Notes under the pieces: generated by a model
Databases searched by the model: none
What the model saw: the letters and a program-made list of their open reading frames with translations, nothing else
Told to the model about the DNA's origin: nothing
Source of the DNA: Alloascoidea hylecoeti
Taxonomy: Eukaryota
Reading direction: 5' to 3'
NCBI GenBank assembly: GCA_001600815.1
Contig: BCKZ01000022.1
Coordinates: 214,982 to 278,981, forward strand
Length of the DNA stretch: 64,000 bases
Shown: positions 1-64,000 of the stretch, piece by piece
How the letters are laid out: each line of letters starts with the position of its first letter
Numbering within the stretch: the first letter of the stretch is position 1
Translations under genes and position numbers: made by a program

Positions 1-40
1 AAATGGAAATATAGGGATGGAGTTTAACATGCATATGTAG

Positions 41-3000
41 TTATCAATTCAAGGTATCAGATCTTTTGATAACCGTGTCAAAGAAGCCATCGAGTTTGGT
101 ACTCCGTTAACTTTGATCGTTGGTCAGAATGGTTCTGGTAAAACTGTAAGTGACCCAGAAATCATCATTTAAAGGGGTGACTATTAAGTTAAACTGTTAT
201 AAATTATAGACAATTATCGAATGTTTGAAATATATAACTACTGGTATGCTACCTCCAAATAGTAAAGGTGGTGCTTTTGTACATGATCCAAAGGTAGGTA
301 TCGAAATTAATGTGCCAATGTACTGGATATGATAATACTAATTGTCATTTATAGATCTGTATGGAAAGAGATGTTAGAGCTCAAGTTAAGCTCGCGTTCA
401 CAAGTACAACTGGTGTTAAAATTGTGTGTACAAGATCAATGCAATTACAATTGAAAAAGAAAACTCAGACCTTCAAAACTTTAGAAGGTCAATTAATGTC
501 AATAAATCATGGAGAAAGAGTTTCATTAAATTCACGTACAGCAGAACTTGATGAAAAAATTCCAACATATTTAGGAACATCAAAAGCAGTTTTAGATTAT
601 GTTGTATTTTGTCATCAAGATGATAGTTTATGGCCTTTAGCAGAACCTGCTGTTTTGAAAAAAAGATTTGATGAATTATTTGAAGCTATGAAATTTTCAA
701 AAGCTTTAGATGATTTAAAGAAAATTAAAAAAGATATGGTTATTGATATTAAATTATTAACACAATCCGTTAGTTTTTTAAAACAAGATAAAGAAAGAGC
801 AGATAAAACAAAAGAAAGATCTGAACAATTAATGGAAGAAATTGAACAATATAGGCAAGATGCAAAAGTTATTAAATTAGAAATTGAAAAAGTAACTGCT
901 GAATCACAACGATTATTTAATTCTGGCAGAGAATTTAATGAAATTTTATCAAGAATTAAATTACTTGAACATGAGCGTAAAACAGGAGAGTCAAATATTC
1001 AGTTAGAACAATCTTTGGTATTAAGGACTGAAAGTGATGAAGAACTAGAATCCATTCTATCAAATTTCGAATCTGAATTAGATTCTAAAAAACGTGATTT
1101 ACAAACACAAAGAAATACTTATGAATCCATGGAAAATGAATTACAATTCATAAGAGATAAACACGGTAGACTGATAGGTGAATCTGGTCAATTAAATGCT
1201 GAAGCAGAAACATATCAAAAAAATTTATCAAAAAGAAAAACATTTATTATCAATAATAGTGATAAATTAAAATTTGAACTTCCCAATGATTATAATAATA
1301 TTAATGATGAACATATTGAAAGTTTTAAATCAACTATTCGTTCAATGATAACCAAATTATCATATGAATTACAACAATTAGTAAAAGATAGTGAAATTGA
1401 ACAATCCAAAATACAATCTGCACTTCAAGAAATAGTAGAAGAAAAACTTCGTAAAGAACAAAAGAAGATATCATGTCAAAATAATACAAATTCTACTAAA
1501 AATGAAATACAACAATTACAACATCAAATCACACAAATTAAATCAGATGAAGGATTAATTGCTTATGAAAAGGCAGCATTACAAAATTTGGAACTTCAAA
1601 TGTCTACTTTAAAGGAAGAATTAACGAAAGATGATATTCCTCATAAAATAACTGAATCATATTCTAAATTATCTAATATTGATTCATCTATAGAAAATCT
1701 ACAAAATGAATTAGCAAAATCAAATAGACAATCTGGGCTTGGGGCAAAATTAGCAATTATCAATGGTGATATTACCAATCGAAAAGCAGCTATTGATGCC
1801 ATGTTATCAAACAATTCAGAAACTTATAAAACTCTAACAGGTGAATCTATTGAATCAGAAACTTTAGAAGATGACTGGAAAAAGTTTTTAGATAAGACTA
1901 ATATTTCATTATCAAAAGCTCAAGATGAGCAAAGAATTATATCATCTAAAGTATCTAGTTTAGAAGCAGAAAAAGAAATGATTTCAAAACAATTAAGCAC
2001 ATCAAATCGTGAAAGGGAAAGATATCATCAAGAAGTTTATGAAGCATTAGATGAAGGTGAAGAAATTATTGAATATGAAGGAATTACAGAACAATTAGAA
2101 GAAGGTTATAAACAAGCTGTTGAGAATGCTAAAACTTTTACATTTTTAGTTGATTTTTATAATAAGGCAAAAACTCATGCTGAACAACATAAAACTTGTT
2201 CTTTATGTTTACGTCCATTTGAAATTGATGAAATTCCAGCATTTAATAGAACTGTTGATAGATTATTAAAATCTCAACCTTTATCGGTGGAAGAAGCTGA
2301 GAAACAAGTTCAGGATGCTAAGGATGATTTAGATCAATTGAAAAAGGTTGCACCACAAGTATCAAGATATCGTAGGTTAGATTCAACGGAAATTCCAAAT
2401 TTAGAGAAGAATTTATCTGATATTGATGCCAAGTTAATAAATATTAAACGAGAATTTGAGACGAATTCTGTATTAATTGGTGAGTTAAAAGGCAAACTAG
2501 ATCAATTAGAAATGCTAAGAACTCCTCTCAATAATATTACAAGAGATAAAAATGATTTTAAATCTTTAGAAGCGCAAAAAATTTCAATTGAAAATGATTT
2601 GAAAATGTTTGGTATAACTACTAAATCATCACAAGAATTACAACAAGAATTGACATCTTTAAGTAATGAAGCAAGAAGTATTAGAAATGAAATCCAAAAA
2701 TTAACAGAAGAAAAAGATAATAATCGTAATCAATTAAATCGATTAGAAAACTCAATTCAAGAAAAGAAATTTACAATTAATAATTATGAACATCAATTAC
2801 AACAAAGGGAGAATTTAAAAGCTAGAATTTCAGATTTTAAAGAAAAAATTGAAAATTGGAAAACAGATGTGAATGAATGTGATAAAGATATTATGGAATT
2901 ACAACCAAGTTTAGATTCCAAAAAACATGATCTTGAATTGATACAAAAGAAATACCGTAAATTAGAGGATGAAAAGACGGAAGAGATTTCAAATATGAGA

Positions 3001-4071
3001 GACATATCTAATAGTTTTGGGTCAATTGAACAAGATCTGGAAACCTACATACAATCACGAGGAGCAGAGCGTCTAGAAAAATGTAAGCGAGATATAGATC
3101 AAATGGCCCAAAAGATTACTCAAAAGGAGGTTAATGTTAAAAAACTTGGTGACGATATCCATAAGGTTGAATTAGATTTGGGTGACGCTATGGGTCAAGA
3201 GAGAAACATTAGGGATAATCTAAGATTAAGAAAACTCAAAAGAGAAATGATTGAAACTGAAAATGAATTAAAAGAATTAAGAGCTAAGAATGCAGAAGTT
3301 GAAAAGGTAAAATATGAACAGGAAGCAGAAAAATTAAATACTAGAAATTCTCGTCTTACAGCTTCATATGCTGGTAAAAATGGTGAAATAAAACAAATGG
3401 ATGATCAATTAAGTCAATTGGAACGAGAATTGAATACTGAATATAAAGATATTCATAGTCAATATAAAAGAGAGTGGGTAAAACTGAAATCCACTTCAGT
3501 TGCAACAGAAGATGTTACCAAATATTCAAAAGCATTAGATAGTGCTATTATGAAATATCATAGTATTAAGATGGAAGAAATCAATCGAATCATTGATGAA
3601 TTATGGAAAAAAACTTATAGTGGAACTGATGTTGATTCAATTCTTATTAGAAGTGATAATTCGGGTGCACGAGGAAATCAACTATATAATTATAGGGTTT
3701 GTATGGTCAAACAAGATGCTGAACTTGATATGCGAGGGCGATGTAGTGCAGGACAAAAAGTATTGGCAAGTATCATCATTAGGTTAGCACTTGCTGAATG
3801 TTTTGGAAATAATTGTGGAATGATTGCATTAGATGAACCAACTACAAATCTTGATATCGAGAATATTGAATCTCTAGCAAGAAGTCTTTCGAATATTATT
3901 GAACATCGAAAACAACAAAATAATTTTCAGCTAATTGTTATTACACATGATGAAAAGTTTCTACAGTATATGGATGCATCGAAATATACAGATCATTACT
4001 ACTTGATAAGAAGAAATGACAGGCAAAAATCAGAAATAGAGGAAGTCGATATCTCAAAAATTAGCGATTGA
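41..4071 (+). CDS. RAD50: DNA repair ATPase Rad50 (MRX complex), 5'-partial, spliced
   Basis: Exons 41-145 (LSIQGIRSF...GQNGSGKT, Walker A), 210-293 (TIIECLKY...HDPK) and 355-4071 join in frame via GTAAGT..TAG (146-209) and GTAGGT..TACTAAT..TAG (294-354) introns. Long coiled coil with CSLC zinc hook; C-terminal CSAGQK signature, LDEPTTNLD Walker B and ITHD. The first exon lies upstream of the window. Confidence 0.97.
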
Positions 4072-4820
4072 AATAAATATACTCCGACATATGTTATAAT
4101 TATCATCATCCAGATAACGTAAATACCTTTTTAAAAATGCAATATTTATGGACTGTAAGGTTGTGATGTAATAAAGTCCTGAAGTCAGCAACTTGTGCAA
4201 ACGCATATCTTAACTTCCTAAGCTTCCTATGCATGGGGACTTAATACTACTCTTGTATCTGCTGTATGCCATTGTGTATGGATATTCTTATTGTGTGTGT
4301 ACAAACCTTCAATTCTCATTGCAATTGGCTATTCCCTCCGATGTAATGATTTAATTAGCTCTTGATAGAGATCTGGAGATTTTAATATGTTTCTTGTCTT
4401 GAAAAGTAATACAATCATCTGATCACGATAATACCACTGACCACATTGTACTTTCACCACTAACTCTTTCAAATTTTATAGTTGTGCAAATGTAACCATT
4501 TTTTCTGATAAGGCTTAGAGTTCGCGTTAACTCCGAAACAAAGTTCGTTCCAGGCGATGATGAGGTTCTCCTTGGCCAAAAACACCTGTGTAGCACGACC
4601 TGTTCTATTAACTACACAGAATATAATGGAATTGGGTCCGCGATACAAATATAAATGTAGAGATTCAACCGGTTCTATATATATACGCTTACACCAGGAC
4701 TTCAGGTGAAAGGTGGATATTTGAGGTGTATGACATATGGCGCTATAAATATGCATACTTTAGAGTTCAATATAAAACTCTTCTTCCTTGCAAATCCAGT
4801 TTCATCTTTACCATTTCAAA

Positions 4821-7358
4821 ATGAGGAAACAGATGAAAAGAATTATGACTGACCATTCTTTATTTGGGTCTCCAGCCTCTCCAACACAGACGGAACCTGA
4901 TGAACCGGCATGGATAGGTCTTTTACGCAAAGCACGCAAGGAAACGAGTATTGTACTCCATTCCCATTCAAGATCAAACAGTACGGACGAAAAGAAAAAT
5001 CACAATGTTTCATCGAATTTGGACCGTTCATTGAGTTGTTCTTTGGATAGTACTGTTGGTGATCCAGCAATACACGCGTCCAGTCCTGAAGAAGACAAAA
5101 AATGTAAAAAATGTTTGTCTCGTGCTAAGCTTAATTGCGAAGACTTGGCAAATGCAGATATTTGTGTCCCACCTTCTGCTACTGTTAGAACCTCTGGATC
5201 CCATTCGAACTCCGAACCGAACCCAGCATCTTCGGATGAGCCAATTATCAATGATCAAAATAGCACATCGGAAGACCCTCAACTGCGAAAAATTGACGGA
5301 TCAAATATAGATCCGGCTTATCCGATCCCTCTGGCTGAAAATTCGAATACATCTTCCTCATCTGAAATAGGAACAGACTCTGAAAAACAAGTCGAATCAG
5401 AGGATGCCGCTTCTCCTTCTCACTCCGATAATTTAAATAAGGATCGAGGCGATGAAGAGATTGATGGCGACGATATCGTTCGACCACTTCGGGAGGAAGT
5501 TACCTCTCATCATGTACATAGCAAGGTAAAATACGGTGATGCATCTTCCATCATAGGTGGAACTTCTACTCTTCCATCGAGGCCTTCATCAACCCATAAC
5601 AGTAAGGCGGAGAAGGATGAGGCTGCCGATGAACCCGAAATATCTGAATTATCTCAACAACTAAGTAATCACCATATGGATGAAAAACAAGAGTCTACTC
5701 AAAAGGTCTTTAATTTCAGTTTACCATTTTCAAATCCATTAGCGGCTTGGTCTTCAGGGAAAACCTTACCAATTATATCAAATATTAAACTACCTAAGAT
5801 TTTAAGAGAAGAAATTGATGCTACAAGACCGGTATTAACAAAAGAACAAAAAGTAAACCTAACAAACAAATTACAAAGGCAAGAATCTCTTCAGACTTTA
5901 GAAGAAGAATATCTTTATCGCAATGTTCATCAGCAAGATAATGGCCATTTACGTGCCATCAAAAAAGTTTTAACACCAAATAGATCTCTTTCCTTTTCAT
6001 CTTCTCCAGAAGTCAAATATGATCCGTTTAACGAAGTTACAGGTGATGTTGTCATACTGGGGGGATACAGAGGTAGTATATTGAGAGATCGTCCAACTGG
6101 TAAAAGAGTGTGGATTCCACTAAAGGCAGGCTTACATCTACGTAAGATTGATCTCACTGTAGGAATAAACGATGAAGATGAATATGATATGGAAAAATAT
6201 ATTTACCCAGATGGATTGTTAACACACATTGGACCAGTTGATGTTGCACGCCGCTTAATAAAAAGATTAAAAGCGAATCCAAAATGTCGTGTTCACATTT
6301 TTGCATACGATTGGAGATTATCGGGAGATATTAATAGTGAGAAATTGAAAAAATTACTTGAGAAATTACCAGGAAATTCATCAACGACAGATAAAAAAGG
6401 AGCTTTGGTAATTGCACATTCAATGGGTGGTCTCATTGCTCATCATGCAATGATGAAAAATCCTAAACTATTTTCTGCACTGCTATATGTGGGTGTACCA
6501 TCTGCTTGTCCAAATATTCTTGGTCCATTCCGTTATGGTGACTCAGTTTTACTCAGTTCAAAAGTCTTAACAGCACAAGTTAACTTTTTAATGCGATCAA
6601 GTTATTTGTTTTTACCTATGTCTGGAAAATGCTTTATTGATAAATTAACTGGAGAAAGATATGATATTGATTTCTTCGATGTTAAAAATTGGATTGAATA
6701 TGGTTTTAGTCCAATAGCTTCCAAAACACGGATGAATGAGGATGATAAAAAATTCCTTGAGGCCTTCTTAAAGGAAAAAGATGCATCTATACAGAAAGAA
6801 GAATCAGATAATGAAATTTCTAAACCTCTTGATGATTTGGATTCTTGTGTGGTTAAAAATGATAAATACTTACCACCTACACATTTTAATTTCCACAAAA
6901 TATCAAATAGTAAGACAGAACCAATAAACCTCAGAATACCATCCTCTCCTACCTCTTTCGGTTATTTTCCACCAGAAGAAATCGTACCATTTCAGAATGC
7001 TGTTGTGTATTTAGATAGAACACTAAAAAGAACTAAAAAATTCTTGACAGATTTACAATTTGATCCTACACAAGTTGATGAACTTCCTCCATTGGGAATT
7101 GTTTATGGTAACAAAATACCAACATTAAAAGGTTCTAGAGTTAAAGGAAAACAGGGAATTAAAAATGGTGATTACGATGATTTCATTTATGGAGTTGGAG
7201 ATGGTGTTATTTATAAAGGATCTTTAATGCCAGAAGGATACGGTTATCCTGTTTGTGTGAAAGTTCCATCTGATGCAGGCCATGTTGGGTTATTAAGCGA
7301 TTTAGATGCCATATCTAATGCATTAGATGGGATACTGAAGGAAATGAAGAAGCGGTAG
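4821..7358 (+). CDS. Alpha/beta-hydrolase of LCAT-like family (YJR098C-like) with long acidic/Ser-rich N-terminus
   Basis: ORF contains GGYRGSIL, YDWRL, AHSMGG nucleophile elbow, GDGVI and H-VGLL motifs. First ATG is at 4821 (ORF track starts at an upstream TTG); start codon uncertain. Confidence 0.75.
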   Translation: MRKQMKRIMTDHSLFGSPASPTQTEPDEPAWIGLLRKARKETSIVLHSHSRSNSTDEKKNHNVSSNLDRSLSCSLDSTVGDPAIHASSPEEDKKCKKCLSRAKLNCEDLANADICVPPSATVRTSGSHSNSEPNPASSDEPIINDQNSTSEDPQLRKIDGSNIDPAYPIPLAENSNTSSSSEIGTDSEKQVESEDAASPSHSDNLNKDRGDEEIDGDDIVRPLREEVTSHHVHSKVKYGDASSIIGGTSTLPSRPSSTHNSKAEKDEAADEPEISELSQQLSNHHMDEKQESTQKVFNFSLPFSNPLAAWSSGKTLPIISNIKLPKILREEIDATRPVLTKEQKVNLTNKLQRQESLQTLEEEYLYRNVHQQDNGHLRAIKKVLTPNRSLSFSSSPEVKYDPFNEVTGDVVILGGYRGSILRDRPTGKRVWIPLKAGLHLRKIDLTVGINDEDEYDMEKYIYPDGLLTHIGPVDVARRLIKRLKANPKCRVHIFAYDWRLSGDINSEKLKKLLEKLPGNSSTTDKKGALVIAHSMGGLIAHHAMMKNPKLFSALLYVGVPSACPNILGPFRYGDSVLLSSKVLTAQVNFLMRSSYLFLPMSGKCFIDKLTGERYDIDFFDVKNWIEYGFSPIASKTRMNEDDKKFLEAFLKEKDASIQKEESDNEISKPLDDLDSCVVKNDKYLPPTHFNFHKISNSKTEPINLRIPSSPTSFGYFPPEEIVPFQNAVVYLDRTLKRTKKFLTDLQFDPTQVDELPPLGIVYGNKIPTLKGSRVKGKQGIKNGDYDDFIYGVGDGVIYKGSLMPEGYGYPVCVKVPSDAGHVGLLSDLDAISNALDGILKEMKKR

Positions 7359-8563
7359 TAAAACGGCTATGTATTCAACACCCATTGATTATCTGTAAAA
7401 TTCCACATCAACTTTTGTACAATTAGATATACTTTTCACTTATTACATACATTTAAGTTCATTTTAGTTACATTTTTGGGAATTCATAATTATTTGTTTT
7501 TATCTTAAAATATATATTACTATCGATATATCACTAATAATTATCTGCTTTTATATTTTGCTAACACTTTTTCGTACAAATGATTAATTGCAATTGTGAC
7601 TTTTAATAACTGTCTCGAGGATTCAGAGTGATCCTGTTCCACCTGAAAAATATCAAGTTTCAAGAGAGATTTAGCTGATTATTTCGCAATCTATGTTGAA
7701 CACCTATTGCAATTGATATCACAATCACAATTAAACATGAGGAATTACAGAATCTCAATATAATAATACTGGCGCTTATTTCTCGGGTAAAGACTCACCA
7801 TGAACCCTTCTAAAAAAGCATGAATATGGAATATTATAGACGTGTAGAAGGGCTTTTCTGAATGCGAAGAGCCAAAGAAAGGGAATAATGATGGTCTAAA
7901 GATAGGCTGGAGTGGTTTCATTATAGTAACGAAGGTTCGGTCGCTGTAGGATCCGAGAAAGTATGTGCTCTACGAAAGTTACCCCAGGCACCTTTGAAGA
8001 AAGAAAGGTATTGATTCCACTTAGTTTCGACCACCTATTGAATTAAATATTCGGCCATTTCTCAAACTAATTATTCGACCAGTCATAAATAAGGGCGCCA
8101 ATACCTATAGGTATAGCATATATATTTATTTTGATAATGTATAGAATATCAAGAATTAACGGAACATTATCAACTATTTTAACACAGGGCTCACTCACCA
8201 TCACTTCACGAATCACATCCACAAGTTGTATGTGGTTCATATTGTCTACAAGTAGATATCTAAGCTGTTTTGTGGTTATTCGAACTTTAATATTAGTTAA
8301 AAGTTTTGTAATATAGTACAAAATCCTGATCCTTAATTATAAACAATTAGCTTATAGATGAGATATTAACGATTAGGATTGGAGTAAAAAGAGGAATAGC
8401 AAAAAAAAAAAAAAGAATTAAATGTATATTATGATTAAACCTTATTGTATATCTATGATTATTGAAAGAAATGAATGAGAAAAATAAAAACAAAAATACC
8501 ATATATTATTATAAAAAGAAATGAATAAAATAAAAATAAATAAAAATGAATCTTTTAATGAGA

Positions 8564-11500
8564 TTAATTTTGATCTTTTGTCTCCTTTGATCTCTTCTTC
8601 TTTGGAACTCTGAAAAACCAATACAACCCAAATGCTGCACATATATTAAATATAATATAGACAATCATCAATCCAAAGTTTCTCCACCTGTCACCATATT
8701 TAATATCAATAGTAGCCAAAAATTGATTAGTAGTACTCATTGTACAATATTTACAATCACTAGTAGCACTACCATCTTGTAAGTATCCACCTGTAGCATT
8801 CATATAAGCAGCGAAATATTCAGAACATGTTTGACCACTTTTAGCTGGCTGAACGGTAATAAACTCTTTGGAAGCACAGTGAAGTGGTGCATTCGCTACT
8901 GCTGTTGATAACAACGCCGATATCAAATAAGTGAATGGTGATACTCGATACATGAAAATCCAAAATCTAGGCATTGCATCTTTAGTGGACATAACACCAC
9001 AGAATAACAAACAAAGTGAAAACATCAAATTAGCAATATTTGCTGATGTATCTGCATCTTCCATACCTGAAATAATCATATTTGCAAATGTACTACTGAA
9101 AACATAAAAAGTCCACATAAGCAAGTAGAAAAGAATACCTCTTTCTCCTGTTTTACCAGTATGACCAGCATTTGTTTGCAAACCAATTGGATAATAAAAT
9201 ACAAAGAATGCAGCAACCGACATCATAGTTTGCCAAAAGATTTCAATCATAATATTACTTAATAAAAATGATTGCCAAGAATATGTTTTTGAAGGTCTTT
9301 CTCTAACTTCATATAATGATCTCATAGTAACAAAGGTGGGGATTATTTGTTGAACCATATTACCAAACACTGTAGTCATCATGAAAAGAGCAAACATTTG
9401 ATTTTGTAACCCTTGTTGAGATGTTCCTGCTTTCCAAAATGAAAATCCAATAAATAAATTTGTAATAACTGTCAAAACAAATTTGGAATAAATATAAGAT
9501 GGTGTTCTCCAATATTGTTGTGCTGTTCTCTTTAAAACTTCATATAATTGAACTCCAAAAGGTGCTGCAAATTCTTCAGTTTTATCATGATCACTTGTGT
9601 TATTACCACTTCTTATCTTTTCTGCTGCCATTTCATCTAATTTTCTATGCAATTCTTCTCTCTCTGGGCTTTGTAACCAAACTTCATGATAATCATGATT
9701 AGCATGAGAACCTGGAGCAGCACCAATTACTTCAAGCATCCATTCGGCCGGATTGGCATCTTTTGGACATTCGCCAGATCCATTTCTTTCAAAATAATCA
9801 ATCATAGTTCTAGAATTTTCACCAATATCACCAAAATAAACAGTTCTACCACCTCTTGCCATAAATAAAAGTTTATCAAATTGTTGGAAGAGCATTGCAG
9901 AAGGTTGATGAATAGTGCATAAAATAGCTTGACCATTATTGGCTAATTTCCTCATTAATGAACAAATAGACCAAGCGGTTTGAGAATCAAGACCTGAAGT
10001 TGGTTCATCCAAAAACAATAATAATTCAGGTTTAGCTGCCAATTCAACACCAATTGTTAAACGTTTTCTTTGTTCAACATTTAAACCTTCACCTGGAACA
10101 CCAACAACTGCTTCTGCATATTCTTCCATTTCTAGAATCTTAATAACTTCATCGACATAAGCAAGTTTCTCTTCTTTTGAGATCTCTTTAGGTTGTCTTA
10201 ACAAGGCACTAAATGTAAGCGCTTCCTTAACTGTTGAAGTGGCCAAATGAAGATCTTGTTGTTGAACATAACCAGTATTTCTTTGGAAAGAACTATTTCT
10301 TGGGTGTCCATTAACTAACATATCACCAGTAACCACTCCCATTGTAACACGATCAGCCAAAACATCCAATAGTGTAGTCTTACCTGCACCCGAAGCTCCC
10401 ATCAATGCTGTAAGTTTACCTGGTTGAACCCATCCATCAACACCGGATAAAATACGTCTGGTTTCAGTTTTAATTTGAACTTCATATACAACATTCTTCC
10501 ATTGAAAGATATCTCTTGCACCTAAATCGATACTTCCGTTTACTGGTTGTTCCTCACGATCATAACTACCAATTGTTTCCTTCTCACCAACATTAGAAGA
10601 CTCTAAATCCCTTGGAACTACATTCTTCCTTAAATGATCTCTCTTGAAAATAAGAATCTCACCTTTGGACTTAGCACCTGATACAAATTCAACACCAAAA
10701 AGATAAATAGCTGTTAACCCCACAAAGAATGCAATCAATATACCAAAGTTTCTCCATAAATGTGATGGATGATAACTAAATGACTTTATAATATAATTAG
10801 TACCAAGAACATATGATTCTCCATTGATAGAACCAACAGCGGTACATGAAAATGCATCAGTTGGAAGATTAGTATAACCATCACCTGAAGGAACAAAAGT
10901 TGAACATGGGAATCTTCTACCTTGAAATTCATTAATCATTAGAGCTTCAAAACCAAATGCAATAGGATCTAAATAATTTAACCATCTAAACCAAGGATGC
11001 ATATAACTAATTGGAATCGTGAAACCGGTATAAATGACAAGAATTAGAATTAAAAGAGCAGCGAATGGCATAGCTTCTTGTAAAGTCTTTGAAAAAGCTC
11101 CAACTGTTCTGAAGAAACTAGACATCACGAAAGTTGTAGTCACCGAAATAAGGAAAAAGCAGAAGAAATGACCTGGGGACCTTCTTAAGTTACTCATAAA
11201 GTATAATGTCAAGTTAAACATAATTGCAGTTGAAAACTTTGTAGGAAGATCACAAATCATGGAAGCAATTGCTTCACAAAAAGGATGATAAAACGCATAA
11301 CGATTATGTTTCTCAACGATAGGTCTCTGAACATATAAACCAAAAATTTCCAAAGCCGAAGAAAATGCATTCATTAAAATTGCAAAGAAAAGTAACGCTC
11401 CTCTACTATAAAAACTGCCTGTATTGTTTGGAAGATTAAAAAAGATACTTGAAATAATCAACGCCATAGCTGTATTTCCAAAAATAGTAGATAATGCCAT

Positions 11501-12997
11501 TGAGTAATCACCTTTCAGACGTTGGAAACCTCTAACTGTGCAAATGTTGATTTGATTCCTCATTGAAAGAGTAAATGGTGACTTTGGTGAAAGATGTTTT
11601 GATTTCTTAGCATTACGTGTTTCAACGAATTCTTGATATTTTTCACCTCCTTTAGTAAATGAGCTATTAAATTCTTCAATATCACCAATTAACTGTTTGT
11701 ATGTATCGCTTTCTCTCCATCTTTCGGCAAATTCATCAGGAGTTTTAGGGACCTTTAATTCAAAACCTGGAAGAGGAGTTCTTTCTGCTGGACTTGTCAA
11801 TGATGTTAAGAAATCACTAGTAGTTTGTCTATCTGGACAATCAAATCCCATATCCTTGAAAAATTGTCTAGCTTCAACAGTTGGTCCAAAATATATTTGT
11901 CTACCTTCATAAAGAACAATAACCTTATCAAAAACATCATAAGAAGCTTGAGAGGCTTGATATAAAGATACAAACATAACAGATTGCATTGCTTTGGTCA
12001 TTCTTCTCAACATATGACAGAACTCTAAAGCAGTAGCTGAATCTAAACCACGAGTAGAATTATCCCAGAATTGATAAGGAGCACCGGAAAGAGCTGCTTC
12101 TGCAATGGAAACACGCTTTCTTTCACCACCAGAAACACCTCTAACATAATCATCACCAACTTTAGTATTAACAGTATGAGATAAACCAAGCATTGCCATC
12201 AATACATCACGCATGTGACTAGCCCATTGTTCACGAGTAAGACCCTCCAGGCGTGTTCGTGGAGTTCTAGCTAAGGCAGCAAACTGCAATGTCTCACCAA
12301 CAGATAAATGGGGAAAATGCGCTTCAGTCTCAGCATTATAAATTACCTCACCTCTATATTGTTTTGCCATTTCTTCGTAAGGGACACCTTGATAATTAAT
12401 ATGAGTTGAATCATCCAAATGGAATCCATATGTTTCTGTAGACACTGATTTCAAAAAAGTTGTACAACCACTACCAGGACGTCCTAGAACAACACACATT
12501 TCACCTTCTCTAACAAGACCATCAAAATCTCTGAGAATCTGAATTTTTGATTGTTTGCGGTTGCTTATTAAACCCTTTAAAGTATCACAAACTGCTAAAA
12601 CGACATTTGGAACTGTTTTTTGATAATCTGATCCTGTACTGTACCCATAAGCGCCCAAATTTCTGAAAGACACAGCGGCTGATGAAGCTGTTCTATTAGG
12701 ATCACGGTTACTAAGGTTTAAAAGATTTTTTGTCCATGCTTCTGCACTGAAATCAGGGCTACTAGGATCTAAACTTGGATCCGACCCATCAAGGAATGAA
12801 TTTACAACACCTGAGACACCACCACTGGTTTGTGATCTATGAGTAATTGTTCTTGCCAAACTTAAGATTTGCTGGTTTTCTGTTGCGGAAAATTCCATCT
12901 CACCTGACTTGTCATTATCATAAGGCTTGGGATCATTTTTGAATATTGTGTCCTCCTCTGATGTAGAGCGACAGCTACTATTTCCACCTTCTACCAT
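8564..12997 (-). CDS. Pleiotropic drug resistance (PDR/CDR, ABCG) transporter, NBD-TMD x2
   Basis: 1477 aa; GRPGSGCT, VSGGERKRVSIAE, GASGAGKTT, LNVEQRKRLTIGVEL and LDEPTSGLD motifs; two six-helix TMDs. Orthology within the PDR5/CDR family cannot be resolved by eye. Confidence 0.96.
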   Translation of the reverse strand: MVEGGNSSCRSTSEEDTIFKNDPKPYDNDKSGEMEFSATENQQILSLARTITHRSQTSGGVSGVVNSFLDGSDPSLDPSSPDFSAEAWTKNLLNLSNRDPNRTASSAAVSFRNLGAYGYSTGSDYQKTVPNVVLAVCDTLKGLISNRKQSKIQILRDFDGLVREGEMCVVLGRPGSGCTTFLKSVSTETYGFHLDDSTHINYQGVPYEEMAKQYRGEVIYNAETEAHFPHLSVGETLQFAALARTPRTRLEGLTREQWASHMRDVLMAMLGLSHTVNTKVGDDYVRGVSGGERKRVSIAEAALSGAPYQFWDNSTRGLDSATALEFCHMLRRMTKAMQSVMFVSLYQASQASYDVFDKVIVLYEGRQIYFGPTVEARQFFKDMGFDCPDRQTTSDFLTSLTSPAERTPLPGFELKVPKTPDEFAERWRESDTYKQLIGDIEEFNSSFTKGGEKYQEFVETRNAKKSKHLSPKSPFTLSMRNQINICTVRGFQRLKGDYSMALSTIFGNTAMALIISSIFFNLPNNTGSFYSRGALLFFAILMNAFSSALEIFGLYVQRPIVEKHNRYAFYHPFCEAIASMICDLPTKFSTAIMFNLTLYFMSNLRRSPGHFFCFFLISVTTTFVMSSFFRTVGAFSKTLQEAMPFAALLILILVIYTGFTIPISYMHPWFRWLNYLDPIAFGFEALMINEFQGRRFPCSTFVPSGDGYTNLPTDAFSCTAVGSINGESYVLGTNYIIKSFSYHPSHLWRNFGILIAFFVGLTAIYLFGVEFVSGAKSKGEILIFKRDHLRKNVVPRDLESSNVGEKETIGSYDREEQPVNGSIDLGARDIFQWKNVVYEVQIKTETRRILSGVDGWVQPGKLTALMGASGAGKTTLLDVLADRVTMGVVTGDMLVNGHPRNSSFQRNTGYVQQQDLHLATSTVKEALTFSALLRQPKEISKEEKLAYVDEVIKILEMEEYAEAVVGVPGEGLNVEQRKRLTIGVELAAKPELLLFLDEPTSGLDSQTAWSICSLMRKLANNGQAILCTIHQPSAMLFQQFDKLLFMARGGRTVYFGDIGENSRTMIDYFERNGSGECPKDANPAEWMLEVIGAAPGSHANHDYHEVWLQSPEREELHRKLDEMAAEKIRSGNNTSDHDKTEEFAAPFGVQLYEVLKRTAQQYWRTPSYIYSKFVLTVITNLFIGFSFWKAGTSQQGLQNQMFALFMMTTVFGNMVQQIIPTFVTMRSLYEVRERPSKTYSWQSFLLSNIMIEIFWQTMMSVAAFFVFYYPIGLQTNAGHTGKTGERGILFYLLMWTFYVFSSTFANMIISGMEDADTSANIANLMFSLCLLFCGVMSTKDAMPRFWIFMYRVSPFTYLISALLSTAVANAPLHCASKEFITVQPAKSGQTCSEYFAAYMNATGGYLQDGSATSDCKYCTMSTTNQFLATIDIKYGDRWRNFGLMIVYIIFNICAAFGLYWFFRVPKKKRSKETKDQN

Positions 12998-15850
12998 TTG
13001 AAATATAGATTGAAATACTATTAGTTAAATCGAGATAGTAAAGACAATGAGGAAACTCCTTCTCTTATATAGAAATTATTTATAAACATCTACGTTTATT
13101 CGTAAACTTGGATAGTACATGAAAATTTATTTATTGTAGCGATAATTTCCCAGTATCATAATTGCTAGCTAGTGACATACCCAATCAGTTTATTTTGCGT
13201 GTTATATGACATTTTGTTGGAAGGATATTTGAAATCTATGCATATGTTGAATTATTTCGGAAGTGTAATGCTTCCGTCTCGCCGTTTGAGTTCCCCTGCT
13301 TAGGATGTGCATGCATATAAGAAACGGAAAACTTAAATGTCAATATATTAATATTAATACTGATCAATAATTTTTGTCAGCGTTGCTAATTAAAGCCATT
13401 AAAACCACCAATCGTATATTTAGTTTTTAAAATTTCGGCTCCATAGTTATAATAATTATAAGCTCTTTTTCGATTGCGTCAACACGGTTCAAAAGCGTTA
13501 ATTATTTCCACGGCTAAGAAATTAAATACTCTCCCGGAATTGTTATATTTTTGTCTTCCGGTGCCGAAACAAAGGAGATGAGCCATGTTAATAATTCTCG
13601 TTATTGCGAAATATATTATATTATACGTATACTATATCAAGTAAACATTAATAAGCCATATATGATTATGCCTTGCAATTGTTCACCCTGAATTGCAAAT
13701 ATTCTCAAATGCATATGGCGAAGCTTCAATTTTTTAAACGTTAATTAGTAAATCTGCTCATTATAATTACTCGTTCAAGATAAATCATTCTGGCAAATTT
13801 CTCTTAAGAATAAAAAATGATTTATGATTATATCTTTTTTTTTACTAAACTAGTACTTATAATGTGGTAAGACCCAATTTCAATTGCAATCAAGGAAAAA
13901 AGATATTAATCGTATCGGGAAAGAACGAGATAAGATATGTGTTTTACGTAATTATAATTATCTAAAACGTTTCATTAAAAAAAAGTATTAATGCTATAGC
14001 TATAACTAAGACAATGACTCATAGTAGGATAGATAGATTATGAGATGAGACTGCCTCAATGGATAAGCTCTTCAAAAGTATTTTGTTGATTTCATTTTAA
14101 ATAGCAACTAAATTTAAATCAATTTGGGCTCTAGATTGCTACATGTGTCAACACTTTTTAGCTCGAGATGAATTTAGTATTTTCATAATATCGATCCTAA
14201 GATTGATGATATTTAAGATTTGGAACATAAGATAATTTCAAATGAAGAAGAATTTTAGATCTACGTGGGGCCCAGATCATGAAAATGATTTTAGTTGTTG
14301 ATACTTAACGAACGATACATAAGGATCTAGATCAATAAGTGAAACAAAATTAAAAGCGATAAAAGGAGTTTATTTCGCAAACTGCCAGCTTAGAAAAAAT
14401 GAGAATATATTAGAGCTCAAGCAAGGCTTGGATTTTCTTAACTAAACTTGGTCAGATCGGAAAAAATATTTTTAATATGGTATAAGTTTAAGGAAGACCA
14501 CATTATCTAAAATTACTACTTATTTGTACCAATAATAAATAAAGTCAAATACTGGCTAATTAACATTACGATGATGGGGAGTCGCCTTTTGCGATCCCGT
14601 TGTAATAATCAGACGTAAAAGCGCAGGTATTTTTACGGTTAAGTACCTCTGCCTATACACTATAAGCTGCTTATTATGGGCCTAAGGCATATTACTTTTC
14701 TCCATCATGATGATGGCAAATTTCCCAATTAATATTAGAATTTTTAAACTTGTTCTAATACATGTATAACCAGTTGCTCCAATATTGGTGTGAGCATCGA
14801 CCCTAAAATCGGAATCGGGATCCATATAATGCTTCTTCTAAGTTTTCCGTAACGCCATGGTAAATAACTAAATTAACCATATACAAAGTTAAACTGATAT
14901 ATTGTACCCAAAATCTGTGTATGCATATGCAAGATGAAGTTATGTGCATTTAAAAATGTGAATCAGACATGGTACGGCTAGTTTTATGGTTAGCTCGGAA
15001 GTTTGGGAAGCCAGCATTTGATAGAGTGGTAAGTTGTAAGTTGTAACTGTTCAGTGTTCATGCGAGAATATTAATAATAGAAATCCATATAAAGATTATA
15101 AAAACTTCCTTTCATCTGTAAAATATATTCCAAATGCATAAATCTACAAGCTTATAATTAAGGGTCTTATAGCCACACCATGTTCATACACTCTTTTTCT
15201 TTTAAATACCCATTAATTGTGAAGTAGCACATATACTTACTACTTATTAATAAGTTACTACTTCAGCTGAAAATTTTTGTTATTAAGTTATAACTAGAAT
15301 TAGGGTTTTTCATCGTGACCAGGTTAATTATATGGCTTATATGCAATTAGTTATGATTCCTTTGTGTGAAAAATTAAAGAAGTTTTCTTGTGTAATATAT
15401 ATTTATATTTTATTAACCAAAGCCCCTGCAAAAGTATTTTTTTAAAAATATTTATTTAACGGTTGTTGATTAATATTGTAATTGTGACATGGCGATTGCT
15501 TCAAAATTTTATATATATATTTTGAAAAAATCTTGCATAAGTGTCATTTAGAGTTTATGTAGTGTAGGTTCCTTTAGGTATCTGAAGATAAAATACACCT
15601 CCAAAACATGTGACAAGTAAGACTTTACTAGCTGTTAACCAGCCATCACTCACTATAATGCCAAGAGTAAACCTTAATTCAGAGTATTACAAGGACAATT
15701 GAGGAATTTAATGGGGATTTCTGTTTCTCGGAATATGGGGCAGTGGCACATTCAGGAAATGGTGAAGAGTGGCTGCGCTATAGATAGTTCACAAATTCAC
15801 AATTACTTTTGATCATTGATGAATATACCCAGATACGGATTGATTCAACT

Positions 15851-16080
15851 TTACTCATGTTTAAATATGTACCAATAACAGCATAAGTGTTTTCCTGTTT
15901 CAAAGGAAACCCCACTTCTTAGCCTCGTCAGGTATTTCACTCTTGTAAATATTGAATTCGTAGATAATTGTAAGAAATAAATGACAGGCTTGTTGATTTT
16001 CCCTACAAATACATTAGAGATATCACAAGTTCTTGATGTTTTTTGAGCCGATGGACTTGCAGTTTTCTGATGCAAACCTA
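15851..16080 (-). mobile_element. Decayed Ty1/copia-like reverse transcriptase fragment
   Basis: Peptide TCDISNVFVGKINKPVIYFLQ resembles copia RT QxDxxxAFLxxxLxxxIY. Shares the 24-nt match AAAACATCAAGAACTTGTGATATC with 19438-19461 in opposite orientation. Confidence 0.35.
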
Positions 16081-18589
16081 ATCAATGATTTACCTGCAAA
16101 GATGAAAAAGTCTTCGGTAGGATGTGTAAGGATTCTATACCAGGGTATCAGACTTTGAATAGGTAATAGATATCCAAAAGGATCACCAGAGTTTACAACT
16201 ATAAGTCTCTAAGTAAATGAACACTAACTTAGTATAAAGTTACAAAACAATTCGCTGTATAAATATTATAATAATAATTTTTATTAAAACTAAAATATTC
16301 TTAAAACTAATATTCATACCCCACCGGTCATGGGGAGTTAATCGCTAAATCTTGGCTTTTGAGATTTTTACAACTTCTTCATACAAGGTGTTTAACTGAC
16401 GTAACCGCAATCGTTGCAAGATCGTTGCAGCTGCGAGAAGAGTTGCTATAGTGGAGCGTCTAAATATTCTGATCTTCCAATTGATAATCTGTAGAAAATT
16501 ATTAGAAATACATTAAAAAAAATTGAAAATTTTTTGAAAAGTGTGTCTTGAAATTTGTTTTTTCTTAGGTCTAGGAGTGCCCATACATGCTTCGTAAATT
16601 TCTAGGTTTAATTTAGGAAAGGGACTGAGTAGGATGTATCCGGAAGTAGAAAAATTGTAACGACTTTATTTAAAAACATTATTTTACATTCTTTTATACC
16701 AACAAGCATTAATTTATTCTTTTTAATATTTTTTTTGCAAAAATATCAATTTTTTTTCCTCTTCAATCTCAGTCTTAAATTCCTTTTTTTCATCAGCTTT
16801 CAGTTTAGAAATTGATAGATCATTTGTTTTCATCTTTTGAGCCAAATAGAACTTCTTGAGCTATAGTACCAGCATTAGAAGAAAGTTTATTTTTCCTCTC
16901 CAGATGGACCTTTGGAACTGACGGATTATTGAACTTAACTTAATTTTGGAAATGGAGGTTTGATTTGCACATCTAAACACAATGTAGTATTTGATGAGAT
17001 TGGATCTGCAATTCATGTGTCAAGTTTTCTGATTTTAATGCGTATGTGGAGTTTATAGAAAGTCCTGGATTTGTTCACGTGGAGTCAAAGTCTTATTTAA
17101 GGGAGATCATAATTGTAGAAATAATACCATCGATCCCTTTGCTACGAAAGCAAAGCCCTTGGGTTAACATCACACCCATTAATTAGTTGCTCGATTCTGT
17201 TATGTATAAGCCTATAATCCAATTTTTTTATATTAAGCAGATCCCCACCGGTGTCTAGAAGTATATTAGCTGATCATGAGTTTAAAGATAAAGAGGGTTC
17301 ATAACCACACGATAACTGGATATGGATTTTGTGTCCTTCAACATACACAGTGATTTTACAATTAGAACATTCAAAATCTACAATTGCAAAAAATGGAGAA
17401 TACATATAAAACTGATTAAAATTTAAAAGAATTACTAGTGGATACAATTAGAGGGATCAATGAGAAATATTAGTCTTTTCCTTTTAACTCCCACTAATCT
17501 TTACGTAGTTTATATAGTTTCATTTAATTGTGTAATGCAATAATATCTGTTCTAGAAAATAAAAGTAATCTCATTTAATCAATTATAACTTTACGGGAAT
17601 ATCTCGCGTTTATATATAAAACTTACATGTACACGTATGCCGGTATACAAGTTTTATATGGTAGAGCCACTCATTACTCATTAGTATCCCATAAAATTAC
17701 TCCATAGTAGTTTGCATCCTATTATTTTGTAATATTAATATCTATGATACGATGTTCTTCTTGTTAGCTTCCTTTACCTATATAAAGCTATACCGCTTCT
17801 TCGTTTTTATCATCATCATCTTCCTATCTTTCCAGCGATCCGTTCACATCTTTACTTTATCACTGTTCTAGAAACTTATTGAAATACAAATCTGATGGAG
17901 TTAAATTCTTGTTATAGTTTCCAACTCTAATAAGAAAGACTCAAATTCATATATGGTTCTTTTCAGATTATTATTATTATTTTTCCATTTAAATATGGTT
18001 CTGTTATTGATAAAATTTGATACATAATGTATGCACATATATTTCAGCATATCAAAAGATCAGGCAGAAATTATAAGATGATCAAATATGTGTATTTAAA
18101 CATAGTGGGTTACTCCATTTACAGGTTTATTATATGGAATTTTATACATGTATAACTTATTTGAACTCAAAATAATTATGATTTTATGTTGTATGAGTAA
18201 CATTTTTTCTAATGGATATTCGCTGAAAAATTAAAACTTTTTTTTAGAATTCATCAAAACCATTTATTGTCTATATAAAATGTAAATCTATTTAGTGGAA
18301 CACAGGACCTTTTTTCCCCATGAAGACGCAGCTATATTCTCCCCATAATTCACCATTATGATTTAATTAATATCAAGAATGAGTACAATCTTGGAAACAC
18401 CCTCACACATGCGTGAAATCTAGGAGATGATACATTCAGATTTTCCAGTGGATTGAGTGCTTTGCCTGGCTCTTGAATGTCTATGAAGTAAGCGCCGATG
18501 AGTAGCCTTCTCATCAGAAATTGAATATTCTTCCACAAAACCAAACCAACTACTTCATATTGGACACTTGGAGGACTAATTATTCGGAC

Positions 18590-18960
18590 ACATGTCAGCT
18601 ATCTGGGTAGTAGTGGGTACATATTACCTAGCCAGCACGGCGTAAATTTTTGATAGTTGATAGAAGTACCTCTAGATCTTATGTGTGCGTGTTTCCACTT
18701 GCCCGGTTGTTATTCCACCCACCCTACGTTTTAATATTAAATGTATGATCTTCTTAAAAGACTGAACCAATAATCTATTTTTATCACCTCAAGTAAATTA
18801 TTAACCGAATGGAAAAGATGATGTGTTCTTTTCCAGCAACCACCAACTGCAAATCATTAAGCTGTAAGATGTCAGGCTGATCATGAATCTACCAGTTGCA
18901 GTTATGATATGGAGTATTCCAACTTCTAATGATAATAAACTATGACAATTGTTTACACGC
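18590..18960 (-). mobile_element. Decayed Ty1/copia fragment (integrase-like piece plus RNase H end)
   Basis: Minus-strand reading TRTHKI*RYFY...*YVPTTTQIADM matches the copia RNase H terminus (RTKHIxxRY...YVPTxxQxAD). 18810-18930 is similar to 20400-20525. Confidence 0.5.
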
Positions 18961-19329
18961 CAATATTATGAGCTGAATTATAATATAAGCCTGAAAATAC
19001 ACAAACAAAAAACAGAAACACAAATACAACGTTAATATTGGCCCCACATTTTGAATTAATAATTCGGCCACGTGATGTAATAATATTCGACCTATTATCT
19101 AACTTAATTTCGGCAACCTTACATTAAATATTCGGTCACTTTTACGTCTAGCAAAACATGATCACTGGTAATTCAAACTCTTAAAATGTGTTAAAAAAAG
19201 TTATTCTCACTCAGAATGTTTTCCTTATCCTGCAGCTAGTTAAAGACAACCCACGGTTGTAATTTTATATCTAAAACCAGATGTGATATATTTTTTACCC
19301 AAGGCTAGCGAAAATATTTTGTACTTTAT

Positions 19330-19520
19330 AACAATAAAATCATTTTGGTATACCGGTAAGTGATTTCAACTTTTTAGGTAAAACTCCTGAGTTGCTTAAT
19401 GCAAGTATCGATATATTTTTTCAATAGCTCGAAGCAGAAAACATCAAGAACTTGTGATATCTTCGGAAAAATACATAAATCTATCGTGTGTTACTTACAG
19501 GAATCTATTAAATTTATATT
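19330..19520 (+). mobile_element. Decayed Ty1/copia-like RT fragment (paralogue of 15851-16080)
   Basis: Reads RYIFSIA...KTSRTCDIFGKIHKSIVCYLQ across a frameshift; nucleotide similarity to the reverse complement of about 15960-16045. Confidence 0.3.
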
Positions 19521-20199
19521 TTTATGCGATCCATAATAATCTAAGACGATGAGGGCTCATTCACCATCTTTTTTTTTTTTTTTTTTTAGGAAGCGGTTTT
19601 TAATCCACCCAATAATCGAATCAACTTTTCCTTTCTTCGTCTCTGAGATCTTTAGAATATGAATTCTGGACATTTTTTGAAATATGAATAATCATGGAGG
19701 GTTTAATAATTTACTAATAAGTACTAAAAACCCATGAGATTGACACATCAAGCGCACGTAATAAGTTCGCTTCGAGGAGGGATCAACTGAGGAATAGACG
19801 GAAATTTCCACGGAACAAACAGTTTTGGACTTCCCGAGATTCCCAAAAATACAAGACTTATTACAAGTTGTACAACCTGTGTCTGACTCTCTAAGTCTGT
19901 CTTCCCCCATTGTAAATATTGCATGGTTTATATTTGTATTTTGCCACAAAATAACTTCAGTCATTTGAATTTTGAACCAACTATCCATGTTTATTCCTCG
20001 TCAAAAATCGATAAGGATTAATATCATGAGGCAGCTTACAAACGAGCTCATAAATGTCTATCTAAAAAGGCTGTGACCTATTGATTTCTCACGTAATACG
20101 GTAATATGCTTATTCATTGTTATTGATAACTGTTAACATTTAGAAATTCCTAAACTTAAATTATCTTATCTTATTTACTATCATCTAATTTATATCCAA

Positions 20200-20640
20200 A
20201 TATCCAAATAAGATTTCCAATTTCTGTTGAAATTTGTTCTTACTGCTTATTTTTAACTATTTTCGAATTTATCTTTGGCCATGACTTTAATGTCACAAAC
20301 ATCAGACAACGTTAACTGTTGACTGAGGTAGATTGGAATAGAGTGAAACTCTTATAAATTAATCTATTTTGAAGTTTGAACCCCCATGTAAATCATTAAC
20401 AAAAGGAAAATGATGTGTTATCCACAAGCAGCCAATTGCGAATCTGTATCCTACGCCTTAATCTGCTTATCATTAATGTGTGCGCCGTGTGCGGTTGCAG
20501 ATATGATCTGGGGTATTCCAATTTCCGAGTTCCAACTACTGTCAAATTGTGGTCAATATTGTTAATTAAATATGTACTGTGTATATTTATAAGCGTGAAA
20601 ATGGTCAATTGTAATCATATAATTCTTTACAATTGAAGAT
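20200..20640 (-). mobile_element. Decayed Ty1/copia-like integrase fragment
   Basis: NYMITIDHFHAY...EIGIPQIISAT with stops; nucleotide similarity to 18810-18930 (GTTGCAGWTATGATMTGGRGTATTCCAA). Confidence 0.35.
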
Positions 20641-20862
20641 TTGATAGCCTTGTTAGTTGGCTATAAAGCTCGAGCGAGCACTTGGAATATTAATAGATAA
20701 CATGAATTCATAAGTTTATATTGATACTATAAGTATATAGCTATGTGCAATTGGTCTATAATAATCCGTAACAAGATAATGTTGAGTGGTTCACCCATGA
20801 GATATCGATTGCTATTGAATCAATCAACCCTCTAATTGTAATAAATATTGAAAATTCTAAAA

Positions 20863-21660
20863 TCATTTTGCATGTCTTGAACCAAATATAGTACTACCAA
20901 TCCTAACATTAGTAGAACCCATTTTAATAGCATCTTCATAATCAGAACTCATTCCCATACTTAATTCCAATGGTTTTGATAAATTTAATTCATTATTTAA
21001 AAAATTAGATAATTCAACTAAATTTTTAAAATCTTTATTTTCAATTTCTTTTTCATTATCATTATCATTTAAATGTTTTGATTGTTCAATTGAGCCAATT
21101 GTCATTAAACCTTTTAAATTTAATGTATTTGAACAATCATTTATAATAAATTTTGATAAATTTAAAATATCATTTTTTGAATTATAATCAATACCATTTT
21201 TATTTATTTCATTACTTGTATTAATTTGTATAAAAACATTTAATTTTGAAGATCTTTTCGAATCATCTTTTAAATTATTTAATAAATTATTTAATTTATT
21301 TGCTTTTTTAATACTATCTAAAGTTTCAATTGTATCAAGATTTTTAATAGTTATTAAATCTTTAATTTTATTAGATTGTAATGATCCAATGAAATGCCAT
21401 TTGATATCTTTTGGTAATTGTTTATATTTTAAAATCAATTCTTGAACATAATTTTCACCAAAATTTCTTTGATTATCATTTTCATATAATGAAATTATAT
21501 CTTCTATTGGTTTATATTTTGAAACTGCTAGTAAATTAACAGGTTTTGAAGATGATATTGTAGAAATTTGATCTCGAACTAATTTTATATTATTTGATAA
21601 TTGTAAAGATCTTTCAGGTGTTGGTTTTGGACCTGTATAAGAAAAAGAATCAGATGACAT
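20863..21660 (-). CDS. Pyridoxal phosphate homeostasis protein (YggS/PROSC/PLPBP, YBL036C-like)
   Basis: LLAVSKYKP (PLP lysine), FGENYVQEL, WHFIGSLQSNK, GLMTIG, LSMGMSSD and VRIGSTIFG motifs. Likely ATG at 21660 (MSSDSF); the upstream part of the ORF track is non-ATG and promoter-like. Confidence 0.95.
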   Translation of the reverse strand: MSSDSFSYTGPKPTPERSLQLSNNIKLVRDQISTISSSKPVNLLAVSKYKPIEDIISLYENDNQRNFGENYVQELILKYKQLPKDIKWHFIGSLQSNKIKDLITIKNLDTIETLDSIKKANKLNNLLNNLKDDSKRSSKLNVFIQINTSNEINKNGIDYNSKNDILNLSKFIINDCSNTLNLKGLMTIGSIEQSKHLNDNDNEKEIENKDFKNLVELSNFLNNELNLSKPLELSMGMSSDYEDAIKMGSTNVRIGSTIFGSRHAK

Positions 21661-22423
21661 GTTTTTTGATGAATTAAAAAGTGACAAGTAAAAAGTAACA
21701 AGTGAAAAGTAAAAGAATAAAATTTGAAAATAAAATTTCGACCTGAAACACCCGTACCCACACGCTAAATTCAAAGTTTTAAACAAAGTTTTAATATTTA
21801 ATGTCAAGTGGTCTAATTAATAATTTAACTTATGGGCGAAGATGTATGCAAAGGTGGGCAAATATTTAGGGTAATAATTGGTCAATATTTACACAAAGTA
21901 CTGTATAGCAATCTCATTATAGCAACTCTACAGTTGTCTAAATCACCATCAATATCAACGTTAATCATAATAAATATTACTAATTTAAAGAAAAGGCCTT
22001 TGAGATCACTTATCGATTTAATTCCTAAGATATTATATGAGAATGAAGATGAAGATGAAGATGATGCTTCTAATTCTGATTCCCCAAACCCAACGTGTAT
22101 AGATCTAGATACAAAAACTTCAAATAATTTTTATATCGATGAATATATATATTCAATCAACAGTTATAAAGAATCCATGTTCTAAGAGTTTTAGATTGTG
22201 GATCATGTTATTCTTGATAGAAGATGTTACCACCATGCATGTGGGAAAAGGGAAATAACTACGTATTGGGCGATTTCAGCGAACTTTTTGCAGTGGCGGA
22301 AAGGCAAAATGTCACAGAATGCCCACCTGGGGTGCTGGAAACCCAGCCCCGGGAGGGTAGCTCGACAAAGTTATTTCGGTTACGTTGGGGTGCAAACAAG
22401 CTTCCGATTCATATGCACTCCCT

Positions 22424-22560
22424 CTTGGCACCTGCCCCAGATAGGCAATTCTACTGCCATGCATGCTCTTGGCGTCTCCCTTGGGCCCTGCGTAATCCTG
22501 GACACGGGTGCGTACACGACATCCCAAGACAAATGCTTGGCATCTTGGCCAGAATATAAA
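22424..22560 (+). promoter_or_regulatory. Cluster of four PacC/Rim101 sites (GCCAAG on minus strand) plus TATA upstream of RIM101
   Basis: CTTGGC at 22424, 22468, 22536 and 22544; TATAAA at 22555-22560; ATG at 22604. Confidence 0.7.
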
Positions 22561-22603
22561 ATTAGCCCTTTTGGCTGTTTTTCTTCTTTTTGTTAATTTA
22601 AAC

Positions 22604-24376
22604 ATGTCTAATAAAGCTTCGGAAGGTTCTGTTTCTACTTCTCCAATGTCCTCTCCTCCGACTTCGGTTTCAAACTCTCCACAGTCTGTACTTCACGATC
22701 ATGATAACGAACACGAACACGAACATGAACATGACAATCCCGATGATGATAATATCGATAATGATGAAGTTGAAATCTTAACATGTAAATGGAATAAATG
22801 TGGTCAAAAATTCTCAACTGCTGATAAACTATATGCTCATTTATGTAACTCTCATGTTGGTAGAAAATCAACAAATAATTTACAATTAAATTGTAATTGG
22901 GAAAAATGTAATATTAAAACAGTTAAAAGAGATCATATCACTTCACATATAAGAGTTCATGTACCATTAAAACCATATAAGTGTGATGTTTGTACAAAAC
23001 GTTTTAAAAGACCACAAGATTTAAAAAAACATTTAAAAACTCATGCTGATGAATCTGTTTTATTTAATCCTTCAGATTCTTTAGATCCTCAACATCAGTT
23101 ACAACATCAATTACAACAACAACAACAACAGCAACAACAACATATTTATCAAAATAATAATTTAACAAATAATTCTCAATCAAGGTATACTTTAGGTGCT
23201 GCTTATTATGAATTTCCTCAACCACAAATGGCTGCTTATGCATCAAATACAATGATTGCCTTTGATCCAAGATATCAAATGGCTTCTTTAACTCAATATC
23301 CTTTGATTTATCAACCACAAACAATTCAAACAACAAATCCAAATTTTACACAATTATTACCTCAACAATATATCTCACAACAACCTCCAGCGGTTCAATA
23401 TATTGATCCACAACCTGATTATACTAATGGTTTAAAAAGAAAACAAGATATGATTACCGCTTTTTATCATGATATTAAAAGAACAAAATCTGCTCCTCAA
23501 TATACTCCTGATATGGCTACTAGATTAGCTAATCTAGAAGCATTATTAGATGTTACACCGAATGGAATTAATCATAATAATCATAGTACAACTCCATCTT
23601 TTTCATCATCTGCTTCTATTCCTGCTTCAAATTCTTCTTCAATATCATCTACAAAATCATCACATCATGATTTATTAGAAGCTGATAAATTCTTTTCTAC
23701 ATTATCTTCAAATATGGAAAATAATAATGCTAATCCTAATAAATCTCCATTATCAACTACCCCCACCACAACAAGAATGCCAATTATTGATTCAACTATT
23801 ACATTACCACAAATTAAACCAATAACACCAATAAATTTAAAACCAATAAATTCAACAACACCAACTCATTTACCTTTACCTACAACATCATTATATCCAG
23901 TTTTAAATCCAAATGATGTTATTAATAATACTAATAATAATGGTATTAATGGTAATAAAATTCAACAATCTCAACCTTCTTCATATCCGTTAACTACACC
24001 TATTCATCATCAACATTTACAACCAATGTTAACTACAATGTATCCACAAGTTGGTAGTAGATATGATTCTTCAGATTCAAATCATCGTTTCTATTATAGT
24101 TTATCTAAAACATCCACATCTAATGATAATGCTAAAGAAGAAGATGAATTAATATCTGGGTTTGAAACTTTGAAGATAAATGCTGACAATAATACTATTG
24201 ATGAAATTAATAGACATAGAGTAACAGTTGAGACTGCAAGGTTAATAATTGCATCGTTGTTGTCTAAATTCTCAAATGAAGAGAATGCAGGAATTGAAGT
24301 TAAGAAAGAAGAGGACAGGATTTATGAATCTAAGAAAGAAGGTACTAAATCATTATATCCTACAATAGTTTTTTAA
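22604..24376 (+). CDS. RIM101: pH-response C2H2 transcription factor Rim101/PacC
   Basis: Three C2H2 fingers with diagnostic [27 protein letters not shown] and [10 protein letters not shown]; YPxL/I motifs (LYPVL, LYPTI) typical of Rim20/PalA binding; polyQ tract. ATG at 22604. Confidence 0.96.
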
Positions 24377-24913
24377 GAAGAACTATATATAATTACTATT
24401 TTGTGTTTTATGTTTTATGGTTTTTACTTACTGTTTATGTTTATGTTTATGTTTGTTTGTTTATTTATTTAAAGGAATTCGAATGTAGTAAATAGGATAT
24501 GATAGCAAAATTTAAAGTACAATATATCTGTGCATGTGCATCAGTCAGACAACAATTACAACTGAAACAAGCTTATGTGTTATTTTAAATATTTCGGCTT
24601 TCAATGGGCCAGATTAGTCATTTCAGACCAAAATTAATCATCTCAAGATTCTTATTAGCACTCTTTTCTTATAAACATTCCTTTTTAAAATATTTATTTG
24701 TTTATCATCAACGTGTCTTGGACCCCCCATTTTTTAATTTTTGATTCTATTTATATCGCATTTTTTTTTGACTTGGTTTGACATCAGGAAATATTTAATT
24801 TAAATTCAAGCATAATATTTTTGTTTGAATTTAAATTCTTACGAAAAGTTTAATTTTTAATAATTTACCCAAATATCACATTTCTATTCCAAATTTATAC
24901 TTCTGTTTAAAAA

Positions 24914-26120
24914 ATGAGAGGTATGAAAAGCAAAAATATGTTTAATCCTTCAAACCTACTAACGACTTTTTTTTTAAATAGAGTATAAACTAGTCGTTTT
25001 GGGAGCTGGAGGTGTTGGCAAATCTTGTTTAACAGGTAAGCTCTTTAAGTTCGTGGTTGATATTTTGACCCCTTTCAAAAAAATTTATCAACATTCAATA
25101 ACAATATGTTAACACGAGAATTTATAAATATTTAGTTCAGTTCGTCCAAGATGTTTTCGTTAATGCTTATGACCCAACTATTGAAGATTCTTATAGGAAA
25201 CAGATTGAAGTTGATGGAAGATTATGTGATTTGGAAATATTAGATACTGCTGGTGTTGCTCAGTTTACTGCAATGAGGTAAATATAAACAATAATAATAA
25301 TCATTTTCATAATTTATTCTATCTTACTATTTTACTAATATCTTATATTTGTTATAGAGAATTATATATTAAAAGTGGGAAAGGTTTTTTATTAGTTTAT
25401 AGTGTAACAGATCCAGCATCACTTCAAGAATTATTATCATTACGTGAAAAAATTATTCAAATTAAAAATTCTTTAAATATACCAATGGTATTAATTGGCA
25501 ATAAATGTGATTTAACTAAAGAAAGACTAATTAAACCAGAAAATGGAATTCAATTATCACAAGAATGGGGGAAAATTCCATTTTATGAAACTTCTGCAAT
25601 GAATAAAATTAATGTTGATGAAGCTTTTATTGATGTTGTTAGACAAATTATGAGAAGAGATTCTGAAATTGCAATTTCTATGAATTCTCCAATTTCATCT
25701 GATTTTAATAATAGTAATAATGGTAGTATTAATAATACAATTCCTAATAATGTTAGTAATGCTAGTCAACAATTACAACAACAACAACAACAACAGCAAA
25801 TTTCAAGTCAACAATTACATCAATTAAATGAAGAAGATGAAGAAGATATACAACAACAAGAAAAACCACAACGTAAAGATACTGAAAATTCAATTATTAA
25901 AACAGTCAATGAACAAAAAACTTTGAATCCATCAAATAAAAATACAACCGATAAAAATTCACAACAACAACAAAGTGAACCAATTTCTAACTCAAATAAG
26001 GCTAATACTGGTACTAGTTCTACAAAAGCTACGCCAATAAATCCAAAAACTGAAGCAAAGAAAGCAAAGAAATCGAAAAAGAAAGGTAAAAAACATAGAC
26101 ATCATTGTATCATTGTTTAA
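24914..26120 (+). CDS. RSR1: Rap-like small GTPase Rsr1/Bud1, 4 exons
   Basis: Exons 24914-24920, 24982-25035, 25136-25277 and 25358-26120 give [52 protein letters not shown], a polybasic stretch and CAAX (CIIV). Introns are GT..AG with branch-like motifs. Confidence 0.95.
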
Positions 26121-26879
26121 AATTTAAAAAACTTTACTATAATTCACTGAATTCACTATCTTGAATAATAACAAAGTTAAATTGCATAAACTTAAAAAAA
26201 ACCACCATAAAAACTTCATAAAAAAAGACACCCAAAATAAAAACAGCATATTAATTATAATTAAATTAATCTTTTTTTGTTCTTATTTTATCATTTACCT
26301 ATCAATCAATCAATCATAATTAAATTCATCTTTTTATTAAAAAAACAAAAATTTTAAATTCATTTTAACGTTATCTCAGAATACAAATAACGCGTCTTAT
26401 TTTTATAATATTACCATATTTTACATTTAAAAAAAATCCAAATGTATTCGTTCTGTCGAATTCAATTGTTATTAATTAACAGAGACTTTTTTTAAAAAAT
26501 TAAAATTCATTAATGTTTTTTTTTTTATAGTTATTTTTATGTGTTTATTTTTACTTATTTTTATCCAAGTTTTACTAATAACTGTTAAAAGATATTTTTA
26601 TTAAAATTATATAATTTTTATAAATAAATATAAATATTTATCAAGAAAAACAGCAAGTATACTTGAGATATTATAATTGTAATGATGCTTTTTAAAGTAA
26701 AATTGAACAGCTTTTTATGAATGGTTGAGTTTGGACTCTGGTGTATGGAATCTGATAACAACGGCGCGCATATATGCACCATAAGAATTACAAAAACAAC
26801 AACATCTCTTAAAATTTAACAAAATTATTTCATATTTTTATAAATTTTACACATTTTTTGTAAGATACAATAGAATCTT

Positions 26880-27700
26880 GTAGTTTTTTTTATTTACATC
26901 AAGTATAGAAGTCTTTGATCTTATTCAACAGGTGGAGCACGTTGGAGGAATGTTCTCCGCATAAGTCGCTTTTTCCATGCTAAGACTAGGTAGTGGGTAT
27001 AATCTTGGCAAGCCAAGCCCTCTCATCCGAGTCAACTATAGTTTCCCAGTAGGTGGTGGATTTATGAAGTAGCGTTAATAAGCTTCCTTGTACCCTACAA
27101 TTAATTACCTCTTGAGGTATGCTTATAAATTTGAATATGTTATAATGGCGTATTAATCGCGATACTGGTCTTACTGTGTATTAGTAGATAATAGTCCGAT
27201 TAACACAAGTCCTTATATCTTCTCTAAGAGATGGAATCTTCTAGTGAGATCCACAAGACATGTGATCAGCTTTGCCATATATGGCCGAGTATGTAACAGA
27301 ATATTTAAAAGAGACTAATCTATACGTATACCAGTACCAGTATTAGCAGATTTATTGACTTGTATAATCATACTACAATGTAAGTAAATTTGAATTATTA
27401 AAGTTTTATATATCATTGTTTATATTTCTTTTCTTTATTATTGGAGACAAACTAATTTAGAAATCAATAGTTCCCATACAATTTGCATCGTCTCACCTCC
27501 TCTCCAAGTAATCACATACCTCTAGGATATCACTAATACAGAATTCTCTAGGATCCGGATCTCACAGTTGTTTCTGTAGTTCCACTGAACAGATAACCAA
27601 CTTCTTACAGTTAGAACAATATTTTCCATAAGTTTGGTATGTTTTCGCCCGGACATCAAATGGACTGATACCGTCGATTCTCTCTTCAGTTTATAATGTA
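26880..27700 (-). mobile_element. Possible deleted/decayed non-LTR (L1-like) retroelement
   Basis: In L1 order on the minus strand: knuckle-like KYCSNCKK (about 27620), endonuclease-like GG-D-ANC across a frameshift and TGIRID* (27320-27510), zf-RVT-like WLAKIIPT...PPTCSTC (26930-27020). Many stops and frameshifts. Confidence 0.3.
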
Positions 27701-28985
27701 ACAACTCACGAGATAATTATTAATGGTATTTGATTATTCTTATAATTTGAAATATGTATTGTATTTTCAATCGACTGTTAAGTTTAAAATTTAAATCGAT
27801 ATCTGAATCATTTAAACGTTCCAAATCAAGGAATACAGTCGAAGTCGTAGAAACCTGAATCTTTTTCTGACAGTCCTCAAAACAATCTACAATATCATGG
27901 CACCCATTAAGTACTCTACAGGGCCTTAATTATTCTTAAAATAGTTTATGATGTTCCATAAATTCTACATATTCTACTGGCCTATATGTAAAAAACATCT
28001 TATGTTCATCATTTATTAGCTCCCTTAACTCCATGAATCATGATCAAAAATGCAATTTCAGTGAGACATGGAGGAGGATTAGTAACTCCAACGTCTGTTT
28101 ACGATACAGTACGACCACTTTTCTATAACATAAAATTCACAGACGCAAATTCCCCATGTTATTAAATTTTTTTGGTTCAGAGTTCTGACTTTCATGGAGC
28201 AAATACCTTCGGGAACATTGGCACGAGTTACTGAGAATATTCCATATTCAATCTTTTTAGAGGGTCTTTGGAGTGATACCAGAGAAAAAAGCTCCAAAAA
28301 GCTCCAGTTTAATCTTGATCCAGCTTAGAATGTGAATACACATACCAAAGTAAATTCGAATTATATTGATATAAATGAAGTAAATATTCTCCAGAACATA
28401 ACCAGTTACGTTTATGGAACAAAACAATTAACTAAGGATTTATTCTGATCAATTAATATACTACCATCTTCACTATAAACATATGATTATGTTAATATCA
28501 ATTGACAAATTTTATAAGAAATCCTTAGTATTTAAATGTTGACGACTTCTTTGGTGGTAATTTTACACCTAATTTGGTTCAAATTCAGATTAAAGATAAT
28601 AATTTCTATTTCCATGCGATTATGTTGATATTATTATAAACTTGATAACTTCATTCTATTGAAATATCTTATGGAAAACTTTCTCAAATGTGTAAGTTGT
28701 AGGGGGTTTCTCTATGTAAATTCTTACATTGTGAGTTGCAAACAAGTTGATTAATGGCTTTAGTACCAACCGTAGCTAAAAGAAACAATTCAGAATTGAT
28801 ATTATAATTGAGCAACGATTAACAATGATCTAGAAGATAATTTTTATTGGAGTTTTTTTAAAAGGAGAGAAAGTGAAAGGAATTAAATCTGTAGAGATCG
28901 TTGCTCCTTCAACAAATATTCCAGTGGATTATATAACTGGTGAAGTTGATTTGCTTATGATTAATAATAATAATATATATGTTAT

Positions 28986-29484
28986 GTTAATTGTTAATAA
29001 TATATAAAGGGTATACTTGAGAACAGGAGTATATTGTATCACACTACATTTCTTTTGTTGCTCCTCTGTTTGACAAAACCGATCCAATGTCAGTAATAAC
29101 AGAAAGATTAAACAAATTTAAGACAAGATTTTTCCAAGATCCCAATTGGATCAATAATGCTAACGATTTGCTAACAGATTGGGACCTAAATGATACAACA
29201 TTTTTAAATATTATACAGAATCAGGCACGTGGAATTTTCAATTAGTTTCAAGATGAAAATAATCAGTGTTATCTTTCGCGTTTATAATGAGTTACTAACC
29301 TCGAGGGTTCCTCTTCATGGAAGACCCAACAAGTAAATCAAAAGGAACTAAACCTACAGCTACCGTCAATTAAGCTTGTTCAACTCTACATAAGGTAAAA
29401 CCCGATAAGTGTTCAAAATCTGATTTTACAGAGGATAGATATACAATTACTACTCAATTTGTCACATGTAGATATTACCCAAAA
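28986..29484 (+). repeat. Left arm of ~500-bp inverted duplication (5' end of a disabled gene)
   Basis: Reverse complement of 30577-31068. Contains TATATAAAG, ATG at 29087 (MSVITERLNKFKTRFFQDPNW...) and in-frame stops. Confidence 0.9.
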
Positions 29485-29884
29485 NNNNNNNNNNNNNNNN
29501 NNNNNNNNNNNNNNNNNNNNNNNNNNNNNNNNNNNNNNNNNNNNNNNNNNNNNNNNNNNNNNNNNNNNNNNNNNNNNNNNNNNNNNNNNNNNNNNNNNNN
29601 NNNNNNNNNNNNNNNNNNNNNNNNNNNNNNNNNNNNNNNNNNNNNNNNNNNNNNNNNNNNNNNNNNNNNNNNNNNNNNNNNNNNNNNNNNNNNNNNNNNN
29701 NNNNNNNNNNNNNNNNNNNNNNNNNNNNNNNNNNNNNNNNNNNNNNNNNNNNNNNNNNNNNNNNNNNNNNNNNNNNNNNNNNNNNNNNNNNNNNNNNNNN
29801 NNNNNNNNNNNNNNNNNNNNNNNNNNNNNNNNNNNNNNNNNNNNNNNNNNNNNNNNNNNNNNNNNNNNNNNNNNNNNNNNNNNN
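29485..29884. other. Assembly gap (400 N); single N also at 30281 and 30576
   Basis: Run of N in the sequence. Confidence 1.
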
Positions 29885-31068
29885 TAGGTGTCATATTCTG
29901 TAGCAAAATGTTCCATACATTTCTTTGGCATATTTTCAATATCATCAGTTCCTTGATTCGCGCAATAGGGATCATAAATTTTTAATATGTATTGGGTATT
30001 TTTTTGTGTGTGTTTCAAAAAATCTGATTACTTTTCTAATGAAAATGATTGAGTACGAAAGTAATTGTTTCTCTTTGATAATTACATATTTTATAGGTAT
30101 TTTCTTGTAACAGGTGGTATTATCAAACAAAGTTTCATAATCATCATATTTTATTTTATTTTCAACGTCGATATCAATTTGATATAATATAGTAGAATAG
30201 TAATCGGAAACCCATCCGAATTGGTGTACTACTCAATAAACACTGATGAACCGATTGAGTGAAAATATCATTGAAATCTTNTTCGAAAGGTAAATCATCT
30301 TTGTTTAGAATTTGAATGGCGGGTCTTTTCAGTTCAATACTAAGTAAATTATTGTATGCTATTTTTAGTAGAAAATTTGGTGTTACTCTATATTAGGGAG
30401 AATGTGACCACAATGATTTTGCGGTGCAAATTGTAGAGTACTTTGGCCCTTAAAACCCTTCATTACCATTTCTAACACGTTGAAGATTCTTTTTTGTATG
30501 ATTACAGTTATTTCTGCTTCATTAATTGACCCATATTTTTTGTTGTCCTAAAGTTATTAAAATGATTTCATTTAGNTTTTGGGTAATATCTACATGTGAC
30601 AAATTGAGTAGTAATTGTATATCTATCCTCTGTAAAATCAGATTTTGAACACTTATCGGGTTTTACCTTATGTAGAGTTGAACAAGCTTAATTGACGGTA
30701 GCTGTAGGTTTAGTTCCTTTTGATTTACTTGTTGGGTCTTCCATGAAGAGGAACCCTCGAGGTTAGTAACTCATTATAAACGCGAAAGATAACACTGAAT
30801 TATTTTCATCTTGAAACTAGTTGAAAATTCCACGTGCCTGATTCTGTATAATATTTAAAAATGTTGTATCATTTAGGTCCCTATCTGTTAGCAAATCGTC
30901 AGCATTATTGATCCAATCGGGATCTTGGAAAAATCTTGTCTTAAATTTGTTTAATCTTTCATTGGATCGGTCGTCAAACAAAGAAAAGAAATGTGTTGAG
31001 TGGATGGGTGTGTGATACAATATATGCTTGTTCTCAAATATACACTCTATATATTACTAACAATTAAC
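29885..31068 (-). pseudogene. Disabled gene with PD-(D/E)XK-nuclease-like and kinase-like segments; 30577-31068 is the right arm of the inverted duplication
   Basis: Fragments NEAEITVIIQKRIF, RVTPNFLLKIAYNNLLSIELKRP, QCLLS/FGWVSDYYSTI and YILKIYDPYC, separated by stops and frameshifts. Confidence 0.4.
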
Positions 31069-31402
31069 GTTTGGCTTTCCAAATGTCAATATCACACGTG
31101 ATCCGAGCCGATTGTGTCACTTTGGAGCCCCGGGTGAAATAGATCAAAAGTTACGGGAAGTGTGGTGTATATATAAATTTAATACAGCAATTCCTAATAT
31201 AGGCCCAAACAATCAAAATATTAACGCCCTCTTCTATTAAGCGCTCCATAAGCTCTCCATGAAATATTTTCTTCATTATGAGATATAAAACTTGAATCTA
31301 TATATTTCATTTTCTTCATAGGGAAATTTTCTGATGACTTTCCAAAAAAACTTTTTTTACCACCTTTAAATAATGAAAGTGGAGTTGAAGAATAGCACTG
31401 TC

Positions 31403-31618
31403 AAATCCAATTAATAGTTGTTTAAAAATCATACAAAATTGTAAGTTAAAATATCCATTATTCCAAAGTCGAAAATGCCGTTTTTGATACAAAATGTAGG
31501 CTTAATTTGTTTTAGAATAAATCTTAGCTAAAAAACTGAAAAAACTGGCAGGGTAACTCTATAATCACGTCAAGTGCCAAAGTAGTTAAATATGTGGCTG
31601 AATCTTTAGTTTATACTG
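31403..31618 (+). repeat. Dispersed ~220-bp repeat (element end or solo-LTR-like), inverted copy at 55863-56104
   Basis: Long shared blocks such as AATCCAATTAATAGTTGTTTAAAAA, CATACAAAATTGTAAGTTAAAATATCCA, TTCCAAAGTCGAAAATGC and TTTTGATACAAAATGTAGG. Confidence 0.9.
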
Positions 31619-32106
31619 ATCCATAGAAATTGTCAAGGAATTACATGTAACAAATAATTTTTAATTTTTGGTACCAAAATTCCGAATGTGCGCGGATCAT
31701 GGCTGAGTTATATATACTAACTTTTACGAACAATGAAATTTTAAAAAACATTCAATTTTTCGATTTTACTACGCTAGTGTTCGGACTGTAATTATAGTGA
31801 AGTTAGTGGTTAATTTCTTAAACCATGATTTAGAGTTGGATATGATAAGAATTAGGAAATGATTTGAAAAGAATGTAGGATGACAAGATAATTATAATAT
31901 TATGATAAGTGAAACACAAACCAGATCATCAATAATTTGACTGTTTTAACTTCAACATGTAGTTTTGTAGTTTTACAATTAATTAAAATTTGAAAATAGT
32001 TATAATATGACGAATTGTTGTGTATCTTTATTATAAATGAACTATTATTTAAAAAATCTAATTAGAAGACATGCTTAAAGTTTACCTTAACAAATTTCAT
32101 CAAAAA

Positions 32107-33111
32107 CTACAAAGGAACAGTACCAGGAGCAACTTTAACATCATCAGGTTTAAAATTGATTATTTCAGATGGTGTCTTTTCAGGTTTTGCTTCGCCATCA
32201 ACAGTACTAGGTTTAGGTGCATCACCAGAGTGTGGAGCTACGCCTTCAGGACCAACGAATTTCTCATCTCTCCAAGGTCCAACATCAGCAAGGTATAACC
32301 CACCAAGATCTTCACTAACTTCACTCTTGCCACCAAATCTAACAGGTAAATTCTCAGCAGGAATTTGTTTTAATAAATCAGCTTGATATGACCAACCCAA
32401 AATGAAAATCTTATTAACAGTAACAGGATCTAAAAATGGTTTAAAAATTCTAAAAGCAGTTGCAAAACCAAAAGGTGCATTAATGATATAAAATTTCCCC
32501 ATTCTTTCAGGATAATAGTCTTGACCTATTTTTGAAGCTTCTCTAACATAAGAAAAAACTTGACTTATTTGTGAAAGACTAATTCCTTTACAATCCATAA
32601 TTGTACAAGAAGTTTCAACTAAATAACCAATTTGTCTTGAACAGGCTGGCAATCTATATTTAATAAAAGATTCATATTCCCAAACTAAATTCTTTAACAT
32701 TCTTTCTTGTGTAGTTAATTTATACATTTCAGGAATGTTTACTTTACCCAGTTCCTCAATATAAATTGGTCTACCATCCTTATCAGTTTTATGATAATAT
32801 TGTGGATAAAATGAAGCAACTTGAGATTTTTCTTTATAATGGAAAGTTTCTAAAATGTCATTAACTCCAAATTCTTTTCTCCAATTCTCACAATTAATAA
32901 ACATTTCTTTTGTTTTTTCAACATCGAATTTTCGTGCTCTAAGGAAACGTAGCAAACTTGCATCGTCGAGTCTATCAGTATATCCGAGTTGTTCAAGTTG
33001 ACTTCTTAAAACCAGTATTTGAGCCTCTTGCTCAGGAGTTGTATTTCCTGGATAGCCTGTTGGACCACCAGGTTGAACTACAGAAGGATAAGAAGTATTT
33101 GTCTCTGCCAT
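32107..33111 (-). CDS. SEC14: Phosphatidylinositol/phosphatidylcholine transfer protein Sec14
   Basis: [44 protein letters not shown] and [20 protein letters not shown] match Sec14. Confidence 0.96.
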
Positions 33112-33300
33112 TGCAAAACCACGAGCTCGAAGAAATTAACAGTTTTTGTTTTTGTTGTTGAGAAATCGGAGGTTTAAATCGAAACAGTGTCGTGCTGATA
33201 TTTACATGTGTGCCCAAATATACCTGCAGACCCTGACACGACTTGAAGCCACACACATTTTCTGTCTTATAATTATAGAAACGCGGCAGAGAATTAGAAA

Positions 33301-36300
33301 ATGGCTGGAGTGCCTATCAGCAACAAAAAGGAACTCAGGTCTCGGATGTTGGCTTTCAAGGAGCCCAAGCTGGCTTTGGGAAGAGTTCGTGGGGCTCGTA
33401 AGGATTCGCTGATATCAACCACACCACAAGGTGATATCCAGGCACATTCAGATGAAGATACACAACTTATTCATTTACAAGGAGGTTTTTTCACAATAAA
33501 TAAAGATCGACAAGAAATATCAATTAAGAATAATAATAGTCCTGATGAGGATGTTACTCTAACTTTTAAATCTCAAAAAGAATATCTTGATTGGATTTCT
33601 ACTCTTCTTGTGTGGACATATTTATTACCACGAGGTGTTTCTAATAAATGGTATATTCATAGATATGAAACAATAAATGAAAATAAAATTAAAGGAAAAA
33701 GTGTAGGACCAGGGGTTGGAATAACTGGAAATGAATCAAATTTATTGGTTTGTGACTTGAAAATATTAGGTCATTTACCTTCCAGGCATAAGAATGCACT
33801 TTCTGTTACAGCTGTTGGTGAATGTTTAAGTCCATTAGATGAAAATTTAGATGAATCATGGTTCAACGCATTAGGAGTTTTAAAATCAAATGGAGTATTA
33901 GATCTTATTGATAAACTTGATGGATCCCTTATATATTCAATTAATGTTGGTCATTTACTTCGTTCTGAAATTAGAGAAACTCATCGTTCATTATTTAATG
34001 ATCCAAATATATTATTTTTAGGTTATTTACCTATATTAAGATCACAATATGAACAATCAGGTTCTCATTTTTGTTTTGGTCCAAATTTACCTTTTATATC
34101 AAATAATGATAGTAATTCAAATTCATCAAGAGTTTTTTTAAGATTTCCTTATCATATTGATTTAGAAGATTGGTTTGTTTCTCTTTCATCTTTAGCATAT
34201 GGCGAATATTACACAAATACTCCACTTTCATTATCAACTAGTATGAAATTTTATGATTCTATTACAATTGATATATCTGAAGCAAGACTTTCATTAACTA
34301 ACGCAATTTCACAATCACAATCGCAATCACAATCAACAACAACTTCACAACAAAATCCTATTTCATTGGTATATATTGAAATTTATATATGGAATACTTT
34401 ATATGCTAGAACTGCTATAGTAGATGCAGTTGATGAACCATTTTGGGGAGAATCTTTTAACTTTAATAGAGTTCCAATCTGTACAAAAGAAATTTGTTTA
34501 AAATTGAAATCAATCAATAATAACAATAATGGACATAATATTGGAAAAGTAACATATGGAGCAAATGATATTACAATTGCAGATATGGTATTAAAAAGAG
34601 CAGATTTTGCAATTTTAGAAAAAAAAGATGAATGGAAACAAATGAGAATAACTCAACAATATCAATTATGGAAAAATTCAAAATATGATATTGAATCATC
34701 ATCATCAACAGCTATTCAAAATAATAATTTAAAACCAACAGTCAATTTAAATATTTCAATTCATAATCAAAATTATAAAATATTAAAATCTGAAGATTAT
34801 CATGCTTTAGAATTAAGTTTAAAAGAAACTCCATGTGATGAAATTGTTAAAAGGTTTAATAATGTTATGAATTCATCATCAACAAATTCAAATAATACTG
34901 TTGTTAATGAACGTGATATGGAATTATTATTAGATGTTTTTTCATCATTAGGAAAAGAACATGAATGGATTAAATCATTAATTAAATATGAAGTTACAAA
35001 ACTAAAATCAACAATTGAATCAAGTTCAACAGATACAACAACAATTTCTGGTATTGATTTAACTCCAGTTACAAGTACAATAAAAGTTCCAAATTTTTAT
35101 ACAACATTATTTAGAGGAAATACAACAATGAGTAAATCATTAGATATTTATAATAGACGATATGGTCAAGAATATTTAGAAAGTGTTATTGGGCCATTTG
35201 TTCAAAAAGTTGTTAATGATCAATTAGATTGTGAAATTGATCCTTCAAGAATTTCAACATTATCAAATAAATTAGATGATTTAACATTAAATAAAATTAT
35301 TGAAATTAATGGTTTAAAGTTATTACAATATGTTAATGATTTATGGCATAATATTCAAGCAACAAGTCAAGATTTCCCATTAACAATTAAAACAATTTTA
35401 AAAACTTTAAGAAAAGAACTAGAAACAATTCCACCATTAAAAATAATAACAACTTCAAATACAAATATTATTAAAGATGGTACAAGTAATGAAAAAACTA
35501 TATATAATTGTCTTACAGGATTTATATTTTTAAGATTATTTTGTCCAGCAATTTTAAACCCAAAACTTTTTAATTTAACTGTTGGTCATCAAACTGGAAA
35601 AATAAAAAGAACATTAACATTAATTGCAAAAATTTTATTAGGATTTGGAAATAGAACACAATTTGGTGCAAAAGAACCATGGATGATTCCAATGAATCAA
35701 TTTTTAATTGATAACGATGATCAATTAATTGATTATCTTGATAGAATTAGTGGTGCAAAAATTGATAGTGGTGAAGCTTTATTATCATTAAGTTCTGGTG
35801 TTGATAGACCCGAATTAAATATAAATTCTGAATTAATTCAAGATTTACCAATGAATAATTTATTAATTGATAAATATGCTTGTTTTACAAGATTTTCAAA
35901 TTTATTATCTGGACAAAATTTACAATATCTTTCAAGTAAAAGTACAAGTTTCCAAAGTTTACAATTACTAAATAATAATCAAAATAATAATCAAAATCAA
36001 AATCCAAACACAAGTTCTGATAATTTATCAACTTTATCATTTGGTTTAAGTGCAGAAACTAAAAAATATTTAGATTCACCTTTATCATCACCAGAAGAAC
36101 TAACAGAAGAAAATGAAAATGAAAATGAAAATAAAAATGGGGATTTTATAATTGAAGCAAAAAAAATTAATAATAAGATTTATAATTATTATCGTTCATT
36201 AACAAGATCACAATTATTAACAGATTTTAATCCAATTGGTAAAAATGAAAAGAATTGGGAAAAATTTATTGATCAAATTTTAAATGATTCATTTATTGAT

Positions 36301-36423
36301 GATAAAGGAAAAGTTGTTTTTTCAAAAAAAACATTAATGGAAGAAATTTTAAATGAAAATGATAGAAAAAATAAAAAACATTCAAGGATTCCATTAAGAT
36401 CATTTTTAACAAAAAAGAAATGA
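33301..36423 (+). CDS. BUD2: C2 + RasGAP protein, Bud2-like
   Basis: C2-like ARTA...PFWGESF; RasGAP motifs TLFRGNT, CEIDP, FIFLRLFCPAILNPKLF and KEPWM; adjacent to SEC14 as BUD2 is adjacent to the Sec14 paralogue YKL091C in S. cerevisiae. Confidence 0.85.
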   Translation: MAGVPISNKKELRSRMLAFKEPKLALGRVRGARKDSLISTTPQGDIQAHSDEDTQLIHLQGGFFTINKDRQEISIKNNNSPDEDVTLTFKSQKEYLDWISTLLVWTYLLPRGVSNKWYIHRYETINENKIKGKSVGPGVGITGNESNLLVCDLKILGHLPSRHKNALSVTAVGECLSPLDENLDESWFNALGVLKSNGVLDLIDKLDGSLIYSINVGHLLRSEIRETHRSLFNDPNILFLGYLPILRSQYEQSGSHFCFGPNLPFISNNDSNSNSSRVFLRFPYHIDLEDWFVSLSSLAYGEYYTNTPLSLSTSMKFYDSITIDISEARLSLTNAISQSQSQSQSTTTSQQNPISLVYIEIYIWNTLYARTAIVDAVDEPFWGESFNFNRVPICTKEICLKLKSINNNNNGHNIGKVTYGANDITIADMVLKRADFAILEKKDEWKQMRITQQYQLWKNSKYDIESSSSTAIQNNNLKPTVNLNISIHNQNYKILKSEDYHALELSLKETPCDEIVKRFNNVMNSSSTNSNNTVVNERDMELLLDVFSSLGKEHEWIKSLIKYEVTKLKSTIESSSTDTTTISGIDLTPVTSTIKVPNFYTTLFRGNTTMSKSLDIYNRRYGQEYLESVIGPFVQKVVNDQLDCEIDPSRISTLSNKLDDLTLNKIIEINGLKLLQYVNDLWHNIQATSQDFPLTIKTILKTLRKELETIPPLKIITTSNTNIIKDGTSNEKTIYNCLTGFIFLRLFCPAILNPKLFNLTVGHQTGKIKRTLTLIAKILLGFGNRTQFGAKEPWMIPMNQFLIDNDDQLIDYLDRISGAKIDSGEALLSLSSGVDRPELNINSELIQDLPMNNLLIDKYACFTRFSNLLSGQNLQYLSSKSTSFQSLQLLNNNQNNNQNQNPNTSSDNLSTLSFGLSAETKKYLDSPLSSPEELTEENENENENKNGDFIIEAKKINNKIYNYYRSLTRSQLLTDFNPIGKNEKNWEKFIDQILNDSFIDDKGKVVFSKKTLMEEILNENDRKNKKHSRIPLRSFLTKKK

Positions 36424-36759
36424 TATATTTATATTTATAAAAAAGTTGTTTATGTGATTAAAAAAAAGTTTTTTTTTGATTTTTCCTATTTTGCATATTT
36501 TTGCTATTCTTATTCTAATTGCAATCTTGTTAACTGAATTATTGATATTTGCCATTTATTTTATTAATATTATAATGTATTAAAATTCGCTTGTTTATTT
36601 TATTTTTGTTCATCCCTATAAGTTACTTTGTTCATATACGTTTTTTTGCTATAAGTTACACAATGTCATTTAACTACCTAACTAATTCCTCTCATATATT
36701 CTGGGCTATGTTCCTTTTGCTATAGACCTTATACTCCCCTACTTAATTTTTAATTATTT

Positions 36760-37720
36760 ATAAATAATGTAATGAATGATGCACACTTATATGCTGTTGT
36801 GATCTGGTAGGTTATAACTACCCATAGTCCTTGAATTAACATTCAGACTGATAATCCGTACGGCTTATACCGTCTTTCTTTAAATCGTTTCACCAATTTT
36901 AGACTATAGCTAGCATTTTCATATAATATTTTCAATTTTTACATCGCTGATTCACTGAATTCGATCTAGATAATCCTACAAACTTTAATAAACCTTGATT
37001 TTTCATAAAAATGAAATGTCATTCCTTTCTTAGGTTAAGTCCATGGGTTGAAGTCAGAAATAAATGAGTTTGTTGTTTCAAAGTCATAATTCAATTCAAT
37101 TGTAATGAATATGGAACTGTTATAATTAATGTTTAGTCATTTGTTATTGAAGGTTTTGCATCAGGGAGTTGTGGCGGATACTTGAATGAAGTGAGAGATG
37201 AAACTTCGACCAATTTTTTCGTTGACGAATCTGTAAGTGTTAGAGATGCGGGAAGAGTTTTTGGCAGAATTCATTATATCATAACAGGGATAGAACTCAG
37301 GATAATATATATACAGTGTTGAAGGGTATAGGCTTAAAAATACACTCTTGTCTATACAAACTAGAATTTTATCAATATTAGTATGATACATTCATATATT
37401 TAGTAAGTTCATAGGTACTTCAATTTAAAGCAATTTCCCACCTCCAAATACCAATCCAAGCTTAAATTAAGTCGTTGACGTCTATCATTAACGCTTTACA
37501 AAAAATTGTTGATTATACTAATAGTGCAAAATTGAAAATTGCGGACATATGATTTAAAATATAATATATCGGTTCAACTGCTTTCATGTGTTTGTGGATA
37601 TGTACTAGTTATACCTTATAAATCACTGAGGAAGGACTTGTAAAAATTGACACCAACCTATTGGGAAGATATTTATTGAGATTCGTTTCATAACATTTCA
37701 CCATGTATGTATGATTAGTT
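36760..37720 (-). mobile_element. Possible decayed Ty1/copia fragment
   Basis: KSVFLSLYPSTLYIYYPE (post-integrase SH3-like), KKDG and ITYQITTAY (RT-like) in copia order, with many stops. Confidence 0.3.
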
Positions 37721-37809
37721 AATGAACAATGGCTTATTCAATTACAATTAATGATAATCATAAGTATATATTTAATTTATTTAGATCTATGAATGTAATA
37801 CAATGTATA

Positions 37810-40287
37810 TTATACAATGTCTTTATAAATAGCATCTGCAATTTTAGCAGCACTTGTCATTTCTTTTACATCATGAACCCTTATAATATCACTCCCATTC
37901 CCAATACAAGCAGTAATAGTAGCAGCAGTTCCAATAACTCTATCTTTTGGAATTGGTTCATTTGTTATTGTCCCAATGAATTTTTTCCTTGATGGGCCTA
38001 ATAAAATAGGTAAACCATTTAAAGAAGTATATTTCGTTAATTCACTAAATGCATCATCTTCAATATCATCATTTTTAATACATGATAGACGAGAATAATT
38101 TGTAATTAATGGTAATTTTCGGATAATACTTAAATTTTGTTTTAAATTTTTTGCAAATCCAATACCAGGATCTAAAATAATTTGCCATTTTTTAACACCA
38201 GAATTAAATGCTTCTTCAACTCTATCTAATAATTCTCTTGCAATTATAGTAGCAACAACATAATCACTATTTTGTATTGATAAATCATTATTTGTTATAA
38301 TATGATGTAAATTATCATTTGTTTTATTATGATTAATTTTAATATATTCAATTGATGATGAAATATCATTAAAATCAATTAAATTTTCATAATGTGCTAG
38401 TTGATCCATCGTTGATGGTGTACCTCTTGTATGATTTATTATAATTGGAACATTTAATTTACCAATTGTTGAAAACATTTCTTTATCATAAGTACCACCA
38501 GAAATATCATTAATTATATCAGCACCTGCTTCAATTGATTGTTTAGCAACTTCTGATCTATAAGTATCAATTGAAATCAAAACTTTTTGTAATCTTTCGT
38601 CTGTTGATGATCTAATTGCTTTAACTGCAGGTATAACACGACGAAGTTCTTCATCGAGTCCAGGATCTGAACTACCAGGTTTAGTTGAAACGCCACCAAT
38701 ATCTATGATATCAGCACCATTATCAACCATTTCAATAGAAGATTTAATAAGATTTGAAACTTCTATATTATTTCCACCATCAGAAAAAGAATCTGGAGTA
38801 ACATTTAATATCCCCATTATATAAGTTCTTAAAGTATGATCTAATGGATCAAATTGTAATGCTTCATTAGTTCTTACAATTGGAATAGCAGTAAATAATT
38901 TTGAAGATAATTGTAATGAAGGATTAGATTTAGGTAATTGATGTAAATGAGAATGAAAAGTTTCAGCAGTTAAAGGATGAGTTTCAGATGGTGATAATAA
39001 TTCACATAATGGTTGTAAAACAAATGATCTTTCAACTATACCAATATGTGGAATAATTAATCTTGAATGATTTAAAATTAATTTATCGTATAATAAAATA
39101 TCTAAATCAATTGTTCTTGGACCTTTATCAATTAATTTAATTCTTTTTAAAATATTTGATTCAATATCTTGTAATTCATCTAATAATTCTAATGGTTCTA
39201 ATGTTGTTTTAACTTCAAAAACTCCATTTATAAATTTAGGTTGGTTTGTAACATACATTGGTTCAGATTCATATAATGATGAAGTAGCAACAACAGTAAT
39301 GTTTTTCTTATTTAATTCTTCATAAGCTCTTAAAATGTTATGATGTGGATTACCTTGATTTGTTCCAAATGCAATAAAAGCTTTATGAAATTCAATTTTT
39401 GAAGGTTGAAAAATCCCACTTGTTTCAGAAACATTATCTTCAGGATCTTCATTTGAATCAGGAAATAATTGAATTGAATTTTGTGGATTATGAGATAATT
39501 TTAATAAATCTATAGGTTCCCAACCATCAAAGAATTGTTTTGATCTAATAATTTCAACACCAACACCATCAGCAAAAGTAATTGCACTTGGTTTTTCAAC
39601 CCTAACTCTAACAGTTTCAATACCATGTTGACAAACCAATTGTGCAACACTTGTAACTAAAGCTTCAACAGTTTTAAATTGTGAATTTTCAATATATTTT
39701 GTAACATCATTAATCATTAAATGAATATCAAATTTTGAATAATCAATTTTTGGCTTTTCTAATTCTAAATCAATAATAATATTTTGTTTTTCTCTTCTTT
39801 CAAATGTAAATACACCAATAATTGTTGATAAAATTAATTTATTAATTTTAATTAAATCAGATATACCATCAACATTTTTAATAAAATTTTCATTTTTAGA
39901 ATGATCTTTTTGTCTAACTATAATAATTTCTAAACTTTTAGCACGTAATAAAGCTTTATCACAACTAATTTGAATTTTTGCCCATTGTCCTCCATTTTTT
40001 GATTCATCTAATACTTCATTTGCAACTTTTATTGAAATATCATCTAATGATTTAAATCTTGAACTAGGAGATTCTAATAATTCAGTTATATTTCTTGATA
40101 TAATTGCATAGTTTAATGAATGGTGTAAATGATCTGTTGCACCCGCTAATGCTAAAGAAGATCTTAAAGAAACTGATACTGAAACAGGTTGCGGTTTTGG
40201 TCTTTTCCATGCATCATGACCAGTTAAAACTTTTAATAAAAGACTTCGGATGAAAATTGTATCTGGTGCTGATGATGGAGTAGGCAT
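37810..40287 (-). CDS. FOL1: Trifunctional folate synthesis enzyme (2x DHNA, HPPK, DHPS)
   Basis: Tandem FolB domains (SLNYA; IIGVFTFER; FKTVEAL), HPPK (IAFGTNQG; GPRTIDLDILLY), DHPS (MGILNVTPDSFSDGG; SIDTY; LDPGIGF; GPSRKKFIG; IIRVHDV). A possible upstream extension is described in findings. Confidence 0.97.
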   Translation of the reverse strand: MPTPSSAPDTIFIRSLLLKVLTGHDAWKRPKPQPVSVSVSLRSSLALAGATDHLHHSLNYAIISRNITELLESPSSRFKSLDDISIKVANEVLDESKNGGQWAKIQISCDKALLRAKSLEIIIVRQKDHSKNENFIKNVDGISDLIKINKLILSTIIGVFTFERREKQNIIIDLELEKPKIDYSKFDIHLMINDVTKYIENSQFKTVEALVTSVAQLVCQHGIETVRVRVEKPSAITFADGVGVEIIRSKQFFDGWEPIDLLKLSHNPQNSIQLFPDSNEDPEDNVSETSGIFQPSKIEFHKAFIAFGTNQGNPHHNILRAYEELNKKNITVVATSSLYESEPMYVTNQPKFINGVFEVKTTLEPLELLDELQDIESNILKRIKLIDKGPRTIDLDILLYDKLILNHSRLIIPHIGIVERSFVLQPLCELLSPSETHPLTAETFHSHLHQLPKSNPSLQLSSKLFTAIPIVRTNEALQFDPLDHTLRTYIMGILNVTPDSFSDGGNNIEVSNLIKSSIEMVDNGADIIDIGGVSTKPGSSDPGLDEELRRVIPAVKAIRSSTDERLQKVLISIDTYRSEVAKQSIEAGADIINDISGGTYDKEMFSTIGKLNVPIIINHTRGTPSTMDQLAHYENLIDFNDISSSIEYIKINHNKTNDNLHHIITNNDLSIQNSDYVVATIIARELLDRVEEAFNSGVKKWQIILDPGIGFAKNLKQNLSIIRKLPLITNYSRLSCIKNDDIEDDAFSELTKYTSLNGLPILLGPSRKKFIGTITNEPIPKDRVIGTAATITACIGNGSDIIRVHDVKEMTSAAKIADAIYKDIV

Positions 40288-40898
40288 ATTATTACAATTG
40301 ATTGAATTTGAAGAAGATAATGTATTAATTGGTTCTGATTTAAGAGTTGTTGAAATATGTCTATGAAAAGAAAAAGAAAAACCGTTAGGAATTAGTCACT
40401 ATCTAATTATTAATAAAGGAACGGATTTAATATACCTTTTTAAACCATATAAACGGCAACCAGATAAAACTGGTTTATAAAATGCAGAAAACCCTGCAAA
40501 ACGAAACAATTTCAATCCCAGAATTTTTTTAACAAGTCTCCCAAAAGAAGAGAAATTAAAAGTATTAAAACTTTTTGTTTATTCACTTATCTTTACAAAT
40601 TTTGATAATGAAAATCAAAACTGATTTTTTTTACACATCACGTGCTACAACTGAGGAATCGAAGTGAAAATTTCTTTTATTTGAAGTATTTTTTTACAAG
40701 GAATTTTTGACAGCAAAAATATTAAACATTACTATTATCATCAAAATATATAAATTAATATAAGTACAGGCTCTGAGATCACATTAAAGACATTAAGGAA
40801 ATACTTTTATTTTTTTAGGTTATTGGCTGTTGTTTGTTTGTTGTTTGTTTGTTGTTATGAATAGATGAATGACTGCTTTTTGGATGAAAAATGAAAAA

Positions 40899-41336
40899 TT
40901 AATCAGTACCAGAACAATCTCTACTAATATGACCAGGTTTTCCACAAGTATAACAATTCTTTCCTGATTCTGCATTAGTACAATCTTTACTTAAATGACC
41001 GAATTTTCCACAAGCATAACATTTCGTAGAAGTAGATTGACAATCTTTAGCGAAATGATTTGGGCCACCACATTTATAACAAGAAGGAGGTGGTCTTTTT
41101 CCAAATCTTTGTGAGCGAGAACCAGTTTGTACAGGTCTATCATTTGAAGTTTCAGTAGATGGACAATTTCTAGAAATATGACCAAATTCATTACATTTAT
41201 AACATTTAGGACCGGATTTAGAATCTGATTGAGGTTCAGTACAGTTTGATTTAATATGACCACCTTTACCACAATTGTAGCATTTTCGGTTATCAGTTGA
41301 TGATTCAACGGATGTATTAACGGTTGTGGTGCTCAT
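40899..41336 (-). CDS. GIS2: CNBP/Gis2-type CCHC zinc-knuckle RNA-binding protein
   Basis: Five CX2CX4HX4C knuckles including CYKCGGPNHFAKDC; located between FOL1 and RTC4 as in S. cerevisiae. Confidence 0.9.
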   Translation of the reverse strand: MSTTTVNTSVESSTDNRKCYNCGKGGHIKSNCTEPQSDSKSGPKCYKCNEFGHISRNCPSTETSNDRPVQTGSRSQRFGKRPPPSCYKCGGPNHFAKDCQSTSTKCYACGKFGHLSKDCTNAESGKNCYTCGKPGHISRDCSGTD

Positions 41337-41464
41337 TTTTGTTATTTTTAGTTTAGTTTCGTTTTAAAGAAAAGAATGCGAGAAATTAAATTTTTTTTTC
41401 ACTTGTCAAACCACAAATTAAGGTTTTGATAGCCATTATCTAGTTACCCTCCCTTTCTATGCTG

Positions 41465-42640
41465 CTAAGTTGAAGAATCAACAATAACTCTTCCATATTG
41501 ACTACTTTTTAATTGAACTTTATAAGCTTCAGATTCTGATAAATTTCTTTCATTCATAATCATTCTTAAAGCAACCTCAGGTGCTAAAACATATTGAGTA
41601 TAAGTTTCTAAAGAAAAAAAATTAATTAATTTTTTTAAATTTAAATTTTTTTTTGAATTTTTTTTAATATCATTTCTATAAATTTTTAAAATTTCATTTG
41701 TTATTAAAACTTGACCTTTTAAACCATAATAACCAACATCAAAAACTTTTAAATTATGTTTGAAAGATTCTAAATTTGAAAATCTTAAACTTTTACTTGA
41801 TTTCATAATTTCTTCAGCTTTTGATTGAAATTTTAATTTAATATTATTATTACCTTTTAAAATTTTTTCAATTATTGGAATTGAAATAAACATTAATTGT
41901 TTAAATTTTTCTTCATTAAATGTAGTTGGATAATTTTCTTTTTTACCTAATTCAAGTAATTCATCTTTTTCTTTTTCAAGTATTGATTTCCTTGGAATAT
42001 CATCCATTATATCATTATCACTTAAAGCCTTTAAATCCATTCCTTGGTATTTATTAGTCAAATCACTTCTTCCGTTTTTTATTAGTTTTTCAAAATCAAT
42101 ATCATCATCATCATCACTTGGAATACTAGGTAAACTTATTTCAATATCAGATTCAATTGGTGAATGAAATCTCTTGTCGATTTTTTCACTAGTTCCTTGT
42201 GAATTTATTTCCCTTTCACGTTCCTTGTAGCTATCCTCCACTTCTTTATCGATAGAACCAAGTATTTTATCAAAATCAAAATCATCATCTAGACTAAAAT
42301 CTAAGCCGAGTCGATTTTTCTGTTTATGATCAGATTCATTTTCACTTTCATTTTCACTTTCCGATGATTTATCACCCAGATCTTCTAATGCATCGCCCCA
42401 ATCATTTTGCACTTTTGCCCTCCTTTCTTCTCTATCTTCAGCAGTATTTGACTTCTTTTTAACAGGTTCATCTTTATTATCATCATAATATTGATGTAGA
42501 GTTCTTTTTTTAAAATTCAATTGAGATTTCTCTTGAAGATTCAACCTGGGTTTTATACTAACGCCTCTTTTTGATGAATTGGTGTTTTTGGAAATCTTTC
42601 CATACTTAACAGTTGAAATCGAACGATCCTTTTTTGGCAT
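41465..42640 (-). CDS. RTC4: RTC4-like domain protein
   Basis: C-terminal GYYGLKG...YVLAPEVALRMIMNE...EA...SSQYG; FOL1-GIS2-RTC4 order conserved with S. cerevisiae. Confidence 0.8.
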   Translation of the reverse strand: MPKKDRSISTVKYGKISKNTNSSKRGVSIKPRLNLQEKSQLNFKKRTLHQYYDDNKDEPVKKKSNTAEDREERRAKVQNDWGDALEDLGDKSSESENESENESDHKQKNRLGLDFSLDDDFDFDKILGSIDKEVEDSYKEREREINSQGTSEKIDKRFHSPIESDIEISLPSIPSDDDDDIDFEKLIKNGRSDLTNKYQGMDLKALSDNDIMDDIPRKSILEKEKDELLELGKKENYPTTFNEEKFKQLMFISIPIIEKILKGNNNIKLKFQSKAEEIMKSSKSLRFSNLESFKHNLKVFDVGYYGLKGQVLITNEILKIYRNDIKKNSKKNLNLKKLINFFSLETYTQYVLAPEVALRMIMNERNLSESEAYKVQLKSSQYGRVIVDSST

Positions 42641-42803
42641 CTTGTTGTGTTTTTATGGGAAGAAAAGAAGGTGGAAAGTATTAATACCGTGAAGGTTATG
42701 GGCGGACGGGTGTGTGGACATAAAATGCCAATATTAAATGTTAATGCTTAACGAAACTCTCCAAACCATCTGAACTTCTCTACAGCGTTGTACTTCCACA
42801 AAC

Positions 42804-45365
42804 ATGACGACAAGGCAATTGCAACCCCGTCCCCCCAACATGTCTTCTTTTTGGTATGCTCTGATGCTGTTAATGGCATTCTCTAGCCTGGTTAGTATGG
42901 TATCCGCCTCTTCAACCCCATTGCTGTCAAGATACGACGCCACAAAAGATGATGGCAAAGTACGAAGCTACATCACACAGTTCGATGCTGCTCCAATGGA
43001 ATACTACTACCTCGACAGAGCCCCAGATGCTACTGATAAGGATGAAACGATCATTCTACGTTCTGATAATGGAAAAGCTTACGTTACACATAACCAAGGT
43101 CTAGACTGGGCTGAGATCCCAACTGAAGAAGAAATTCTTGTTATTTATATAAATGATTTTTATCCTGATCAAGTATATCTGGTTGCAGCAAACAATGTGG
43201 TTTATTATAGTACAGATCGAGCAAATACATGGAATACATTCAAAACTCCTGCTGAACCAAGTAGAATATTATCTGTTTTTACATTTCATCCAAATCAAAA
43301 AGATTGGATTTTATTTAGTGGAGAAGATTGTACAAGTGAAACATTTGCTGATTTTTGTAAAACAAAAATTTATTATACAATAAATAATGGCAAAAATTGG
43401 AATGAATTAGAAGATGTTTCAAAATGTATTTATATTACTGATTTACCACAAATTAAAGATGATAAATTAATTTATTGTATCCGAACGAGAAAGGACACAG
43501 ATTCAAGACATTATAGAGAATTAATTTATTCAAATGATTATTTTCAAACTTCAACATCAGCTTTTGATAAAATTGTTGATTTTGTTCAATTAAAAGGTTT
43601 TTTAGTTGTTGGTGCTATATCAAAGGACGATAATTCAATGGAGGCTTATACATCAGTTGATGCAAAAAATTTTGCTCCAGCTAAATTTCCTCATAATTTT
43701 CATGTTAAATCTCAACAAGCTTATACATTATTAGATTCATCAACAAACTCAATTTTTTTGCATGTTACAGTATTTGATAAAATTGGTTCTGAATATGGTT
43801 CAATTTTAAAATCAAATTCAAATGGTACTTCATATGTATTACAAGTTGAAGCAGCAAATAGAAATGAAATTGGATTTGTTGATTTTGAAAGAATGCAAGG
43901 TTTAGAAGGTGTTATAATAATAAATGAAGTTTCAAATGTTAAAGAAGTTAATGATGGTGAACCAAAAACTTTAAAATCTAAAATTACACATAATGATGGA
44001 TCAATATGGAAGTATATTAATGCTCCTCTAAAGGATTCTGAAGGTAAAGATTATAAATGTGATGTTAAAAATCTTAAAACTTGTTCATTAAATTTACATG
44101 GTTTCACTGAAAGAAGAGATTTTAGAGATACTTTTTCTTCAAAATCAGCCATTGGAATGATGATGGCTGTTGGTAACGTTGGTGATAGATTAGGATCTAT
44201 TTATGATGGTGATACATTCATTACAAAAGATGGAGGTTTAACATGGAAAGAAGTTAAAAAAGGTGTTTATATGTGGGAATATGGTGATCAAGGCTCAATA
44301 ATTGTTATTGTTAATGGTGAAGATAGTACAAATACCATTTCTTATACATTAGATGATGGTGATACATGGAATGATTTTCAATTTAGTGATAATAAAATTT
44401 CAATTTTTGATATTGCAACTGTTCCATCAGATAATAGTAGAAAATTTTTATTATTTGGAAAATTATCTGTTGAAGATGGTTCAAAATCAGTTACTATACA
44501 AATAGATTTTACTGGTTTAACAAATAGAAAATGTATATTGGATGTTAAACATGAAGATAGTGATGATTTTGAATTATGGACACCAAGTCATCCATCAAGA
44601 GATGATAATTGTTTATTTGGTCATGAATCTCAATATTATAGAAAAATCCCTTCAAAAAATTGTTATATTGGAGATCTTATTCTTCAACCAAAACAGATCA
44701 TTAGAGATTGTGAATGTGTTATTGAAGATTTTGAATGTGATTTTAATTATTATAGAACTGATGATGGACAATGTTCATTAGTACCTGGCTATGAACCACC
44801 AGATCATGAATCACAATGTAAAGAAATGCCAGATACAATTGAATATTGGATTCCTACTGGTTATAGAAGAATTCCATTAACTTCTTGTAAAGGAGGTAAA
44901 GAACTTGATAAAGTGGAATCAAAACCATGTCCTGGGAAAGAACAACAGTATGCTAATAAGCATAAAGGAATACATGGTTTTGCATTATTTGTTATCATTA
45001 TAATACCTATTGGGATGGCTGCTGTTATTGGGTATATTATTTATGATAATTATGTTGGTAAATATGGTCAAATAAGACTTGGTGAAGATGATATATTTGG
45101 ATCCAATGGTTCTCCAATATCTCGTTATGCTTCATTAGGTTTATCCTTCTTTATTACAGCTATAGCTGAAATTTCATATGGATTGAAAAATTTTATTGAG
45201 AATATTATTGATAGATTGGCTGTATTAACTGGTAGATCACATGTTACTTATGGTGGATTAACAGATGCTGATTATCAATCAGATGAAGAAGGAGAATTAT
45301 TTAGTGTTCCTGATGATGAAGATGAAGATGATATTGATGAAGATGCCGATGAATTTATTGTATAG
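42804..45365 (+). CDS. PEP1: Vacuolar sorting receptor of Vps10/sortilin family, single VPS10 domain
   Basis: Signal peptide (ATG at 42804 or 42840), BNR/Asp-box repeats (STDRANTW, TKDGGLTW, TLDDGDTW), LHGFTER, WEYGDQG, Cys-rich CECVIEDFECD, one TM helix, GQIRLGED and an acidic tail. Confidence 0.9.
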   Translation: MTTRQLQPRPPNMSSFWYALMLLMAFSSLVSMVSASSTPLLSRYDATKDDGKVRSYITQFDAAPMEYYYLDRAPDATDKDETIILRSDNGKAYVTHNQGLDWAEIPTEEEILVIYINDFYPDQVYLVAANNVVYYSTDRANTWNTFKTPAEPSRILSVFTFHPNQKDWILFSGEDCTSETFADFCKTKIYYTINNGKNWNELEDVSKCIYITDLPQIKDDKLIYCIRTRKDTDSRHYRELIYSNDYFQTSTSAFDKIVDFVQLKGFLVVGAISKDDNSMEAYTSVDAKNFAPAKFPHNFHVKSQQAYTLLDSSTNSIFLHVTVFDKIGSEYGSILKSNSNGTSYVLQVEAANRNEIGFVDFERMQGLEGVIIINEVSNVKEVNDGEPKTLKSKITHNDGSIWKYINAPLKDSEGKDYKCDVKNLKTCSLNLHGFTERRDFRDTFSSKSAIGMMMAVGNVGDRLGSIYDGDTFITKDGGLTWKEVKKGVYMWEYGDQGSIIVIVNGEDSTNTISYTLDDGDTWNDFQFSDNKISIFDIATVPSDNSRKFLLFGKLSVEDGSKSVTIQIDFTGLTNRKCILDVKHEDSDDFELWTPSHPSRDDNCLFGHESQYYRKIPSKNCYIGDLILQPKQIIRDCECVIEDFECDFNYYRTDDGQCSLVPGYEPPDHESQCKEMPDTIEYWIPTGYRRIPLTSCKGGKELDKVESKPCPGKEQQYANKHKGIHGFALFVIIIIPIGMAAVIGYIIYDNYVGKYGQIRLGEDDIFGSNGSPISRYASLGLSFFITAIAEISYGLKNFIENIIDRLAVLTGRSHVTYGGLTDADYQSDEEGELFSVPDDEDEDDIDEDADEFIV

Positions 45366-45499
45366 GAAAAGTAACAGGAGTATTTTTTGCTTGATAAATC
45401 AATAGCATAATTACTATTTAAATTGAATTATAAAAGTATAATTTATTTCTATTTAATTCATAGCTTATAATAACATTTACATAAAAGGGGGAATTTTAT

Positions 45500-46248
45500 A
45501 CATTATTTACCGACGTATTTAATAAAGTTCCACTTCTAATTGCACAACCTAAAGCTTTTAACAAATCAATTAATCTTGAAGGTTTCATTTGAAGTTCTGT
45601 AGCCATAGTTGTGTTACCATTGTATAGTTTTCCAACTTTAAACACAAAACTAAAAAATGACATAGTATTTGATCCTCACAAAAAAGATCAATATAAAATC
45701 CATCTGCCTTTCTTTTACCATCAGTAAGTACAATAATAATAGAAGCATTACCACCCATTTTAGCAACCATACGATTTTCATTACTGATTTTATAATTTTC
45801 TCGAATTCCTAATATAATTTGATTTTGAAAATGGTAACAATTTTAATTGATTTTTTATTAAAGGTTCATTTAAAATCATATCCTATTTAAATTTAGGAAC
45901 AATACTATTCATTGTATAAACATTTTCAACTTCAGTAGCTTCTGAATTAAATTCAGGAATATTTGCATCAGTTTTTTGATTTGTTGGATAGTTTGCTGTG
46001 TTCTCTTTAATGCTTTCATAAAGCGGATCCATCAAATGATACAATTTATCAATCTTATTAAGGTCTTCTGATTATTATGGCCTTCTTTTTTAGTACCAAA
46101 TGTTTCTCCCAATTTCCTTCTTTGATCAATATAATTAATATTACGAGAGGTAAAGGATAGTTCTTCATCCTCGCTTTCAGAGTCTAAAGAAACTGGGTTT
46201 GATGTCTTTTTCTCCTTTATCGGAATCATTTTGAGTAACTTTAGACAT
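45500..46248 (-). pseudogene. RPA49: RNA polymerase I subunit A49 pseudogene
   Basis: Frameshifted pieces DQRRKLGETFGTKK, KKAI, IPEFNSEATEVENVYTMNSIVPK*, FYIDLFCEDQILCHFLVLCLKLENY and ELQMKPSRLIDLLKALG align by eye to Rpa49 (LGEAFGTKKAKKAI ... EDKILCYILA ... ELNLKPSK). Stops, frameshifts and deletions. Confidence 0.85.
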
Positions 46249-46999
46249 TTTTATTGTGTATCTAATTATGACAATAACGAATATTGATGAAAAGAGAAAG
46301 GAAGTTGAAAAAAAATTTAGTTTTTATGTTATGCAACCCATTTGTTCTGTTTTGATTATCGGCCAAAAATAAAATAAAATAAAAAAAGAAATATTAAAGA
46401 AATATTATTAGAATTAAGAGATTAAGTAGATGTTAGTAATAAATTGGTATATATTTGCTTCCGGTTTTGTAAATCGCGGTGCAATAGAACATATATATGT
46501 TGTGGGATCCGAGTATGCTTGCTGGACGTGGTTATTTGAGTACATTCCTATGTCAAGTTTCGTTACAATATTTGAAATTTTAACGTTGAGTCCAACTTTT
46601 CAACTTCCGATTGCAATACTTTTGTTTAGAGTGCTAGAGCACCCTTAGAAGTTTGAAATCCACTTCGAATAGTTTTAGCTCTGGTGTGCATAAATCATCT
46701 CATATATTTTCAATTTTTTCAACCCCATTGTGTAAGCTTCTTTTACAAACTCAAAAAATCTATAGGCTATATTTAAGGTAAATTTTCATATAAAATCAAA
46801 TTTTCCTCGATTTTTTTACTTACTTATACCTATATGTACTTCTTTTTTGCCTACCTAAATCTTTCCTTACATCGATATTATATATCTTTTGAAGATTAAA
46901 ACATTGGAATCCAATGGTTACAAGCCCCGACCAAATAGTTTTAGTCATGGCGCATTCAACGCTTGCCTTCTGGTATAATGTAATGAAATTCTTTTTGGG

Positions 47000-47240
47000 G
47001 GCGACGGTTGGGGGATGGGACTCTTAGAACAGACGAATTAATTAAGGTAATATGGCTTTTTGGCGTAACATTCATATCTACCATTATTTAATGACTAACA
47101 GTTAATTTTGAAGGTTTTAATTGAAGCTCCATAGCCATAGGTATTACTTTTTAGTTTTCCAACCTGAGAAACAAAGCTAATAAATGACATTTTTATTTTT
47201 TTATACACGTTGATTCAATCTTAAATGAATCTTTATTATA
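47000..47240 (-). pseudogene. RPA49: Second RPA49 C-terminal fragment
   Basis: SFKIESTCIKK*KCHLLALFLRLEN*KVIPMAMELQLKPSKL; clearly similar to but diverged from 45570-45700. Confidence 0.7.
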
Positions 47241-47529
47241 GAATAAATTAAAATGATTATAATTTTCAAAATCAACATGATCTTAAATCTCAATATAAAG
47301 GAGGGCTAAATATTCATTAATATTCAATAATATTCATTAATATTACAAGTATGTTTGTATCGCAAGTTCCGAAATTTCATTGTGCATAATATGCATAGCT
47401 GTATTTGGTAACTACTCTCCCCTTTAGATTGTAAATCACATAAATAGTTATCTACAAATGGAGCTATGCATAGTACTCTTTTTAACTCTAATATTTCTTG
47501 CATGTTGTTGTGCTTCCGTTGGTCACAAC

Positions 47530-47874
47530 CTATAATCCTCTTGGATTATGTGTATAATAAAAATGTATTAAGTGTATATATGTATATAATATGTGCGTTG
47601 TAAATTTATCATTTTTCCAATTCAAATCTAAAAGATAACGCTCTTTATATATTTCATACCATGAATCAGTTTCTGAATCATCATTATAGTATTTCCAATA
47701 TTTTTGATTTTTTAACTTTGATTTCCATATATCATCATATTCAGCTGTTTGTTTCCATGATTTAGATACCTCTCTGCAATTCAGTAAAGTCTTTTGTTGC
47801 AATTGTCTGAAGATTAAATCTTTTATTTCATAAGTAAAAAAATCAACACAATTGAATCTGGTCTCAATATTCAT
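47530..47874 (-). pseudogene. Truncated F-box gene (N-terminus of an F-box/WD40 family)
   Basis: EIKDLIFRQL...LLNCREVSKSWK...DDIWK...WYEIYKERY..LNWK; the WD40 part is missing; shares ATGAATCAGTTTCTGAATCATCATTATAGTATTTC with 60110-60144. Confidence 0.75.
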
Positions 47875-48921
47875 TGTTGCTTATGTAGTGTATACAGACG
47901 AATCAAGATTGGTAAAAGAATGCCGTTTTTACTATATGATGATGAATAGTTACTTAGTTTTTATGTAGGAGTTACGTTAAGTGGGCACACTTCTCTTTTT
48001 ATACAGTCAAAAAAAAAAAAAAAAAAAAAATTAGTCTCAACTTGCAACTTGCTCTGCCGAGTCTATTACATCTTTCACATCATCTTCGAAACCTTAAACA
48101 AAGTCAAACCTTATCCTTAAAGTGGCTTAAATGTTGTATATCAGTGCTGTTTCCTGCTATTTACGTTCATTTCCACCGTGTATTATCATGACAAGACCCC
48201 TACCGAAATCCTTATACTCCTTTGGAGTAGGAGTTTGACCGGTTTTGTTTAAAAAGTGTTGTGTGGTTACTTTAAAACGTTTTCGTGATGATATTATATC
48301 CGAAAACGTTCAAAATATCCTCATCAAAGATTTCCAACCCAAAACACGTTAGAATCGTATTATTGTTTCTTGAGATAATAGAGTGAAGAGCTCTGGTTTT
48401 ATTCCAGTAACACATTAGTATCCACGAGAAATATGAATGCTTGTTAATTTCCGGTTATAATATTAAGCAAAGTTTCTGATGGTTTATAGTTACTACAACT
48501 AGACTTATAAATTTATGTCTAAATAATCTATATAGTTGAGATAAAATTTCTACCATATATAAAAATTACCATGTAAGAACTAAAATAAAGTTTTAATATG
48601 TGATATGAAACATGTTTTCTACCTTGACTGTGACTGTGACTGTGACTTAAATGAAATGATGATTCTTTAACTGTCTTATTGGTCATCTCTGGTCATACTA
48701 TATACAGTTGATGGTTCTTGTTTTCTAAGGAGCGTTTTAATGTGTATGAGTCCCAGACTGTTTAAATAAATGCACCATCCATAATTGGATTTCATTTCTG
48801 ATTACCCGATTGGGAATAAATATAGAGATGTTACCCTACTTTAGTGTTAATGACTTCTCACTTGATACATTAGTATGGCGACTTACACCCCTTATCATAT
48901 ATTAAAACTTCTAACTCAACA

Positions 48922-49926
48922 ATGAAAGTATGTATGATATTTATTACGCGTATATTTGAAATTCATTATTAATACTATATTATTATCATCTAGTTTGTCG
49001 ACGAGATTGCTTTTGAGCGAATAAATCAATATTTAAAATTCGACACTACCGATTGTCATATCGATGGAGGATGCGAATTATTTACAACCAAACCAGCAGG
49101 GTCCGATAAGAAATTATTTAAAACCGTTGATAAGCACATAGATACGATGCTTGCAGATATAAATCAACAAGAGTATGAATTCTTACCTTTTAACTCACAA
49201 AGTCTTGATTTAATATCAGAATCAAAATCCCGATTTGTTAACGATAACAATCACAATCACAACAACATTGACAATATCAGTAATAGTAATAAAAGTATTA
49301 TTAATAATAAATCAAGAAGATATTCAAGTTTTAGCTATACTGAATCTGATTCTCACCCAATTTTATCATCAAAATCTTTTGATAGTGGTTATAATAGTAT
49401 ATTATCTGCATCACCATTTGGACCAATGAATTTAAATTCAAATAGGAAAACATTTGTTAATTTAATTGGAATTTTAAATGCTATACATCCAGATCATGAT
49501 TTTTCAAATTTACAACCAATTGATTTTCAAAAAGAAAAAAATTATTATAAAATGATTAATAAATTTAACAATACATTAATTGGTTTAGGTAAAACTGTTT
49601 CTGCCTGGATGTGGGAAGCAATTGATTTTCAAATTGATTTAAAAGAATCAATTGTTTATACTTATTCTCCATCTTCTTTATTTTTAGATGATGATCCTGG
49701 ATTTTTATGGTCAACAATGTGGTTTATTGTTAATAAAAAACGGAAAAGAGTTTGTTTTTTATATGTTAATGCTGTTCGACATCCTTCTTCTCCACTAACT
49801 GAAACTAAAAAACTAAAGAAGGCAAATGATGAAGAAAGTGCTGTTATTAGTGATGATGGTTATGATGAAGAATATGATCTTAGGTATGATGATGAAAATA
49901 TCGTTGGAGATTTAGAAATGGAATAA
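48922..49926 (+). CDS. MAF1: RNA polymerase III repressor Maf1, 2 exons
   Basis: ATGAAA|GTATGT intron 48928-48993 gives MKFVDE...CELFTTK...SDKKLFK; also GPM..SNRKTF, HPDHDFS, FIVNKKRKRV and an acidic tail. Confidence 0.95.
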
Positions 49927-50362
49927 ATATAAATCATTGTTAATTGGTCACTGGATTTTATTTTGATTTCATTTTTATCATTTGATTATATTAGTGTTAT
50001 GTTATTATGACATTTTAAATGTATTATATTTGACCCTTTAATGATATGTATGGTTTTTCTATATCTTATTTTGTTTATCGGAGTTGATTATGCTTAATAT
50101 TGTTTGTGTTTTTCTCTTTTTTTTATATAGTTGTTATTCCTTTTGAATTTGGTGTCTATTTTGGCTATATAATATTAATATTAATGTTAGGATATGTTAA
50201 TAAAGAAACAATCATCTTTTATTATTAGCTATGATTATAAATTGCTTAGTTGCTATATATATTAATATATTTAATGAGTTGTAACAATACTTCTTCTGAA
50301 CCTATATCTAATAAATATATTAGTTTTATGCAATTGTAATATCTATTGAGAAAGAAATCATC

Positions 50363-50864
50363 TTATCCAGGCCCAATTTTTGGCATTTCGTTATGTTCTG
50401 ATAGAGAAGCTAAGTATTCATTATATTCTGCAATACGTTGTTCATGAGTTTTAGCAGCTTTAGTCATCAGGATTTTTTCTAACTATAGATAGTGTATATT
50501 ACTGTTAGTATTGATAATAAACATATAGATATATATTACTTACTCGTTTTCTTCTGATTGTTTCAAATTTCTTTTCAGCTTCAGTTTTACCCAAATCATC
50601 ATCAGAATCATTTGGAGAATCCTTTTCAAGAGGAATTTTATCCATTAAACCTTCATTTATATTTGTATTTGTATTTTCATTCTCAGATTCATGTGAAGAA
50701 CCTTCATGAACATGTTTGTGTTCAATTTCTGTTTCTAACTCTTTCTGTTCAAGTTTTAATTTCTTTTGCTTTTGTTTCCGTTTCTTCTTACCAATTTTTG
50801 ATTTATCACCTTTAAATTTTAATCCTTTTTTAATTGGGATTGAAAAATCATAATCATCAGGCAT
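50363..50864 (-). CDS. FAM32A/DUF1754-like small protein, 2 exons
   Basis: Exons 50864-50544 and 50482-50363 (GTAAGT..TACTAAC..TAG intron) give KTEAEKKFE...KAAKTHEQRIAEYNEYLASLSEHNEMPKIGPG*. Confidence 0.88.
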
Positions 50865-51099
50865 TCTTTAACGATAACATTAATTTCTAAAATTAATATT
50901 GAGGTTTCACCCAAACACCCATACGCCTTCCTTTTGTACGCGTAACGTGGTGTTTAAGTATGCTGAGATCTACGCGGGGTCAATACAGAATTCATGCTTG
51001 GCCAGATCATAAAATCTTCTTTCACCTCCTTTTCTCCTTTCTTTTCTTTCTCCACCTCAATTGAGTGAAAAAAAAAAAAGAACACTACTTCAATCAAGG

Positions 51100-51966
51100 A
51101 TGACTTACGGTACTCGTGCTATTGGTGCTCCAAACACATTGGATTATAAGGTTTTCATTGAGAATGATGGTAAACCAGTCTCTCCCTTCCATGATATTCC
51201 ATTATATGCTGATGAATCTAAACAGATTTTAAATATGATTGTTGAAATTCCAAGATGGACAAATGCTAAATTGGAAGTTACAAAAGAAGATACTTTAAAT
51301 CCAATTAAACAAGATACTAAAAAGGGGAAATTAAGATTTGTTAGAAATAGTTTCCCACATCATGGTTATATTCATAATTATGGAGCTTTCCCACAAACTT
51401 GGGAAGATCCAAATTCAATTCATCCTGAAACTAAAGCAAAAGGCGATAATGATCCTTTAGATGTTTGTGAAATTGGTGAAACTGTTGGGTATGTAGGTCA
51501 AGTTAAACAAGTTAAAGTGTTGGGTGTTATGGCTTTACTTGATGAAGGTGAAACTGATTGGAAAATCATTGCAATTGATGTTAATGATCCATTAGCTGCT
51601 AAATTAGATGATATTGAAGATGTTGAACGTCATTTACCTGGTTTATTACGTGCCACAAATGAATGGTTTCGTATTTATAAAATTCCTGATGGAAAACCAG
51701 AAAATCAATTTGCATTTTCAGGTGAAGCAAAAAATAAAAAATATGCTGAAGAAGTTATTCGTGAATGTAATGAAGCATGGGAAAAATTAATTTCTGGTAA
51801 ATCTATTGATTCAAAAGGAATTGATTTAACTAATACTACATTAGATACAACTCCAACTTTTAGTGATTCTGAATCTTTGTCAATTCCTGAAAATCAAGGA
51901 TTACCTCCTGCACCAATTGATAAATCTGTTGATAAGTGGTTTTTCATTTCTGGTGCTTCTGTTTAG
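51100..51966 (+). CDS. IPP1: Cytoplasmic inorganic pyrophosphatase
   Basis: [45 protein letters not shown] and [13 protein letters not shown] at 51100. Confidence 0.97.
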
Positions 51967-52442
51967 AGAAATAATTTAAATGTTTAAATGTTTTTTATAT
52001 GTTTTTATATTTAAATTAGATTGATATACGAGATAAGATATATGTTTATAAATGAATGAAGAATGAATAAATTAGTAGATTCATATAAGTAAAAATAAAA
52101 ATCTTGACGTTTATAATATTATAATGACAACGTTGCAATAATTAATTATAAATGGCTAGATGCATGCAATTAATGCTCATAATTAATAATATTCTGATAC
52201 TACTGAACATCATTAAAACTTCAGCCAACAATTCTCGGCTAGGAATTATATAAGTAGTGGCCTAGCGAATTGTAGCAATCCACCGCACACAGTTAGACAT
52301 TCCAATCATACACATCCGAACGCAGTCATTAGCTTCCACCCTCTTCACGACCCAAAATTTCCAATCAGGGACATTCTGTTCTCGGTACTTACTACTGACA
52401 CAATCAATAACCTGACGCAATAGATAGCTTAGTAAGTTAGTA

Positions 52443-52520
52443 TTGAGATGTTGAACAGGGTTGATATATATGTCAATTGCTATTGTTCAATCAAGAGATC
52501 AACCCTGTTCAACATCTCAA
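52443..52520. repeat. Perfect 23-bp inverted repeat, 32-nt loop
   Basis: TTGAGATGTTGAACAGGGTTGAT (52443-52465) pairs with ATCAACCCTGTTCAACATCTCAA (52498-52520). Confidence 0.95.
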
Positions 52521-52799
52521 ATGATTCTGAGAATGATGGGGCGGATAGATTGAAAACGCCGAGAGATGAGATGTTGGTAGATAGACGAAATGATAAATGT
52601 TTTGATTCAAAGATATAGATTCCAGGTCTCATAGATTCAATGAAGGAAATTCAGCTGATCAAGATAAGAAAAGGTAGATCAGCTGACTGTGATCATGTGA
52701 CAATAAAATATCATGTGATCTGGCCTTTAACAAAATCAACCTCTAAATATTTTCTTACCTTTTTCTTTGTACAAATTTTATTTTTTTACTGTGGAATCT

Positions 52800-53900
52800 T
52801 TAAAGTTTGCATTGTTATTCTTAACGCCACGAATGATAGAGCTCAAAGATGTGCGAAAAGAAGTTAAGTTCATAATAGTGTTGTTTTATCAAGCAAAATG
52901 TTTGGGTATATTCTACTCTCATATATTTAATTTTGCATTACTTAAACTTACATTTTCTCGAAGAAAATTCTAATCAGGGTACTCCACTGATGATTTGATG
53001 GTTTGCTATACTCGGATATAGGCATTTTGTTGATAAATTGTTCTTCGTCTCAATCTAAAAGAGAGCGGCGCATCATCATCAGTGGTAGTTGGAGTACTTT
53101 TGATTGCTTTGAAAGAATATAAGGGTAGTGTGACAAAATTGAATAAATGAAGAGAATATACACATACCATATGTTTGCTTTCTAAATCAGCACTATTATG
53201 AGCTTGAATTCTTTTTGCACGTCTCTGAGCTTTAACATTGGTACTATTTGGTAGTGTTTGGCATAGCGGTACAAACTTTAATAATTTCGTAGTAAAAGGC
53301 AAAAGGACAAAATATGTATAAAGAAAAAGGTAGAGAAATAAATTCTAATAAACAGTATTTAAATTATTAGACCGTGACTTCAGCTATCACACATCATGAC
53401 AATTCTATGCATATGTTGCTATCTCAAGAGGAATAACATATTATTCCATTACCACTATAGGATCGGTTGCAATACTGATGTACGTAATGATATGCATATT
53501 CTTTAAAAATATAAAGAGATTCTTAAAGATATAATCAAATTAATGATAATTATAAAAAAAGAGTGTAAAATGGGTGAGGAAGTAAAGTCTATATCACGAT
53601 ACATGTATTTTCATTCCTACATGACTGAGTTTGTTTTTTACTTGATTAGTTATAGAACCAACATAGACGCGGAATCGAAGATTCCCGTATGTTTGGATCA
53701 ACACAATCCTCCTAAAGTTCTTATGTATATATCGTTAGTCAAACCTAGTGGTTAGTTCAAGCCCCAATGCATCGGCTCCTTCTATAAGCTAGCTTATATA
53801 TTTCTATGGTACTATCACAATTGGGTGGAGTGAACTTTCGCTTAATCCGTAAATTTTCGCGAGTTCTTCATAGGAGATGGCAGCATCTAAAACAACGTCT
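52800..53900 (-). mobile_element. Possible decayed Tc1/mariner-type transposase
   Basis: HTH-like ISYEELAKIYGLSESSL (about 53825-53880), then MVC, IYQQ-NAYIRV (compare FQQDNAxIH), WSTL and HIFEL in transposase order; heavily disrupted. Confidence 0.35.
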
Positions 53901-54479
53901 CCTCAATTTTGACCTTTTTTCATTTTATGGGCATATTTACGGCTTCTACTCTTTATGGAGGCGTATAACTGAGAACCAGCGTAGAAACTATCACGGCGGT
54001 AGCACCTCTCCCCTTTTATTGGTGAAGTTTAAAAAAACTTGACGCCATATATATATCAATTTCCTGTTGGTCTGTTGGTGTGTGGTGTTACGTAGTATTG
54101 CCATCAACAAATTCCAAGGTGTCGAAATTTTCATTTTACAGGTAGTCAACAAATGCTCAATCTAAATGAAGTGTTCACGTTATACAAAGAATGGCAATTT
54201 TCGTTTAATGTCTGGATGAACAACATTGGGGCATCGAGCACTCAGCACAATCCGTGACTCATACAATATTCTAATTGATATGAATTTGAATTTGAACAAT
54301 GACAAAAAAATATAATAATGATGTATATAAAGTATGGACGATATTCTATCAAACTAATCTGACTCTTTTGGAATGTGGAATCCAGAGTGTCGTGATTTAG
54401 TAGAGTTTGAACTTTGATTGATTATTGGCCATTTATTGTTCATTTTTATGTTTGTTTTCAAGAGATACATTTTTGAATA

Positions 54480-55700
54480 ATAATAATCATGATAATGAAG
54501 AAGAACTGGTCAAGGATTAAACTTTAATCCCATTAAATCACGACCATTTGGATCCCGCAATCCAAAAGGGTTAGATTAGTTTGATTAAATAAAATATTTT
54601 TCATACTTTTTATCTTTTTTTTATATGTTTTCATCATTCAATGTGTGTCTAATTTCTCTGATAAAACCTATTTGCTTGGTATAATAAATTTATCTACTGG
54701 CAAATATGTTTGATTTATTTCCTTTATCACATTATTTGCGTAGAGGAAGTTAAGTTCTTCTTTCATTGACTCGAAAGTATTTTCCACATAATTGATTTGC
54801 ATTGCATCTTTTGGCTCATGTCTTCTTCTCCTAGTTCCCTTTGGTAATATAATATTTCAATAAACTTTTAGGAATATTTATTTCCCTATCATCAATTATA
54901 TTTTCGTCTTCCTGTACCTCAATATTTTCTACGACTCTATCTGTACCAATAACATCTCCTTCATTTTCAGTAACAATATTTTCAATATTATCACTTATAT
55001 TCTCATCAACAACTTCTATCTCTGGATTCACTTCAAAATTATCACCAATATTAATATTAGCTTCATCTAAATTAATTTACCACCTGATATTCCAACAATA
55101 AGTTCCGTAATCTCCATTAAAATCCATTTTTTTGGCTGTTGGGAACTCTATATGAGCCAATCTTATCAAAATTTCCTTTCACTATATTATACAGAAACTA
55201 TATACTTTACCATCAATGGCCAGTACTCCTTTCTACTGAAGCTTGGGATGAGCTGTGACCTGGTGAATTTATGATCTGATTTATTCCATATTGACTCATA
55301 GTTTCCTTAAATTGAGAGTTGACAAATTCCTTACCTTGATCACTAACAACAGTTGTTATTAATTTTCCAGTTTGAGCTTTCAAATATGTATACAACTTTT
55401 TAAACAATGACATTTTCGGCACTTTTTTCATTCAAACAGAAACTTGTTAGCAGACCTGTTTTTCTCTCTTTTCCAACTAATATAAACCTTTTATTGTCAT
55501 ATGAAGTTTGCAATGGACCTAAAATAATCAAGATATATTTCTAATTTTTGAATTTCATCTTCATTTTTCTCTTCATCTATTTATCTATATCTTTTCTTCT
55601 TCAGTTAAGTTATTTGATTTCAATAATAATTTTTTGTTAAAGTGACCATATGTTTTGTGAATTGGATTAATATTCAAAACTTCGTTTCTAATTATTTTTA
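54480..55700 (-). mobile_element. Decayed Ty1/copia LTR retrotransposon (pre-integrase, integrase, RT start)
   Basis: IHKTYGHFN, ILGPLQTSYDNKRFIL, LKAQTGKLITTVVSDQGKEF...SVERS (rve core), then SMKEELNFLYANNV...IIPSK*VL...YKKR (RVT_2 start). Integrase precedes RT, the copia order. Confidence 0.75.
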
Positions 55701-55862
55701 GAACTATAATATAAGGGCATGAAATCCCACCTTAGAAGAAGATGGGAGGGCTATATACCTGTTTGTGAAATTGTTAAATTTTTTTGGGAGGTTATGTAGT
55801 CTTTTAACTTAATATCGGCCACTTTAGATACTGAGGTTTAACAATTTCCATTTAATTTAGGC

Positions 55863-56104
55863 CAGTATATAAACTAAATATTCAGCCATATATTTAACTA
55901 CTTTAGCACTTGACGTGATTCTAAAGTTACCCTACCAGTTTTTCAGTTAGCTAAGATAGATTTATACGTTCCCCGTTTCTTTATATTCTAAAACAAATTA
56001 AACCTACATTTTGTATCAAAAACAGCATTTTCGACTTTGGAATAATATTGGATATTTTAACTTACAATTTTGTATGACTTTTTAAACAACTATTAATTGG
56101 ATTT
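55863..56104 (-). repeat. Second copy of the dispersed repeat at 31403-31618
   Basis: Reverse-complement match with an insertion of about 25 bp (around 55959-55985); ends 50 bp before the CTF18 ATG. Confidence 0.9.
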
Positions 56105-56154
56105 AAGAGTAGTATACGTATACAAAATATACAAGACGCGTCAGGTTTATAGAA

Positions 56155-58846
56155 ATGGATATTGATACCATAAATCAATCTAATTTTACGGATTCTTCTT
56201 CAACCCCACTTCCGATATTTAAAGGAGGTAAAAGTCTTTTGGGAAAAACATCGGAGAATTTCTCTGTGGAGGAAAGTGACATATCGGTTGATTCAGGTGT
56301 AACAGACTCTTCAACTCCACTTCCATTATTTAAAGGTGGTAAAAGTCTTTTTAGAAAGTCATCAGAAAATTTCCCTGTGAAGAAGAATGAAATATCAGCG
56401 GATTCAAGTTTTAAATCTCATAATAAAGAAAATATTTCATCTGACATTATCCCATCTTTTCCAATACAAAATAAAAAAAATCAAGATCGAAACATAATTT
56501 TATCAAATGGTAAAGAAATAATACTAAGAAGAAAGAAAAAAAATTCGTTATTAAATTTTAAATCAAATCAAAAATTACCAAGTATACAACATGCTTTACC
56601 ATTACCAAAACTTCCTCCTTCTCTACCTAAAATCAATACCAATTCGGATAATTCAAATTCAAATTCAAACTCAAAGGATAAAAATCGTTCGATTTTATGG
56701 ACAGAAAATTATAGACCAAAAAAATATATTGATTTAATTGGTGATGATAAATCTCATAGACGAGTTTTAAAATGGTTAAAATTATGGTCACAATTAGTTT
56801 TTGGAAAAATTATAAATTTTTCAAAATTTGATAAATCAAGATCAATATCAAAATCAAAATCAAATTTTATTCAACAAGAAACAATAATTGATGTATTAGG
56901 TAGACCAGATAAAAAAATCATTTTATTATCTGGACCACCAGGTATTGGTAAAACAACCATTGCTCATGTTTCTGCAAAACAAGCAGGTTTTAATGTTTTA
57001 GAAATTAATGCAAGTGATGAAAGAGGTGGTGTAAATGTTAAAGATAAAATTATAAATGCTGTTATGTCTCATTCATATAATGGTAAACCAACTTGTGTTA
57101 TACTTGATGAAATTGATGGTGCAACAGATGGTGGTTTTATAAAAGTATTGGTTGATTTGGTGAATCAAGATAATAAAGCAATAAATCAATTAAAACTTTT
57201 AAATGATAAAGAAAAATCATCATCAAAAATAATTAAAAAAATTATAAAAAGACCAATAATTGCAATTTGTAATGATTTATATTCATCACAATTAGAAAAA
57301 TTAAGACCATTATGTGAAATTTTAAAAATTGAAAAAATTAATAAAAATTCAATAATTTCAAGATTATCTTCTATATGTATTAATGAAAATTTATCATTAT
57401 CAAACAAAGATTTAAATGATATTGTTGAAATAAATGAATGTGATTTAAGAAGTTGTTTAAATTTTTTACAATTTGGTGGAGGTGAATCAATTATAAATAA
57501 AGAAGGACTATTTTCAAGAGATGGAATGTCAAGTTGGTTTACAGTTGTTAATCATGTTTTTAAAAGAGATTGGAAATCTACAAAAAAAATTGAATTTGAT
57601 AAATTAAACCGAATATTAGAAACTTCAACTCAATTCAATAAAATAATTACAAGTATGTATTAATTTCTTCTGGTTTCTATTATTATTATTATTATTACTA
57701 ACAATATAACTTCATAGAATGTTTTGCTACATATGCAAATTCTCGTTATCAAGATGATTTATTTAGTAAACCAATGATACTTGGAGATTGGTTATATTTT
57801 TATGATATAATTAATAAACAAGTTTATACCGAACAACATGGTGAAATGGTTGCATATTTACCACAAGTAATACTTTCATTTTTTAATCTTTTTAACGATT
57901 TAGGAAATAATGAAAATTTAAAAATTGATAATACTTATGAGGTAAGAGATTTCATTTACAAATTATGTTTATATTTTTTATGCTAATTAATGATATTATA
58001 TAGATTCAAGAAAAAGAAAAACAAACAAAAGATCAATGTCGTAAATTACTTTTATCAACATCAATATCATTAAGACAAATTTTTAAATTATCAACAATTT
58101 CTTTAGAATTAGCACCATATTTATTTAAAATTTTAAAACCTCAAGTTAACATCGTTAAATTAAATAATGAAAAATGTTGGGATTTTTTAAAATTAAAAAA
58201 ATCTTCTCAAATTATAGATGATTTAAATATTCAAATATTTTTAGAAAAACAAAAGAGTTATGAAAATGGATATATTGGAACAGGAGAAGTTGCAAAAATG
58301 ATACCGTAAGTTGAATTTTATCTATCAATTCAGATATATATATATATTTTTTTTGAAATGAAATACTAACAAAAACTAAAATTATTAAGACGGATTGATT
58401 TAATAACTATTTTTGGTGTAAAAGAAGAAAGATTATCAAGTCAAAAAATGGCAATTTTATTACCTTATATAAATGGACAATTAGAAAAATTAAGAATTGA
58501 TAAACATAAGAGATCATTTGGAACTTTTGAAAATGGTCAAGAAAAAATGTTTACAGTTTCAAAAAAGAAATCAGGTAAAAAACATAAATCAAAATCAATA
58601 AAAGATAAAGATAAAAATGAGAATGAGAATGAAGATTCACCACAGAAAAAACCAATGAAAAATAAGATTTGGTTTGCTAAAAATGATTCTACACGTATGA
58701 TTGGTAAAGCTGGTAGTGAGAGTCAAAGTATCAATGGAAGAATGGATGATATTCAAAGAAATAAATTAAGGATATGGGTTCGTTATAATGAAGGATTTTC
58801 AAATGCCGTTAGAAAAAATATCACATGGAAAGAATTGTGGGATTGA
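56155..58846 (+). CDS. CTF18: Alternative clamp loader large subunit Ctf18, 4 exons
   Basis: LWTENYRP, GPPGIGKTT, EINASDER, ILDEIDG, RPIIAICND and DLRSCLN motifs; C-terminal WVRYNEGFSNAVRKNITWKELW. Exons 56155-57652, 57718-57941, 58004-58305 and 58390-58846 splice in frame. Confidence 0.95.
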
Positions 58847-59093
58847 TAATGTTATATAGATAGTAGCTGTTAACGTTTGTTTAAATTATATTAATTTCAC
58901 TCTTTCAACTTCATAATTATAAATCCCATAAGAATTGAAATATTGGATGCTTTTCTTATAGTTAGTTAGTAAAAACAATAATTAACTTTAAAATTGGATA
59001 GTATTTCAACTAAATCAGCAGCAGTTCGCAACAGAATTGTGTATTCGTTAGAAACAAATGGGGATCTCAATTCAATTTTCATTTCTTAACTGT

Positions 59094-59173
59094 GAATTCA
59101 GATGTGAGGAGGGACAAAATGTACAATTTTTACTACAAGACTGTACATTTTGTCCCTCCTCACATCTGAATTC
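59094..59173. repeat. Perfect 32-bp inverted repeat, 16-nt loop
   Basis: GAATTCAGATGTGAGGAGGGACAAAATGTACA (59094-59125) pairs with its reverse complement at 59142-59173. Confidence 0.95.
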
Positions 59174-59229
59174 CAACAATCACTAAAAACACCAACTTTG
59201 ATGCAAAAAGCAAAAACAGCAGGAGAGCT

Positions 59230-60250
59230 TTAATATTAATGCAAGTCTTACCAAGACAATCATCTCTTTAATTTCGGCTGCAGAAATTTCAATTTTCAAT
59301 AGATAACAATTATAAATACAATTATAAATTAATAATTTTTTCCTTAAGTTTTTATAGACCATCCAAAGCAGTTAGCTTTTTCGAATCAGCATCAATTGAA
59401 AAAATAGAACTAAAATTTAATTTTTAGATCATCTAAATTCCAAATGATAATAGTACAATCATTATTAACAGAAATAATTTTATTATTAACTATTAATAAA
59501 TAAGTATTGATTATTTGCCATCATGGATGATACTCGATCATATCCAAATTCTTGGATTCTTTGATCAGTTTCAATATTCCAAGATATTATACCCCAAAAT
59601 TCTTTACTATATATAATACCGTTATGAATACAAATACCAAAAAGGGGAGAATGTCCTTTTAAATGGAATTGAAAATTAAACTGTAACTTGTTGGTGTTAG
59701 ACGTTGTATTGGCTTGAAATCTGGTAATTTCCAAACCATACAAGAATTATCAAATGAACCAGAAACCAAATATTTGTCATTACTATCCATGTGTATAACA
59801 CTACCTGAATAATATTTGGTGTAAATATTTTGTGGTAATTCCAACATTTCTGTCATGGGTACAATATCCAAATCCGATCCATTTTCTGTTAATATGTACA
59901 TATATGATGCGCCTAATAATTTTAAACATTCAAAAGTTTATCCCAAATTCTTATTGTACCATCAAATGAACCAGTTAAAATCCAGCTTTCAAAAATATTT
60001 AACAAAATAAGTTGGGCCAAAATGGCCACCTAATTTATGCTGCTGTCTGTGTAAATTTACCATTTTTCCAATTTAATTTTAAATGATGGTTCGGTATATA
60101 ATTCATACTATGAATCAGTTTCTGAATCATCATTATAGTATTTCAATGGTTTTTGATCTTGAAACTTTGATCTCCGTACCATAACTGCTTTCAACTATTT
60201 GTTTCTATGATTTCGAAACTCCTCTACAATTAAATAAAGTTGTTGGTGAT
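59230..60250 (-). pseudogene. F-box/WD40 pseudogene
   Basis: TLFNCRGVSKS*K (F-box), HKLGGH, WILTGSFDGTIRIWD, YLVSGSFDNSCMVW and NNDCTIIIWNL in shifting frames; paralogous to 47530-47874. Confidence 0.8.
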
Positions 60251-60267
60251 GACAATATATATATATT

Positions 60268-60455
60268 TTTAGCAGGAACATGGTACTTAATTGTCCATAT
60301 TTCAATACATAATTTGAACATTTTGTCCCTCCATACATCAGAATGAAATTCTAAGGTATTTGATGCAAGTAGTGCATATTACTGATGTATGGAGGGACAA
60401 AATGTCCAAATTATGTATTGAAATATGGACAATTAAGTACCATGTTCCTGCTAAA
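60268..60455. repeat. 74-bp inverted repeat (1 mismatch), 40-nt loop
   Basis: Arms 60268-60341 and 60382-60455; contains GATGTATGGAGGGACAAAATGT, a motif shared with 59094-59173, 60603 and (partially) 60685. Confidence 0.95.
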
Positions 60456-60986
60456 CTGGTAGAAGACTTGCTAACGTAGTTTTTTTTCCAACTCCAAAAA
60501 TTAAGACGCTAGTCTGACTGATACATACACGTGATACGAATTTATGATTGTGAGACTTGCATTAAATTTGAGGTAGGTTTTGCATACAAATGTTGAAAAA
60601 ATGATGTACGGAGGGACAAAATGTTCAAATTTTGTAGTTAGAGTGAGCAAATAGGTACACTTGCATGAAAGCTTACATCGTTCTGATGTATGGAGGGTTT
60701 GAACAAATAAGTGAAGGTCTAGAGTCTGAACTATTTAGCTTACACTTTTTTTGCCTTTCTTTCTGTCAGTGAAAAATCAAAACTCCGATTATAAGAACTA
60801 TCTCAAAGTTGACATTCAACAGGAATGGGAATATCTATACGGTACCTATAAGGCTAGAAAACACTAACGACAATTAATATTGTATCCAGAACTTACCAAT
60901 ATTCCATTCTAGCCCCTTTTTCACTGGTTCCGAAAACAATCACTGGACAGTATGGGACAATTTCATACGGCTTCCTTGTGCACACA

Positions 60987-61326
60987 TAACTGGTTTTAAT
61001 TGCTTTGGCATTGATGCGATGAGTTGCGCTCTCAAAAAAAAAAAAGATTTATCTGGTTGACCCCATAACTTTTTTGTACTTCTGAAAGGCGATCCTTCAC
61101 CATCTTGACACTACCTTTCATTATATGGTTGGGTAGTTTTTTTTTTTTGGCAGGTCACTTTTGGCTTGTACCAGAGTTAACGTTCGCCACAATAAAAAGT
61201 GGTGTCAAGATGGTAAGGGGTTGGCTTTCAGAAATAGCACTGTCAGAGTTATGGGATGGGTTCGACCAATATTTTTTTGACAAGCGCAACTCATCGCATT
61301 CATGCCAAAGGGATTGAGGCTAGTTA
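60987..61326. mobile_element. Degenerate foldback / MITE-like element
   Basis: Nested inverted blocks: 61014-61030 with 61283-61299 (17 bp perfect), 61081-61088 with 61225-61232, and 61099-61111 with 61202-61214 (13 bp perfect). No target-site duplication identified. Confidence 0.6.
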
Positions 61327-61818
61327 CAGCAGCAAAATTAAAGGAGGTCACATTGTCTACTGGAATTGTCTCTGGTGATACTTACTACTTAGACAGGTTA
61401 CATTATATTTAGTAATATATTTCCTTAAGGATTTCTCCTTTGTTCAAGATTTTATGTTTAATTGTATGTTTTTCAGATCAATATATTAATACGTATATAA
61501 ATTTTAAGTTGTAGCTCAACTTCCGGCCGTCCACTATACAACTACTAGTTCCTACGTCTACTTCCTGCTACTGTTTAAAAATAACAATAATAATTAGAAG
61601 TACTACTGTGAATGTAATTCTATGGTGCCTTAGTTGATGTTCCCCCCAACCCCGATTAGGGTATTCATTCGATCCATCCCTAGTATTTGGATATACCCGT
61701 AGTTTAAACCTTGCAACTTCCGGGTACGGGTGATTTTTCTGAGCTTACAAAACATGAAAACTAATTGGTGGTGATTTATCGTGGTGATTCATCATACCCA
61801 CCAAAAAGCACACATACT

Positions 61819-62484
61819 ATGCCATGCATTATCAAAGAAGCGGTGGATAAACCAACTTCTGCTGTTATATTCTTACACGGTCTTGGTGATTCTCCATTAG
61901 GTTGGGTCTTTTTAGCAGAAACAGCTCGTCGATCGAATCGGTTAAGGCACGTGAGATTTGTTTTCCCCGAAGCCCCTCAACAACCATTAACATTAAATTA
62001 TGGAATGGTTTTAAGTTGTTGGTATGATATAATTGCATTAAGTAATGTTCATGAAAATGAAGATGAAGATGGAATTTTAAGGAGTTATGAGATATTAAAA
62101 AATTTAATTCAAGAAGTTCATGAATCTGGTATAAAAATGGAGAATATTGTAATTGCTGGTTTTAGTCAAGGTTGTGCTTTAACATTATTATCTGCTCATA
62201 CATTAAATTTTAAAATTGGTGGATTTATTGGATTAAGTGGTTATACTCCATTACCAAATTATTGTCAAAAACATTCATCAGTAAAAAATTTAAATACACC
62301 TACTTTAATAATTCATGGACAAAAAGATCAAGCTATTATACCTGATTTAGCACATCAATCACTTGAATTATTAAAAGAAAAAGGTTTTAATAATGTTTCT
62401 TTGACGCTTTATTTAAATTTAACACATTCGGCTAATCCTGAAGAAACAGAGGCGATACTTTCATTTTTAGAATCAATTATATAA
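61819..62484 (+). CDS. Acyl-protein thioesterase / lysophospholipase (APT1, YLR118C-like)
   Basis: VIFLHGLGDS, FVFPEAP, WYDI, GFSQG nucleophile, HGQKD and the catalytic His in THS; ATG at 61819. Confidence 0.92.
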   Translation: MPCIIKEAVDKPTSAVIFLHGLGDSPLGWVFLAETARRSNRLRHVRFVFPEAPQQPLTLNYGMVLSCWYDIIALSNVHENEDEDGILRSYEILKNLIQEVHESGIKMENIVIAGFSQGCALTLLSAHTLNFKIGGFIGLSGYTPLPNYCQKHSSVKNLNTPTLIIHGQKDQAIIPDLAHQSLELLKEKGFNNVSLTLYLNLTHSANPEETEAILSFLESII

Positions 62485-64000
62485 ATTATTGGATTATTAT
62501 TGGTTACAACGCAATTGATGATTTTTTGAAAAGTGTTTTAAATTGAAGATTTTTATAATATTAACGTTAAATATTGATGAATCAAACAAGAAACATTGCT
62601 ATATTTGCTAGTTTATAGTTAATTTTAACGTCAGGTCAATTGCAAGAAATCGAGGAAGATTAAAGGATCGAGAAGCCCAAAATTATTACATTAATTTCAA
62701 ATACGAATTCCAAGCCCACCAATAAATAAATATAAATTATTCTATAGTATTAATAAAATCTACTTAATCTCATCAATTTGATAATATATTTTTGTTTTGT
62801 AAATATTGTTATCGTGTGAGCTCAAGTGTTCTTCTACGATGTAAATTTAGCGTATATTAATATCAGAGCTCACTAACTCTAAAGTTTAAACGTAATTTCA
62901 AATATGACTCGATTTGCTCAAAAGGGTCATATAAGTTTCATATGATACCCCTTAAGTTCATAAAATAGTTTAATGTCTCTCTAATGCGAGCGCCGTAATA
63001 AAGTAGGAGGATTTATGAGGTTTAAAATTTGTGGAACTAACCCCAAAATGCGAAAGAAGAGTTGCAACCCAAAAGTTCTTTCTTTCTCTTTTACAACTAC
63101 CAAATTATAATCAGTAATTAAAATAGCATTACAAGGACTACTCTAAAAAAAAACGAAACGGAGGAAAGGAACAAGCTCATAATCTTTAGATCTACTGTTG
63201 AATTCAAAGAGTAAAACAAATATGTGATTGTGTAAATACTAAACACTAAATAGGCCCATAGTTATAGGATCCTCGAGCTCTTTAAATAAGATCTTCAACT
63301 TGGTTCTCTTCATAACTTTACACGTTTTATGACATTGATTAATAATCCTAGCGCTAGCGCTAGTTTTGTTTGTTTTAATAATATTTTGTATTCTTACTTT
63401 TTCCTATAGATAGTTCAATATATTAATGTTAACAATATATTCATCAACTATGTAACTATGGTGATGTAGGAAAAATTTAATTTTAAAATTAATATCAATT
63501 CCAGCTTATTACAGTTACGAACCCATGCATATGGATTATTTATAATGGAATAACTAATCAATTAGCTATCAAGCTTAAAAGTAATAATAATTGAATGTAA
63601 CGACAGATTTGAAACCTAATTAATTAGATTTGAAACCAATTAATAGTTCCAATTCCTAATTAACATACCGATCGCAAGCTTGAAATTGTTGAAGGGGTTT
63701 AAATTTTGAAATACGTACGTAATTACGTGTAACGCGTATAATTCCCAACATAAGAGAGGTTGACACACGGTTGAAAGTTGGAATATGAATCTGTTTTACG
63801 TACGAACTTCGAAGTTACTACCAAGTTGTACCAACGGTTTTAAAACCTTGTAATTGCAATTGTAATTGTAATTGTTTCAAGTTTGTTTTTATAAGTTTTT
63901 TGTTTATTATTGGCGAATATTTATTACTTACAAATTTACAATTGAGTTTATAAATCTATGAAAGCTAATTGAACTGCAAAATACAGTTTCTTAGAGATTC

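Follow-up and report, generated by a model that had tools for sequence, protein, structure and literature searches.

A putative intron-split mitochondrial presequence with candidate near-cognate start codons upstream of FOL1 in the yeast Alloascoidea hylecoeti

The FOL1 locus and its homologues

The window analyzed here is a 64,000-nt stretch of Alloascoidea hylecoeti contig BCKZ01000022.1 (GC content 30%), from a genome of 24.8 Mb assembled in 136 contigs. Its minus strand carries FOL1, an ORF of 825 aa from the first AUG (37810..40287), in which dihydroneopterin aldolase, HPPK and DHPS domains (Pfam matches FolB, HPPK and Pterin_bind) all lie within a single ORF, as in the fungal trifunctional Fol1. 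The top PDB match is 2bmb, a Fol1 structure (E = 4e-116), and the nearest named homologues, at about 50% identity, come from Blastobotrys, Trichomonascus and Geotrichum, which places this yeast, in all probability, among the early-diverging budding yeasts, without near kin in the protein collection. The FOL1 promoter region is bounded by a CCHC zinc-knuckle gene identified with Pfam (40899..41336, minus strand), which we take to be Gis2-like and whose end is separated from the FOL1 AUG by 611 nt.

The Fol1 protein cluster comprises two members, both beginning at Met 40287. The second public copy (P0121) shows at least two residue differences when compared by eye, implying that another strain or allele is present in public data. 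Among Fol1 homologues, 114 could be compared at their N-termini (120 alignment rows, minus six with a gap at the anchor column); these N-termini come from automated gene prediction, and the protein rows do not reveal the start codons. As called, 54 of the 114 have at most 12 residues before a conserved Asp, while 23 have a basic, acid-poor N-terminus, with a second Met in 15 of the 23 and, in six of them, an Arg-x-x-Ser/Thr motif resembling the one found at the FOL1 exon junction (see below). Three homologues (P0004, P0011 and P0067) exhibit a presequence-like stretch devoid of an initial Met, P0004 being called from Val, and may possibly represent further non-AUG cases. Environmental sequences are uninformative at this locus: the best 80 of 593 confirmed metagenome matches to Fol1 are all distant (27-41% identity) and do not inform on the leader, and three wood-decay metatranscriptome contig sets contain short pieces only, most of them less than 90% alike, which leave the FOL1 leader uncovered and are silent on splicing and expression.

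A predicted 75-nt intron in the FOL1 leader

Upstream of the first AUG, we predict an intron of 75 nt (40361..40435, minus strand), with an AAG/GTATAT donor, two branch-like motifs (CTAAT and CTAAC, whose branch A is located 32 and 25 nt from the acceptor, respectively), a pyrimidine tract and a TAG acceptor. Its length is a multiple of three and it contains in-frame stop codons (TAG TGA at 40401-40396). A first-pass annotation of this DNA, made from the sequence, had proposed the same intron, running from GTATAT through CCTAAC and a pyrimidine tract to TAG; we recover all of its coordinates, with a score in the range of this genome.

Two approaches bear on this prediction. A position-free screen of 664 kb, requiring coding-like flanks and a GTA...CTRAY...YAG pattern that was chosen after the FOL1 intron had been seen, retained 22 introns from 152 candidate clusters, the FOL1 intron among them; an earlier screen without motif filters was too noisy. 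Secondly, a splice model was built from 45 other introns in about 1.05 Mb (median length 70 nt, donor GTAAGT or GTATGT in 32, TAG acceptor in 37), which were selected by signal, so that strong introns are overrepresented. On this model the FOL1 intron reaches 17.3 bits, compared with leave-one-out scores of 10.1-29.3 for the training introns, five of which score lower. Its donor, branch site, acceptor and length all fall within the range of the genome, with a total at the low end, and it is the top scorer among the 269 GT-AG pairs of the intergenic region. Taken by itself, such a signal is no rarity: an equally good intron occurs in 7.4% of 2,000 simulated leaders and in 32 of 238 real ones. 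The same AAG/GTATAT donor is found in the AlaRS gene, where a 118-nt intron (L142:1383-1500, TTAAC branch) is required to bring the first exon into the frame that the family model recognizes. In FOL1 itself, a TGACTAA motif overlapping the branch site shows no genome-wide enrichment (75 copies versus 67 expected). Taken as a prediction from these signals, the 75-nt intron is very probably real.

An open frame without AUG that resembles a coding exon

Once this intron is removed, the frame is open for 72 codons between TAA 40581 and ATG 40287: 48 codons in exon 1 (40436..40578, minus strand), with the intron falling inside the last of them, plus 24 contributed by exon 2 (40288..40360, minus strand). 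No in-frame ATG occurs in any of the 72 codons, in agreement with the first-pass annotation, and its statement that acidic residues are lacking also holds, as Asp and Glu are absent from all 48 exon-1 codons. The exon-1 frame would encode a putative mitochondrial presequence, and the exon-2 part of the extension continues with His-Ile-Ser-Thr after the junction Arg, followed by a Ser/Thr/Asn-rich linker.

How often such a frame arises by chance was estimated from intergenic DNA. Among 826,804 intergenic windows of 48 codons, 3.3% are open and 0.25% are both open and acid-free. A second rule, less dependent on hindsight, took the 25 codons preceding any GT and required them to be open and acid-free with at least two Arg and at least four basic residues; 0.77% of 120,375 intergenic windows pass. 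The GC content of exon 1 is ordinary (41% of intergenic windows are equally high) and no Pfam family matches its frame. CTG is the rarest Leu codon (2.2%) and is absent from the FOL1 ORF; nevertheless, a single CTG among the 48 exon-1 codons is not unusual, and we dropped the idea of CTG as a selected codon.

A comparison with other leaders is more telling. An intron of at least 16 bits lies just upstream of the first ATG in 33 of 238 long ORFs. The exon-1 frame is open for at least 25 codons in 23 of these 33, and 22 of the 23 contain an ATG, the sole exception being FOL1. In the nine other upstream-intron ORFs without ATG, only 0-23 exon-1 codons are open, versus 48 in FOL1. By these sequence comparisons, FOL1 exon 1 behaves as a coding exon without its AUG, because FOL1 alone lacks an ATG among the 23 and no other ATG-less frame exceeds 23 codons.

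The encoded peptide is basic and acid-free, and its composition scores 1.8-3.6 bits. This ranks it in the top 2.5-5.6% when compared with 32,708 null peptides, and lies within the range (-6.9 to 9.3) of seven AUG-started presequence-like controls from the same genome. Calculated from the candidate starts, the hydrophobic moment is unexceptional, at 0.55, a value that 22% of null peptides attain. Within the open frame, amphipathicity peaks in a basic helix (window 40560-40515, minus strand) with a moment of 0.83, within the top 0.8% of nulls, and begins upstream of every candidate near-cognate start. A simple basic, acid-poor filter has low specificity: it also flags AUG-less frames upstream of the genes for clathrin light chain, Mo25, a zinc-finger protein, a kinase and several more, and among eight flagged genes that were scanned, at most one (a pyrophosphatase) is a plausible mitochondrial protein. 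Overall, the exon-1 peptide appears only moderately presequence-like, and cleavage would probably occur just after the junction Arg-His.

Candidate start codons and the organization of the leader

Four near-cognate codons lie in frame within six codons, behind a run of A (40507..40524, minus strand): ATT 40524, CTG 40521, TTG 40515 and TTG 40509. The first-pass annotation had listed two of them, CTG 40521 and TTG 40509, and both do have A at -3, as it reported; ATT 40524 and TTG 40515 are additional. Ranked among the contexts of 143 AUG starts, ATT 40524 is at the 53rd percentile, CTG 40521 at the 41st, TTG 40509 at the 27th and TTG 40515 at the 8th.

A 6-bp hairpin of about -6.4 kcal/mol (40483..40498, minus strand) is predicted 8-20 nt after the CTG/TTG codons; the distance to its start is 14 nt from TTG 40515 and 8 nt from TTG 40509. 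Of 300 shuffles, 4-5 are equally stable in two windows, and 32 and 56 in two others; folding of the whole leader is unremarkable (z = -1.16). Kozak's work reportedly showed that a hairpin at such a downstream spacing can help weak start codons. The FOL1 hairpin is a possible initiation enhancer, and a weak candidate for that role. Further downstream, the spliced leader contains a minimal out-of-frame uORF, ATG GTT TAA (40440..40448, minus strand), whose start context is at the 3rd percentile. Like the in-frame stops of the intron, this uORF does not figure in the first-pass annotation.

Upstream of the open frame, a CACGTG promoter-type motif is located at 40639..40644. This motif is overrepresented in intergenic DNA (162 copies observed versus 83 expected) and concentrated 50-150 nt before a start (18 of 43 copies, about seven being expected under a uniform distribution); the trinucleotide most commonly following it is ATG (13 of 162 copies). 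At FOL1, CACGTG precedes the near-cognate cluster by 120-135 nt, inside the 50-150 nt peak, and AUG 40287 by 357 nt, a spacing which fits a start in the cluster.

Control genes with paired starts

Seven genes of this genome with two in-frame AUGs, labelled by family matches, served as controls: AlaRS, GlyRS, ValRS, HisRS, CysRS, Trm1 and one CCA-type enzyme. Their leaders contain no out-of-frame ATG between the paired starts (0 of 7 leaders, 1,053 nt), while about 19 would be expected at the coding rate. By contrast, the FOL1 leader has one such AUG (40448), and thus departs from the arrangement expected under leaky scanning. On this sequence comparison, uAUG 40448 argues against simple leaky scanning in FOL1; because of it, a short form would need leaky passage, reinitiation or its own downstream transcript.

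Among ten control genes of dual-target type, AUG-started presequence-like extensions occur in seven and a short AUG extension in one, while the remaining two carry AUG-less frames of 10 and 64 codons. Near-cognate starts are thus not the rule in this genome.

The closest structural parallel within the genome is the ValRS (VAS1-like) gene, which shows the layout proposed for FOL1: a presequence exon, an intron, a short exon and a second AUG. The ValRS intron (L147:1040-1158) is 119 nt long, a nearer acceptor (100 nt) being out of frame. ValRS differs from FOL1 in having a true first AUG, a spliced leader without out-of-frame AUG, and a second CACGTG inside the intron, the last of which hints at two promoters at this gene.

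Two genes deserve mention here. A second CCA-adding/PolyA_pol-family gene (L156; G000:C19, ~286280-286470, minus strand) is preceded by a 64-codon AUG-less frame, basic and acid-poor, with an ATT after AAA near its start, and is another candidate for a near-cognate presequence, whereas the extension of its paralogue on C6 (L155) is AUG-started. The RNase Z (Trz1-like) gene (L153) has 10 open codons before its AUG and no obvious long extension, whereas its K. marxianus counterpart has a GUG-started one (bioRxiv 10.1101/2022.03.25.485750, available text).

A proposed origin of two Fol1 forms, and its rivals

The explanation we favor, and consider probable on the features described above, is that a near-cognate start at 40524-40507 yields a mitochondrial Fol1, while AUG 40287 yields a short form. 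Transcription would start from a promoter around CACGTG 40644, probably placing the 5' end upstream of 40525, and the 75-nt intron would be spliced out of the leader. Some scanning ribosomes would then initiate at one or more of the four near-cognates, adding an extension of 49-54 residues before Met 40287, whose first 26-31 residues may act as a mitochondrial presequence and direct import. Short Fol1 could be made from the same mRNA if ribosomes pass the weak uORF at 40448 or reinitiate behind it; alternatively, it could derive from a shorter transcript beginning in or after the intron. If the intron were retained, the extension would stop at 40401 and only the short form would be produced. 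This agrees with the first-pass annotation as regards the intron, the presequence-like frame and near-cognate initiation, which we consider the likeliest start and for which K. marxianus FOL1 offers a precedent; the micro-exon that it offered as an alternative fares badly (see below). It also hypothesized dual cytosolic and mitochondrial isoforms, with splicing and start-codon choice as putative controls.

The most serious rival, although unlikely in our view, is that the intron belongs to the 5' UTR (or stays unspliced), that exon 1 carries a frame which is either never translated or left over from a presequence that has lost its AUG, and that translation starts only at 40287. The extension does lack an AUG, uAUG 40448 breaks the pattern seen in all seven control leaders, basic and acid-poor frames arise readily at 30% GC, and 54 of the 114 homologues are called with a short N-terminus. 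Nevertheless, such a frame has a chance of only 0.25-0.77%, the nine other ATG-less cases do not approach its 48 open codons, and near-cognate initiation has been found in the same gene of K. marxianus.

A more elaborate mechanism would have the weak, stop-containing intron, whose length is a multiple of three, gate between a near-cognate presequence and a dead-end uORF, with the two-codon uORF damping the AUG form. We regard this as quite unlikely.

Still less probable is a hidden AUG, contributed by a further upstream exon through a non-consensus intron or masked by an assembly or strain error. It would explain why the best amphipathic helix begins upstream of CTG, and it would bring FOL1 in line with the mostly AUG-started control genes; these controls, however, also have frames that stay open for 0-18 codons upstream of their first AUG. 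We found 18 splice routes bringing an upstream ATG into frame, all of them weak, with scores of at most 2.4 bits for those which keep the presequence. The best one (40697 to 40361, 337 nt) reaches 10.8 bits and bypasses the presequence. The route from 40697 to 40571 does supply an in-frame ATG, but at 2.4 bits it falls below all 45 training introns, and its exon would sit upstream of CACGTG. All routes other than the micro-exon (17 in total) were rejected by splice score.

Finally, the first-pass annotation had suggested that a 4-nt micro-exon, ATGT (40638-40635), spliced through 40634-40494, supplies the AUG; the join is in frame and gives the peptide that it predicted, but we reject this route as highly improbable, since its intron totals just 1.7 bits, less than any of the 45 training introns (donor GTAAAA 0.0, below 44 of 45; branch site -3.1, below 45 of 45), its 141 nt exceed every training intron (those derived from the screen being limited to 135 nt), and its ATG directly abuts CACGTG in a context at the 5th percentile.

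Comparison with known systems

Eisenberg's work of 2020 reportedly places FOL1 among non-AUG extensions. The closest case is FOL1 of Kluyveromyces marxianus, in which low-level UUG initiation upstream of the AUG produces, from one transcript, forms with and without a targeting signal (bioRxiv 10.1101/2022.03.25.485750). As in our favored explanation for A. hylecoeti, an upstream near-cognate of the same gene adds the targeting signal, while initiation at the downstream AUG yields a short form. The two cases differ in that the K. marxianus one rests on TSS mapping and ribosome profiling and involves leaky scanning, whereas ours is drawn from sequence; moreover, the available text of that study mentions neither an intron nor a uORF, whereas the A. 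hylecoeti signal is split by an intron and followed by an intervening uAUG. Fol1 of Saccharomyces cerevisiae is exclusively mitochondrial (Gueldener 2004, as cited in the same preprint).

As for gene layout, APE2 of Saccharomycetaceae likewise combines a targeting exon and an intron with a second start leading to a predicted cytoplasmic form, which possibly derives from a transcript starting in the intron (PMC7491326, available text). Unlike FOL1, APE2 exon 1 is AUG-started and the second AUG lies inside the intron (PMC7491326); A. hylecoeti FOL1 has no first AUG and its second AUG is 73 nt into exon 2. By analogy, A. hylecoeti FOL1 would plausibly work as K. marxianus FOL1 does, in an APE2-like layout.

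Upstream non-AUG starts also add targeting sequences in S. cerevisiae Ala1, Grs1, Hfa1 and Hyr1 (PMC6582344) and in Cryptococcus LeuRS and ArgRS (PMC7049704). According to the available text of these two sources, neighboring near-cognates can act together (PMC6582344, PMC7049704) and fungi have repeatedly switched between weak AUG and near-cognate starts (PMC7049704); neither main text, as available, mentions FOL1. In contrast to S. cerevisiae Ala1 and Grs1, the AlaRS and GlyRS genes of A. hylecoeti are AUG-started. Two other sources, as available, provide general background only (PMC7600831, PMC12687453). Our literature search, which covered a minority of subscription journals, returned no paper describing a Fol1 signal that is both intron-split and non-AUG. 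The basic mechanism is already known for this gene, and the novelty is confined to the intron that interrupts the targeting signal.

If the favored explanation is correct, the FOL1 gene model in this yeast misses a first exon and about 50 residues, and non-AUG mitochondrial targeting of Fol1 also exists far from Kluyveromyces, where it has survived an intron inside the signal. The locus would then be a small system, suited to reporters, in which to see how an enzyme is divided between compartments by splicing, a uORF and start-codon leakiness in combination. Should the more doubtful gating by the intron hold as well, the middle steps of folate synthesis could shift between cytosol and mitochondria through splicing efficiency and start-codon stringency, from one transcript; by extension, many yeast FOL1 calls with a short N-terminus may hide such signals.

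Other predicted introns and upstream frames

An inorganic pyrophosphatase gene of the window (51100-51966, plus strand) has a 29-codon AUG-less, basic upstream frame. Additional short introns are predicted in the window, six on the plus strand (146-209, 294-354, 25278-25357, 57653-57717, 57942-58003 and 58306-58389) and another on the minus strand (50543-50483). Elsewhere in the genome, exon 1 of the AlaRS gene contains three in-frame AUGs, and its intron carries a TGAGTCA motif, presumably of the Gcn4 type. Lastly, the tRNA isopentenyltransferase (Mod5-like) gene (L157) has two short introns, of 57 and 56 nt.
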